Shown: positions 1 to 64,000 of the stretch, in pieces | Position numbering within the stretch: position 1 is the stretch's first letter | Layout of the letters: each line of letters starts with the position of its first letter | NCBI GenBank assembly: GCA_951406725.2 | Contig: OX597832.1 | Coordinates: 40,734,001 to 40,798,000, forward strand | Length of the DNA stretch: 64,000 bases | Reading direction: 5' to 3' | Source: Octopus vulgaris | Taxonomy: Eukaryota | Made by a program: the position numbers and the translations under genes | The notes under the pieces: generated by a model | The model's input: the letters and a program-made list of their open reading frames with translations, nothing else | Databases searched by the model: none | Told to the model about the DNA's origin: nothing

Positions 1-301
1 ATTGACTATCGTAGAGCACAAATGCAAGAGGCATATGTGGTACAGCATGCAATGGCTCCAACTAGAATCTGAAATGGCTCCAACTAGAATCGGATTTTAT
101 TTGCCAAGTGGTTCTGCCTGAACACAGAGACATAAAAAACATCTATGCAAACACATACATGTACATAATATGTGCAAGGAAATAGATAATTATTTAAAGT
201 TGTTGCAGTTACTAAATCTATATCTATATCTGTATGTATATATGTGTATATATATGTGTGTGTGTATATATATATACATACATATATATATATATATATA
301 T

Positions 302-427
302 TTCAGGGTCGATAGATTAAGTATCAGTTACGCACTGGGGGTCGATGTAATCGACTTAATACCTATGTCTGTCCTTGTTTGTCCCCTCTGTGTTTAGCCC
401 CTTGTGGGCAATAAAGAAATAGGTATT
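302..427 (+). mobile_element. SINE-B 3' half
   Basis: ttcagggtcgatagattaagt...cactggggtcgatgtaatcgacttaat...gccccttgtgggcaataaagaaataggtatt; matches the full copies at 994-1229 and 57963-58192. Confidence 0.85.
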
Positions 428-771
428 CATTTGCGATATTCTATGCCAGTGTATCTGGTTATACAGAAGTATTACCTTGTTTGGATATGGGTAAGGGTTG
501 GCTACAGGAAAAGCATCCAGAGGTACAAAATCTACCTCAATGAACTTCAGCTGCTTATGCAAGCATGAAAAAGTAGACATTAAGTGATTATGACGCTGAT
601 AACAATGATAAATGTTTTTTTAAAAAAAAAAGGGATCTCTTATTTTAACCTTTAAAAAGATGATGAAATATGTTGAAGTGAATATCTATTTTATTCCATT
701 TAAGAAAAAATGTAGAAAGAAAATGTTTTTCAATAATCTGATATTTCTTTCTGTTTCTTCTCTGTTCCCAG

Positions 772-819
772 ACTGCCATTAAAGAAGGTTATTTGATGAA
801 ACATACGAGCACTTTTCAG
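772..819 (+). CDS. DGKH: Type II diacylglycerol kinase (eta/delta-like), PH-domain exon 1 in window: TAIKEGYLMKHTSTFQ
   Basis: Polypyrimidine tract plus CAG acceptor (769-771), 48-nt open frame, CAG|GTAAAT donor. Peptide matches the DGKH/DGKD PH start (xxIKEGxLxKxTSSFQ). DGKH versus DGKD cannot be separated; invertebrates typically have one type II gene. Confidence 0.93.
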
Positions 820-993
820 GTAAATTTACTTTGTATTTTTTCGCATTCACATTTTGTTTTCTTAAACCTCTTTTTCTTGTTTTGCTGCTTTCACTGATTC
901 CCATGACTCTCTGTTGCCATCCAATTCCATTATTATGAATTTGAACTGGAAGCTTGAGTCTCAGTGAATTTTTCATGAACCAATCACACAACT

Positions 994-1229
994 TATTTCT
1001 TTACTACCCACGAGGGGCTAAACACAGAGGGGACAAACAAGGATAGACAAACGGATTAAGCCGATTACATCGACCACAGTGCGTAACTGGTACTTAATTT
1101 ATCGACCCCGAAAGGATGGATGAAAGGCAAAGTTGACCTCGGCAGAATTTGAACTCAGAACGTAACGGCAGACGAAATACGGCTACGCATTTCGCCCGGC
1201 GTGCTAACGTTTCTGCCAGCTCGCCGCCT
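994..1229 (-). mobile_element. Full-length young SINE-B (tRNA-derived) with 10-bp TSD ATCACACAAC
   Basis: Head GGCGGCGAGCTGGCAGAAACG with B-box-like GAGTTCAAATTC and central CCTTTCATCC..CGGGGTCGATAAA motif. ATCACACAAC at 983-992 and 1231-1240. Confidence 0.92.
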
Positions 1230-1433
1230 GATCACACAACCATGGACACCAACCCTATGGGTGTGTTGCAGTTGCTCTCTTAACAGAACTTGGTGATCCT
1301 GACTATTGATCTTCTAGGATTTCTCCACTCAGCATCAATGTAAGAATCACTATTGGATCAGTTGAGTTCTTCCACCACCTCTTTACAATCCACCATGCTG
1401 CATTCCCATGGCTTTGCCATGTACTTAGTAGAG

Positions 1434-1700
1434 TCATCATCATTGTTCGACCGTGGTCGAGACAATGGAATTTACTATGTTACGCCGGACTTCACGGTCC
1501 ATCATAGCATTACAGAGGTCCTGTTGCTGGATGCCTGTATCACTGGAGATTACATCAGGGTAGGAGAGTGTGCACCCTCTGGTATCGCGAGCAGATGGCT
1601 TCCAGAGAAGAAGAGTAGAAATTACCTCGTTTTCAGCTCTGCAACAATGTCCTGCAAACTGGATTCTACCTTTCACAAGAGATGATACAGGTGGTAATTT
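1434..1700 (-). mobile_element. RTE-clade LINE 3' end relic
   Basis: Minus frame KLPPVSSLVKGRIQFAGHCCRAENEVISTLLLWKP...YPDVISSDTG...AMMDREV...* followed by a (TGA)n tail; typical RTE C-terminal motifs. Confidence 0.8.
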
Positions 1701-2197
1701 CCTGTACAGGTGATAATTTTCCTGTAGGGTGGCTGAACAGGTGCTTTACCTTGCTAAAGGGCAGCCTGTAACTATGCAGTTCCTAGTTGTCACTCCATGA
1801 GGTATACCCAGACACCCATCTTAAAATCTCTACTAAATGTTTCAAAGCACCAAATTGGCAGTGTTGTTAGTGTTGGATAGAACACCTCATGACATTTTTG
1901 CCTGATTTTCTGCTCAAATCCCATTGAAGTCAGCTTTACCTTTCTTTAGGGGGTGATTAAAACAAAGCAAAAAAAAGAACAAAAAAGGTGCCAGTCCAGG
2001 CTGGTGGATTGTTAAAATTGTTAGAGCATCAAATGGGATGTCTTGTAGTAATCTGTTGGTATCTGTCTTGGCTCTTTGGATTCTGAGTTCAGATTCTGTC
2101 CCCAAACATTGAAAAATGGTGATACTTTTCTTTAAGAGTTGTGAGTGGCAGATAATAAAAAAACCAAAACAAAACAAAAAAAAAAACCAATCGAAAT

Positions 2198-2612
2198 AGG
2201 CGCAGGAGTGGCTGTGTGGTAAGTAGCTTGCTTACCAACCACATGGTTCCGGGTTCAGTCCCACTGCGTGGCATCTTGGGCAAGTGTCTTCTACTATAGC
2301 CCCGGGCCGACCAATGCCTTGTGAGTGGATTTGGTAGACGGAAACTGAAAGAAGCCTGTCGTATATATGTATATATATATATGTATGTGTGTGTGTGTGT
2401 GTTTGTGTGTCTGTGTTTGTCCCCCCAACATCGCTTGACAACCAATGCTGGTGTGTTTACGTCCCCGTCACTTAGCGGTTCGGCAAAAGAGACTGATAGA
2501 ATAAGCACTGGGCTTACAATGAATAAGTGCCGGGGTCGAGTTGCTCGATTAAAGGCGGTGCTCCAGCATGGCCGCAGTCAAATGACTGAAACAAGTAAAA
2601 GAGTAAAAAGAG
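2198..2612 (+). mobile_element. Full-length SINE-A (tRNA head, CORE-like block, internal TA/TG microsatellite, 3' tail)
   Basis: A-box-like TGGCTGTGTGG, B-box-like GGTTCAGTCC, CTTGGGCAAGT motif, (TA)n(TG)n hinge, tail ...CAGCATGGCCGCAGTCAAATGACTGAAACAAGTAAAAGAG. More than 15 related copies in the window. Confidence 0.92.
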
Positions 2613-3013
2613 TTTGCTTGGTTCAGTTGGAAGATTTACTGCCTCCACCACCACCACTACCACTATCACCAACACCACCACCACTACCATCACCACCGCT
2701 GTCACCACCAAAACCACTGTCACCTCCACCACCACCAGCACTAAATGTTTAACTGTTATCAGAATAGTTATGAAATATTTAAGATGCTTTGTCAATGCCA
2801 GATTTATATTTAGAATGTTTCTTTTTATTGTGGGATTTCTTAAGACTCGTTTGATGGATTTAGTCATAATAGGTGATACGTTGGTTCTTCGCTCTTTCTT
2901 GTTTCATCAACCGTTGAGAGTTGGAAAGTTGTCACTAACAAGGCCTGTTGTTTTCAATGTCTAACAATCAGACCATAAACACACACCGTATGATAGTACA
3001 TGCATACAGATAT

Positions 3014-3175
3014 AGGCCCAAGCGTGGCTGTGTGGTAAGAAGTTTGCTTCCCAACCACAAGGTTTCAGGTTCAGTCCCACTGCGTGGCACCTTGGGCAAA
3101 CGTCTTCTACTATAACTTTGGGTTGACTGAATCCTCGTGAGTAGGATTTGGTAGACGGAAACTGAAAGAAGCCTG

Positions 3176-3214
<39 letters not shown>

Positions 3215-3817
3215 TGCGTCTGTGTTTGTTTCCTCATCACTTCTTGACAACCAGACTTAGTGTGTTTACATACCTGTAGCTTAGCAGTTCGACAAAGAGA
3301 CTGATAGAATAGGTACTAGGCTTAAGAAATAAGTCCTGGGGTTGATTTGTTCGACCAAAAAAACCTATTAAGGCCCTGCTCCAGCATGGCCACAGTCAAA
3401 TGACTGAAACATGTAAAAGAATAAAAGCATACATACATACAGACATCATAAGCGCAAGTGTGACTGTCTGGTAAGAAGCTTGCTTCCCAGACACACGTTT
3501 CTGGGTTCAGTCCCACTACATGGCACTGTGGGCAAGTGTCTTCTATTGTATCCTCAGGCCGACCAAAACCTTATGAGTGGATTTGGTTGACAGAAAAGTA
3601 AAAGAAGCCTGTTGTGTGTGTTTATACAACACACACACATACACACACATTTGGGGTTTGTGTTTGTCCCCTAGTACCTCTTGACAACTGGTGTTGGTTT
3701 GTTTATATCCCTGTTCAGCAAAAACGTGACTGATACAGTAAGTACCAGGCTTAGAAAAAAAAGGAATAGTGCTGGTGTTAATTTGTTCAGCTAACCTTTC
3801 AAGGCAGTGCCCTGGCA
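3014..3817 (+). mobile_element. Two adjacent older SINE-A copies (3014-3427; 3451-3817)
   Basis: Same head/hinge/tail order as 2198-2612 but more diverged. Confidence 0.85.
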
Positions 3818-4218
3818 TACATAGCTATTTTAACTATAAACCTTTGTCTGTCCTTGTTTGTCCCCTCTATGTTTAGCCCCTTGTGGGTCGTAAAGAAATA
3901 AGAATAATTACTAGACTTTGAAACCAGAGTAAGTACAAGGATTGATTTGTTCAGCTGAACCCTTCAAGGCAGTGCCCCAGCATGGCTGCAGTCCCAAAAG
4001 TGGGGTTTTGTGAGACACCATTCAGCGAAAGGAAGTGTTGAGTTGAGCAACAAAAGGGTGAGAACCGTTGTCCCTAATATATGAAGCACATGCAACAAAT
4101 TGTTTATTATTTCAGAGAAGCAAAATACTAGATAAATACACCGTTCATATGTATGTGGTTGTTTATGTGGCTGATGGGGAAGATATATTTCCTGCTTTTT
4201 TTGCCCTGCTTTTTTAGT

Positions 4219-4445
4219 TTAACCCTTTAGCATTCAAATTTTTCTGTCAAAGGTAACACTTTTTCATTCAAATTGTTTTTAATTAATCCTGCATTATTTT
4301 GCAGTCTTGAAATTTTGATGATGTGACTGTATATTTTATAATGGCATTGAAGGGTAGGTATGATAGGCTTGATCTGGCCAGTTAGAACATACAACAGGAA
4401 GCATATTTGGGCCGGATATGGCCGGTTTAAATGCTAAAGGGTTAA
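4219..4445. mobile_element. piggyBac-type MITE family P2 (TTAA-flanked)
   Basis: TTAA|CCCTTTAGCATT...AATGCTAAAGGG|TTAA. Related copies at 27919-28147, 33402-34015 and 42742-43237. Confidence 0.85.
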
Positions 4446-4659
4446 AGTGATCTCCCTTAAGTTATTGTTAAAAGATGTTTATTAGCAACGGAGGCAGTAT
4501 TGATATCATGAGATAATATTTAACCCTCGCTTAAACTTGTATGTTCTGTTGGAACAAACTATACTGTGGTAAATACCACGAGAGAAACTCTCATATCGGC
4601 TTTCAGTGTTTATTTCGCTGACAGGGAGATGAATTAAGTTACTGTAATTTGAACACAGT

Positions 4660-4699
4660 TCTCTCTCTCCCTCACACACACACACACACACACACACTG

Positions 4700-4775
<76 letters not shown>

Positions 4776-4813
4776 TCTCTCTCTCTCCTCTCTCACACAC
4801 ACACACACACACA

Positions 4814-4847
<34 letters not shown>

Positions 4848-4894
4848 TACACAATGTCACTCACTCTCCTCCTCTCACACACACACACACACTG

Positions 4895-4970
<76 letters not shown>
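4660..4970. repeat. Compound (CT)n/(CA)n microsatellite array
   Basis: Alternating blocks of CT and CA repeats. Confidence 0.95.
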
Positions 4971-5267
4971 TGGCTATGGTTGTTATATATGACCCTGCTG
5001 CTGCTGATTGTGTGTGAACTGTGGCTAGATTCATACCTCCATGTTTCACACAGTTTGCTTGCACCCCATGAACAGGTGTCCTATATTGAGAATTTTTACC
5101 TCACCTTTTGCTTAATGGGTTAAAACCACAATTGTTAAGTCTAGGATGTGAAACAGTTTCTTGGTTTGTAGTGGAGGGTTTATACAGCATAACAATATGA
5201 CCCACACATGTGAGGATTGGTGTGAGAGCCTCAGCTCTTTTGAAACCCTAGATCTGTGGTATTATGA

Positions 5268-5268
5268 C

Positions 5269-5335
<67 letters not shown>

Positions 5336-5490
5336 CACCACCACCACCACACTACTACTACTACTACCACCACCACCACCACCACCACCACCACTACTAC
5401 TACTGCCGCCGCCACCACCACCACCACCACCACTTCCCTTGTTGCTACCCCCCACACCACTGCCATCTCCACCAGCCCCACCACCACCGT
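5268..5490. repeat. (CTA)n/(CCA)n trinucleotide array
   Basis: Seen directly in the sequence. Confidence 0.95.
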
Positions 5491-6682
5491 TGCACATAGC
5501 TATTTTAACTATAAACCTTGTTCTATGTTAACCCTTTCTCTATTCAATGAACTGCTCACACCTTAGAGTTGAACAATGGTGGCTTTTATCTTGTTAAGCA
5601 CAGGTGAGAAAAATTCTCACTGTAAGACATCCATTTATATGGTGTAGCCAATTGCTGGCAGCTAGGTGAACTAGGATGTTTCTGAAAGTGGGTTCCATGA
5701 AAAAAAAAAAAAAGAAAAATTCGCCAGTTTCATGGGATGTCTTTTAATAAAATTTAATTAAAATTTTATTTTATAAACCAAGCTTTTCACCATTTTCAAA
5801 AAATAAGTTACTACATATGAATAAAATCTCACTCTGAAATAATTTTTGTTTCGATTAATGTCTTATTAAAATTAGGCTGTTGTGGGTTTGTCTGTAAAAC
5901 ATAGAGAACAGTTCTATGATATTTGGGAAATGGTATAAGGTTGTTCCATGACAAAATATGTTTGAGAAACACTGAACTAAGTTAATGTATAATCCAATAG
6001 TCTGTCTAGAAACCTTAACCATGACTTTGTAGACACAAAGACACACACACACGCATGTATGCATGCATGCACATGCATGATTAGCTTCTCTCAGTTTCCG
6101 TCTAGGCCTAGGAGTGGCTGTATGGTAAGTAGCTTGCTTACAAACTACATGGTTTCCGGTTCAGTCCCAGTGCGTGGCACCTTGGGCAAGTATCTTCTAC
6201 TATAGCCTTGGATCCAACCAAAGCCTTGTGAGTGGATTTGGTAGATGGAAACTGAAAGATGCACATCATGTATGTATGTATATATATATATATAGTGACG
6301 TATATTTGCCATTTGAATATGGCTAACCCCTAAGGGTGGATGCTACTGTAGTTTGTAGCCCCAGGAAGACACCTCCTCCAGCTGGCTATAGACATGACAT
6401 ATGTGTGTGTGTGTGTGTGTGTATCTGTTTGTGCCCCCAACATCGCTTGGCATCTTTTTAAAATGAGGCTAAACCTTGGTTCTTGCACATAAAAGTGCTT
6501 AGTTCCTATGTGTCAATCTGAAACAACTCTCTTTGAATTGCAGTTATGTGTGGCTCAAAACTCAGTGCTAGTTGCAATTACTTGCAGTCTAGGATTTTAA
6601 GGGTTCATTTTCTTCCATGAAGCTAGCTTTCTTTGGAATTGTTTTTGGTTGCATTATTTACATTACACTCTTTCTGTTGCAG

Positions 6683-6745
6683 GGTTATCGACGGAAATAT
6701 TTTAAATTAAAAGGACGTAAATTGTACTATGCAAAAGATACAAAG
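6683..6745 (+). CDS. DGKH: Type II DGK PH-domain exon 2 in window: GYRRKYFKLKGRKLYYAKDTK
   Basis: tttctgttgcAG acceptor, 63 nt, AAG|GTATGT donor. Matches vertebrate [21 protein letters not shown] and is in frame (phase 0) with the previous exon. Confidence 0.95.
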
Positions 6746-7213
6746 GTATGTTGTTAATGTATTTCAGTTTTTTCTTCCTTAAATGTTTTCTGAAACCATG
6801 GGCCTGGTGCAGCCTCCTGGCTTCCCAGACCCCTGTTGCACCGTCCAACCCATGCCAGCATGGAAAGCGGACGCTAAACGACGATGACGACGACGATGGT
6901 GATGATGTAGCAATGAACCCATGGAGTCAACAGAACTGAATATAACTAACTTACAGCAGTGAATTGTAGAATCATTAAAAAGTCAGATAAAATGCCTTGC
7001 AGCAGTTGTTCAGGCTTTCTGAGTTCAAATCTCACTGAGGTTGACTTTGCTAAAGGTGTAGGCATGGTTGTGTAGTTAAGTACTTTGCTTTGCAACCATG
7101 AGGTTTCGGGTTCACTCCTGCTATGCAGCTCCTTGGGCAAGTGTTTTCTATGGCTGCCTTGGTTTGACCAAAGCCTAGTGAGTGAGTTTGGTAGGTGGGA
7201 ACTGAAAAAAAAA

Positions 7214-7432
7214 AAGCTCTCTGGTTGGAGTTCTTCAATCTTAATTGAAAAAAGGGTACTTGCAGTATGAAAACATTCTACACCCTACGCAACGATATCT
7301 GGTGTCCTGCAAGGATCTGTTCTTGGTCCTTTGTTATTTATTGTATACATTAATGAAATAGATGCCAGATTGAATCATGTTACTGTGTTGATATATGCAG
7401 ATGACATTAAACTGTATCTTGAGATAAAGAAG
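7214..7432 (+). mobile_element. CR1/Jockey-group LINE reverse transcriptase fragment
   Basis: ISGVLQGSVLGPLLFIVYINEID...LIYADDIKLY, i.e. the RT motifs SGVPQGSVLGP and YADD. Confidence 0.9.
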
Positions 7433-8159
7433 GGATCCAATACTCTTTAGAGGTTTCTTGGAATCTATCCCAGACACACTTTTAAACATCGTATACTGGT
7501 AGAATGTGTTTATAAAACATCTTTTTCTCTTGACTTTATTGAGAAAATTCTATAGTTTGTAAGATATTTGTTGTTTTTTTTCTTCAATTTCTGCAATTTC
7601 AACCAATCACTGACGTCTATTGAGGTAAACAACATTATGTGCCGTATGAATATATCCCTTGTTTAAGAAACAGATTGGGTTTATTTACATTTGTGAAGAA
7701 AAAAGATACCCTTCCTACCCACCCCTAACCCTAAAATAGATTGAAATGCAATAGATTGATACTAGGGTCATAATTATGGGTGACAATTTCATATGACACT
7801 GCTAGAAAAAACTGCCATTCAAACCAAAAAGATCCTATCTGATTAGTATTATGTATATGTAACAACCAAAGATTCGTGGTTTTGAGTTTTTGGGGCCTCA
7901 TACAGTTTCCCTACAGTCAGAACCACACCTGGTTTCTAGTCAAGTTCTGCATGGGTCTACACACATTTACGTGCATGTGTGCACATCTGGAATTAATTAT
8001 CAAATGGTGTAGATTTTATAGTAATTAAATGTTATGCAATACTTTGAAGAAAGTGAGATACTTCAGTACAAATATATATTTATGAAGCTCCTGCCATTCC
8101 TTTCTCCATCTTTGTTCATCCCATTTTGTTTATGTGTTTGTGTGTTATGTATTTGAATT

Positions 8160-8193
<34 letters not shown>

Positions 8194-8503
8194 TTTTGCT
8201 CTTCTCTTCTACATGTTCTGTCTTCTCACATATCTCCCACTTCACTTTACCTGGCCCACACCATCTCCTTCCTATTTCAATTAACTTAGATCTTGTTACA
8301 GATTTTACAGATTAACCTTACTATCTATCCATTTGTCTTTACCAAACACCTCACTATTGAAACTACATCTCACTAGCTTCCTCCTCTTCATTCCTCTCAT
8401 CACTCCTGTATGTTATTCAGTTTTCCATTCATAATATTTCAACCAAGGTGACAACACTTCTATATATATATTCTACTTCCTGTATCACTCTCCCAGAAGA
8501 ACA

Positions 8504-8732
8504 TTAACCCTTTCATTACCAACCCGGCTGAAACCGCCTCTGATCCTGAGTACAAATGTCTCGTTTTCATAAGTTTTGAATTAAAATCTTCCACCCAACC
8601 TTAGTCACAATTTATTTTCCTAACACTAACTGAATGATAACCAAGTTATTTTACTAAATTCTTTGTTATATTTCAAATTAATTGAAAGAAACACAGAGCA
8701 TCTCAAAATAAATATGGTAACGAAAGGGTTAA
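8504..8732. mobile_element. piggyBac-type MITE family P1, copy 1
   Basis: TTAA|CCCTTTCATTACC...GGTAACGAAAGGG|TTAA. Confidence 0.9.
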
Positions 8733-8755
8733 AATATATAATAGAGAAACAATTC

Positions 8756-8983
8756 TTAACCCTTTCGTTACCAACCTGGCTGAAACTGGCCCTGGCTCTG
8801 AGTACAAATGTCTCGTTTTCATAAGTTTTGAATTAAAATCTTCCACCAAACCTTAGTCACAATTTATGTTCCTAACACTAACTGAATGATAACCAAGTTA
8901 TTTTACTAAATTCTTTGTTATATTTAAAGTAATTGAAAGAAACACAGAGCATCTCAAAATAAATTCAATAACAAAAGGGTTAA
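8756..8983. mobile_element. piggyBac-type MITE family P1, copy 2 (direct orientation, 23 bp from copy 1)
   Basis: TTAA|CCCTTTCGTTACC...ACAAAAGGG|TTAA; body nearly identical to 8504-8732. Confidence 0.9.
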
Positions 8984-9430
8984 GTACTTGAAATGCTAGA
9001 TTCTTTTAATCTTTGTGCTAAATCATCTCACTGAGCTCTTCTACGAACTTTGATTTGCAATAATTTTCGCTGACACAGTCTGCCACTAATTTCCCCAGAT
9101 TCTGGATATTGCCATATATTTATTTAGTTATTTTGCTAAGGTGCTGGCTTGGCTGTGTGGTTAAGAAGTCTGATTCATAACTACATCAGAGTTGAAGGTT
9201 TGCTCCTGCTGTGCGGACACTGTTGGCCTGGGGCCATCAACCATAGTTGAGGGCTGATGAATTCTTGAGTATAGTGAGTGAATTTCACTAGACAGAGACT
9301 GGAAGAAGTCTGTCATATGTATGTATGTATGTGTGTGTGTGTGCGTGTGTGTTTGTTTGATTGTGTGTATATGGGTGTGTATGTATTCCTTTTCTCATGG
9401 TTTTTGTATACTGATTTGAAATAAAGAGTT

Positions 9431-9695
9431 ACCATGTGCCGGTGGCACGTAAAAAGCACCATCCATCCATGGCCGTTTGCCAGCTCCGTCTGGCACCTGT
9501 GCTGGTGGCACGTAAAAAGCACCCACTACACTCACGGAGTGGTTGGCGTTAGGAAGGGCATCCAGCCGTAGAAACAGTGCCAGATCAGACTGGAGCCTGG
9601 CGCAGCCTCCTTACTTCCCAGACCCCAGTTGAACCGTCCAACCCATGCTAGCATGGAAAGCGGATGCTAAACGATGATGATGATGATGATGATGA
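9431..9695 (+). mobile_element. SINE-C 3' module with internal tandem unit and (GAT)n tail
   Basis: GGTGGCACGTAAAAAGCACC twice, GGTTGGCGTTAGGAAGGGCATCCAG, CCAACCCATGCTAGCATGGAAAGCGGA..AAACGATGATGAT. Other C copies or fragments at 6799-6907, 10078-10280(-), 16695-16872, 21505-21735(-), 54747-54868(-), 56546-56700(-), 61445-61768 and 63754-63862. Confidence 0.88.
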
Positions 9696-11286
9696 TTCTA
9701 ACAAACGATGTCATTTGTTTGCAATCCTCAGCAAAAGCCTGTCTGGGATGATTGTTGTTGATTAGACTTGGATATATGTTCCCTTGTCTTGGAAACTGGT
9801 GAGGGTTGGTGATATTGAGGACATCCCAGCCATGGAAATATCTGTGTCACCAAAGTTTATTGCCTAACTCATGCAAGTGTGGAAAAATGGATGTTAAAAC
9901 AATGAAGATGTAAAATATTGTTTTAGTTAAAGTCTCTTTGTAGATGCCATACTGGCTTACAACTGGTGGATCGTGATTGCAACCATTCTGGTTGATTTCT
10001 GGTTCACATTCACTTATAATCCAGTCAAGATTACAGACATTCTTTTTCAATTATGTTGTTCTCTCACATCAGATAGATCATCATCATCATCATCATCATT
10101 TAACGTCTGCTTTCCATGCTAGCATGGGTTGGACGATTTTGACTGAGGGCTGGCGAACCAGATGGCTGCACCAGGCTCCAGTCTTGATCTGGCAGAGTTT
10201 CTACTGCTGGATGCCCTTCCTAACGCCAACCACTCCGAGAGTGTAGTGGGTGCTTTTCACATGCCACTGGCACGAGGGCCCAGCCAAATGAGATATAAAC
10301 ATCAATTAGACAGAGTAGAATAGAACTGATTAGGGTAATATGGTACCAGTTTATATTCTATCATTGGCATTGGATTATCTCCATAGACAAGAGATTTAAT
10401 GTTTACTGGCTTATACCATCATCATCATCATCATCGTTTAATGTACACTTTTCCATGCTTGCATGGATTGTATGGAATTTGTTGAGGTGGATTTTCTATG
10501 GCCGGATGCCCTTACTATCACTAATCCTCTCCTTGTTTCCAAGTAAGGTAATATTTCCCCATAGCCAGACAACATCTCAAAAGATTGGAAATGAAGGATA
10601 CCGCTTTCATGACAGCGACACTTGCTTACGACTATCATGTGATGTTGAGGAAAGGAGATGCTACATGTACGCGTGTGTGCACGTACACACACACACACAC
10701 AGAGGTTTCTTTCAGTTTCCATCTACCAAATCTACTCAAAAGGCTTTGGTCAGCCCACGACTATAGTAGAAGATACTTGCCCAAGGTTCCATCCAGCCAC
10801 ACCAATGTAAAAGAATAAAAATTAAAAAAACAACAAAACATTAGAATACAATGAGTCACTTGAAAAATAATGTTTTGGGTTTTTTTTTACATATTCTCTA
10901 AATACAAAATATTAATTATAGTTTCCTTGACTTTCAGAGTGTAGTATGTCCCACTTTGTAAAATCATTTTTTCAATGACTCCTGAATGACAGTCATGGTT
11001 GGGTTAGGGAAAGAAAGAAAGGAAACAGGATGTCATTCAAGATGTCCTTCCAAAACTTAACAGATTTAATCTCTTTAGATACAAAAGGGTCATTGTTTGT
11101 GAAATATATATTCTGATTTAAGGTAATTCAATCCGGTAACTGTATCATCAATAAAACCAAGCTTTAGCATTGAACTTGCCTCTCTGGTGTATGTAAATGT
11201 GTGTGTGGAGTAAATTTTATTTTTATATATATGTGTGTGTGTGTGTGTGTATGTGGTAAATTTATCTTTATGTATGTGTGTGTGCG

Positions 11287-11339
<53 letters not shown>

Positions 11340-12265
11340 GCTTAGGAATTTGCTTTGTAAGATTCCTGATGTGAAATGGTGTGTTAAAACAGATATTCTT
11401 ATATTTCAGGATGGGCATCTTTTTTTTTTCTTGCCGAATATACACACACACACACTCACTATATATATATATCCGTTCTTCATTCATTTATTCATCATCA
11501 TCTCCTCTTATTTTTTATCTTATGTCCATTGTCTGGAAATCTTTCATCATAGACTAAACAGAGCAGGAGGACACACATGGCTGGAAGAGTTGCTGATGAG
11601 GTCACAAATGTGTGGCGAACGATTTTCAGACAATGGACATAAGTTGAAATAAGGACAATAATGAATGAGTGAAGAACGAATATATTGTGTGTGTGTGTTT
11701 ATGTCCCCGTCACTTAACGGTTCAGCAAAAGAAACCGATAGAATAAGTACTGGGCTTACAAAGAATAAGTCCCGGGGTCGAGTTGCTCGACTAAAGGCGG
11801 TGCTCCAGCATGGCCGCAGTCAACTGACTGAAACAAGTAAAGGAGTAAGGAGTAAACTACTCTTACATAGAATTTGATTACATCATCATCTCATTGTCAT
11901 TGGAACCCTTGATAACTCGTTTTGTTGATGTTCTAATGAATTAAACTGACTGCATCCAAGGACAAGCTTGGCATGTAATTAACCTTTCTGCATTACTGAA
12001 TATCATTGTTGGTGGAAGATAGGTAGGATATATCTAATTTAGCCATCTTAACTTCTTTCACTTGTAATCATCTTCCCCACTCACACACACACACACACAC
12101 ACACACTATTTAATCAGAAAGGGAATAGGTGTCTGTGGTGGGGAGGAAGTTAAATGTAACCTAGATGCTTGCAGCAGAAGAAAGTCTGCTAAAGGCACCC
12201 AAGGACTTGGTTCTGGTGCAAACTGGATGAAGTTTGCCACTGTAGAACTCAAAATGTAAAGACTT

Positions 12266-12708
12266 GTCATGGACACATTGAAACTCCGACGTCTGGCAGC
12301 TGACTTGGAAGACACCCATAAAATTATCAACCATCTTACAAGCAATAACTCTGAGCACCTTTTCAAACTCCACCTGCCTAACACCCGCGGACATATTTAC
12401 AAAGTCAGAAAACAGCACAGCTCCCATGACTTTAGGAAACATTTTTTCACACTAAGAGTTGCTGAAGCATGGAACAAACTGCCAGCATCAGTTGTTAGTT
12501 GTCGGAGCACTGCATCCTTCAAAACTTCCATGCTTCCTGAGATTCACCAACACTACACCTGATTTTCTCCCCTCCATACACACGCAAGCATGTATCTGAC
12601 TCATACATTGTTCGCTTTCCAGACATTTGTACATTACTGCATATACTCTGACAAGTTGTGGTGCACCTGAGCACTGTATACAATAATTTCATTATTATTA
12701 TATTATTA
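12266..12708 (+). mobile_element. CR1-clade LINE 3' end (ORF2 C-terminus, 3' UTR, (ATT)n tail)
   Basis: MDTLKLRRLAADL..THKII...NTRGHIYKVRK...RKHFFTLRVAEAWNKLPASVV...FK*, the classic CR1 C-terminal signature. A related 3' UTR end lies near 48965-49010. Confidence 0.9.
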
Positions 12709-13370
12709 TCCTCTGATGATCTGACAATTTTGCCAGTTTATTGCTCTGGACCGGGACTTCATTAGTTCAATTCTGAAAGAACAAAAGCCAAGTCTACTGT
12801 GGTAGCAGGGGTGGCCTTAAGCCAATTGGACCAATTACTCCCAATCAGGCCCCATGCCCAAAGAGGGCCCCACGCTCACGGAGATAGTTTAAACTTTTTA
12901 ATCTTGTCCAATACCACTGATGTAGAAAGAAGAAAAAAAAAGTTGGATGCCAACTCTGTTTTGTCTTCTGAATTAACCAAAGAGGGTGCATGGCAGCAAA
13001 TTTTGCTGAAGGGAGAGCTTGTATTTTTTTTTTTAATTTGTGAACCCAGTTTTAGAATGCAAATGTTCAGTTTTTTTTTTTAAATTGAGAAAATACAATA
13101 TTGTTTTATTTTTTGTTGTTACATGTGTGCGTGTGCATGCATGCATATATTTTCATACCAAGAAAGGTCATCTCATATGACCTTGGTCTTTATTAAATTT
13201 TTTTTCCTTGCTTTATGCTTGATTAAATGGAATAATTTTTGCTTGGGGAGAAAGTTTATTCTCTCTCGTTTAAATTGGAGCAAGCAGAGTTATCTACCTT
13301 GCTGCATTCAGATTTGAACTTTATTTGCAAAGGTTGAGTTCAAACGTTTACCACACGTTTCTTCTTCTTT

Positions 13371-13418
<48 letters not shown>

Positions 13419-13730
13419 GTTCTTGTTCTTCTTGTTCTTCTTCTTCTTCTTCTTCTTCTTCTTCTTCTTCTTCTTCTTCTTCTTCTTTAATTTTTTAGCC
13501 TGGGGGTGAGTATAGTCAATTTAGTCAATTGTATCAGCCTAGTATAAAATACTGTCACGTAGTTTATTTCTGCTCCTCATTCTCTAGGCAAATAAAAAAA
13601 CCCCAAAAAACCTAAAGTTAACCTTGGTGGGATATGAACTTAGGAAGGCTGTAAAGGGCTGTAACTGAATACTGAAATTAATACTACCTTGTGTTCACTG
13701 CTCCTCCCGTCCATCCCGCTTCTATTTTCC

Positions 13731-13894
13731 TATCTTTTACTTGTTTCAGTCACTGATCTGCTGTCATGCTGGGACAACCCCCCCCCCCTGTGAAAGGTTT
13801 AGTCGAGCAAATTAACACCAGTATATATTTTCTAACCTTGGTACTTATTCTAGCATCGGTTGTCTAGTGATGACGGGAGGACAAACACAGACAC

Positions 13895-13942
<48 letters not shown>

Positions 13943-14139
13943 ACATATATATATATATATAGATGTAAATATATACGATGGGCTTCTTTCAGTTTCCATC
14001 TACCAAATCCACTCACAAAGCTTTGGTCAGCCCGAGGCTATAGTAGAAGACACTTGCCCAAGGTGCCACGCAGTGGGACTGAACCCAGAACCATGTGGTT
14101 GGTAAGCAAGCTACTTACCACACAGCCACTCCTGCGCCT
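13731..14139 (-). mobile_element. SINE-A copy
   Basis: Reverse complement of the 2198-2612 head and tail. Confidence 0.88.
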
Positions 14140-14266
14140 TGTAATATTTCCTTTTTCTTTTTGTTCCCATATGCAAACTGTAATCACTTATCGTATAACC
14201 AAACTAATTTCCGGGAAAGAGTTAACGTTATGAGGAAATGGAGTTGATATAAGATGAAGAGAGAGA

Positions 14267-14346
<80 letters not shown>

Positions 14347-14554
14347 CAGACTTTTATTCATTAATCTAAAATAGATTGTTGCAGTAAGTACCAGTCATGA
14401 ATTAAGATTAATTCAGTCAACTTTGGTTGATGGTAAATCTCCTTGTGATTTCCATATCTGTTGAGATCAAGTTACATAGTGACAGCTTCCTCACCCCCGC
14501 CCCTTAACCTTATGGTATCTATCCTGTCACTATAGTGAGGCTCATCCCATCACA

Positions 14555-14745
14555 AGCTAAATAGGAAGCATTTATGTGGTCACTTTTCATGCTAGAAATA
14601 GCAACCAAATCTCAAATCACTTTATATTATCTGCAAAATTGGAAGTTCACACTAGAGAATGTAGTCCTCAGACATAGGATGATCGTGTCTGGAATATCTT
14701 TGATAATAGGTCTGCTGGGTCAGGACTGACCTAGCGCTAAATAAC
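14555..14745 (+). mobile_element. Family E short repeat (no tRNA head), old copy
   Basis: TGCTAGAAATAGCAACCAAATCTC...GACCTAGCGCTAAATAAC; homologous to 46174-46361, 47528-47728 and 55226-55458. Confidence 0.7.
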
Positions 14746-15089
14746 CGCTGATCTCGGTCAATATTTCTTCTCCAGTATTTCTTCTCTCTGTTTCTCTCTC
14801 TCTCTCTCTGGAAAAAATTCATTGTCTAACTTAAAGAGGAATGGTCTACACCAGGTTCGATACTCAAGACAACCCATCTGTTATGATGGCACCCCTCTGA
14901 TTTGAACTCCCATCTCCTGATGAGTTGAGGGCTCAAGGCTAGTGGTTCACCCATGCACTGCTGATTAACCAAGCTATTGTGTCTATAATATAATTGTCTT
15001 CTTTACGTTGAATTAATAAAGAAGTTTCTTTATTCTTGCTTGACCAGTTAAAAATGACAACCAAATCTCTCTCAGAAGGACATACTCTT

Positions 15090-15286
15090 ATACTCTTTTA
15101 CTTGTTTCAGTCATTTGACTGTGGCCATGCTGGAGCACCACCTTTAGTCGAGCAAATCGACCCCGGGACTTATTCTTTGTAAGCCCAGTACTTATTCTAT
15201 CGGCCTCTTTTGCCGAACCGCTAAGTGATGGGGACATAAACACACCAGCATCGGTAGTCAAGCGATGCTGGGGGGACAAACACAGA

Positions 15287-15375
<89 letters not shown>

Positions 15376-15535
15376 GATAGGCTTCTTTCAGTTTCCGTCT
15401 ACCAAATCCACTCACAAGGCATTGGTCGAAGACACATAGCAGAAGACACTTGCCCAAGGTGCCACGCAGTGGGACTGAACCCGGAACCATGTGTTTGGTT
15501 AGTAAGCTACTTACCACACAGCCACTCCTGCACCT
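15090..15535 (-). mobile_element. Full-length SINE-A copy
   Basis: Near-identical reverse complement of the young A consensus. Confidence 0.92.
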
Positions 15536-15790
15536 ATGTTAAATATGTTAAATAATGTATTTCAAGATATACTGTGTGAATGAGCCGAGGACACTGGAGG
15601 TGAATTTGGGAAGAGGGATGAAATAGAAGATGGAATCTTGGGAAGTTGGGGGCGTATATTGTTACCTTGCAGAGAAGTTATTTCGAGGTTGAAGATGAAG
15701 CACTTTATCTTGTGTTTTACAAGTCTCCTCTGATCCGTAGTGATGGAGAACACACAGATTGAGAGGTGGTCAGTCAAGTGGCTGGCTAAA

Positions 15791-16019
15791 TTAACCCTTT
15801 CATTACTCTATTTCTTTTGAGATGCTCTGTATTTCTTTCTATTAATTTTAAATGTAACAAAGAATTTAGTAAAATAATTTGGTTATCATTCAGCTAGTGT
15901 TAGGAACATAAATTGTGATTAAGGTTTGGTGGAAGATATTAATTCAAAACTTATGAAAACAAGACATTTGTACTCAGAACCAGGGGCTGTTTCAGCTGAG
16001 TTGGTAACAAAAGGGTTAA
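15791..16019. mobile_element. piggyBac-type MITE P1, copy 3 (opposite orientation)
   Basis: TTAA|CCCTTT...AAAGGG|TTAA; body is the reverse complement of 8504-8732. Confidence 0.88.
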
Positions 16020-16121
16020 AGTAACAGGTTCTAGATTTGTGGACTGTCTGGGTATCGTTCCTGGAAATCACCCCACAAATAGCAACGTATCATTTTGTAC
16101 CATTTGCCTGTTGGTATATTG

Positions 16122-16332
16122 TACTTACTTGTACTTGTGGTGACATTCACCCTGGGTGGGTTGAGTCGGCTTCTTCCACCACCCTCGAGGCATCTCGAAC
16201 CATGGCTGCCCACGCACGACGGTCCTGTGCCAGTTCACTGGAGATAGCGAGCCAGTCACGGTTCCATTGACGCAGGCCGACCACCTGCAGTCCCGTGAGC
16301 ACGGAGCAGTCCTCCTTGATTGTCGTAACCCA
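16122..16332 (-). mobile_element. 5'-truncated RTE LINE 3' end with TSD GGTATATTG, inserted in an R4/Dong relic (copy 1)
   Basis: Minus frame WVTTIKED...GLRQWNRDWLAISSELAQDRRAWAAMVRDA...PG* plus a (CAAGTA)n tail. GGTATATTG at 16113-16121 and 16333-16341. Confidence 0.85.
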
Positions 16333-16475
16333 GGTATATTGCTCAGTGAACATAGCTGCCGACTTAACGACGACTGTGTATATATCTGGACTTTGCAAGG
16401 ACTGGGCAGCCAGAAACATTGTGGTCAACTTTTTCACTGTGCTGGTTGCATTGTCTGTACTTGATATTATTTTCT
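16333..16475 (-). mobile_element. R4/Dong-clade LINE zinc-knuckle fragment (copy 1)
   Basis: Minus frame KYRQCNQHSEKVDHNVSGCPVLAKSRYIH..VGSYVH, a decayed CxxC-H-C knuckle and RHN region. Confidence 0.75.
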
Positions 16476-16914
16476 AAGGCTGTGAACCGGTAGAATTGTT
16501 GGCATGCTGGGCAAAATGCTTAGTAGTATTTCGTCCATCTTTACACTGTAGAATTTGCATGCTATACAGTTATTAGGTTGGAGAAAATGCAGTCAGAGTT
16601 TTTTGATTGCATTGATAGTGGACTTGGTATGATTTGGAAGATAAGGGGATGAGTAGGGTTTCAAGGTAAGAGTAAATATATTTTCCCTGATGGATAAAAA
16701 GCACCCACTAAACTCATGGAGTGGTTGGCATTAGGAAGGGCATCCAGCCGTAGAAACATTGCCAGATCAGACTGGGCCTGGTGCAGCCTTCTGGCTTCCC
16801 AGATCCCAGTTGAACCGTCCAACCCATGCTAGCATGGAAAGCGGACGCTAAACGATGATGATGATGATGATGGATAGCACAAGGGTGAAAGGAACTCCGT
16901 CTTGACTCATCTTA

Positions 16915-17015
16915 AAGGAAGAGAGAGAGAGGAGGCTCAGGTAAGACTGAAATGGTTATGGGATCCGATTGCAGAAGGCAGAAGTTGTGAAGGATGATGT
17001 TCTTAATGAAGCCAA
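16915..17015 (-). mobile_element. Penelope-like element fragment
   Basis: Minus frame FIKNIILHNFCLLQSDPITISVLPEPPL resembles the PLE RT-to-GIY-YIG linker. A possible GIY-YIG C-terminal relic also lies at 15660-15790(-). Confidence 0.55.
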
Positions 17016-17569
17016 AGAAAGCAAGTCTCGGCTCTAAGGCAGGCGGGTGCATAAGAGGAGTGCAGATGCCCAGCAGATGGCTTGGCTTTAATAGAGGGCA
17101 GCGTGCACTAGTGACATATTTGCTTTGACTTGACGTTGGAGCCGACAGTTTGGGTGAGGAAAGGAGCGAGCGAGCGTATTGGTTCGTAGAGTAGAGACAT
17201 GGGTGGGGTGGATAAGAACAGAAATGTGTAGGAAGCTGCAGGAGTTATTAGAGAAAGGGGTGGAGAGTAACTAATTTGCTTAATTGCACAAGTTGACTCA
17301 CTTTTTCCTCTCTCATTTTTCTCTCTTTCTACCTCACTTTCTTTATCTTCCTTTTTCTCTTTCTCCCTCTCTCATCTCTGATTTTCTTCTTTTCCCTCTC
17401 TCTCATTTTCTCCCTCCAATCTATCTTCTCTACTTTCTCTGATCTCTTTCTCCATTCCTCTCCCCTTTTTTCTTCTTCTTCCTCTTTCTGTTCTCTTCCT
17501 TTCCCTATTTTTATTCTTTGTCCCTTTTCCAGTCATTCATTCATTTCAATATAATTGTTGTATTATTTC

Positions 17570-17759
17570 CTATATTACTATTATTATTACTATTATTATT
17601 ATTATTATTATTGTTACTATTATTATTATTATTATTATTATTATCATTATTATTATTATTATTATTTATATATATATTTATTTATTATTATTATTATTAT
17701 TATTGTTTATTTATTTATCATCATCATCATCATCATCATCATTATTATCATTATTATTA

Positions 17760-17824
<65 letters not shown>

Positions 17825-17848
17825 GTTGTTGTTGTTGTTGTTGTTGTT
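17570..17848. repeat. (ATT)n/(ATC)n/(GTT)n array
   Basis: Seen directly in the sequence. Confidence 0.95.
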
Positions 17849-18416
17849 GGAGGATTGGCAGAATTGTTATTGTGTTGGAAAGAGTACTTTGCAGTATTTG
17901 CTGCAACTCTTTTACAGTTCCATTTCAAATCCTGCTGAGGTAAACTTTGTTCCAATCAGGTCCTGAGACTAATGCCAATGACTACCCTTCTCCCTTCAAA
18001 AAACTTGCTAGCCTTATTTTGAAGCCTTAATTTGAAGCAATTACAAAGTTTGAAAGAATTGTTGGTGCTGGTTACAATGTGTCCCAGTATTTGTTCAAGT
18101 GCCTTGCATTCTGAGCTGAAACCCTTTGCCTTTCATAAAGCCAGAGTTGATGTGATAAAGTACAAGTCAAGTACAGGGCTCAAAGGTATCGACTGATTCC
18201 TTCCCTGCAAATTTGTTGGCCTTGTGCTTAAATTGGAAACCATTTATTACTTAAGGTGGCTCAGAATCATTAGAATGCCAGGAAATATACTCTGCAGCAC
18301 TCATATCAGCTCTTTATGCTTTGAATTCAAATATCGCTGATGTCAGCTTTGCTTTCTGTCCATTTTTTTTGGTTTGTCTAAGTATTGGTGTCAATGGTAT
18401 AGACTAATTCTCTCCT

Positions 18417-18870
18417 GGCGGCGAGCTGGCAGAAATGTTAGCACGCCAGGCAAAATGCGTAGCCGTATTTCGTCTACTGTTACGTTCTGAGTTCAAATTC
18501 TGCCGAGGTCGACTTTGCCTTTCATCCTTTCGTGTGTGTGTGTGTTCATGCGCGTGCAACTGGTGTTGGTTTGTTTACATTCCTGTAACTTGGTGGTTCA
18601 GCAGAAGAGACTAATAGAATAATTACTAGACTTTTTGAAGGCGGCGGGCTGGCAGAAACAATAGCATGCTGGGCGAAATGCTTAGCAGTATTTCGTCTGC
18701 CACTATGTTCTGAGTTCAAATTCCGCTGAAGTCGACTTTGCCTTTCATCCTTTCGGGGTTGATAAATTAAGTACCAGTTATGCACTGGGGTCGATGTAAT
18801 CAACTTAATACTTTTGTCGGTCTTTGTTTGTCCCCTCTATGTTTAGCCCCTTGTGGGTAGTAAAGAAATA
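18417..18870 (+). mobile_element. Composite SINE-B head + (TG)n + SINE-A piece + full SINE-B, between 19-bp direct repeats
   Basis: GGTATAGACTAATTCTCTC at 18396-18414 and 18871-18889. Confidence 0.75.
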
Positions 18871-18942
18871 GGTATAGACTAATTCTCTCTCCTGAAAAAT
18901 TGCTGGTTTTGTGCTTAAATCAAAAACTATTGTTGTTATTAT

Positions 18943-19343
18943 TTACTCTTTTACTTGTTTCAGTCATTTGACTGCGGCCATGCTGGAGCACCGCCTTTAA
19001 TCGAGCAACTCGACCCCGGGACTTATTCTTTTGTAAGCCTAGTACTTATTCTATCGGTCTCTTTTGCCGAACCGCTAAGTAACGGGGACATAAACACACC
19101 AGCATCGGTTGTCAAGCGATGTTGGGGGGGGGGGGCAGACACAGACACACAAACACACACACGCACATATATATATATACATACATATATACGACGGGCT
19201 TCTTTCAGTTTCCGTCTACCAAATCCACTCACAAGGCATTGGTCGGCCCGAGGCTATAGTAGAAGACACTTGCCCAAAGTGCCACGCAGTGGGACTGAAC
19301 CCGGAACCATGTGGTTGGTAAATAAGCTACTTACCACACAGCC
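18943..19343 (-). mobile_element. Young SINE-A copy
   Basis: Reverse complement of the young A consensus. Confidence 0.92.
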
Positions 19344-19888
19344 AAGACAGTTTTATGTGCATTTTTATTGCATCATTCGGTGCATTTCTGTGTCCCCAGG
19401 TGGTATGGTTTTGCAATGTAGATCTGTGTTAGCATACTACATCAGTGTTACTTTGTTAATGCCTTTGGCATATGGCTTCTGGTGATATTTTAGTGTTTCT
19501 TCCATTGTATCAGAGTATGTACAATTGGAGTTGTGTGATTGTGTTGAGTGGTTAACATGTTATATATGGGCTGGATAATTGATGTTACAGGTTCCAGAGT
19601 CAGATAAGTTATTGTGTATGGTATGTTTGTCTGTGTGGTATTAATGTGTTACAGCTGTGTAGTACGGGAGATAGAGTGTTAGATATCAGTTATGCAGGGG
19701 TGTATGCTGTGTTATTTTATTGGGTGGTTATTGTGTAGTGTTATGTGTTGTGTGCAGAGAGTGTGTTATTTGGAAATAGGAATCGAGTGACTTCACAGGA
19801 CATGAGCTGTAACTAGTAGAGAGCTATTTTAGGAATCGTGAGTAATGTTGTGAGCCCTGGTATATATTTGTTAGTTTTTTTTTATTTA

Positions 19889-20052
19889 TAGGCGCAGGAG
19901 TGGCTGTGTGGTAAGTAGCTTGCCTACCAACCGCATGGTTCCGGGTTCAGTCCCACTGCATGGCACCTTGGGCAAGTGTCTTCTGCTATAGCCTCGGGCC
20001 GACCAAAGCCTTGTGAGTGGATTTGGTAGACGGAAACTGAAAGAAGCTCGTC

Positions 20053-20096
<44 letters not shown>

Positions 20097-20301
20097 CTGT
20101 GTTTGTCCCCCCAACATCACTTGACAACCGATGCTGGTGTGTTTATGTCCCCGTCACTTAGCGGTTCGGCAAAAGAGACTGATAGAATAAGTACTGGGCT
20201 TACAAAAGAATAAGTCCCGGGGTCGAGTTGCTCGACTAAAGGCGGTGCTCCAGCATGGCCGCAGTCAAATGACTGAAACAAGTAAAAGAGAATAAAAGAG
20301 T
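19889..20301 (+). mobile_element. Young full-length SINE-A copy
   Basis: AGGCGCAGGAGTGGCTGTGTGG...AAATGACTGAAACAAGTAAAAGAG. Confidence 0.92.
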
Positions 20302-20304
20302 ATC

Positions 20305-20950
20305 CCTTGTACTCCAGTTATTATTGCTTCTGTATTTACTTCCAAACTCCACATCCTGTTTCTTTTGATTTCAAAAATCCTTATATTTTGACAGATTGTC
20401 TATTTCCTTTTGAGCAATATTTTGGTCAGGAAGTATCACATCTATTAACAAATGTCTTCGTTCCAGCCCTTGATTATCATATCTGGATGGCTTGCTTTGA
20501 TCTTCTTCAGGTGGATATGTCTCAGATGATTGTGGCTATGTTGTTGCCATCTGTCATGTTTGATACATTTTGTACCACTTGCCTGTTGGTGTATTGTACT
20601 TAATTGTACTTGTGGCGACATTCACCCTGGGCGGGTTGAGTCGGCTTCTTCTACCACCTTCGAGGCATCTCAAACCATGGCAGCCCACGCGTGACAGTCC
20701 TGCGCCAGTTCACTGGAGATAGCGAGCCAGTCACGGTTCCATCGGCGCAGGCCGACCACCTGCAGTCCCGTGAGCACGGAGAGGTCCTCCTTGATCGTCG
20801 TAACCCAGGTATATTGCTCAGTGAACATAGCTGCCGACTTAACGATGACTGTGTATATATCTGGACTTTGCAAGGACTGGGCAGCCAGAAACATTGTGGT
20901 CAACTTCTTCACTGTCCTGGTTGCATTGTCTGTACTTGATATTATATTCT
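20305..20950 (-). mobile_element. R4/Dong-clade LINE relic (zinc knuckle and restriction-like endonuclease) interrupted by an RTE fragment at 20597-20807
   Basis: Minus frames with frameshifts: CNQ..E.VDHNVSGCPVLAK, PTGKWY, IKASHPDMIIK, IDVILPDQNIAQKEIDNLSKYKD, RMWSLEVNTEAIITGVQG, matching the PD..D..K RLE signature. Confidence 0.82.
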
Positions 20951-21503
20951 AAGGCAGTGGGCCGGTAGAATTGGTGATATGCTGGGCAAAATGCTTAGTA
21001 GTATTTCGTCTGTCTTTATGTTCTGAGTTCAAATTCCACCGAGGTTGACTTTACCGTTCATCCTTTCGGGGTCAATAAAATAAGTACCAGTTGAGTACTA
21101 GGGTCGATGTAATCGACTTACCCCCTCTCCCCCAAATTCAGGCCCTGTGCCTATAACAAAGGACATTAGCATCTTCTTTCACTGTTTTATTTTTGTAGTT
21201 GTTAGTGATTTGATGATAGTTTTTATGCAGCTGCAACCAGGCTTTCTCTCTCTGCTTGGAGCTCAAAGCTTTTGAACCAGCGTTTGCTTTCATTTTCAAT
21301 TACATCTCTGTTGAGCCTAACAGTTTCATTGAGTAGTTTTTCTCTTTAATTCTGCTTCAGTATATTTTGTAACTCTCTTTTGATATTGTCTTTTCTTTTC
21401 TAAACTTTTTCTGTTTTCTCTTTTCCTCTAAATCTGTTATTATTATCATGTAGTTGGTTTTCTGTTTGTGCTTTAATATTTCTTTATATATATATATATA
21501 TAT

Positions 21504-21537
<34 letters not shown>

Positions 21538-21960
21538 CCATTGTTTAACGTCCGTTTTCCATGCTAGCATGGGTTGGGCGATTTGACTGAGGGCTGGCGA
21601 ACCAGATGGCTGCACCAGACTCCAATCTTGATCTGGCAGAGTTTCTACAGCTGGATGCCATTCCTGACACCAACAACTCCATGAGTGTAGTGGGTGCTTT
21701 TTATGTGCCACTGGCACGGGGGTCAGTCAGGCGGTACTAGAGAGAGAGAATTTGGTTTTCATATTTCCTTATTGCATTTATCATCTTACCTTTGCTCAGG
21801 ATTATCCGAACAAACAAACAAAACCTTTATGGCCTCATCATCTTTTTGGAGTTTTACTTTTTTTTTCCTGTTCTTTTTGTAACAGGCTTATTTTGTTGCC
21901 ATCATTATCATCATCACTGTGATTTGTTGTTGTTATTATACATATCATCATCATCATCAT

Positions 21961-22189
21961 TGAGGTGGTGTGCTGGCAGAATCGTTAGCATGCTGAGCAA
22001 AATGCTTAGCGGCATTTGGTCTGTCTTTACGTTCTGAGTTCAAATGACATTGCCTTTCATCCTTTTGGGGCAGATAAAATAAGTACCAGTTGAACACTGG
22101 GGTCGATGTAATCAACTTAACCCCTCCCCAAAATTGCTGGCCTTGTGTCAAACTTTGAAATTATTATTATTATTATTATTATTATTATT
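21961..22189 (+). mobile_element. Older SINE-B subfamily copy with (ATT)n tail abutting the exon acceptor
   Basis: GCTGGCAGAATCGTTAGCATG...GAGTTCAAAT...CCTTTCATCC...AAATTGCTGGCCTTGTG...(ATT)n. Similar old B copies at ~20950-21155, 32727-32900, 33038-33260, 38888-39090, 49022-49240 and 59266-59475. Confidence 0.85.
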
Positions 22190-22213
22190 TTTTTTTTTTT
22201 AATTCCTTTTCAG

Positions 22214-22294
22214 TTTGCAATCTTTGATGAGATTGACCTGTCTGACCTAAGTGTTGCTGAATGCAGTACCAAAAACATTAATCATAGTTTCCAG
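22214..22294 (+). CDS. DGKH: Type II DGK PH-domain exon 3 in window: FAIFDEIDLSDLSVAECSTKNINHSFQ
   Basis: ccttttCAG acceptor, 81 nt, CAG|GTAAAT donor. Matches vertebrate [27 protein letters not shown]; phase 0. Confidence 0.96.
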
Positions 22295-22649
22295 GTAAAT
22301 AAACCTTCTCTCTTCTCTTTACCATTCTTCTGCTTGATTGACGTGCTACAGATGGTCACCTTCCATCCACTGGTTCTTGTTGTTGTGGTTAAGTTCAGGT
22401 TCAGTCTTAAATGTTTAACTTAGAGTGTGGTTTTGGGGGGTTTGCATCATTAAAATAATCCCCAGTAATATGCTAAGGCTCAGTGTATTTAAAGCTGTAC
22501 ACATTTCCATTGTGTGATGGTTGTAAACAAGCATCACTGTCATACAAGCGAGGTTGAATTGAACTTGGTGTAAAAGTCATGCAATATTTAGATTTAAATG
22601 CCTACATTTTACCAATTCTGCCTCTAGAGTCTATGTTGCATTCATCATT

Positions 22650-23030
22650 TTCACCACCACCACCATTCATGACCACCACCACCACCATTCACCACCACCA
22701 CCATTCACCACCACCACCACCACTACCACCACCACCACCATTCACCACCACTACCACCACCATTCACCACCACCACCACCACCACCACCACCATTCACCA
22801 CCACCACCACCACCACCACCATTCACCACCGCCACCACCACCACCACCACCACCACCACCACCGCCACCACCACCACCACCATTCACCACCGCCACCGCC
22901 ACCGCCACCACCACCACCTTCATTGTTGTTGTCATTGTCATCATCACGATCAGCTTTGTTATCATCTTTGTTATCATCCTCAACTCCTCCTCGTCTTCCT
23001 CCTCTTTTGGCTGCTGCATCATCATCATCA
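22650..23030. repeat. (CCA)n-rich low-complexity array
   Basis: Seen directly in the sequence. Confidence 0.95.
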
Positions 23031-23899
23031 GAAAAAAAGCAGTGATGATACATAGATGCAAAAGCCAAATGTTTGCAGAGAACAGGTTTAGTTTTATTAA
23101 AGCTGTTTCAACGTATTACTGGTACTTAAGTTATTGACCCTGGGAAAAAAAACAACAACAAAAAAAGCAAAAATATGCAAGAAATAACATTACTAGTTGA
23201 TCTTTTTTACATTTTCTGGAAAGTTGCTGAAGACATCTCCTACTCCTAATCAGATCTCCGTTTATTCTGTGTTCAAATGCTCACTCATACCTGAGCGCCA
23301 CTGAGCTGCCTCGGAATGCAGTTCTGGAGCAAAAACAGGAAATGCTTTCCTCTTATCAGGTTTCCCCCACATCCAGTTTCTTCTTATTACTTCCTCGCCC
23401 ATCTCGACTGCTGTGTGCAGTTTGGCTTTCGTAGAGGTAATAATCTTTTACAAACAGTACAAATTCCAACATCACCATCTCTCTTTCCTTATCAAATTTG
23501 ACCAAAGACGTCCGCCCCCCACCCACCTCCCCACCCCCACCCACCCACTACAAATCTTGGTGATTGCCTGTTTGAAATTCTTGTCCTTCCACTCCCCCTC
23601 CTCCCCCTCCTCACACACCTTTATCTCGGTTTCCCCGGTTTCCTTCCATGCCCTGTCCTTCCTAAATTTAAACATTCTTTACTGCAGGTGTTCTCTCAGA
23701 AATAGTCAAATTGTGTACACAACTGCTAACGTTTCTCGTGCATATATATCTATACATGTATATGCATATATGTTTGTGTGTGTATATATATATATATGTG
23801 CGTGTGTGTGTTCGTTCTTGACGTCATAAAGATTCATAAACTTTTGAGAGAACATGAATTAACACTCATTTAGAATATATATATATATAAATATATAAA

Positions 23900-23908
23900 T
23901 TATGTATA

Positions 23909-23960
<52 letters not shown>

Positions 23961-24450
23961 TGTATTTTTAAAATTATATGTATATATGTGTGTATGTATA
24001 TGTATATATATATATGCATATATATATATATGCATATATATATATATGCATGTATATATATGCATGTATATATATGCATATATATATATGCATATATATA
24101 TATGCATATATATATATATGCATATATATATTTATATGCATATATATATATATATATATATGCATATATATATATATGCATATACATATATATATGCATA
24201 TATATATATGCATATATATATATGTATATGCATATATATATGCATATATATATATATGCATATATATATGTATATGCATATATATATGCATATATATATA
24301 TGCATATATATATATGCATATATATATATATATGCATATATATATGCATATACATATATATATATGCATATATATATATATGCATATATATATGCATATA
24401 AATATATATGCATATATATATATATATATGCATATATATATGTGTGTATG
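23900..24450. repeat. (TA)n tract punctuated by TATGCATA palindromes
   Basis: Dozens of (TA)nTGCA units, mostly between 24001 and 24440. Confidence 0.95.
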
Positions 24451-24777
24451 TTTGAATTTACAAGCAAGAGGAGAGCGTCCTGAATACAAAAGCAGAGTGT
24501 GATTATTATGTATTGTAATGATGAGTTTTGCAAGTATCCTCACAAGTGGGCAGTCACTGAATAACTAATTATCAAGAAATGTGTCTTAATCAAAAAAACA
24601 GAAAATGGAAAAGAAAAAAAAAAGAAAGAAAACTGATATGAATATAAATAAAACTAATTACTGGTGCAATAAGGTTTTTTTTTCCGTTCCTGTATTGTAC
24701 TTTTAGTATAAATTAATCTGTATGAATATATGCATATATCTACGTATATTTAGATATCTGTATATATCCATATATAG

Positions 24778-24826
<49 letters not shown>

Positions 24827-24853
24827 TGTATATATGTGTCTCTTTCTCTCTCC

Positions 24854-24890
<37 letters not shown>

Positions 24891-24909
24891 TGTATATGAA
24901 TGTATATAT

Positions 24910-25021
<112 letters not shown>

Positions 25022-25099
25022 ATGGTTATGTACTTAGCTATAATAATGATGAGGAGGCTAATAATAGTAATGTTTTCTGGAAAATGGTATTTAATATAT

Positions 25100-25266
25100 A
25101 GGTGAAGTTGTGATTGTGTGGTTAGAAGTTTGCTTTCCAAACACATGGTCCTTGGTCCCAGTGTGTAGACCTTGGGCAAGTGTCTTCTACTACAGCCCTG
25201 GACTGAACAGAGCCTTGTGAGTAGACTTTGATAATGGGAACTGAAAGAAGCCCCCTCATGTATAGA

Positions 25267-25340
<74 letters not shown>

Positions 25341-25899
25341 GACCTTCCTTCTTGTGACACTTGTGAAGACTTGTTGAGGCAAGTGAAAATCAAAACAAAT
25401 CAAAATAGATGAACATCAATGGAGTTTGTATCTTTGTGGTACCAGTGCCGGTGGCACGTGGCACACAAGAAAACCATCCGAACGTGGCCGTAGCCAGTAC
25501 CGCATCGACTGGCCTCCGTGCTGTGGGCACGTAACAAACACCATCTGATCGTGGCCGTTTGCCAGCCTCATCTGGCACCTGTGTTGGTGGCACATAAAAA
25601 CACCATCCGAGCGTGGCCGTCTGCCAGCCTCGTCTGGCACCTGTGTCGGTGGCACATAAAAAACACCATCCGAGCGTGGCCGTTTGCCAGCCTCATCTGG
25701 CACCTGTGTCGGTGGCACATAAAATCACCCACTACACTCTCGGAGTGGTTGGCGTTAGGAAGGGCATCCAGCTGTAGAAACACTGCCAGATCTGACTGGA
25801 CTGGTGCAGCTTTCGGGCTCCCCAGACCCCAGTTGAACCGTCCAACCCATGCTAGCATGGAAAGCGGACGTTAAATGATGATGATGATGATGATGATGA
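25100..25899 (+). mobile_element. Long SINE-C: A-type head, (TA)n, ~62-bp tandem minisatellite, C tail
   Basis: Head at 25100-25255. GGTGGCACATAAAA units start at 25586, 25648 and 25711 (period 62-63), with diverged units at ~25450 and ~25523. (GAT)n tail. Confidence 0.88.
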
Positions 25900-25921
25900 T
25901 ATATATATATATATATATATA

Positions 25922-26348
25922 TAGGGTGTGGTGAACATATTGTCTAAATTATGCAAAAATGAAAATAACACTGACATCTCATTTTAACAGATATATTTAC
26001 CAAAATTACATAAAAGTATCTTGAAATACTAAAGAGTAAATTTATTCAATAAAATCGCCATTGGCTTCAACCATGGCCTCCAGATGACTTCAGAATCTCC
26101 TGCAACTCTTCTGGATGGTCTCCTTGTTTAAGTTGGTGAATGCTGCCATAATCCTTGCCTTAGGTTCATGTTTGGTGTTACAAGGAGTTTTGTTGGTCTC
26201 TCACTCAACTGAACCCCACACATAATAATCAAGGGGGTTGCAGTCTGATGAGTTAGGTGGACAAACGTTAGGGGTGATGTGGTCACAGAAATTATCTGAC
26301 AGCCATGACTGGGTTCTCCTGCTTGTGTGGTATGGTGCAGAGTCCTGG
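25922..26348 (-). mobile_element. Tc1/mariner DD37D (maT) transposon 3' relic
   Basis: Minus frame 26347-26042: QDSAPYHTSRRTQSWLSDNFCDHITPNVCPPNSSDCNPLDYYVWG...EAMVEANGDFIE*. There are 37 residues between the last two catalytic Asp and two in-frame stops. The end sits in (TA)n. Confidence 0.88.
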
Positions 26349-26859
26349 TTGACTTTGCCTTTCATCCTTTCGGGGTCGATTAAATAAGTACCAGTTACGC
26401 ACTGGGGTCGATATAATCGATTAATCGGTTTGTCAGCCTATTCTTATGAAGCCTCATGTCTGAAGGGCAAAATGACACTTGTCTTGAGCCCCTTGTGGTC
26501 TTCTGCTCCACTGATTTTGGGTAGCAAAGAAATAAGTATTTAAGTGGCTTTTATTTTATGAAGCCTCATGGCAGTCTGAAGGGCAAAATGACACTTGTCT
26601 TGAGTTCACCTCAGAACTGAAAGAAATGTAACTAAGTACTATAAAACATTTTGTCTTCTGCTCCACTGATTTTGCTATTCATAGAGCGAAGAAGTATTTA
26701 TAATGTAGACGCCAGATCATTCTGTCTTGGTAACCCTGTACAAACTCATTAAATATGAAAGGTAAAGTTTAGTGGTAAATTTTGTTTTAAATAGAAATAC
26801 ATATATAAATATTTATGGAATAACTTTACATTAAGGAGTGGAACGTAGTTTCCTTTAAG

Positions 26860-27055
26860 TCAGACTGCCTCATGGTCCCAGCAGACAAAATAGAAAAGGG
26901 GTTGCTCTTGAGGATTCTGAGGGAGATCTACTGGAACAGTCACCCTGATTCATGTGGCTTGCAGACAGCCGTCCCTTCCATGATAGCAGCAAGCCGGGAT
27001 ATGGTCTGAGGGCCAAGACCCCTGGAGGTCTTCACTGCCACAGGCTTGACCATCA
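26860..27055 (-). mobile_element. CRE-like RLE LINE C-terminal relic
   Basis: Minus frame LMVKPVAVKTSRGLGPQT...PHESG*LFQ*ISLRILKSN resembles the CRE C-terminus FVPIAVETxGxWGP...EPRE..FLFQRxSxAIxRGN. Confidence 0.6.
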
Positions 27056-27308
27056 GGTAATTTTGTTCAGAATGCTACCGATTCTAGTATCAATGGTGTT
27101 AATAAAATGATTTTGTGGTATTGTTACAACCTTTTAAATTTTGAGTTCAAAACTTGCTGTTGTAGACTTTTTACCTTTCATTGTTCCAGATCTGATAAAA
27201 GATTTACCAATGAAGTATTAATGTTCCTTCAATTAACTCTTACTAATGACAATGCGAAAAATCATTATCTCTGAGTTATAAAATATTGAAAAGCAGAATT
27301 AATAAGAT

Positions 27309-27701
27309 TTTACTCTTTTACTTGTTTCAGTCATTTGACTGCGGCCATGCTGGAGCACCGCCTTTAGTCGAGCAAATCGACCCCCAGGACTTATTCTTTG
27401 TAAGCCCAGTACTTATTCTATCGGTCTCTTTTGCCGAACCGCTAAGTAACGGGGACGTAAACACACCAGCATCGGTTGTCAAGCAATGCTAGGTGGACAA
27501 ACACAAACACACACACATATACATATATACATATATACGACAGGCTTCTTTCAGTTTCCGTCTACCAAATCCACTCACAAGGCATTGGTCGGCCCGAGGC
27601 TATAGGTAGAAGACACTTTCCCAAGATGCCACGCAGTGGGACTGAACCCGGAACCATGTGGTTGGTTAGCAAACTACTTACCACACAGCCACTCCTGTGC
27701 C
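27309..27701 (-). mobile_element. Young SINE-A copy
   Basis: Reverse complement of the young A consensus. Confidence 0.92.
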
Positions 27702-27918
27702 TGGAATAAATGTATTATATTATGAGTTGAATTTCTGCTGGGACAACTCTGCTGCCATATTATTGTCTTGGAGTTCTGAAATCAATTCCTGAAAGCTGCC
27801 AGTTTTGTTTGGCTCAATATTTCTCTCTCATTCTATTCCCTCTTCTATACTCTAAGTCCTTTATTGAGTTGCTAGTCTCTCAATTTCTTTATTTTCACAT
27901 ATGCTCTTCAGATATTGA

Positions 27919-28147
27919 TTAACCCTTTAGTGTTCGCCTTATTCTGCCAAATATAATGCTTCTTCATCCACATTGTTTTGAATTAATCATGCATTATCTT
28001 GTAGCTGTGAGATTTTGATGAGGTAGCTGTTAATTTTTAAAACGATATTGTAGGGTTGGTGTGAGAGACCAGATCTGGCCAGTTTGAACATAAAACAAGC
28101 AGAATACTTTTGGCCGGATACGGCCGGTTTAAATGCTAAAGGGTTAA
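27919..28147. mobile_element. piggyBac-type MITE P2
   Basis: TTAA|CCCTTTAG...GCTAAAGGG|TTAA; homologous to 4219-4445. Confidence 0.88.
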
Positions 28148-28459
28148 ATCCTCCCAACTTTTCTTCTCTGTTAATGTTTTCCTGAATTAGATGGTAAAAG
28201 AAACTCCTTTTTTTGTTTCTTTGATTTCTATTTTTTTCTTTCTTGTGGACCTTAATTTATAAAAGTATAATAACTGCACCCTTACTAACCGAGACAAAAC
28301 CCAGATTTAAAACACTGGATAAGTATCAGTACTTACCCCCTAACAATGTGTGTTGTCAATCCTGTCATTGACAGTGTATCTATAACAAAGTCCTATGGTG
28401 ACCACCCAGTCCACATAATTGTCAAGAAGACACTCATCCTAAGTGTATCTTTTGCTAGC

Positions 28460-28646
28460 TTCACTCATTGGACTGCAGCCATGCCTTGAAAAATTTTTAG
28501 TTGAATGAACTGATACCAGTACTTATTTTTTTCTTTTTTTTTAAGTCTGGTACTTATTCTGTCAGTCTCCTTTGCCGAACTTCTAAGTTACAAGGATGAA
28601 AACACACCAACACCAGTTGTCAAGCAGTAGTAGGAGGACAAACATA

Positions 28647-28698
<52 letters not shown>

Positions 28699-29107
28699 CA
28701 TATGTAATGCAGGTGTGGTTCTGTGATTAAGAAACTTGGTTCCCAATCATAAGGTCTTGTGTTCAGTCCCACAGCACAGCATCTTGAGCAAGTGTCTTTT
28801 ACTATAACCCTGGGTTGACCAAAGCCTTGTGAGTGGATTTGGTAGACAGAAACTAAAAGAAACCCATTGTGTGCGTGTATGCCTGTCTGTCTGTCTGTCT
28901 GTCTGTCTTTGTCTCCCACCACTGCTTGACAACCGGCATTGGTTTGATTACATCCCTGTAACTTAGCAGTTTGGCAAAAGAAACTGATTGAATAACTACC
29001 AGACTTTAAAGAAAAAATGCACTGCGGTCATTTTGTGTGGCTAAACCCTTCGAGGTGGTGCCCCAGCATGGCCACAGTCCAGTGACTGAAACAAGTGCAA
29101 GATAAAA
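28460..29107. mobile_element. Adjacent inverted SINE-A pieces: minus tail (28460-28700) and plus copy (28709-29107)
   Basis: A-tail motifs on both strands around a (CA)n tract. Confidence 0.8.
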
Positions 29108-29329
29108 TATGTATGCATTTATTTTTATATATTTTAATATTGGTTTTTGTTTGAAAGTTAATAAATCTAAAAACGAAGAAAAACTGAGGAATGTCTGTGA
29201 GAAGAAATGTTCTGGTGTCTTGGAAATCCAGTGATTTATGTGCTCAAGGAATTCTAATTTGGCACAAATCCAATAGTCTTTTTTCCAATATTGTGTGTGT
29301 GTATGTGTGTGTAATGATTCAATTTCCCT

Positions 29330-29568
29330 AATGTGTATGTGTGTGTGTATATATGTATATATATATATATATATATATGTATACACACACACACACGCAC
29401 ACACCACACATATATATATACACACACACACCACACATATATATATACACACACACATACACACACACACACATATATACACACACACATACATATATAT
29501 ATATACACACACACACATATATACACACACACATACATACACACACATATATATATATATACACACAC

Positions 29569-29628
<60 letters not shown>

Positions 29629-29662
29629 TCACACACACATTCACACACACACACACACACAC
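29330..29662. repeat. Compound (TA)n/(CA)n array
   Basis: Seen directly in the sequence. Confidence 0.95.
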
Positions 29663-30499
29663 AAATTATGGGTGTGTGCATATATTATTTATTTGAATAT
29701 TTCATGATGTATGTTGGTCGTTTATTGATATATTGGCAGTTGGGTAAGACCTGATCTTCCAACTGCTGGTGCTCCTCCCTCGCAGGGAAAAATTACATTT
29801 TAATTAAAATATTACCAAAGTAGACTTTTTTTCCTCTTTCAATTTATCAATTCTTATTTTCAGTTGTGGTTTTTCTTCCATAAATTGTTATCATTCATAT
29901 TTGTTTTTTCTTTCTGTGTTCTCATCCAACTGGGTTCAATTTTTGCCTCTCTTCCTTCGAGGGTTGGTAAAATAAGTACTAGTTACGTACTGGGGGTCGA
30001 TTTAATCAACTGCACCTTTTTTACTGCACCCAAGTGTGTGTTTTTGTGATAGTTTCTGAAATGATAATAATAATAATAATAATAAAAATACTACTGCTGT
30101 GGTAAGTAGCTTGCTTACCAACCACAGGGTTCTGGGTTCCACATCGATCATTTTCAGCCTTATCTCTCTGCAGATTTCAAGATTTTGGCCAAGGTGTTAG
30201 CAAAAAAAAATTGGCACTTGTGTTGGTAACTTTATTGATGATGCACAAACATGCTATATCATAGAGAGCTTGAGTAAGGAACTTGGCATGGGTGGGGCTC
30301 AGGTGAATGCTTTTGATAGTGTGCTGGTCACCAATACTTGGTGGATGTCCTCACAACAACCAGTTTTAGTCCTACCTTCAGCGGCTAAATTGTTGCAGTG
30401 TACAGCACCATCTGCTTAGTGGTTAGGATAAATTCCTGCTGCTATTTTTAGCAAGTTGGACAAATCTCATTGGCTCATGTTAGTTTCGAGAATGGGTGT

Positions 30500-30752
30500 A
30501 ATAACTGTTCTATCTGCGACGATTTCATCTCAATTGAAGGAGAGGGGCTTTCTCCGTCTGGGTTGCAGATCCGTGGAATAAGCTGTCGGACGAGATGGTG
30601 AAGATGCCGACGACCGCTCGGTTCAAAGTCTCCCTTGACCACAAGTGGCCTGAACTCTTTACATGAACACCACCCTGTACATAACTCCATGTCCCCCTAC
30701 ATGGCCTTACTTTTTGCTTTTTGAGCCAAAAAATTAACTAACTAACTAACTA
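30500..30752 (+). mobile_element. Second CR1-clade LINE 3' end with (TAAC)n tail
   Basis: LFYLRRFHLN*RRGAFSVWVADPWNKLSDEMVKMPTTARFKVSLDHKW..* followed by TAACTAACTAACTAAC. Confidence 0.82.
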
Positions 30753-31813
30753 AGTAAACAACGAGTCCTAAGCTCCCCCTTTTTCTTTTTCTGCTCTAAA
30801 TGAAGGGTGTGGGGCATTCAGGACTTTTGTTAGGCTTAGTTTATAGTTAGTTGACCAATTTAATAGCTTTGTTAATGAAGTTATAAGAGTAGAAAATTGT
30901 TGCTAGATAAACGATGTTTTGCTCTGAATTACATCTCTCTTTAGACCCCCAAATTATTCTCTTTCATTTATGCCAATTCATAATTACTTCCTTATTGCCA
31001 TAAAAACCAAGCATCATTTATTTCCCCGTCATTCAATGTATTTGTAATATGTTTCTTTATTTTCTTTCTTTTTTTGATAAGTTCACTTATGCTAACACTG
31101 GACAAAATGCATTCTAGTATATGTTCCCAATCTTTATGTTCTGAGTTCAAATCTTTTTGAGGTTAATTTTGTCTTTCACCCTTCTGGGTCCAATAAAATA
31201 AAGTACCAGTCAACTATTGGAGGTTGATATAAATGTTTGTTCTCTTCCTCCAAATTTGAGGCTTTGTTCCTTTGTTAGACATAAGGTATATTTATTTTAC
31301 TTTTGATTTGAAATTTGCTTCTATTTAAAGCCGATAATTTTCTTTGTGTTTTAACTTATAATGAAGTTTTGTCTTTTCTTTAAATACGCTGCCTCAACTA
31401 ATGCAAGGTTTTGCTTATAGCCTGGACTAAGTTCTCCTTCAGCCTTGGCTTTCTCTCTCGCAATTTATGCATTGCTTCAATTAAACATCACAGAAATTGA
31501 ACCATTAAACATACATGTATACATGCACACACTCATGTGCATATGCATGCATGTATGCACATGCATATGCCTGCACGTGCACACACACGGAAATCAAACC
31601 ATTATATAGACACCATATTGAAAAAAATAAATTGGTTTTGTTCTCAGCTTATACTAAACTTTTTTTAAACCTAAATTGTGCTTTATCTCAATTTATTCTG
31701 GGTTTTGTGTTTATACTGATCTTTGCCTGTGTCTCTGCAGATATTTATCTCTGTCTACACAAATGTATACCTACCTCTATATAGATATTTATCTCTGTCT
31801 ATATAAATATCTA

Positions 31814-31900
<87 letters not shown>

Positions 31901-32899
31901 CTCTCCTTATATGTATACCTCTGTTTGTTTGTTTGTCTGTCTCTGTATATAGATAGATACACACACACACATGTATGTATGTATACATATATATGATTGT
32001 ATGTATACACACACACACACACATATATACACATACCTTTATCTATGCAGATGTATCCCTTACTAAGGATCTAAGCAAGTTTGTTCTGCTTGAGGCCTCA
32101 GCAAACTGCAAGTTTTTTCTCTCCCCGATCCCTGTCATATTTTTACTTCATTTTACATCATGCCTTAGCCCTTATTTTGATTTTGCCCAGTTTCCCACCA
32201 CCATCACCACTATTTACCTATCTGTATGTCTCTTGTTATATCGTAACCCTTGAAAGAAGTTGGGATAGAAAATCCTTCTCAAAACTCTACAGAGTTTTTG
32301 TTATTTGAACGACTGCCATTGTTCCAAGACCTCCGATTCTTCATGTAAAAGTGACATTTTGAAATGTTCCTAAATTTCCATTAATAAGATGAAAGATGTC
32401 ACCTCATTGTATCTCTTTTGTAAACATCTTCATCAGAGATATCTCCTTGGTTTATGAATGTTCCATGACTGTGTCATCCTTATCAATACTAGCCCCCCCC
32501 CTCTCTACTTATCCACTTCCATTAATCATTAGTCATAGCAAAAGCCGGAACTACTGAAAAGACAGCTTACAGTGTTGTTGTTGTTGCTTTTATTATCCTT
32601 CCAGGATTGATTATATAAAATAGCAGTAATATACTGGAGTTGATTTATTAATTGATGCCTAATTTGTAGCCATATGCCAGTTTGAGAAATCATCTCATCA
32701 TCATCAGTTTTCTGGTTAGAACTATCAAGGCAGCGAGCTGGCAGAATTGTTAGCAAGCCAGACAAAATGCTTGGTGGCATTCTGAGTTCAAATTCTGTCG
32801 AGGTTGGCTTTGCCTTTTGCTCTTTCAGGGTTAACCAAAATTAATACCAGTTCTTCTCACCACTCTCCTGAAATTGCTGGCCTTGGGCCAAAATTTGGA

Positions 32900-32971
<72 letters not shown>

Positions 32972-32988
32972 GTTATTATTATTATTAA

Positions 32989-33038
<50 letters not shown>

Positions 33039-33401
33039 AGCTGGCAATATTGTTAGCATGTCAGAAAACGAAATGCTTAGCAGTAATTTCTTCTAGCTCT
33101 TCATGCTATGTGAGTTCAAATCCTGCTGAGGTCAACTTTGCCTTTCATCCTTTCTGGGGTTGTTGATAAGACAGAGTACCAGTCAAGTACTGGGGGTCGA
33201 CGTAAACGACTAAAACCCCTTCCCCTAAAGTTACTGGGCCTCGTGCGAAAATTAGAAAGAGTTATTTTGGTTGGTGGAGGAATAAGAGAACCATAAAAGC
33301 AGGGGACAAAATGCTTTCCTGTATTTGTTGCTGCTCCTTATGATCTGAGAGTAGATCTGACTGAGCTTAACTTTGCTTTCCATCCCTTTGGTGTTGATAA
33401 A

Positions 33402-34015
33402 TGAACCCTTAAGTGTTCAGATTATGCTGTCAAATGTTTTGATTGTTTGTTCTCGTTAGTTTGAATTAATCATGCATTATGTTGCAGCTTTGAGATTTCA
33501 ATGATGATCATCATCATCATTGTTTAACGTCCGTTTTCCGCGCTAGCACAGGTTGGACGGTGTGACCGGGATCTGGGAAGCCAGAAGGCTGCACCAGGCT
33601 CCACCAGGCTCCACTCTGATCTGGCAGAGTTTCTACAGCTGGATGCCCTTCCTAATGCCAACCACTCCGAGAGTGTAGTGGGTGCTTTTTACGTGCCAGG
33701 CGAAGGCTGGCAATGGCCACGACTGGTTGATGCTTTTTACGTGCCACCGGCACGGAAGCCACTCAAGGCGGCGCTGGCATCGGCCACGTTCGGATGGTGC
33801 TTTTTACATGCTACCGGCACAGAGATCACAACTACAATTTCCATTGACTTTTGATGTTGATGTACTTGACTCAATAGGTCTTCTCAAGCACAGGTCTCCT
33901 CATTTTTAGAATGACATTAAAAGGTTGGTGTGGGAGGCCAGATATGGCTAGTTTGAACATAAAATGAGAAGAATGTTTGAGCTGGATATGGCTGGATTAA
34001 ATGCTAAAGGGTTAA
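33402..34015. mobile_element. P2 MITE containing a SINE-C insertion (33508-33893, minus), itself inside an old SINE-B
   Basis: P2 left and right halves are collinear with 27919-28147. The flanking B sequence resumes after GGGTTAA. Confidence 0.75.
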
Positions 34016-34904
34016 AGTACCACCAATCGAGTCCTGGAGTCAGTTTAATCAACCAACCCCTTCCTATGAAATTTCAGGTTTTGGGTCTCTGTTAGTAGTG
34101 ATGATGGTGTTGGTAGTTATTATTGCAATATTTAGGCAGTGCGCTGGCTGCATCATTAATTAGCATGCCAGACAAAGTGCTTAACAGCATTTCGTCTGTC
34201 TTTGTGTTCTGTGTTAAAATTCTTACCGGGGTCGACTTTGCCCTTTTGTCCTTTCAGAGCTGATTAAAAATAAGTACCAGTCAAGTACTGGAGTTGATGT
34301 ATACGCACACATACACACACGGCAGTAACTTCCACCTTCCAAATTCAATCACAAAGCTTCGGTCAACTCAGGGCTATAGCGGAAGACACCTACCCAAAGT
34401 GCCACACAGTGGGACTGAACCTGAAACCATGTAGTTAGGAAGCAAGCTCCCTAACCACACAGCCATGCCTCCATTTTCTCAAAAACTTCTGGCCCTGTGC
34501 TAAAATTTGAAACCCATTATTATTGGTGGTATTTAGTTACATTTTTTTTATACTCTACACTCACATCTTGCTAAGGGGTCAGCTTTTACTTTCATCCTTC
34601 TGTGATGGGTACCACTATTCTCACTGTCACCACCACCACCACCACCACCACCGACACCGTTTCTATTTTCAATGTTGTCATCATCACCATTATTCTGTTA
34701 TCAATGTCATTGTCGGCGTTGGCACCACCACCACCACCACCCCGCCAATATTGTCATTGTCACAATTAGAAAAGAATTTTTTTTCTTTTTCCTTTTAATC
34801 TAATCTCTGTAACCTCTTTTCCTTGATTGTATTCTCGTTTCATTTTTGTAATGGTGTTCCCTTTGGCAAACTTCTGGCAAAATAAATAATTCATCGCCAG
34901 CATT

Positions 34905-34908
34905 GTCG

Positions 34909-34939
<31 letters not shown>

Positions 34940-35182
34940 AGTCATCATAATAGTGATGGATTGTTGTTGATGATCAGCAGTATGATCATCAACACTATCA
35001 TCATGATTGTTATTCCTTTCATCCTTGTGATCAATCACCACTACCACCACCATCATCATCAACCTCACTGTTGTTGTCCTTGTCGTCATCATCATCATCA
35101 TCATCAAATCAGTGCCATCATTATTGTTTCAATCATTAGCCTCCTCTTCCTCCTCCTCCTCCTCATCACCATCATCATCACC

Positions 35183-35213
<31 letters not shown>

Positions 35214-35256
35214 CCACCATCATCACCACCATCATCATCACCACCATCATCACCAC

Positions 35257-35294
<38 letters not shown>

Positions 35295-35519
35295 CCATCA
35301 CCATCACCATCATCATCATCATCATCACCATCACCACCATCATCATCATCATCATCACCATCATCATCATCCATACCACCACCACCATCACCACCATCAT
35401 CAAATATTTTTATTGTTATGCTGGTTAAAGCAAGTAGTGAATGTGCAGTGAAGCAATGTACAAGTATTGTTGGTTGGCAACACCCATACCACCACCACCA
35501 CCACCACCACCACCACCAC

Positions 35520-35562
<43 letters not shown>

Positions 35563-35577
35563 TATACCACCACCACC

Positions 35578-35617
<40 letters not shown>

Positions 35618-35620
35618 TCT
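34905..35620. repeat. (CAT)n/(CAC)n/(AAT)n/(AGT)n low-complexity array
   Basis: Seen directly in the sequence. Confidence 0.95.
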
Positions 35621-36492
35621 CAAGTGCACTGACGCAGTAAACAAGAGTGCAGCCAATCCATGCAAAGACTATGGTCTGTCGCACTGGAATATGAGAACCA
35701 GAGAAATTCCATTGGCCGCAAGAAACAATATGCATTGGATGGTGGTAGCAGTGGCAGTGGTGCCGGTGCCGGTGTTGGTGTTGGTGTTGGTGTTGGTGTT
35801 GGTGTTGGTGTTGTTGTTGGTGTTGTTGTCGGTGTTGGTGCCGGCACTTCTGTGGATAAAGTATGTTGAATGCCTTCAGCCATGTTTGCAAGCGAAAGGA
35901 TTCTTTGCTGCATATTAAAAGCTGTCTGTACTAAAACTCTGTGAGTGTGACAGGAGGCTGGTTTTGTGTATGCACATGGTGGAAGAAGGCTGGTTTTGTG
36001 TGCATGTGTATATGCATGTGTATGCATACGTGCACATTGCATGTGGTAGTAGAAGGATAGTTCTGTATTGTAGCGAAAGTTTTCGCAATAAAAAAAAAGA
36101 AAAACAATAATACTCTCAAACTATTTCGAAGTATGGAGTCGATTGATCAGTTTCCGAATATGTGATAAGGATAGCTGGGCAAATGGCAGACTCTGTTGTT
36201 TATGCTGTTTATCATTATTGGCGATGCTATTGTTGTTGTAGTTGTTGTAGTTGTTGTTGTTGTTGTTGTTGCTATATCGGCATTTTTTGTTTATTGCCTA
36301 TATAGGAATTAATTTTGGTTTTTAAAACAAAACATTGGCTGTCGGCCAACATTTCTATAGGGGTGTGTATCTATGTATGCATATCTGATCGAATTGGTGA
36401 CTGCATGGCTGCAAAACTTTAATCGTCCCCCAAGAGAGTAGAAATCAGAGTTGTTTCTGGCAGAATTTGAACTCAGAATATAATGAAATCGA

Positions 36493-36897
36493 GCAGGAAT
36501 GGCTGTGTGGTAAATAGCTTGCTTATGAACCATCAGGTTCTGGGTTCAGTTCCACTGCGTAGCACCTTGGGCAAGTGTCTTCTACTATAGCCTCGGGCCA
36601 ACCAAAGCCTTGTGAGTGGATTTGATAGATGGAAACTGAAAGAAGCCCGTCGTATATATGTGTATGTATGTATATATATGTGTGTGTGTTTGTGTTTGTC
36701 CCCCCGCCACCAACATTGCTTGACTGATGGTGGTGTGTTTACGTCCCTGTAACTTAGCAGTTTGGCAAAAGAGACTGATAGAATAAGTACTAGGCTTACA
36801 AAGAATAAGTCCCGGGGTTGATTTCCTCGACTAAAGGCGGTGCTCCAGCATGGTCGCAGTCAAATGACTGAAACAACTAAAAGAGTAAAAGAGTAAA
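36493..36897 (+). mobile_element. Full-length SINE-A copy
   Basis: Head, hinge and tail present. An inverted A tail follows at ~37111-37340. Confidence 0.9.
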
Positions 36898-39223
36898 TAC
36901 AGTTTTTGTATGAGAAATTATTAATGTTATTGTGTAGATGCTGGAACAGGCATGGCTGAGTGGGTAAGAAACTCGTTCTGCAACCATGAGCCTTCAGGTT
37001 CAATCCCACTGCGCTGCTCCTTGGGCAAGTGTTTTCTGCTCTTGTCATGGATCAATCAATGCCTTGTCAGTGAATTTTGGTTGACAGAAACTGTGTGGAA
37101 GCCTGTCATATCTTTTATCTTTTAGTTGTTTCAGTCATTGGACTGTGACCATGCTGGGGCACCACCTTGAACAATTTTTAGTTGAATTACTCAACCCTAG
37201 TACTTATCTTTTGTGAAGCCTGGTACTTATTCTATTGGTCTCTCTTGCTGAACTGCTAAGTTATGGGGATGTAAGCTCACCAACACTGGTTGCCAAGCAA
37301 TGGTGTGTGGGGACACACAGACACATACAACAGGCTTACTTTTAAAACAAAAATTGAAAAAAGGTGGACCTTGTTGCATAAAACTTCAGGTATTCAAACA
37401 TATTAATCTGTACCTGATTTAACCCTATCGTAATTTACAGGTGGTGACATTTTGCACATGTTCAAGTTTCCTGGGGCTTGTTCATTGCTGCCTGTTTTGG
37501 GTTTAATATGCTCAGACCAGCTTGCATCCTTTTTCCATGTGTTGCCTGACTCGACGAATTTCCATGTCTGTCCATCACCACATGAGCTAAAATCCACATG
37601 TAATGCTGAATCACGATTCAAGGAAGTTACAACATGTAGCTTTAGGCATGTATTAGGTAGCAAACCAGAAAGATCTCATGGTTTCAGTTATTGGCCTCTG
37701 ACCATGTTCCAATATAACTTCCAAAGGTTCAGGTCATATATATTAATTCCGGTTTAAGGGCTAATCTATTTTAAGACTCTCCATGCATTAAATGGCTAAG
37801 TTGACCTGAGTTATGTCCCTTTACATAGTTATCTCCCTTCTCCAGACTTTGCCATCTCAATTATATACTCACACATATGCACATCCACACAAATACACGT
37901 ACATGTATATCATCTTCATCATTTAATGTCTGATCTCTGTAGAGGCATCAATTAGATAATTAGTCAGGAGCCAATTAGTCTGGTTGATTAGCTGAAACTC
38001 GAATGTCTGCTTTGGCTGGGTTTCTATTGCTGGATGCACTTCCTAATGCCAAGCACTTTACAGAGTGGCACTGGGTGCTTTTTGCATGGCACCAACACCA
38101 GTGAGGTCCCCAAGTAATTTGCAAGGCATGACTCCTTAACAGGTGAGAAATAGTTGGCTTTATGTTAGGTCATGAAGGCTTATAGTGTGGTAATGAGATA
38201 GAAACAGGTGACTTGTTGTTGAGGAACTACATGGCTGCCCCTTTTAGGAAAGAAAGGTAGTGGTAAAGAGGTGTCAAGTTGCTCCCTCAAATTACAAGAA
38301 GATGAATATAAGTGGTCGAGGGAATTGGACTGGGTGGATGGGTAGGTAAGTTTGCAGGGGTGTGAAAGGTGAGTGGCAGGTAAATGCAGATGGAAGTAGA
38401 GGCAAATGCAGTGAATGGTAAATATGTGTTGAGGCATGGTCAGTGTCAGTGGTAAATACCACTTTTGGAGAAGAGGGAATGTGGAGGCGATAGGAGGCAG
38501 CACAGGTGATGTGAAGTGTGGACAGGTGATGTGGAAGTGTGCAAGGGTTGTACACTGTCTGGGATAAAGTCAGCAGTACATAGGGGTGGAAATGGTGGGA
38601 GACGAGCACAGGTAGTGAGAGCTGCCATTGGCAGAATAAGGTGTACAGGGAAAAAGTGGAGATAAAAAGGGCGTTCAGTGGAAAATACATACGCTTATTC
38701 ACACACATATTTATAATATACACAGGGGTTTTTCCCACAGTTTTATCTTCTGGATTTGATGTAAGGCTTTGATCAGTCCAAGAGAACACTAGAAGATCAT
38801 TATTCAGAATGTCATTGCTGGGAAGCAGACATTTTGACTACTCAGCCATACTCATGCACAGCAGTTTGTAATATATAAATCTTCCTAAGATGGTGAGCTG
38901 GCAGAATTGTTAGTACGTCAGGCAAAATGCTTAGTGGCATTGCGTCTGTCTTTACGACCTGAGTTCAAATTCCACCGAGATTGACTTTGCTTTCATCCTT
39001 TCGGTGTTGATAAAGTACCAATTGAGTAATGGGGTTGATGTAATCAACTTAATCCTACCCGAAATTGCTGGCCCTTTGTGTCAAAATCTGAAGTCAATAT
39101 ATAAACCTTCTACAGGTCCCAGGTTCCCTTTAGTGTCCTATTCCTGGTTTACTCTGATATCCCTTATTTCTTCTCCTGCTTTGAACCATGTAGTCTTCTA
39201 GGATGGGGACATTTGTGTGCATG

Positions 39224-39272
<49 letters not shown>

Positions 39273-39652
39273 TTATTCACTGATGGAAACATATACATGG
39301 ACCTATGTGTACATATGTGCATGCGTGAGCATCATACACACACACACACACAGTCCAACAGGTACAACTGGATGAACATATGGCAAACATCCTACACATC
39401 CATAAACACACTCATAGACAAACACATACTTACATAGATGGAGACACACACTCACACAGATGAGAACACATACATGGACAAGCACACACACACACACACA
39501 CACAGATAAGAACACAAGCATGTGGACAAATACACACAAACATAGATAAACATATAAGCATATAGACAAGCACACATGGCCAAGTACTTGCAAACTTAGT
39601 CATATACACTCACCCACAAACACAATGACAAAAACAGATACACATGGATAAA

Positions 39653-39699
<47 letters not shown>

Positions 39700-40200
39700 G
39701 CATGGACAAACATGCTCACACACGCCCCCCATTGCTCATAAATACATAGAAAGATATGCATCTTTATCATAGCAGAGTCTGCATCACAAAGACTAGTTTT
39801 TCCTCTTCAAAGCCAGGAAATATTTCAACCCCGCCCACCACCACCAAACAACCACATACACTCTCTCTGCAAAGCTCATATTAGAGCCATAATGGAGCAT
39901 TGTGTCTACATCTGGAACGGTACAGCTATTTAAATGTACAGACATCCTCAAGAATCACCACCACCACTAAAGAAAGTCAACTCAATTGATGGGCATGAGG
40001 TCACTCTCAGATACTCAATCTTCTTGCCCCTCCCCCACAAGTGTCCTGTGTCATTTCCCTGCCTTTTCTACTCTGACTACAATGGCTTGTGTTCTTTGGA
40101 GTTGACTGGTTTTTGTTCCACTTCTACTCGCCGTTCCTCCTTTCATTATTCTTGATTGATACATACATACATACACACACATTCATACATGATATATATA

Positions 40201-40616
40201 TATTTCTTTACTACCCACAAGGGGCTAAACATAGAGGGGATAAACAAGGACAGACAAATGGATTAAGTCGATTACATCGACCCCAGTGCGTAACTGGTAC
40301 TTAATTTATCGACCCCGAAAGGACGAAAGGCAAAGTCGACCTCGGCGGAATTTGAACTCAGAACGTAACGGCAGACAAAATACCTATTTCTTTACTACCC
40401 ACAAGGGGCTAAACATAGAGGGGACAAACAAGGAGAGACAAACGGATTAAGTCGATTACATCGACCCCAGTGTGTAACTGGTACTTAATTTATCGACCCC
40501 GAAAGGACGAAAGGCAAAGTCGACCTCGGCGGAATTTGAACTCAGAACGTAACGGCAGACGAAATACGGCTACGCATTTCACCCGGCGTGCTAACATTTC
40601 TGCCAGCTCGCCGCCT
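40201..40616 (-). mobile_element. SINE-B head-to-tail partial dimer (period 184 bp)
   Basis: TATTTCTTTACTACCCAC at 40201 and 40385; the full head is present only at 40560-40616. Confidence 0.92.
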
Positions 40617-40999
40617 TGTTGTCCCCCCCACTCCACTGGTGCCACACTGACCACAACATCCAATCCTTCCTCCCCCACTCTGTGTTGGCTCTCTAGAATT
40701 CGCTTCCCTCACATGAACTTTACTGTAGTTATCAACCAGTCGATGTTGACTGCACAACAGCATTGAGCTCGGGTCTCAGAGGGCTTGCAAAGGGCATGGA
40801 CACTGCTTTCTCCTCCGGAGGAAAACTAATGAAAAGAAACACACACTCAGCACATCAACAACATGCATTTAAAAGCACATACAGTCGAACACAGGCGTAC
40901 AAGTACGCAAACCAGATGCACACACATGTGCAAATGTAAATACCACACACACACATGGGAAAGCAAACACATGTCCAAACTCAACACAGTCACAAGTTC

Positions 41000-41092
41000 A
41001 CATAGACAAACATATGTATGTATGTATGTATATCTGTTTGTCTGTATCTATGTATGTATGCACACATACACACACACATATGTAGATGCACA

Positions 41093-41133
<41 letters not shown>

Positions 41134-41232
41134 CATACATATATATATATGTATCACATATATATATATATGTATCACATATATATATATATGTATCACA
41201 TATATATATATATGTATCATATATATATATAT

Positions 41233-41274
<42 letters not shown>

Positions 41275-41293
41275 GTGTATGTATATGTATGTG

Positions 41294-41348
<55 letters not shown>

Positions 41349-41941
41349 ATAGAGAGAGAGAGAGAGAAAGTGAAAAAAACCAAGGCATATGCACATAGCA
41401 AGATAGACATACATCGTTTTCTTTCTCTCTTCCCATGTGTGTGTGTGTGTGAGAGAGAGAGACAGACAGACAGACAGAGACAGAGATGGGCAACTCCACT
41501 CTCCCAGCTGTGTTTGGCTCTAAAGTGTTACAATGTTTATATATCCACTTCTTCCATACACCCCCCCCCCGCTTCTTTTATTTTATCAACATAACTGACT
41601 AATCACTTTGTGTGGGTGTAATTAACTACTCACACACACACACACACACCTATCATCTCTGCTAATGTCCTACAGTTATCCACCCTGTTCTTCTCTCTCT
41701 CTCTCTTTCAAATGGTTCTTCACTCTAATGGTTTATATTGCTCTAAAAATGTAAGTCTCATGAATAACCAAGCACACACACACACACGTTTACATACACT
41801 GTCATATATGTAGAAATATATATGTGTGTGTGTGTGTGTGTGTGCGTGTGTGTATATATATATATATATATACACACAGACACACATACACACACACACA
41901 CATATATATATATGTACCTATATATATGTATATATAAATAT

Positions 41942-41979
<38 letters not shown>

Positions 41980-42098
41980 TTACATATATGTAGATATGTA
42001 CATATATATATGCATATATACATACATATATACATATATATATATGCATATATACATATATATATGCATATATATGCATATATGTACATACACACAAT

Positions 42099-42146
<48 letters not shown>

Positions 42147-42210
42147 CATATATGCATGTAAATATATACATATATATATGTATATGTCTATGTGTGTACA
42201 CACACATGCA
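41000..42210. repeat. Extended (TA)n/(CA)n/(TG)n microsatellite cluster
   Basis: Seen directly; includes (CACATATATATATATATGTAT)-type higher-order units at ~41150-41225. Confidence 0.9.
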
Positions 42211-42741
42211 GTTACAGATAAAAATATTTTTCCCATGGATAATTCTTTCTCAGACATCCACATGTGCACACACCCACAAACACATTCAATCCATTGATGT
42301 TATTAGCATTTTTTTTCCTGACCAAATTTCTAATACAAAAACACTGTGGATATGATGTTTCAATTAATTTTTTAATCAATAATTGTGACGGTTTCGATTT
42401 AAAGAAAGGAAATAAGTTCGTACATAAAACTGAATTTGACAGCTGAAATTTTAGAACAGGTGCAACACCAATTTCCCAGTACCTTTGTTCCTAAAATGCT
42501 TCCGGATTACTGATTTACTAGGAGTGATTACATTTTAAATAGCCAAATATTAAATTGACTTAATTAATTAAATGAAAAACAGGTACTTTAGTTTAAATAT
42601 GAGTTTATTAATATTGTACTGTGCTGCCCCGGAAACTGGTCTGGTGGCCAAGGGAATTTGAAGTTCCTGGCTGTAAATTAGTGTGGATTATAAAGAGGTT
42701 CCAGACCACCAGTATCTCGAAAGTGGGTGTTGTACCTCTGA

Positions 42742-43477
42742 CCCTTTAGCATTTAAACTGGCTGTATCTGACCAAACCTGACCAAAGTATTCTTCCTGTT
42801 TGTTGTTCAAACTGGCCAGATCCAGCCTCTCACACCTGCACTGCAATGTTAGTCTAAAAAATATGGTTCAAAATTGAAATCTCTAGGCTACAATATAATG
42901 CAGGATAAATTTAAAACAATTTGAATAGATAAGTGTTACATCGTAAAAGTGTCCATGCAGCACAACGTAAAAGTACCTGTGCAGTGTTATGTAAAAACGC
43001 CTGTGCAGTACCACGTAAAAGCACCCAGCACACTCTGTAAAGTGGTTGGCATTAGGGAGGACATTCAGCCATAGAAGCCATGCCAAATCAGACTGGAGTC
43101 TGGTGCAACTCACCAGCTTGCCAGCCCTGGACACACTGTCCAACCCATGCCAGCCAGCATGGACAACAGGTATTAAATGATGATGATGATAACGATGATG
43201 ATTATTTGATAAAAAAACCTGAATGCTAAAGGGCTAAATCTCCTTTAACCCTTTTGTTACTAACCTGGCCAAAACTGGCTCTGGCTATGTGGTAAAATGT
43301 CTTGTTTTCATAAGTTTTGAATCAAAATCTCCCACCAAACCTTAATCACAATTTACGTCCCTAACACTAGCTTAATGATATGATAATTAAGTTATTTTAC
43401 TAAATTCTTTGTTATATTTAAAGTAATTGAAAGAAACACAGAGCATCTCAAAATAAATACGGTAACGAAAGGGTTAA
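42742..43477. mobile_element. P2 MITE with SINE-C insertion (42742-43237) immediately followed by P1 MITE (43245-43477)
   Basis: CCCTTTAGCATTT...AATGCTAAAGGG, then TTAA|CCCTTT...GGTAACGAAAGGG|TTAA. Confidence 0.82.
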
Positions 43478-44171
43478 ATGAGCAGGGGTTAGGGTTAGGG
43501 TTTTCGAGTACTTATAAGTTTGATTCATTCGACTGAAAACTCTCAAGTCGGTGCCTTAGCATGGTCGCAGTCTAATGAAGTAAAAGACACACACACACAC
43601 TTTCATAGCCACATGCACACCGCATGTATACATGAATCATTCACCCACATTTGCTCACAAATTCACATGCATACATATATATATATGCTTTCTGACACCC
43701 ACTCATGCACATCTGTTTATGGTGTTGCAACCTACATATTCTGTCACATATTTACATGTGCACTTTCTCAGACACTTTTGCATCCACATTCTCTTAAAAC
43801 ATACTCTTCATCCGTGTTCTCTCACACTTGCATCTCTGATCTCTTCATGCACACTCACATCCATGCTATTTCATAGGTGTGGCTCATAGGTGCAGGTGTG
43901 GCTGTGTGGTAAGATGATTGCTTTGCAACCACATGGTTCTGGTTTCAGTCCCGCTGCATGGCACCTTGGACAAGTGTCTTCTACTATAGCCTCGGGCCGA
44001 CCAAAGCCTTGTGTGTAGATTTGGTAGATAGAAACTGAAAGAAGCCCATTGTACACACACATATACACATACGCACGTTATATATATGTGTGTGTATATA
44101 AAAACATGTGACACATGTTTTTATAAATCATATATTAGTGCTTGCATCTACTCTAGTAGACTCTCCATATT

Positions 44172-44215
<44 letters not shown>

Positions 44216-44349
44216 TATATATAATAAAAATTTGTAAATACAAAACCATCCAGATTTCTGAGTACCTTATTTCTTCTAATATATAATACCTGTACATCAC
44301 CTCCAAAACTTGTCCCCTCTATGTTTAGCCCCTTGTGGGTAGTAAAGAA

Positions 44350-44415
<66 letters not shown>

Positions 44416-45018
44416 TACGTACATATATATGTTTAGTCAAATTTATAATTAAAGAATTAAGGTTTAGAAAGTAGGCATTAAATGCAGTATCCAAACCTTG
44501 CTTCCGGGTAAGACCCAGGTAGTGTGCCTCAGAGCACGTTCACCACTTGTGGCTATCAGGCTTCATCAGCGATACTGTGCATTCATCATTTGATCTGCGT
44601 CCAGAATTCTGAGGTGCACATAGGGTATATTTTAAATGATTCATATGGAAGACAAGTGTGTAACTAGAAGCATTTATTAGCACAGCAATCATTTCGGTTT
44701 TATTCTGCACTGCTCCCTGGTGGTGCGTGGGACGATATAATGATACCATTATATGTATATGTATATTGTTGTCAGTGGCTTTATCTTGTATCCAAGAATT
44801 TAGTTTCTTCTTTGCTGAACGCTTCCTTTATGGTGATGACATTGATGACTCTGTAGACCAATTCTTGCATAGAAGAGTCGATGGCATTGAGTGCATGGCA
44901 ATGTTGGCGGAGGACAAGGTTGGTTTTGTTGAGCCTTTCTGTATTGTTGTTTGACTTCTTCCTTTCCTCTTATGTGTGTGTGTGTATTTCCCCACCACCA
45001 TCACCACCGCCACTTGAC

Positions 45019-45305
45019 AACTTTGCCTTTCATCCTTTCAGGGTCGATAAATTAAGTACCAGTTACGCACTGGGTTCGATGTAATCGACTTAATACCTAT
45101 GTCTGTCCTTGTTTGTCCCCTCTATGTTTAGCCCCTTGTGGGCAATAAAGAAATAGGTATTTGTTTGTTTACTCCCTGCAACTTAGCGGTTCAGCAAAAA
45201 AAGCGACCAATAGATTAAGTACGAGGCTTCAGAATAAGTCTCAGCGTTCAATTTGTTCAGCATGGCCGCAGTCCAATGACTGAAACGATTAAAAGATAAA
45301 AAGAT
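45019..45305 (+). mobile_element. SINE-B 3' half embedded in a SINE-A tail
   Basis: B body 45019-45162 ending GAAATAGGTATTT, flanked by A-tail motifs. Confidence 0.8.
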
Positions 45306-46173
45306 ACGAAAGTAGATGAGCATTGAGGAGAAGACCTCCTCCATCAATAAAAACAACTACAAATCTGGTGTCTAACAGCAATGAAATATTATTGATTTAT
45401 CAACTTTTTATCTTCATCTTTCCACCACCACCACCACCACCACCACCACCCTCTTCACTCGCCGTCGCTTCCCCACCCCCCACCATCCCTCCCTTTAATG
45501 GCGAAACTCTTTAGCTTCAATTCAGTTCGGTTGGTGTGTTTGGTGCCCTCTGATTAAACTTCTGTGTTAAATCTACTGTGATGATGATGATGATGACGAC
45601 GATGATGGTGGTGGTGGTGGTGGCAGTGGTGAATGGTAGCTGCAGTGGTGATTGCTGGTTGTTATTTTCTAACATTTTTCAATAAACAAACAATAACGCT
45701 AGTAATATTAATAACAATCAGACATGTCTCTTTGGTTAAGAAGCTCACTTTGCATCTACGTAATCTTGTGTTCAGTTTCACCATGAAGCACCCTTGGGTA
45801 AGTGTCCCCCACTATAGCCCAAAGCCAACCAGTAACCCATGAGTGAAGTTGGTAGACAGAAACTGTGTGGAACTTTGCCTTTCATCCTTTCGGGGTCGAT
45901 TAAATAAGTACCAGTTATGCACTGGGGTTGATATAATTAGTTAGCCCTGGTCTACAGTAGAAGACACTTGCCCAAGCTCCTACACATTGGGACCAAACCT
46001 GAAATCATCTGGTTTCAAGGCAAACTTGTTAACCACGTAACCATGCCTGTGTCTATTATCACACAATTTTACTATACATGAAATTCCCTCTTCCCATTGG
46101 GCATAACTTTGTACCTCATGTCCTCTTGTCTTGTGCAGCTAATAGCTCTATCAAAGCTGTTTTGCTTGTTATT

Positions 46174-46361
46174 TTGTTGTTGATTAAACCTTGGTTAGGC
46201 TTTATGAATAATGTCTTTGACCAAAGACTCTCCGGTTTTGACCATCCCGTCTTGTATATCTAAGACTACATTGTGCAATGTCTCATTCACTTTTTAAGAT
46301 TTGAGGGAGATTTAGCTGCTAATTCTTGCAGATCTGCACAACCACATAGAAGCTCGTTGGT
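46174..46361 (-). mobile_element. Family E short repeat
   Basis: GAGGGAGATTTAGCTGCTAATTCTTGCAG...; (CAA)n tail on the minus strand. Confidence 0.75.
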
Positions 46362-47527
46362 TTTTATGTTTGTGTTTGAAAACTTGCTTCTACTGCTGCC
46401 TCTGCTGCTGCCTCTGTGGTTCTCTGGAGAATCCAACTTCAATATTGAATTTGTCTGAAAGTCTGGTGAATGGTTTAGTATTTGGCAGCAAACACTGAGT
46501 TAATTATTCAATAGAATAAACAGCAATGATAATTCCTTACATTGATGGCACCACAAGAGCCACCGTTTTGGTAGCCGGCGTTTTAGTCAATTGAATCGAT
46601 TCAGCAATATCAATGGAAGGACTAATACACAATTGCTTGACCTCTCAGAAATAACAACCAAATTACCATCAAACTGCAGCTTACAATCTTAAATAGAAAG
46701 ACAGGACACATTTGACATTGTTGTCATTCATATAATAAAATGACTGAATAGTCACGTATGGGACTCCTTTGATGATAAATCTGTTCAGTCAGGCTGGTTT
46801 GAAGTTAAACCGGAACCGATAAGTGATGGGGGAGGGGAGAGGAAAGGTAAATATGAGTTCCTGTTGTTGTTTCGCTCTGATTGAACAAATCTTTTATCAA
46901 AGATGCTTAGGTTGTGTTTGTCCCATCCCTGCCTTTTCTTATGAAGATTAGAGAGTGAGATTATAGTGTGATGGAGGAAAAAGACAACAGAAAAAGAAGC
47001 AACAAGAGAAAGAAATACAGAAAGGCCTTACCTTGGTGAAATCAGCGGTCACTCTCATGAATTCAACACATCTTGTCGCTCTGCCCTCTTTGCTGGAACT
47101 GACCACACGTGCTTGCTGACCACACGTGCTTCCTGCCCATGCATGCCCCTTTCACTCTTCTGCTGGCCCCTGCAAGCCTTACCTCTGCCCACCTCATCTG
47201 TCATCCTCTCCACCAACACCACATAGCTCATCACAGCCCATAACACTGCCAACACCACAGAGATTTTGAGGGTAATTTTACTGCTATTCTTAGCAGGTCA
47301 AAAGATCAAGTGGGATGGAGGTAGGAGTGCTTTCTTGCTGGCTTGATTCAACCCCGGTGTTTGCTGAAGGGATTAACTTGACTACTTAACTAGACAAGGG
47401 TCAGAACGACTATTTTGTTTAGTGGATTGACTACAGTTGTATGTCAGAGGAAGTGGAGGATGTCATCACTAAACTCACATCACCAATGAATTACTGATAT
47501 GCATATTATTATAGTTGTTGCTGTCAT

Positions 47528-47728
47528 TGTTATTAAGCCCCAGGCCGAGCAAACAAACCTATGATCAAGAGCATTCCAGTCATGACCATCATGTCTTATC
47601 ATGTGCTGGGAATCTTGGCTCACCTTGTCCAGTGTGTCCTTTTCTAAGATAGTGGGTGTGATTTGAGGGAAGTTTTCTTACTATTTCTAGTAGGTTAATT
47701 GACCACATGGGAGATCCCTTGTTGGCTC
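47528..47728 (-). mobile_element. Family E short repeat
   Basis: Minus-strand 5' end GAGCCAACAAGGGA...; 3' end ...CCTGGGGCTTAATAACAA. Confidence 0.75.
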
Positions 47729-48104
47729 ATATCATGATTCAGGTAGTTATTTATAAAGCCCATCTTGGCTGGTTGAGCTGTACTTGTGGTTTATGAGCTG
47801 ATGGTGTTTGGTTTTAGTTTAACTATGATATACTAATGAAGTATTTATAATAGAACCATCATGAAGTCTAGATTCTGTGGAATAGGGTTTGATTTTGAAA
47901 GCACATTGTGATCCTACCTGCCGAGTCTTCACTTACCAGTGTTGCTGCAATAATACTGATGTGATGTATAATAGTTAATATATCTAATATATCACACAAT
48001 ATATCAGCAAGTATTTGTTGGCAAAGTGATGATGAAACAATTGTAGTATTATGCAATAAAATGTGTTTGTTGAATCCAACCTCTCTTGTTTACACTTTTA
48101 AATG

Positions 48105-48135
<31 letters not shown>

Positions 48136-48412
48136 TGAGTAAATTTATATTTGAAGAAGAAAAAGTAAGAAAATGCACTGAGAACTTTATCAAGGACAAA
48201 AGAAAGAAAATATTTACATTTTTAATAAAATATGCTACTGGTTTCAATAATTTTTAAGGCAGTTTAATCATGCTGTTAATGTAGGGGAAAATGAATTACT
48301 ATAAATTAATCTTTCATGATATCAGTTCATCAGTTCTGGAAGTTTACTTGTTTGTCTTAGAAAATTCACGGGACAAAAAGCAGGAATAAGTCAAATATAT
48401 ATATATATATAT

Positions 48413-48612
48413 AAAGGGAAGGTTTACGAAAATAAACAAAAGACGAAGGCAGGTGGAGTACAAACAAACAAATGTATTAGTATAGCACTCAGGAATAGAA
48501 ATAGAAAAAGTCTTTTACGTATCGAGCCTACGCTCTTCTACAGAAAGGAACACAGAAAAAAAACAAGGAGAGAAAAAAAATGCGTGTAAAAGCTAACGAT
48601 CTATCATGGCGT
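48413..48612 (-). mobile_element. Penelope-like terminal repeat relic in (TA)n with hammerhead-like motif (48512-48547)
   Basis: Minus strand: CTTT-CTGTAGA-A-GAGC-GTAG-GCTC-GATA-CGTA-AAAG; downstream TTCCTGAG..ATTTGTT block shared with 63030-63216. Confidence 0.65.
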
Positions 48613-48655
48613 CCTGACTTCGGACACCAACTACCAGCATCGTGAATTTTATATG

Positions 48656-48711
<56 letters not shown>

Positions 48712-50504
48712 TAATGTCTTTTAGCTTAGATCTACTGGGTCAGGATTTAACGTAGATCTTTAGCAACAATAGCAAGAACAATTGAATGCAAAGATTGTTC
48801 CTATGCAACTGTTTCTCATTATGATTCTATGACTATTTATTTTTCTGTCTTTTGTTTCGTTCTGTGTACTGTACAGGTACAGGTAGACATCATTGCTGTC
48901 TTTCTTTATTCGACTTAGTCCTGCTTTCTGTCCCGTGAATTTCCTTTTCTTCTACTTTTCCCAACAGGTTGTTGTGTACCTGAACACTGTATACAAGAAG
49001 CTCATTATTACTAATTAACGTAAGGCAACGAACTAGCAGAGTCATTAGCACACTGGGCTAAATGCTTAACGGCATTTCATCTGTTTTTATGTTCTGAGTT
49101 CAAAATGTCACGGGGGTTGACTTTGCCTCTCATCCTTTAGGAGTAGATGCAATAAGTACCAGTTGCATAGTGGGGTTGATGTAATTGACTTAACCCCTCT
49201 CCTAAAATTGCTGGCCTTGTGTCAAAATTTGAAACCATTATTATTAGTTGATGTAATTACTGTTGGTTGTGGCCAGGGTTGGAGACCATTCAATATGATT
49301 ATGATAACGACTCCTAATTTTGGTGTAAGGTCGCACAGAAAGGCTGTTGTTATTTTGTGGGATTTGAACTCAGAATGTAAAGGGATGCAACCAGAGATTT
49401 TTGTTATTTTTGTTCTATTATCTCTGCCAATCACAATCTTCAATGCAATGATGATGATAATTATTGCTTCACATGTTGGCACAAGGCAGCAGTTTTAGGG
49501 GTCTGGGTATTTGTTGATTACATCCATCCCTGTATTTGACTGTTAATTTTATCAAAACCAAAAGGACAAAATGCAAAGTTGACCTTTGCAGGATTTGAAC
49601 TCAGAATGTAAAGATCTGGATGAAACATATTGCAAGTCATTTTTCTGATGCTCTAACCGTTCTGCCAACTTGCTGCCTTTGTTTCAAATTTTGGCACAAG
49701 GCCAGCACTTTATTATTTTATTGACCCTGGTGAAATGAAAGGCAAAATTTACCTTGGTTGGATTTGAACACAGAATGTAAAGTCAGAGCAACAAACACTG
49801 CAAAATATTTTCCTAACATGTTAATGATTCTACCAGCTCACTTTCTTATGATGATGGTGATTGTGATGGTAAACAAACCATCCCTTAATGTTTAGGCCTG
49901 ACCAAGATGACCCACAATAAAATGCATTTAGCTGTGATCATACTGCCTTTTTTTCTTTTCTTATATGGCATAGTGTATCTCTGATTACATTATTCAATGT
50001 GTCCCAGTTTGGAAGAGATTTGATTGCTAGTTCTCCGGAGAGAGGGAGACAAACTGCTGTGATGTTTGTAGAGATTATTAGAAGTGAGTTGGATTGAAGT
50101 AGCTTGTCAGGAATTGAAACCGTCTCCTTGAGTTCAGTGGCTGGCTTTTATACTTCTTGCCTCTTATGATGCAGAATCAACCTAATACGCCCTGTTTGGG
50201 TGTGTGTTTTTTACCTTGTTTGCATGCTTTTTTGTACCATATATACGATATATAAATGCATTTACATGTATGTATATTCATGTGTACGTATATACATTAC
50301 GTGTGTGTGTGTGTGTGTGTGTGTAAGGCGGTGCTCCAGCATGGCCGCAGTCAAATTACCGAACACAAATAAAAGAATAAAAGATTACATGTGTGTGTGT
50401 GTGTATATTCGCGCACGCACGCACACACACGCACACACACGCATACACAACATATAATAAAGACTGTATTGAGTTCTGCAATCTCTCAATAGTAGTGCAA
50501 CTAT

Positions 50505-50538
<34 letters not shown>

Positions 50539-51608
50539 GCTGCCGCCTTACTACTAGTAGTGATACGGCCACAATTAATTGATGCTGGTGTGTAGTATGA
50601 CCTACGAGAAGTCAGGCATTGGTTCTGTGGTTCTGCACCCGTACCCGCCTTCCTTCATCCAGTAATAGCTACCCCGCCACTAGATTCATCCCCCCCTTTT
50701 TTTTCTTTCCCCACCATCGTCTTTGCGAGATTAACCTCCACTTCACTCTCCTCCCTCTCTCTCCTGCACGCCGTCTTCTTCTCAGCCCCGTCCCCCCCCT
50801 CCCGCCGTCCCATCGTCCGCTCTCCAAGACTTCGCTGCTGCCACTCCCAAACTCTCCACACACAGTTTCACTCTCAAGACAAGTCAGTAGTGAAGTCTAT
50901 ATTATGAAGCAGGCCAGACCAGACCAGGCCAGGCCAGGCAAGTTTTATTAGTGGGAAGTTATGGAAGGGGGCCTACTTTGAGTTTTGAAAAGCGGGCCTC
51001 TTGCAGCATCCACTGTTTTTGGAGAAGAAGGAAGCTATTTAAGTAAGCCCTAACTCATCTGTCTTTCCTCTTCTCTCTCTTCTCTGTCTTTAAGAAATAA
51101 TTTTGAAAGCTTTCCTGCCTCTGCTTTTCTTTTTATTCTTTAGTTATTATATCATCTTAGTCGTTAGGAAGAACTTATCCTCCTATCATTTGTTATAAGT
51201 GTATGGATTAAACTCTGAGAATTGTGTGTTCGCTTGCACGTGGATTGCTATATATATATATATATATATATATGAATGTGTGTATTTACACATATACGCG
51301 TATATGTATGTATATGGTTAGTTATACGACCGTATATATGTTTACTATTGAATGTAGTACACACAAGTTGTGTAAAAACTCCATCCACATGCAGCGTAGC
51401 ACACGTGTAAAGCACACACGCACACCTCCGTCAAGCCTAAATACTCCCCTTCACTTTCCCTTCCACCCACAACTCCCTCGTCAGAAACTGACTTCATCTT
51501 CTAACAGATGTTCACCCCCTTCTCTCTCTCTCTCTCTCTCTCTGTTTCACTCTCATCCTTCACTTTCTTTCTCTCTCTCTCTCTCTCTTTGAGTCTTTCC
51601 TTCCTTCC

Positions 51609-51688
51609 ATGGCTTATTCATACAATCGCCGCCAGTGGAGCCCAGACAAATGCTTCTGCTTTAGAAATATTTCCCTTTTGAGGTAAGT
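51609..51688 (+). other. Candidate alternative (first) exon end: ATG in tccATGG context, 24 codons plus AG, then consensus donor GTAAGT
   Basis: GAG|GTAAGT at 51680-51688 within a ~3-kb SINE-free stretch rich in CpG and GA repeats. Not verified by homology. Confidence 0.35.
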
Positions 51689-52973
51689 CAGTACTGAATT
51701 TTTTTTGCCCTCCCCTCCACCACCACCAACACCACCATGCAGTGTTGTGGTGGTGTACATGCCCTTCTTTTTTTTCCTCTCCGTCGGACCTCTTCATCCT
51801 CCAACAAACCATCATTTATTGCTTCGCTTCTGGAGCAAAAACTGGATAGAGTGGATGATGATGCGGTGTGCGTGTGTGTGAGATCGCTTCTTCGCTCTGT
51901 CCTTCAATTACATCAAGATTGTCTTGTGGTGGGAGAAAGAGGTGGGGTGGTGGGCTACAGGCTTTTCTTTAGTCTAAACCGTGTGTGTGGGGCATGTTGG
52001 GAGGGGCGAGTTAATCGGCACCATTGACACCATATATCATAACAGTACCATCACCAACACCACTACCACAATACTGCCATGCCCATCACCACCACCACTA
52101 TCACCACCATTTCTTCAAAACACTCCTCTACCATTCCAACTGCTGGTCTTTTATTTTTTCTTTCTTTCTTTCTGTCTTCTCTCATCTTTCGGAATATATT
52201 TACTGTTCGTAATTCCAATACTTTGATTTTTTTTCTTTTATATCTTTTAAATCTTTCTTTTTAATCTTCAACCCGTCATCAACACCATACCATCCATCCA
52301 TCCACGACCACCACCACCATTTTTTTTATTATTTGGTTTCTGCTAATTACAAACTCCTCTGGACTTAGATGCAACTAATTACTAGTAGTAGTAGTAATAG
52401 TAGTAGTAGTAATAGTAGTAGTAGTAGTAACAACCTTAGTACTATTAGAGTTGTTTTACTTTCTCGAGGTGTATATGTGTGTGTGTGTGCGTGTAATAAT
52501 GTGTAAACGCACAGTGTTCCGAGTATATTGTGTGTGTTTGTATACATTTGTGGTAATAGTACTGTTTGTAGTATTAATAGTAGCGCATAAGGCAAGGTCC
52601 TGCTTTAGTATATACACTCGCACAGGATGGTCAGAAATAATGGCTTCGCGATAGTGTTTTGGTATGTCACTAGTGTGTGTGTGCCCCGTATGTAATGAGA
52701 GATTAGACCCCCTAACTACCCTTACCCTTTCATCTCTGTCTGTCTCTCTCTCTCTCTCTCTCCGTACCCTTTCATCTCTCTCTCTCTCCGTGTCTACCCT
52801 TGCATTATCTCATGCATGGGTGAGAGAGGGAGATGGAGAGAGAGAGAGAGAGAGACAAACAGACAGAAGTTGGAACTATGCATGCAGTCTCCTTTTCGCC
52901 TCCTCCTCCTCCACCTCCTCTGCCTCTTCCTCTTCCTAAACTCGCCCTCTCTGTGATGCTTGGTACTTGCCAG

Positions 52974-53008
<35 letters not shown>

Positions 53009-53081
53009 TCTCCACCTCCTCCTCCTCCGGTAGATAGACCTGCTATTTACTGTTACTGCTGTCAGTCGGTGTGTGTGTGTG

Positions 53082-53112
<31 letters not shown>

Positions 53113-53904
53113 AGCTGCCCGAAGCCCAGCTGAGAGATGGAAAGGAAGGCAGGAAGGAGCGAGGGTGGGTGGGAGTAGGAAATTACTCGCTGTTGCTTTA
53201 AACTTCTTGTGTGCCAGACACAGAAGCACACTTCCTTCACCTCCTCCCCACCCCCTCACCCGCCCGCCGCCGCCCACACATGTTGGCAAACATCACTCTA
53301 GTCTCTCTCTTTCTCTCTTTCTCTCTCTCTCTCTCTCACACACACAAACACACACACATATATATATATATGTATATATATATACGTGGTGATTCACGTA
53401 AACACATTATCCACCCACACGTACACAAACACAGTAACATATACTAACACAACACCGTGATGCGTATATATTACAAGACTATGTAGAATGTTCAAGTGTG
53501 TGTATATATGCATGTGCATGTATGCATGCATGTGTGTGTGTGTGTGCTAAACTGCATTGATGTAATTGTGTGTATGCTTATAAACTGCACATTTATACGC
53601 AAACTGTTTATTTACACACACACGCGTGTGTATATATATACGATGTATGTGTATATATTTACCTAAATACATTTATGTATGTTGATGTGTGTGTATATTG
53701 TATATCACAAATTTGTGTGTGTATTTTATATTTGGGTATATATGTTGTAGTATGCCGTTTAAAGCCTGCCCGCAGTATTTGGTTACCTGGTGTCAACAAC
53801 AGTATGGAAGTAGATGCCTCTGAATTTACTTCAGGAATTCATTTGCGTTCTGAAAAATGTGGAGAGAACAGAAAACGGAATTTCCAATGCTCTTAATTCA
53901 TTCG

Positions 53905-54222
53905 GAACCTCTACGATCCTTTTCACCCATCATGCACTTTTACCTTACAGGTGAGGTGGTGTACAAACAGTTGTCATGCCCCATAGGTGTAGATGTCTCA
54001 CCTCCGTGTTCTTCCTTACAGAGATGGATAGTATGCTACGCTACACTAACCAAAATGTGTTGTTATAGAAATTATCGAAATGGCAAGTCAAAAAAACAAG
54101 GTACTTTTCGAAAAGTACACCTGAGGAGATGTATCTGCACCTATGATGCATGACAACTGTTTGAACAGCATCTCACCTGTAAGGCACCGGTGCACGATGG
54201 GTCAAAATGATCATAGTGGTTC
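53905..54222. mobile_element. Foldback/MITE-like element with ~100-bp imperfect inverted arms
   Basis: 53905-54004 is the reverse complement of 54123-54222 (e.g. CCTTACAGGTGAG / CTCACCTGTAAGG; AAACAGTTGTCATGC / GCATGACAACTGTTT). Confidence 0.8.
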
Positions 54223-54321
54223 TAAATAGTCTCGTGAATTCAATTTTCTATCTCTTACATTTTATATATTTAAACACACATGCACACACAAACACATGCA
54301 CACACACACACACATGCACAC

Positions 54322-54470
54322 ACAAGGGAGGGCTGAAAAGTTCCTGGCTTTGCGTAAAAGAAAATACAGGAGGATCGGTTAATTATGATTTTATTCAATA
54401 TATTTCCCTCTCAGATTCTCACACTTATTGCAGCAGTCCTTCAGTTTTTCTAAGCCCTATAAAAAGAACC
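54322..54470 (-). mobile_element. mariner transposon 3' end relic
   Basis: Minus frame GLRKLKDCCNKCENLRGKYIE* and TIR-like ACAAGGGAGGGCTGAAAAGTTC. Confidence 0.7.
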
Positions 54471-55225
54471 CAAAAGGTTGGACCCCCAACCAGGCCTTTC
54501 ACAATACCCTTAAAGCCAGTAACCGTTCAGTACCTCCTCATGTGTACACACACACACACACAAATTGCCATCAGTATTTTAATGTCCACTTTTCCATGCT
54601 TGGTATGAATTATACAGAACTAATTTAGCCAGATGTTCTATGGCCAGTTGCCCTTCCAAGGTAATAAATACTTGCCCATAACCGTTTATCTTTTCATAGG
54701 AGGTTGGAAACGAGGGACACCATATAAATGTGTGTGTGTTTGTAAGTCATCATCATCGTTTAACATCCGCTTTCCATGCTAGCATGGGTTGGACGGTTCA
54801 ACTGGGGTCTGTGAAGCCAGAAGGCTGCACCAGGCCCAGTCAGATCTGGCAGTGTATCTACAGCTGGCATGTTGGATAAGTATGTATGTATTCACACACA
54901 TAGTGTATATAAATTTGTGGATAATAACAATGGATTTCAACACCTGCACAAGAGTTCAAATATGTAAATGAGAGGGTCTCAGTTGATTGAACTGAGCCCA
55001 CTCGGTGACTGGTATTATTAGCATCTCAACTGACCAAAACTATGAACATTAGCACAAAACCCAGCAGCATTTCTTCAACCCAAACAATCCTGCCAGTATA
55101 CAAACAAAACATTAATCATTTAACTATTTCAGTCATGTGTGGATTCCCAGTCTCTCTCTCCACAACAAACAACACAACACGTCAGAGACTGTGCACAGGC
55201 CACACCTACACATCACCTACAAAAT

Positions 55226-55458
55226 GAGCCAATGCAGTTTCTCCCTACGTGGTTGCTCAATCTGCTAGAAATAACAGCCAAAACTTCTTTGAATTGCACT
55301 ATTGTGTTTTTCGACAAAATTTTTGTTTTCTAAGTGACATGTTGGATAATGTGTTCCTAGGTTCTCTGCATATAGGGAAATGATGGGATGGGATGATCAT
55401 GATCACGGACATCACAGGTCTACTTGGTGTGGGTTGACCTGGGGCTAAACAACAACAA
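55226..55458 (+). mobile_element. Family E short repeat (best end-to-end copy)
   Basis: GAGCCAATG...CCCTACGTGGTTGCTCAATCTGCTAGAAATAACAGCCAAA...GACCTGGGGCTAAACAACAACAA. Confidence 0.78.
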
Positions 55459-55930
55459 TACTTGATGAAAGTGCATCTGGCTGTGTGAAAAGCTCAACTC
55501 GCTCAGTTCTTGCCAGCTCTGTCCTTGCTCATTCACTCGGTCCAATTTCCAGTTCTGTCCAAATCCAAAGATCACTAAGACTGTTATTCAACTGAAATCT
55601 GTGGTACTTAGTAGCTCATTCCCCCTCTTTCTGCTACTTTTACCAGTAAGTATTTTTTATAAATGTCCCCTTCCCAAGTTTTGCTCCCCACAAAACAAAA
55701 ATAGCCGTGGCTGTGTGGTAAGAAGCTTGCTTCCCAACTGCATGGTTCCAGGTTCAGTTCCACTGCATGGCATTACATTTGACAGAAAAATCTGAATGCT
55801 AAAGGCTTAAATATTTCATTTCTAATAAAAAAAAAAAGTCATGTCCCACCCCCAAATACACACTTACCCCTTGTGTCCCCTTGACAGTTATCGCCCACTT
55901 GTGTGTGTCTTTGTTTATCCGAACCAGTGT

Positions 55931-55990
55931 TTCTGGGTTTGGGTGGTAGCACCCTCTTAGTTCTGGGTTTGGGTGGTAGCACCCTCTTAG
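55931..55990. repeat. Perfect 30-bp tandem duplication
   Basis: TTCTGGGTTTGGGTGGTAGCACCCTCTTAG twice. Confidence 0.95.
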
Positions 55991-56149
55991 TGCTAACTCT
56001 GAGAAGAACCACTGGTCCAGACAAACAACAATACACTCAAACAACAGTTGCAGCAAGAAGTTCCTTAATTCTTAACATTGCGTTAGGACGCACATTGCAG
56101 AGGGACAATTGTTATGTCCTGACCAAGCTCACTTTGGTTACCTCTAGAA

Positions 56150-56476
56150 CAGTGATTCTGAACCATTATCTATGGACCCCTTTGATTACTTTTTTATTCT
56201 GGTGGACCCCCATAGCCATTTGATGTTTGAAAACTAGATTTATAGAAACTTCTTTTCAAACTTCCTATTTTGTTATTCACGCTTTCACTTTTGCAGGTTA
56301 AACTGTGTAAAACGTCAGAGAAAGAAACCCAGCTGTTTCTTGCAATGAAGCAAATTATTTTCATGGAGCCTTAAAATATTACTGTGAATCTCCAATTTAC
56401 TGTTTTGCTTGCTTGGACTTCAAAAAATCTTATATGGACCGTCAGGGATCATATGGTTTCTGGTAAAGAATCACTG
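56150..56476. mobile_element. hAT (Charlie-type) MITE
   Basis: TIR CAGTGATTCT / AGAATCACTG; 8-bp TSD CTCTAGAA (56142-56149) / TTCTAGAA (56477-56484), matching the NTCTAGAN target. Confidence 0.85.
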
Positions 56477-57962
56477 TTCTAGAATATATTTGTAATAATT
56501 TTGGGCCCATCAGGCATCTTCTGTGCTATTGTTTGATATGCTAAAAATCATCATCGTTTAATGTCCGTTTTCCATGCTAGCATGGGTTGGACAGTTTGAC
56601 TGGGGTCTGGGAAGCCAGGAGGCCGCACCAGACTCCAGTCTGATCTGGCAGTGTTTCTACAGCTGGATTCCCTTCCTAACACCAATCACTCTGTAAGTGT
56701 AGCTAAAAATGTTAATATAATTTCCTTTAAACTACACTCTACCTAGAAATAATGTAGTCCACACCACACTATATTGAAATGAATATGGGATGATCAGGGA
56801 AGGACTCTCTTTGACCATAGATTTGCTCAATCAGAGCTGATTAACCATTAGGAGATGACAGGGCCGATCTGTTGGCCAAAAAGTTGAATGACGAAGAAGA
56901 TTGAATTAGTTCATTCAATTTCTTACAAGAATATATATAATTACATATATGTAAAATAATTACTTTACTTTTTATAATTTTTGTTGAAGAATAAGTGCAT
57001 GCTCTTTGTAGGGCTTGTGAAAAGTAGACTAGGATGGGATTTGAACTCAGACAACAAAGAGCCAGAATAAAGCCTGTATTCTAGTCTGACATCCTTACAG
57101 TTGGGTCAGTACTTTTTATTGACTCTGACAGGATAAAAGTTGACCCCTGTGGAATTTGAACTCGGAGCACAGAGACATGAAACAAACACCAAGGGGTATT
57201 CTAATTGATGCTCTGACAACTCTAGGACTTCATTTCTCAATTTGTCCCTCTTTTATTTTTTAAAAGACATCAGAGCACAGCTGATGGAAATTTGGCTGCT
57301 ATTTCTAGCAGATTGAGCAACTACTGAGACTGCTTCTTTTACTTTGGAATAGCTACTCAAAATAGGATGTATCAGTATCTCCATCATTGTCTTTACTGTT
57401 ATAAATGGTGATAACGGAATATTCATTGTTTATTTCCTGTACAGTGTAACCAAAATATTGGAATTTACGAGAAACCTGATACTTAATAGGTGTTAGTCAT
57501 CACTCAGAGGTGATAATTAGCAGCATCCTTGCAGAACTGAAGGATTCTGATACAGCAGTAGTGCCTTCTTGATCCTACCAGAACCTAAGGTATTGGCTGC
57601 TTTATCAAGAAAAGATTCCTGATGTACTTCAGAGAAACTTAAGAAGTGAACTGATTGAGGTAATATCCTAAATACCCCCTGATACCTTCTCTTCTTCTGG
57701 GTACTATTATACCAGTCCAGGATTTGAGAATTCTTCAGCTGGGTGGTAGATTTAATCCTTTAGTATTTAAACTGGTCATATCCATAAATATTCTACCAGC
57801 AAATGCAGGTCTTTACCGATGGTATAATATATATAAAAAAATGGACCCCAAAAACAAAGGGCTGAGAACAGTAATAGTTGTACATTCTGCTTTATCTCCA
57901 TCCATTTCAAAGAGAAAGTTCCTTGCTATAAGCATTCTATTTGAAAGTACATTTGCAATCTT

Positions 57963-58192
57963 TTTCTTTACTACCCACAAGGGGCTAAACACAGAGAGGA
58001 CAAACAAGGACAGACAAACGGATTAAGTCGATTATATCGACCCCAGTGTGTAACTGGTACTTAATTTATCGACCCCGAAAGGATGAAAGACAAAGTCGAC
58101 TTCGGCGGAATTTGAACTCAGAACCTAATGGCAGACGAAATACGGCTAAGCATTTCGCCCGGCGTGTTAACGTTTCTGCCAGCTCGCCGCCT
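57963..58192 (-). mobile_element. Full-length young SINE-B with TSD TTTGCAATCT
   Basis: TSD at 57952-57961 and 58195-58204. Confidence 0.92.
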
Positions 58193-59107
58193 TTTTTGCA
58201 ATCTGTTTAATAGCATATGTGATGGTCTCTGAGATTAAGCAACAGATAGTTTAGTTGATCGTGTATGATTGAGGAAAGACAACTAAAAATATCTGCAATA
58301 ATATTTTGCCAGACGCATGGGAATTTGGTTCGACTGTTTCTAGAGACGTATCCTTGGCCGGTTCTTTGTGAACAGATGGATTTAGGCACAACAATGGTTT
58401 TGAAGAGAGCATGTGTTTTTCAGTTCAATATTTAGACGCATCATGATGACTGAATACCCAAAAGGTAGCTTTACTGTTGCATTCTGGGTATTTCGCTGTT
58501 GTAAGTTCAAACTTAGCTTTGGTTGGAAGATCTAAAGTTGTGAGTCTTTAGTGGCATATGTTCTGTTGTAAGCATATGGACCTTATCTCTGGCCTGGAGT
58601 TAGATATATCAATATGTTGCTGTGTTCTCTCTTACTACTGTAACCCAGGAATTGTGGTTTTTGCTTCCCTTTCTCTCTCTCTCACCAGTTACAGTTTGTA
58701 AAGGTCATGGCCATTACACTACTGCCTCTGATTAAGCTCTGTGTGTGTGTGTGTGCATGCATAGCATGTAATAGTGTTATCGTTATTTTGTCATCGTTTT
58801 ATCACCTGTTTTTCCATGCTTGCATGTCTCAGAATTCATTGAAGCTGATTCTCTACAGCCAGATACCCTTCTTGTCCCTAATCCTGATCTGTTTCCAAGC
58901 AAGATAATATTTCCCTTTGGCTGGATATGTTTATGGGAAAGACTGGAAACAAACAACATCACTTGCATGGTAGTGATGCATGTTTGCAACTATCACACAT
59001 TGCCAAAGTAGAGAGAGAGACACGCACACACACTGGTCGACTAAAACCTAGGGCTATAGTAGAAGACACTTGCACAAGGCACTGTATAGTGTGACTGAGC
59101 CATATAT

Positions 59108-59160
<53 letters not shown>

Positions 59161-59494
59161 ATGTGTGTAATGTTATATAAGTGCTGAAATAAAATATCAG
59201 TCATAAATGGAGGCCAATATGACTGCCCCTCTCAAATTGTACCTAGAAAAAATTAGGAAAAAAAAGGTGGCTGGCTGGCTGAATTCTTAGCATGTCAGAC
59301 AAAATGCTACTAAACATTGCGTCTGTTTTTACATTTTGAGTTCAAATTCTGCTGAGGTCGATTTTGCATCTCGTCCCTTTTGGAGTCAATGAAATAAGCA
59401 CCAGTTGAGCACTGGGTTCGTTGTAATCAGCTAGTTCCTGCCTCAAATTTCAGGCCTTGTGCCTATTGTAGAAAGGATTGTTGTTGTTGTTAAT

Positions 59495-60051
59495 ATTATT
59501 ATTGAGTGAGAGAGCAGTGTATGCCATCTAAGTGACACTGGGTTACAAATATATGAAGCCCAGTATACCCATCATGACTTGCTGTCTGATAAAGGTATCC
59601 CAGACACATGCACCACAACCATATGTGCACAACATGGTGATTTCATATCAAAATAAACCAGCACCTGACCTTGCAGGTGGGGGTCCAGTTAGAATTCAGG
59701 TTGAGTTGCCCATCCTGCTCAAAAGGTCCCTGAACAAGGGTTTTTAAGGATGTTGAACAAAACACCTATGATTCCAAAGATGAATTATTCAAACCCCAAA
59801 GAATTCCTCTCAGCACATTGCTATGATGCTTCCCCACTACTTCTACTTACAGAGGTGCACATATCGTCAGCCACTAAGGGACATGCTCAATGGTTACTGT
59901 CAAACAACTGACAAGCAAATACGTGGTATTCAGCAGAATATCTGTTGTAGCCCATCTTTTTTATACCAAGACAAAACACGTAGATGATAACACTTCCAAT
60001 CAGTTAAGATTAGAATTCTTGAGAACCAGTGCCTAGTACTGCATCAAGGCA
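59495..60051 (-). mobile_element. Family D ~550-bp non-coding retroposon-like repeat with (AAT)n tail; partial second copy at 60078-60231
   Basis: GAGAGAGC..GTGACACTGGG..GAAGCCCA..CATCATGACT..GTCTGATAA is shared between the two copies. Confidence 0.65.
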
Positions 60052-60921
60052 TCATCATCATCATCATCATCATTTAGCGAGAGAGCTGTGTACCCCATCA
60101 AAGTGACACTGGGGTACAATATACGAAGCCCAATATACCATCATGACTACTCGTCTGATAAGGGTACACTGGGCAAATGCATCACAACCATACGTGTGCA
60201 ACTTGGTGATCTCATATCAAGATAAACAGCTATCATCATCATCATCATCATTTTAATTAATAATAGAAGATATTTTGCAAAATTCATCTCTTAAAACAAT
60301 ATTAACTTGTTGAGTTATGAGTGAGAATATATTTGCAAGTTTTTCTTCTCTCCCTATATCGAAGAAATAAGGGCCTTGTCGAAAGCTTGTGACGGTCACC
60401 TTCCTTGGAAAGTGCAAGATGGGAACAACTGCAACCGTTATTTAGATTACTGAAGAACTCATCCACCACAGATATACCACATATACATGCGCACAGCTGA
60501 TCAAACATGTAGGTGTAACACACAGTTGCACTATTCTCGACAGGTTCTTAGAGTCTGTCTTGAAATAGAGCCACGCTACATGACTATGTTATTTAGTGAG
60601 ATATTGTGTAGGAGTGTTTTGTGACATGTAAAAGCATGTTTCTAATTTGTTGGTCAGTGTGTCCTTACATAACAACAGGTTTTGCCAGTAATTGTAGACA
60701 GGTAACAAAGATTTAGTTATTGATTCCTGATTGGCAACAAACTATCATGCGGTTTGACTGTATTGCCAATCCCAATTACACTCTGCCGTTTGCAGCATCT
60801 ACTTGTTGGCTGCAGGCATGGATGGCTATGTGACTGACTAAGTTCATCTCGTAACAGCATGGTTCCAGGTTCATTTCCCCCACTGTGCAGCATACCTTGG
60901 ACAAGTGTCTTCTACCATATC

Positions 60922-61152
60922 TATTTCTTTACTACCCCCAAGGGGCTAAACATAGAGGGGACAAACAAGGACAGACATAGGTATCAAGTCGATTACAATG
61001 ACCCCAGTGCGTAACTGGTACTTTATTTATCGACCCCGAAAGGATGAAAGGCAAAGTCGACCTCGGCAGAATTTGAACTCACAACGTAACGGCAGACGAA
61101 ATACCGGTAAGCATTTCGCCCGGCATGCTAACGTTTCTGCCAGCTCGCCGCC
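60922..61152 (-). mobile_element. Young SINE-B inserted into an old SINE-A head, TSD TTCTACCATATC
   Basis: TSD at 60910-60921 and 61158-61169; the A head continues on both sides. Confidence 0.9.
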
Positions 61153-62927
61153 ATGTATTCTACCATATCATTGGCTCAACCAATACTTTATGAGCTGAAT
61201 TTGGTAGATGGGAACTGCATGACAAAAACAAAACAAAACACAGAAGGGCAGCTGCCTATTAAACAATCCTCCTCCTCCTCATCCCCTCTTCCTCCCCCTC
61301 CTCCTCCTCCTCCCCTACTCTTCCTCCTCCTCCCCTACTCTTCCCCCTCCTCCTCTACTCTTCCCCCTCCTCCCCTACTCTTCCCCCTCCTCCTCCTACT
61401 CTTCCTCCCCCTCCTCCTCCAGGCAATAACAGAGGAATTCAAGACACGTAAAAAGTGGTGGCATGTAAAAAGCACCATCCAAACGTGGCTGCCATGCCAG
61501 TGCCCCCTGACTGGCTGCCATGCCAGTGGAATGTAGAAAGCACTGTCTGAATGTGATCAATGCCCCAGGGCCACCTGACTGGCTCCAATGCTGGTGGCAC
61601 GTAAAAAGCGCTCATTACACTGTCAGAGTGGTTGGCATTAGGAAGGGCATCCAGCTGTAGAAACATTGCCAGATCAGATTTAAGCCTGTTGCGGCTGCTG
61701 GCTCTCCGGACCTCAGTCAGACTGTCCAATCCATGCCATCATGGAAAACGGACGTAAAACAATGATGATATATATATATATATATTCTTTATATATGTAT
61801 GTGTATTTTTGTGTGCCCTTGTCTAGACATCACATGATGGCTAGCATCATCATCATCATCATCATCATCATCATGCAAGTGAAACTGTTCATTTCTTGCC
61901 TTCCATGAAAAACATGTGTAGCTATGTGAAAATGTGTGTGTGTGTTTGTTGTCCTCCCAAACTGGTGTTGGTTTGTTTATGTTCCTATAACTTTGCAGTT
62001 TGGCAAATAGAATAAGCACTGAACTTTAAAAAATTAGTACTGGGGGTTGGTTTGTTTGGCCAAAGCCAAACAGTGCTCTAGCATGGCCACAGTTCAGTGA
62101 CTGGAACAAGTGAAAGATGAAAGAGTTCTAGTAGGTCAGGCAGTCATGCAAAAGTAATGCACTGCGAACAATGCAGCGTGGTGGAACTAATGCCTCTCCC
62201 TGTTATTGACAATGATTGACAAAGGCATCCATGAGAAAGTGCACCTGTGTTACACATTTGATTCCCCAGGACCTTATAACCAAAACATCTTGGCTCTGCT
62301 TGTACTTAGCAGTAGAATAATGTATCTTTTAAAACTGGAATGAAAGCAGATATTCTGAGACAGAATGAACTTAGATGAACCAGCAGAGAGTATCTGGAAT
62401 ATGACCTCACTTGATCACCTTGGGATATTTATTTAACCTGCTGGTTGTTCTCTTCCCCAGGCACATTGGCAGACCCATCATCTTAACCATATATTCCCCA
62501 CCCAGTTTAGTCAGGATCTCTTCCACCCCTTTTCATTTCAAGTTTCTTCACTTCCCAAATAGGTTACTCTGATTTCATGAATTAAGAAAAAGCAAGCATA
62601 TGTACGTGTGTGTGTGTGTGTGTGTGTGTGTGTCTAACACTATACACACACACTCATGCATGTGAAGAGCATATAAAACAACCCCCCACCCGAATATCCA
62701 ATATCCATGAGAAAAGTAACAATAAATAAATAAATAAAAAGTTAAAATATCTCAAGTGTTTTGTTAAATTCAATAGTGTATACAGTTAAGAGTTGTGTTG
62801 AAACACACATATTGCTTGCATAAAATATAATTTTGAGGACCCGTTTAGAGAAAAACAACTTTATATATGATATATGCATAACTTGCTTTTCATTTCCTTT
62901 CACTACACTCATGTGTGTGTGTGTGTT

Positions 62928-62976
<49 letters not shown>

Positions 62977-63029
62977 TCTACACACACACACCCCTTTCCT
63001 TCCAGTCTTTCAAAATGTGACCTCATGTG

Positions 63030-63215
63030 TACCGTTGGCGATTTTTTTTTCCTCTGTCTTCCCTTCTCTGGATCTTTCCTTCTCCTATGTTTCCGATGAA
63101 GAGCTCCGCTCAAAACGTTAAACCCTCCTTCTTTCCTGAGCGTCCAATAATTCTATATTTGTTCCACGTCCTCGCGTTGTTGTGTTTTTTTGTGCTTTCT
63201 TGTTTGGATTAACTT

Positions 63216-63216
<1 letters not shown>
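63030..63216 (+). mobile_element. Penelope-like terminal repeat relic ending in (TA)n with hammerhead-like motif (63089-63123)
   Basis: GTTT-CCGATGA-A-GAGC-TCC-GCTC-AAAA-CGTT-AAAC. Confidence 0.65.
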
Positions 63217-63264
<48 letters not shown>

Positions 63265-63295
63265 TTATGTATATATGTATATATATATATATATA

Positions 63296-63685
63296 ATGTG
63301 GCTGTGTGGTAAAAGTTTACTTCCCAACCACATGGTTCCAGGTTCAGTGTCACTGTGTGGCATCTTAGGCAAGTGTCTTCTACTATAGCGTCGGGTGGAC
63401 CAAAGCCTTGTGAGTGGATTTAGTAACGAGAAACTGAAAGAAGCCTGCCATAGAAGATATGTATATATATTTTTTGTGTGTCTTTGTGTCTGTGTTTGTC
63501 TCCCACCACTTCTTGATAGCCGGTGTTGGTTTGTTTACATCTCCATTACTTAACAGTTCAGCAAAAAAAAAATCAATAAAATAAGTACCGGGCTTAAAAA
63601 AGAAAACAAGTACAGGAATCGATTCATTTGACTGAAATTCCTCAAAATGGTGCTCCAGCATGGCCGCAGTCTAATGACTGAAGCC
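63296..63685 (+). mobile_element. SINE-A copy
   Basis: Head, hinge and tail present. Confidence 0.88.
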
Positions 63686-64000
63686 AGTACGCGCACACAC
63701 ACACACACACACAAATATATACTTGTTTGCATGTACACATATACATACATATATCAAGATTGGAGCCTGGTGCAGCCATCTGGTTTGCCAGTCCTCAGTC
63801 AAATCGTCCAACCCTTGCTAGCATGGAAAACGGACGTTAAACGATGAGGATGATGATGATGATATAAATTAATGTCCTTGTTCTATACTGACTTGGGTTG
63901 GATGTTTTAACAGGATCTAATGCATCAAATGACTGAATCTTGCTCGGCTGTCTTCTTTAGCATAGTTTCTATGGCTGGAGACCTTTCCTAATGCCAACCA

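Follow-up and report, generated by a model that had tools for sequence, protein, structure and literature searches.

An old and very abundant octopus repeat with an HDV-like 5' head and a (CAA)n tail

Short non-coding retroposons that begin with an HDV-like fold are known from trypanosomatids, where NARTc is paired with the LINE L1Tc and RIME with ingi, and where SIDERs have also been described (PMC3185411, PMC4035085). Cleavage by L1TcRz takes place at C1, and its P1.1 consists of one pair (PMC3185411); all of the active ribozymes of the trypanosomatid ingi clade that were mapped likewise cleave at C1 (PMC4035085). A second group of relatives is formed by the bipartite elements of LINEs from the RTE, Ingi, Vingi and R2 clades, including the SIDEs of R2, which have no RNA-gene head, consist of two ends only and measure ~200 bp (PMC5786205, PMC3414825). 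The ribozymes of R2 show the helix order discussed below, tolerate mismatches at the top of P1 and have a variable P4 (PMC3774820).

Family E, described here from a window of 64 kb of the Octopus vulgaris genome (the whole stretch of DNA analysed) and from its copies elsewhere in that genome, resembles both groups. With the trypanosomatid elements it shares a short non-coding body, an HDV-like fold that starts from C1, a single P1.1 pair, tandem copies and the presence of Ingi-type LINEs in the same genome. It differs from them in its animal host, its ~175,000 fragments, its (CAA)n tail, a P3 of 2 bp and not 3 bp, and the lack of a partner LINE recognizable at the sequence level, and in being known from sequence alone. 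Like the bipartite elements, it has two ends only, no RNA-gene head and a length of ~200 bp; nevertheless, the sharing of 5' and 3' sequence with a LINE that defines those elements was seen here for the sister families A and B and not for E. R2 is rDNA-specific and its ribozymes have a long J1/2, whereas E is dispersed and has a J1/2 of 2 nt. The kind of element is already known (NARTc/RIME/SIDE), and family E is a further case of it. Its scale, a fold that departs from the canonical one and the surrounding Ingi system make it notable.

Literature searches for an HDV-like or Ingi element of octopus or other cephalopods returned nothing relevant; repeat libraries lay outside these searches, so family E may already be named. 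The words Ingi, Vingi and ribozyme are absent from the text and supplement of the 2026 octopus repeat annotation, and look-ups of the motif in the supplements of PMC5786205 and PMC9115989 (the latter in part) gave no match.

Copies, ends and insertion sites of family E

A sequence-only reading of the window had named nine places, four main copies and five fragments, as members of one repeat family. All nine were found by a genome-wide profile, which was built from the matches to the copy at 47528 and from 60 random 10-kb stretches; the reversed window gave 0 matches. The copy around which this report is organized is full length and decayed (55225..55458, plus strand; profile match 55224-55459, E 6.5e-37), interrupted by ~30 nt of T-rich inserted sequence around 55300-55335. 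Other full-length decayed copies lie at 14552..14745 (plus, E 6.6e-38) and at 47524..47731 (minus), the latter with its candidate catalytic C replaced and with an E value (5.6e-50) inflated by its use as the seed of the first search. Near full-length decayed copies were located at 46173..46362 (minus, E 1.2e-30) and at 46610..46816 (plus, E 2.3e-30), the second of which had been taken for a fragment. The remaining places correspond to a head fragment (47265..47311, minus, E 2.5e-6), a body fragment (49893..50034, minus, E 3.3e-14), a head-plus-body fragment (57219..57330, minus, E 7.8e-14) and a very short, weak match (30437..30463, minus, E 0.047). The profile added two copies, a body fragment at 56713..56840 (plus, E 1.3e-12) and a head fragment at 15009..15074 (plus, E 9.3e-7), so that five copies of the window stand on the plus strand and six on the minus strand. 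Several other abundant SINE-like families cover about half of positions 300-63900, as seen by self-BLAST; in a separate masking step 48% of the window was masked.

Outside the window, a genome search with the 47528 copy gave 40 scored matches at 69-83% identity, the query itself excluded. The first profile found 40 matches in 600 kb, amounting to ~1% of the bases; the reversed control gave 0. When a locus holding a tandem array (L053) was left out, 37 matches were counted in 59 random loci (590 kb), 12/37 of them near full length; scaled from this sample to the 2.8-Gb genome, the family comprises ~175,000 fragments, ~57,000 of them near full length. Family E is an old, very abundant, non-coding interspersed repeat of ~220 bp with a (CAA)n tail, the tail being as the sequence-only reading had described it. 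In 31 unbiased heads the divergence at non-CpG positions was 0.27 (Jukes-Cantor 0.35), roughly 30%. Amplification ended long ago, very roughly 80-100 My, since a Jukes-Cantor distance of ~0.35 is read on the octopus calibration given in PMC13282606 (0.2 = 56 My); the figure is probably inflated by alignment noise.

Tandem arrangements were also observed. The excluded locus contains about seven E units of ~172 bp together with a minisatellite of 37 bp that derives from the E body (L053:2580-4620). Additionally, the 3' ~130 bp of the family form tandem arrays, less variable than its dispersed copies, at L100-L105 (G000:C28-C30); these are a satellite derived from family E on small chromosomes. 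A pattern scan of metagenomes yielded two matches, neither with flanking family E sequence, which were taken as chance.

The consensus is short and non-coding and has no Pol III head. As had been proposed, A and B boxes are missing from its sense strand; no tRNA was found in the 64-kb window, and neither a tRNA or 5S head nor any conserved sequence lies upstream of the consensus. Conservation begins abruptly, and the starts of the copies cluster at profile columns 2-12. The 5' end had been placed at the G of a shared GAGCCAA; of the seven window copies in the alignment, just two show this start, and the element begins one base further upstream, at a C. The base before GAGCC is C or T in 75/94 copies (background 51%, p 4.5e-9) and in 25/31 copies chosen by a pattern starting at G, and together with the G that follows it shows the decay pattern of a CpG. 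The second base before GAGCC is A in 53/94 copies, and beyond it the alignment of these 94 copies revealed no common upstream sequence. We read the A as target and the C as +1, because an A also precedes the complete short derivatives of the sister families; a C derived from the target is the alternative. One copy (L110) shows a clear TSD (10/10), with a start ambiguous by one base.

Towards the other end, the body contains a long hairpin followed by a 3' stem-loop ahead of GGGGCTAAA(CAA)n, according to a fold computed without a shuffle control. In the 55226 copy the stem-loop occupies 55416..55440 (plus strand) and is predicted to be the element recognized by the reverse transcriptase; the 3' part of the consensus folds at -19.3 kcal/mol, again without a shuffle control. 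It is followed by GGGGCTAAA and the tail at 55441..55458 (plus), the last ~12 nt of which match the ends of the Ingi-like families A and B.

The motif CA-N-CA-N occurred within 30 nt upstream of 34 of 110 E copies on the sense strand and of 12 on the antisense strand (p 0.0013), a bias confined to these 30 nt and missing further out. Neighbouring E copies formed 15 tail-to-head pairs as against 2 on opposite strands. The overall TSD signal was weak, with a 12-mer mean of 7.81 versus a null of 7.40+-0.14 in 47 copies.

The reconstructed head and its decay

A CpG-corrected consensus of the head was computed by script from 95 copies and examined with a home-made HDV descriptor. It scored 27, the maximum of 20,000 dinucleotide shuffles being 17.5, and its reverse strand gave no fit. 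The HDV-like order of helices (P1-P2-P3-L3-P1'-P1.1-P4-J4/2-P2') put forward by the sequence-only reading was thus borne out for the consensus by the descriptor, but its register was rejected as the best fit: with G as +1, P3 is left with at most one pair. In the best register P1 has seven positions from C+1, with six Watson-Crick pairs and one C-C mismatch at position 6. J1/2 is 2 nt long and P2 has 7/7 pairs, while P3 has 2 bp instead of the 3 bp expected of an HDV-like ribozyme, a third pair (G-U) being possible solely by sacrificing pairs of P1 and P2. L3 is TCTACGT, P1.1 a single U-A and P4 a 6/6 helix with a GAAA loop; J4/2 is CCAAAT (6 nt), with the candidate catalytic C present in 92/126 copies. 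The total amounts to 22 pairs. An HDV-like ribozyme is expected to have a P1 of 6-7 bp counted from the cleavage site, an L3 of 7-8 nt with conserved pyrimidines and a CG, a P1.1 of 1-2 bp and, in J4/2, a catalytic C followed by N-R-A; the consensus agrees with each of these. We considered whether some copies form an unrecognized subfamily with more nucleotides at the P3/P1 junction; none of 126 copies has an insertion there, and the idea was discarded. Rfam searches of genomic copies gave no match in the window at gathering level and none in 10 loci at E<=10. In the relevant part of PMC3774820, a C-C mismatch in P1 is linked to weak cleavage in another HDV-like ribozyme, a quarter of the R2 ribozymes have mismatches at the top of P1, and P3 defects are tolerated in R2 as well. 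It is very likely that the head of family E descends from an HDV-like ribozyme.

When the consensus columns were mapped onto the plus-strand copy at 55226, the HDV-like head was found to span 55225..55290. The +1 lies at 55225 (ancestral C, now T), the 5' strand of P1 at 55225-55231, L3 at 55244-55250, P1' at 55253-55259, the A that partners in P1.1 at 55260, P4 with its GAAA loop at 55262-55277, J4/2 at 55278-55283 with the candidate catalytic C at 55278, and P2' at 55284-55290. This copy keeps 16/22 pairs; its P2 is broken and failed the criterion set for that helix. The copies at 14552, 46173 and 46610 retain 12/22, 16/22 and 12/22 pairs, and the range over the window copies is 12-16/22. 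No window copy fits the HDV-like descriptor, and a lenient seven-point check of the fold was passed by 0/7 aligned window copies and by 1/126 copies overall. The window copies are broken and are predicted to cut nothing today; the one at 55226 is a fossil.

Covariation among the copies of family E showed no convincing excess over chance. Double changes that keep a pair numbered 155 where 137 were expected in 95 copies, a ratio of 1.13; control column sets gave 1.00+-0.07, 14/500 of them reaching 1.13, as did 25/2,000 permutations, and the largest excess fell on the mutually paired CpGs of P1. An independent tool counted 33 double changes in 25 copies as against 28.3+-4.2, with 78/500 shuffles as high. 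Furthermore, the conservation of A/T columns was alike in stems (0.84), loops (0.83) and body (0.83). Stems decay like loops, which is neutral decay, and little covariation is expected because the copies are neutral. Two changes formerly taken as compensatory did not hold up: that in P4 of the 47528 copy is a pair of G>A and C>T changes, observed 6 times with 4.2 expected by chance, and the P2 example of the 55226 copy arises by shifting the register onto the A-run of J4/2, in other columns.

Ingi-like LINEs and the search for a driver

Three low-copy LINE families (A, B and C) came out of a search with PF00075. They bear an RNase H and a cysteine finger and end in a very short 3' UTR followed by a (CAA)n tail. 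In family B, one nearly complete but broken copy (L255:4310-8975, G000:C10, plus strand) is flanked by a 13-nt TSD; a 2A-like motif, PHD fingers, APE, RT and RNase H were recognized in it. The proteins related to it have a single ORF with APE, RT and RNase H, and 3/8 of those checked carry a 2A motif at the N-terminus. The layout of this copy matches the Ingi layout described in PMC3708506, and the three families are accordingly called Ingi-like, a label that comes from domain layout and not from a tree; a homolog search returned no clade names.

The heads of family B (first 65 nt) and family A (first ~95 nt) fit the HDV fold, with 0/1,500 shuffles doing so in each case; the descriptor had been widened after A and B were seen, so this fit is post hoc, and 5/9 of the A and B copies tested satisfied the widened version. 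Both heads have a 6-nt J4/2 of the form C-N-A-A-N-N, a single C-G pair as P1.1, a 3-bp P3 and an L3 of TCCCAG(T/A). P1 is split, by 1 nt in B and by a 36-nt insert of two hairpins in A, whose head has no P4. Both families have given rise to young, short, two-ended derivatives, of ~200 bp for A (L097, L233, L301, L313) and ~330 bp for B (L277, L278, L282, L285). In the B derivative P1 has been rebuilt into seven unbroken pairs, the first of them C-G, and the CGAA of J4/2 has been lost; both copies tested fail the descriptor. The 5' end of family C was not recovered, the search for it returning the query locus alone.

Families A and B and their derivatives have in common with E an HDV-like head placed exactly at the 5' end, the 6-nt J4/2, the (CAA)n tail and CA-N repeats as targets. 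They differ from it in being younger and rare (their 3' ends number from tens to about a hundred each), in their L3, 3-bp P3 and split P1, and in showing no significant identity with it. P1.1 and P2 differ in a compensatory manner between E and A/B, and the homology of the heads, which have the same architecture and no sequence match, is by structure only.

Many A and B copies carry their 5' head inverted beside a truncated 3' part (L202, L205, L207, L203, L302, L303, L307 and others), an arrangement that looks like twin-priming-like 5' inversion capturing the extreme 5' end. Separately, 5'-truncated copies of Ingi A or C stand right behind an E tail on the same strand at three loci (L227, L309, L312), which suggests that E and Ingi A/C have CA-N targets in common.

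The sequence-only reading had pointed to R2, R4 and RTE LINEs as elements whose 5' ends are defined by HDV-like ribozymes. No LINE with the head of E or its internal 3' 70 nt was found among 30 RT loci, 30 APE loci and the RNase H families; the RT loci (PF00078) represent CR1/RTE and the APE loci (PF14529) CR1, and since only young families were sampled, old partners may be missed. The young RTE and CR1 loci have other tails and no E ends, and no 3' end common to E and an RTE, CR1 or R4 LINE occurs in these 30 RT and 30 APE loci. One of the APE loci (L157) carries, ~700 nt upstream of its APE match, a (TAA)n-tailed 3' end, which from its protein end we take to be that of a Dong/R4-like element.

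No LINE sequence common to the tail-only or head-only copies of E was found beside them; one upstream stretch that such copies did have in common proved to be another SINE. Twenty ambiguous Ingi matches were all assigned to A, B or C. Outside the tail, E and the A/B derivatives do not match significantly in sequence, and at the 3' end E and A/B have in common only the last ~12 nt and the (CAA)n, a likeness that is not significant by profile score. The form of this end in E, GCT(A/T)AAC(AAC)n, matches the Ingi-like families. A 20-nt resemblance between the start of the E body and the 3' UTR of family A was likewise not significant. The driver of family E is likely an Ingi-clade LINE, because the same genome contains LINEs of Ingi-like layout that carry HDV-like heads and (CAA)n tails and have short derivatives of their own; the exact partner is absent from the loci searched.

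Origin and significance of family E

The proposal of a ribozyme-headed non-autonomous retroposon stands in part. The non-random fit of the consensus and the HDV-like heads on Ingi-like LINEs favour it, while the start, the register of P1 and the covariation that had been suggested were not upheld and the likely driver is Ingi-clade, not R2, R4 or RTE. In the model that we favour, and hold to be probable, family E is a two-ended passenger of an older Ingi-clade LINE, now largely erased, whose Pol II RNA was cut at C+1 and inserted by TPRT. A master copy would have been transcribed by Pol II, from host read-through or from a putative Pr77-like internal promoter. The head would have cleaved the RNA just 5' of C+1, as the ribozymes of L1Tc and ingi do, leaving a uniform 5' end. 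The LINE protein would then have bound the 3' stem-loop and tail, and the copy would have been inserted by target-primed reverse transcription, with a preference for CA-N repeats after an A. Such targets would include the tails of older copies, giving rise to head-to-tail pairs. Amplification would have ended long ago and been followed by neutral decay.

The defects of the head are also compatible with another account of the same origin, which we find rather unlikely: the head would have been crippled as a ribozyme already at the time of amplification, the 5' end being set by a Pr77-like internal Pol II promoter and the fold serving as a 5' shield or a protein-binding signal. P3 is cut to 2 bp and P1 has a C-C mismatch. 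In the bulged-P1 register of A and B, which is that of the sequence-only reading, E is 2 nt short and P3 collapses, with no restoring insertion in 126 copies. The short B derivative spread despite losing the CGAA of J4/2. According to PMC4035085, Pr77 acts as a promoter as well as a ribozyme, and the heads of several SIDERs show no activity. Nevertheless, the consensus keeps its 22 pairs, L3 and J4/2, the U-A of P1.1 in place of the C-G of A/B suggests that pairing was maintained, and R2 ribozymes tolerate mismatches at the top of P1 and defects of P3 (PMC3774820).

That a Vingi, RTE or R4/Dong LINE, and not Ingi, drove the ribozyme-headed mini-element we consider distinctly improbable. RTE, Ingi, Vingi and R2 all produce bipartite elements, the Vingi 5' end in the supplement of PMC5786205 appears CPEB3-like by eye, and the true partner LINE was not among the loci searched; yet E agrees with the Ingi-like families in its C+1 start, 6-nt J4/2 and GCT(A/T)AAC(AAC)n end, the young RTE and CR1 loci have other tails and nothing common to E, and the Dong/R4-like end has a (TAA)n tail. 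A plain SINE-like repeat whose hairpin-rich head is unrelated or due to chance would accord with the lack of an Rfam match and of covariation, and is very improbable, as 0/20,000 shuffles reach the score of the consensus, the fold begins at the element boundary and LINEs of the same genome carry analogous heads.

The suggestion that sense copies once cleaved a DGK pre-mRNA is unsupported, as no DGK exons were detected in the window, either by Pfam scans of 166/193 candidate frames or by motif search, and no window copy keeps the fold; exons of the DAGK accessory domain lie on the plus strand ~57 kb downstream of the window (G000:C19:40854881-40856403). For the DGK locus these are ordinary, dead copies in both orientations.

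On a bolder version of the passenger model, offered tentatively and open to real doubt, a Pol II passenger freed by its own active HDV-like variant (2-bp P3, C+1, U-A P1.1) would have reached SINE scale, ~1% of the octopus genome. Its Ingi relatives would extend the fold further (in A, a 36-nt insert in P1 and no P4), and tens of thousands of self-cutting RNAs may once have been present in cephalopod introns.

A large unclassified repeat of octopus is reclassified by these results, and three natural HDV-like variants are supplied that can be tested: one with a 2-bp P3, one with a split P1 and one with no P4. The design of trypanosome L1Tc/ingi, in which a ribozyme defines the 5' end and two-ended passengers are carried along, would be extended to a mollusc, where such a passenger may have become as numerous as a SINE with no Pol III promoter of its own.
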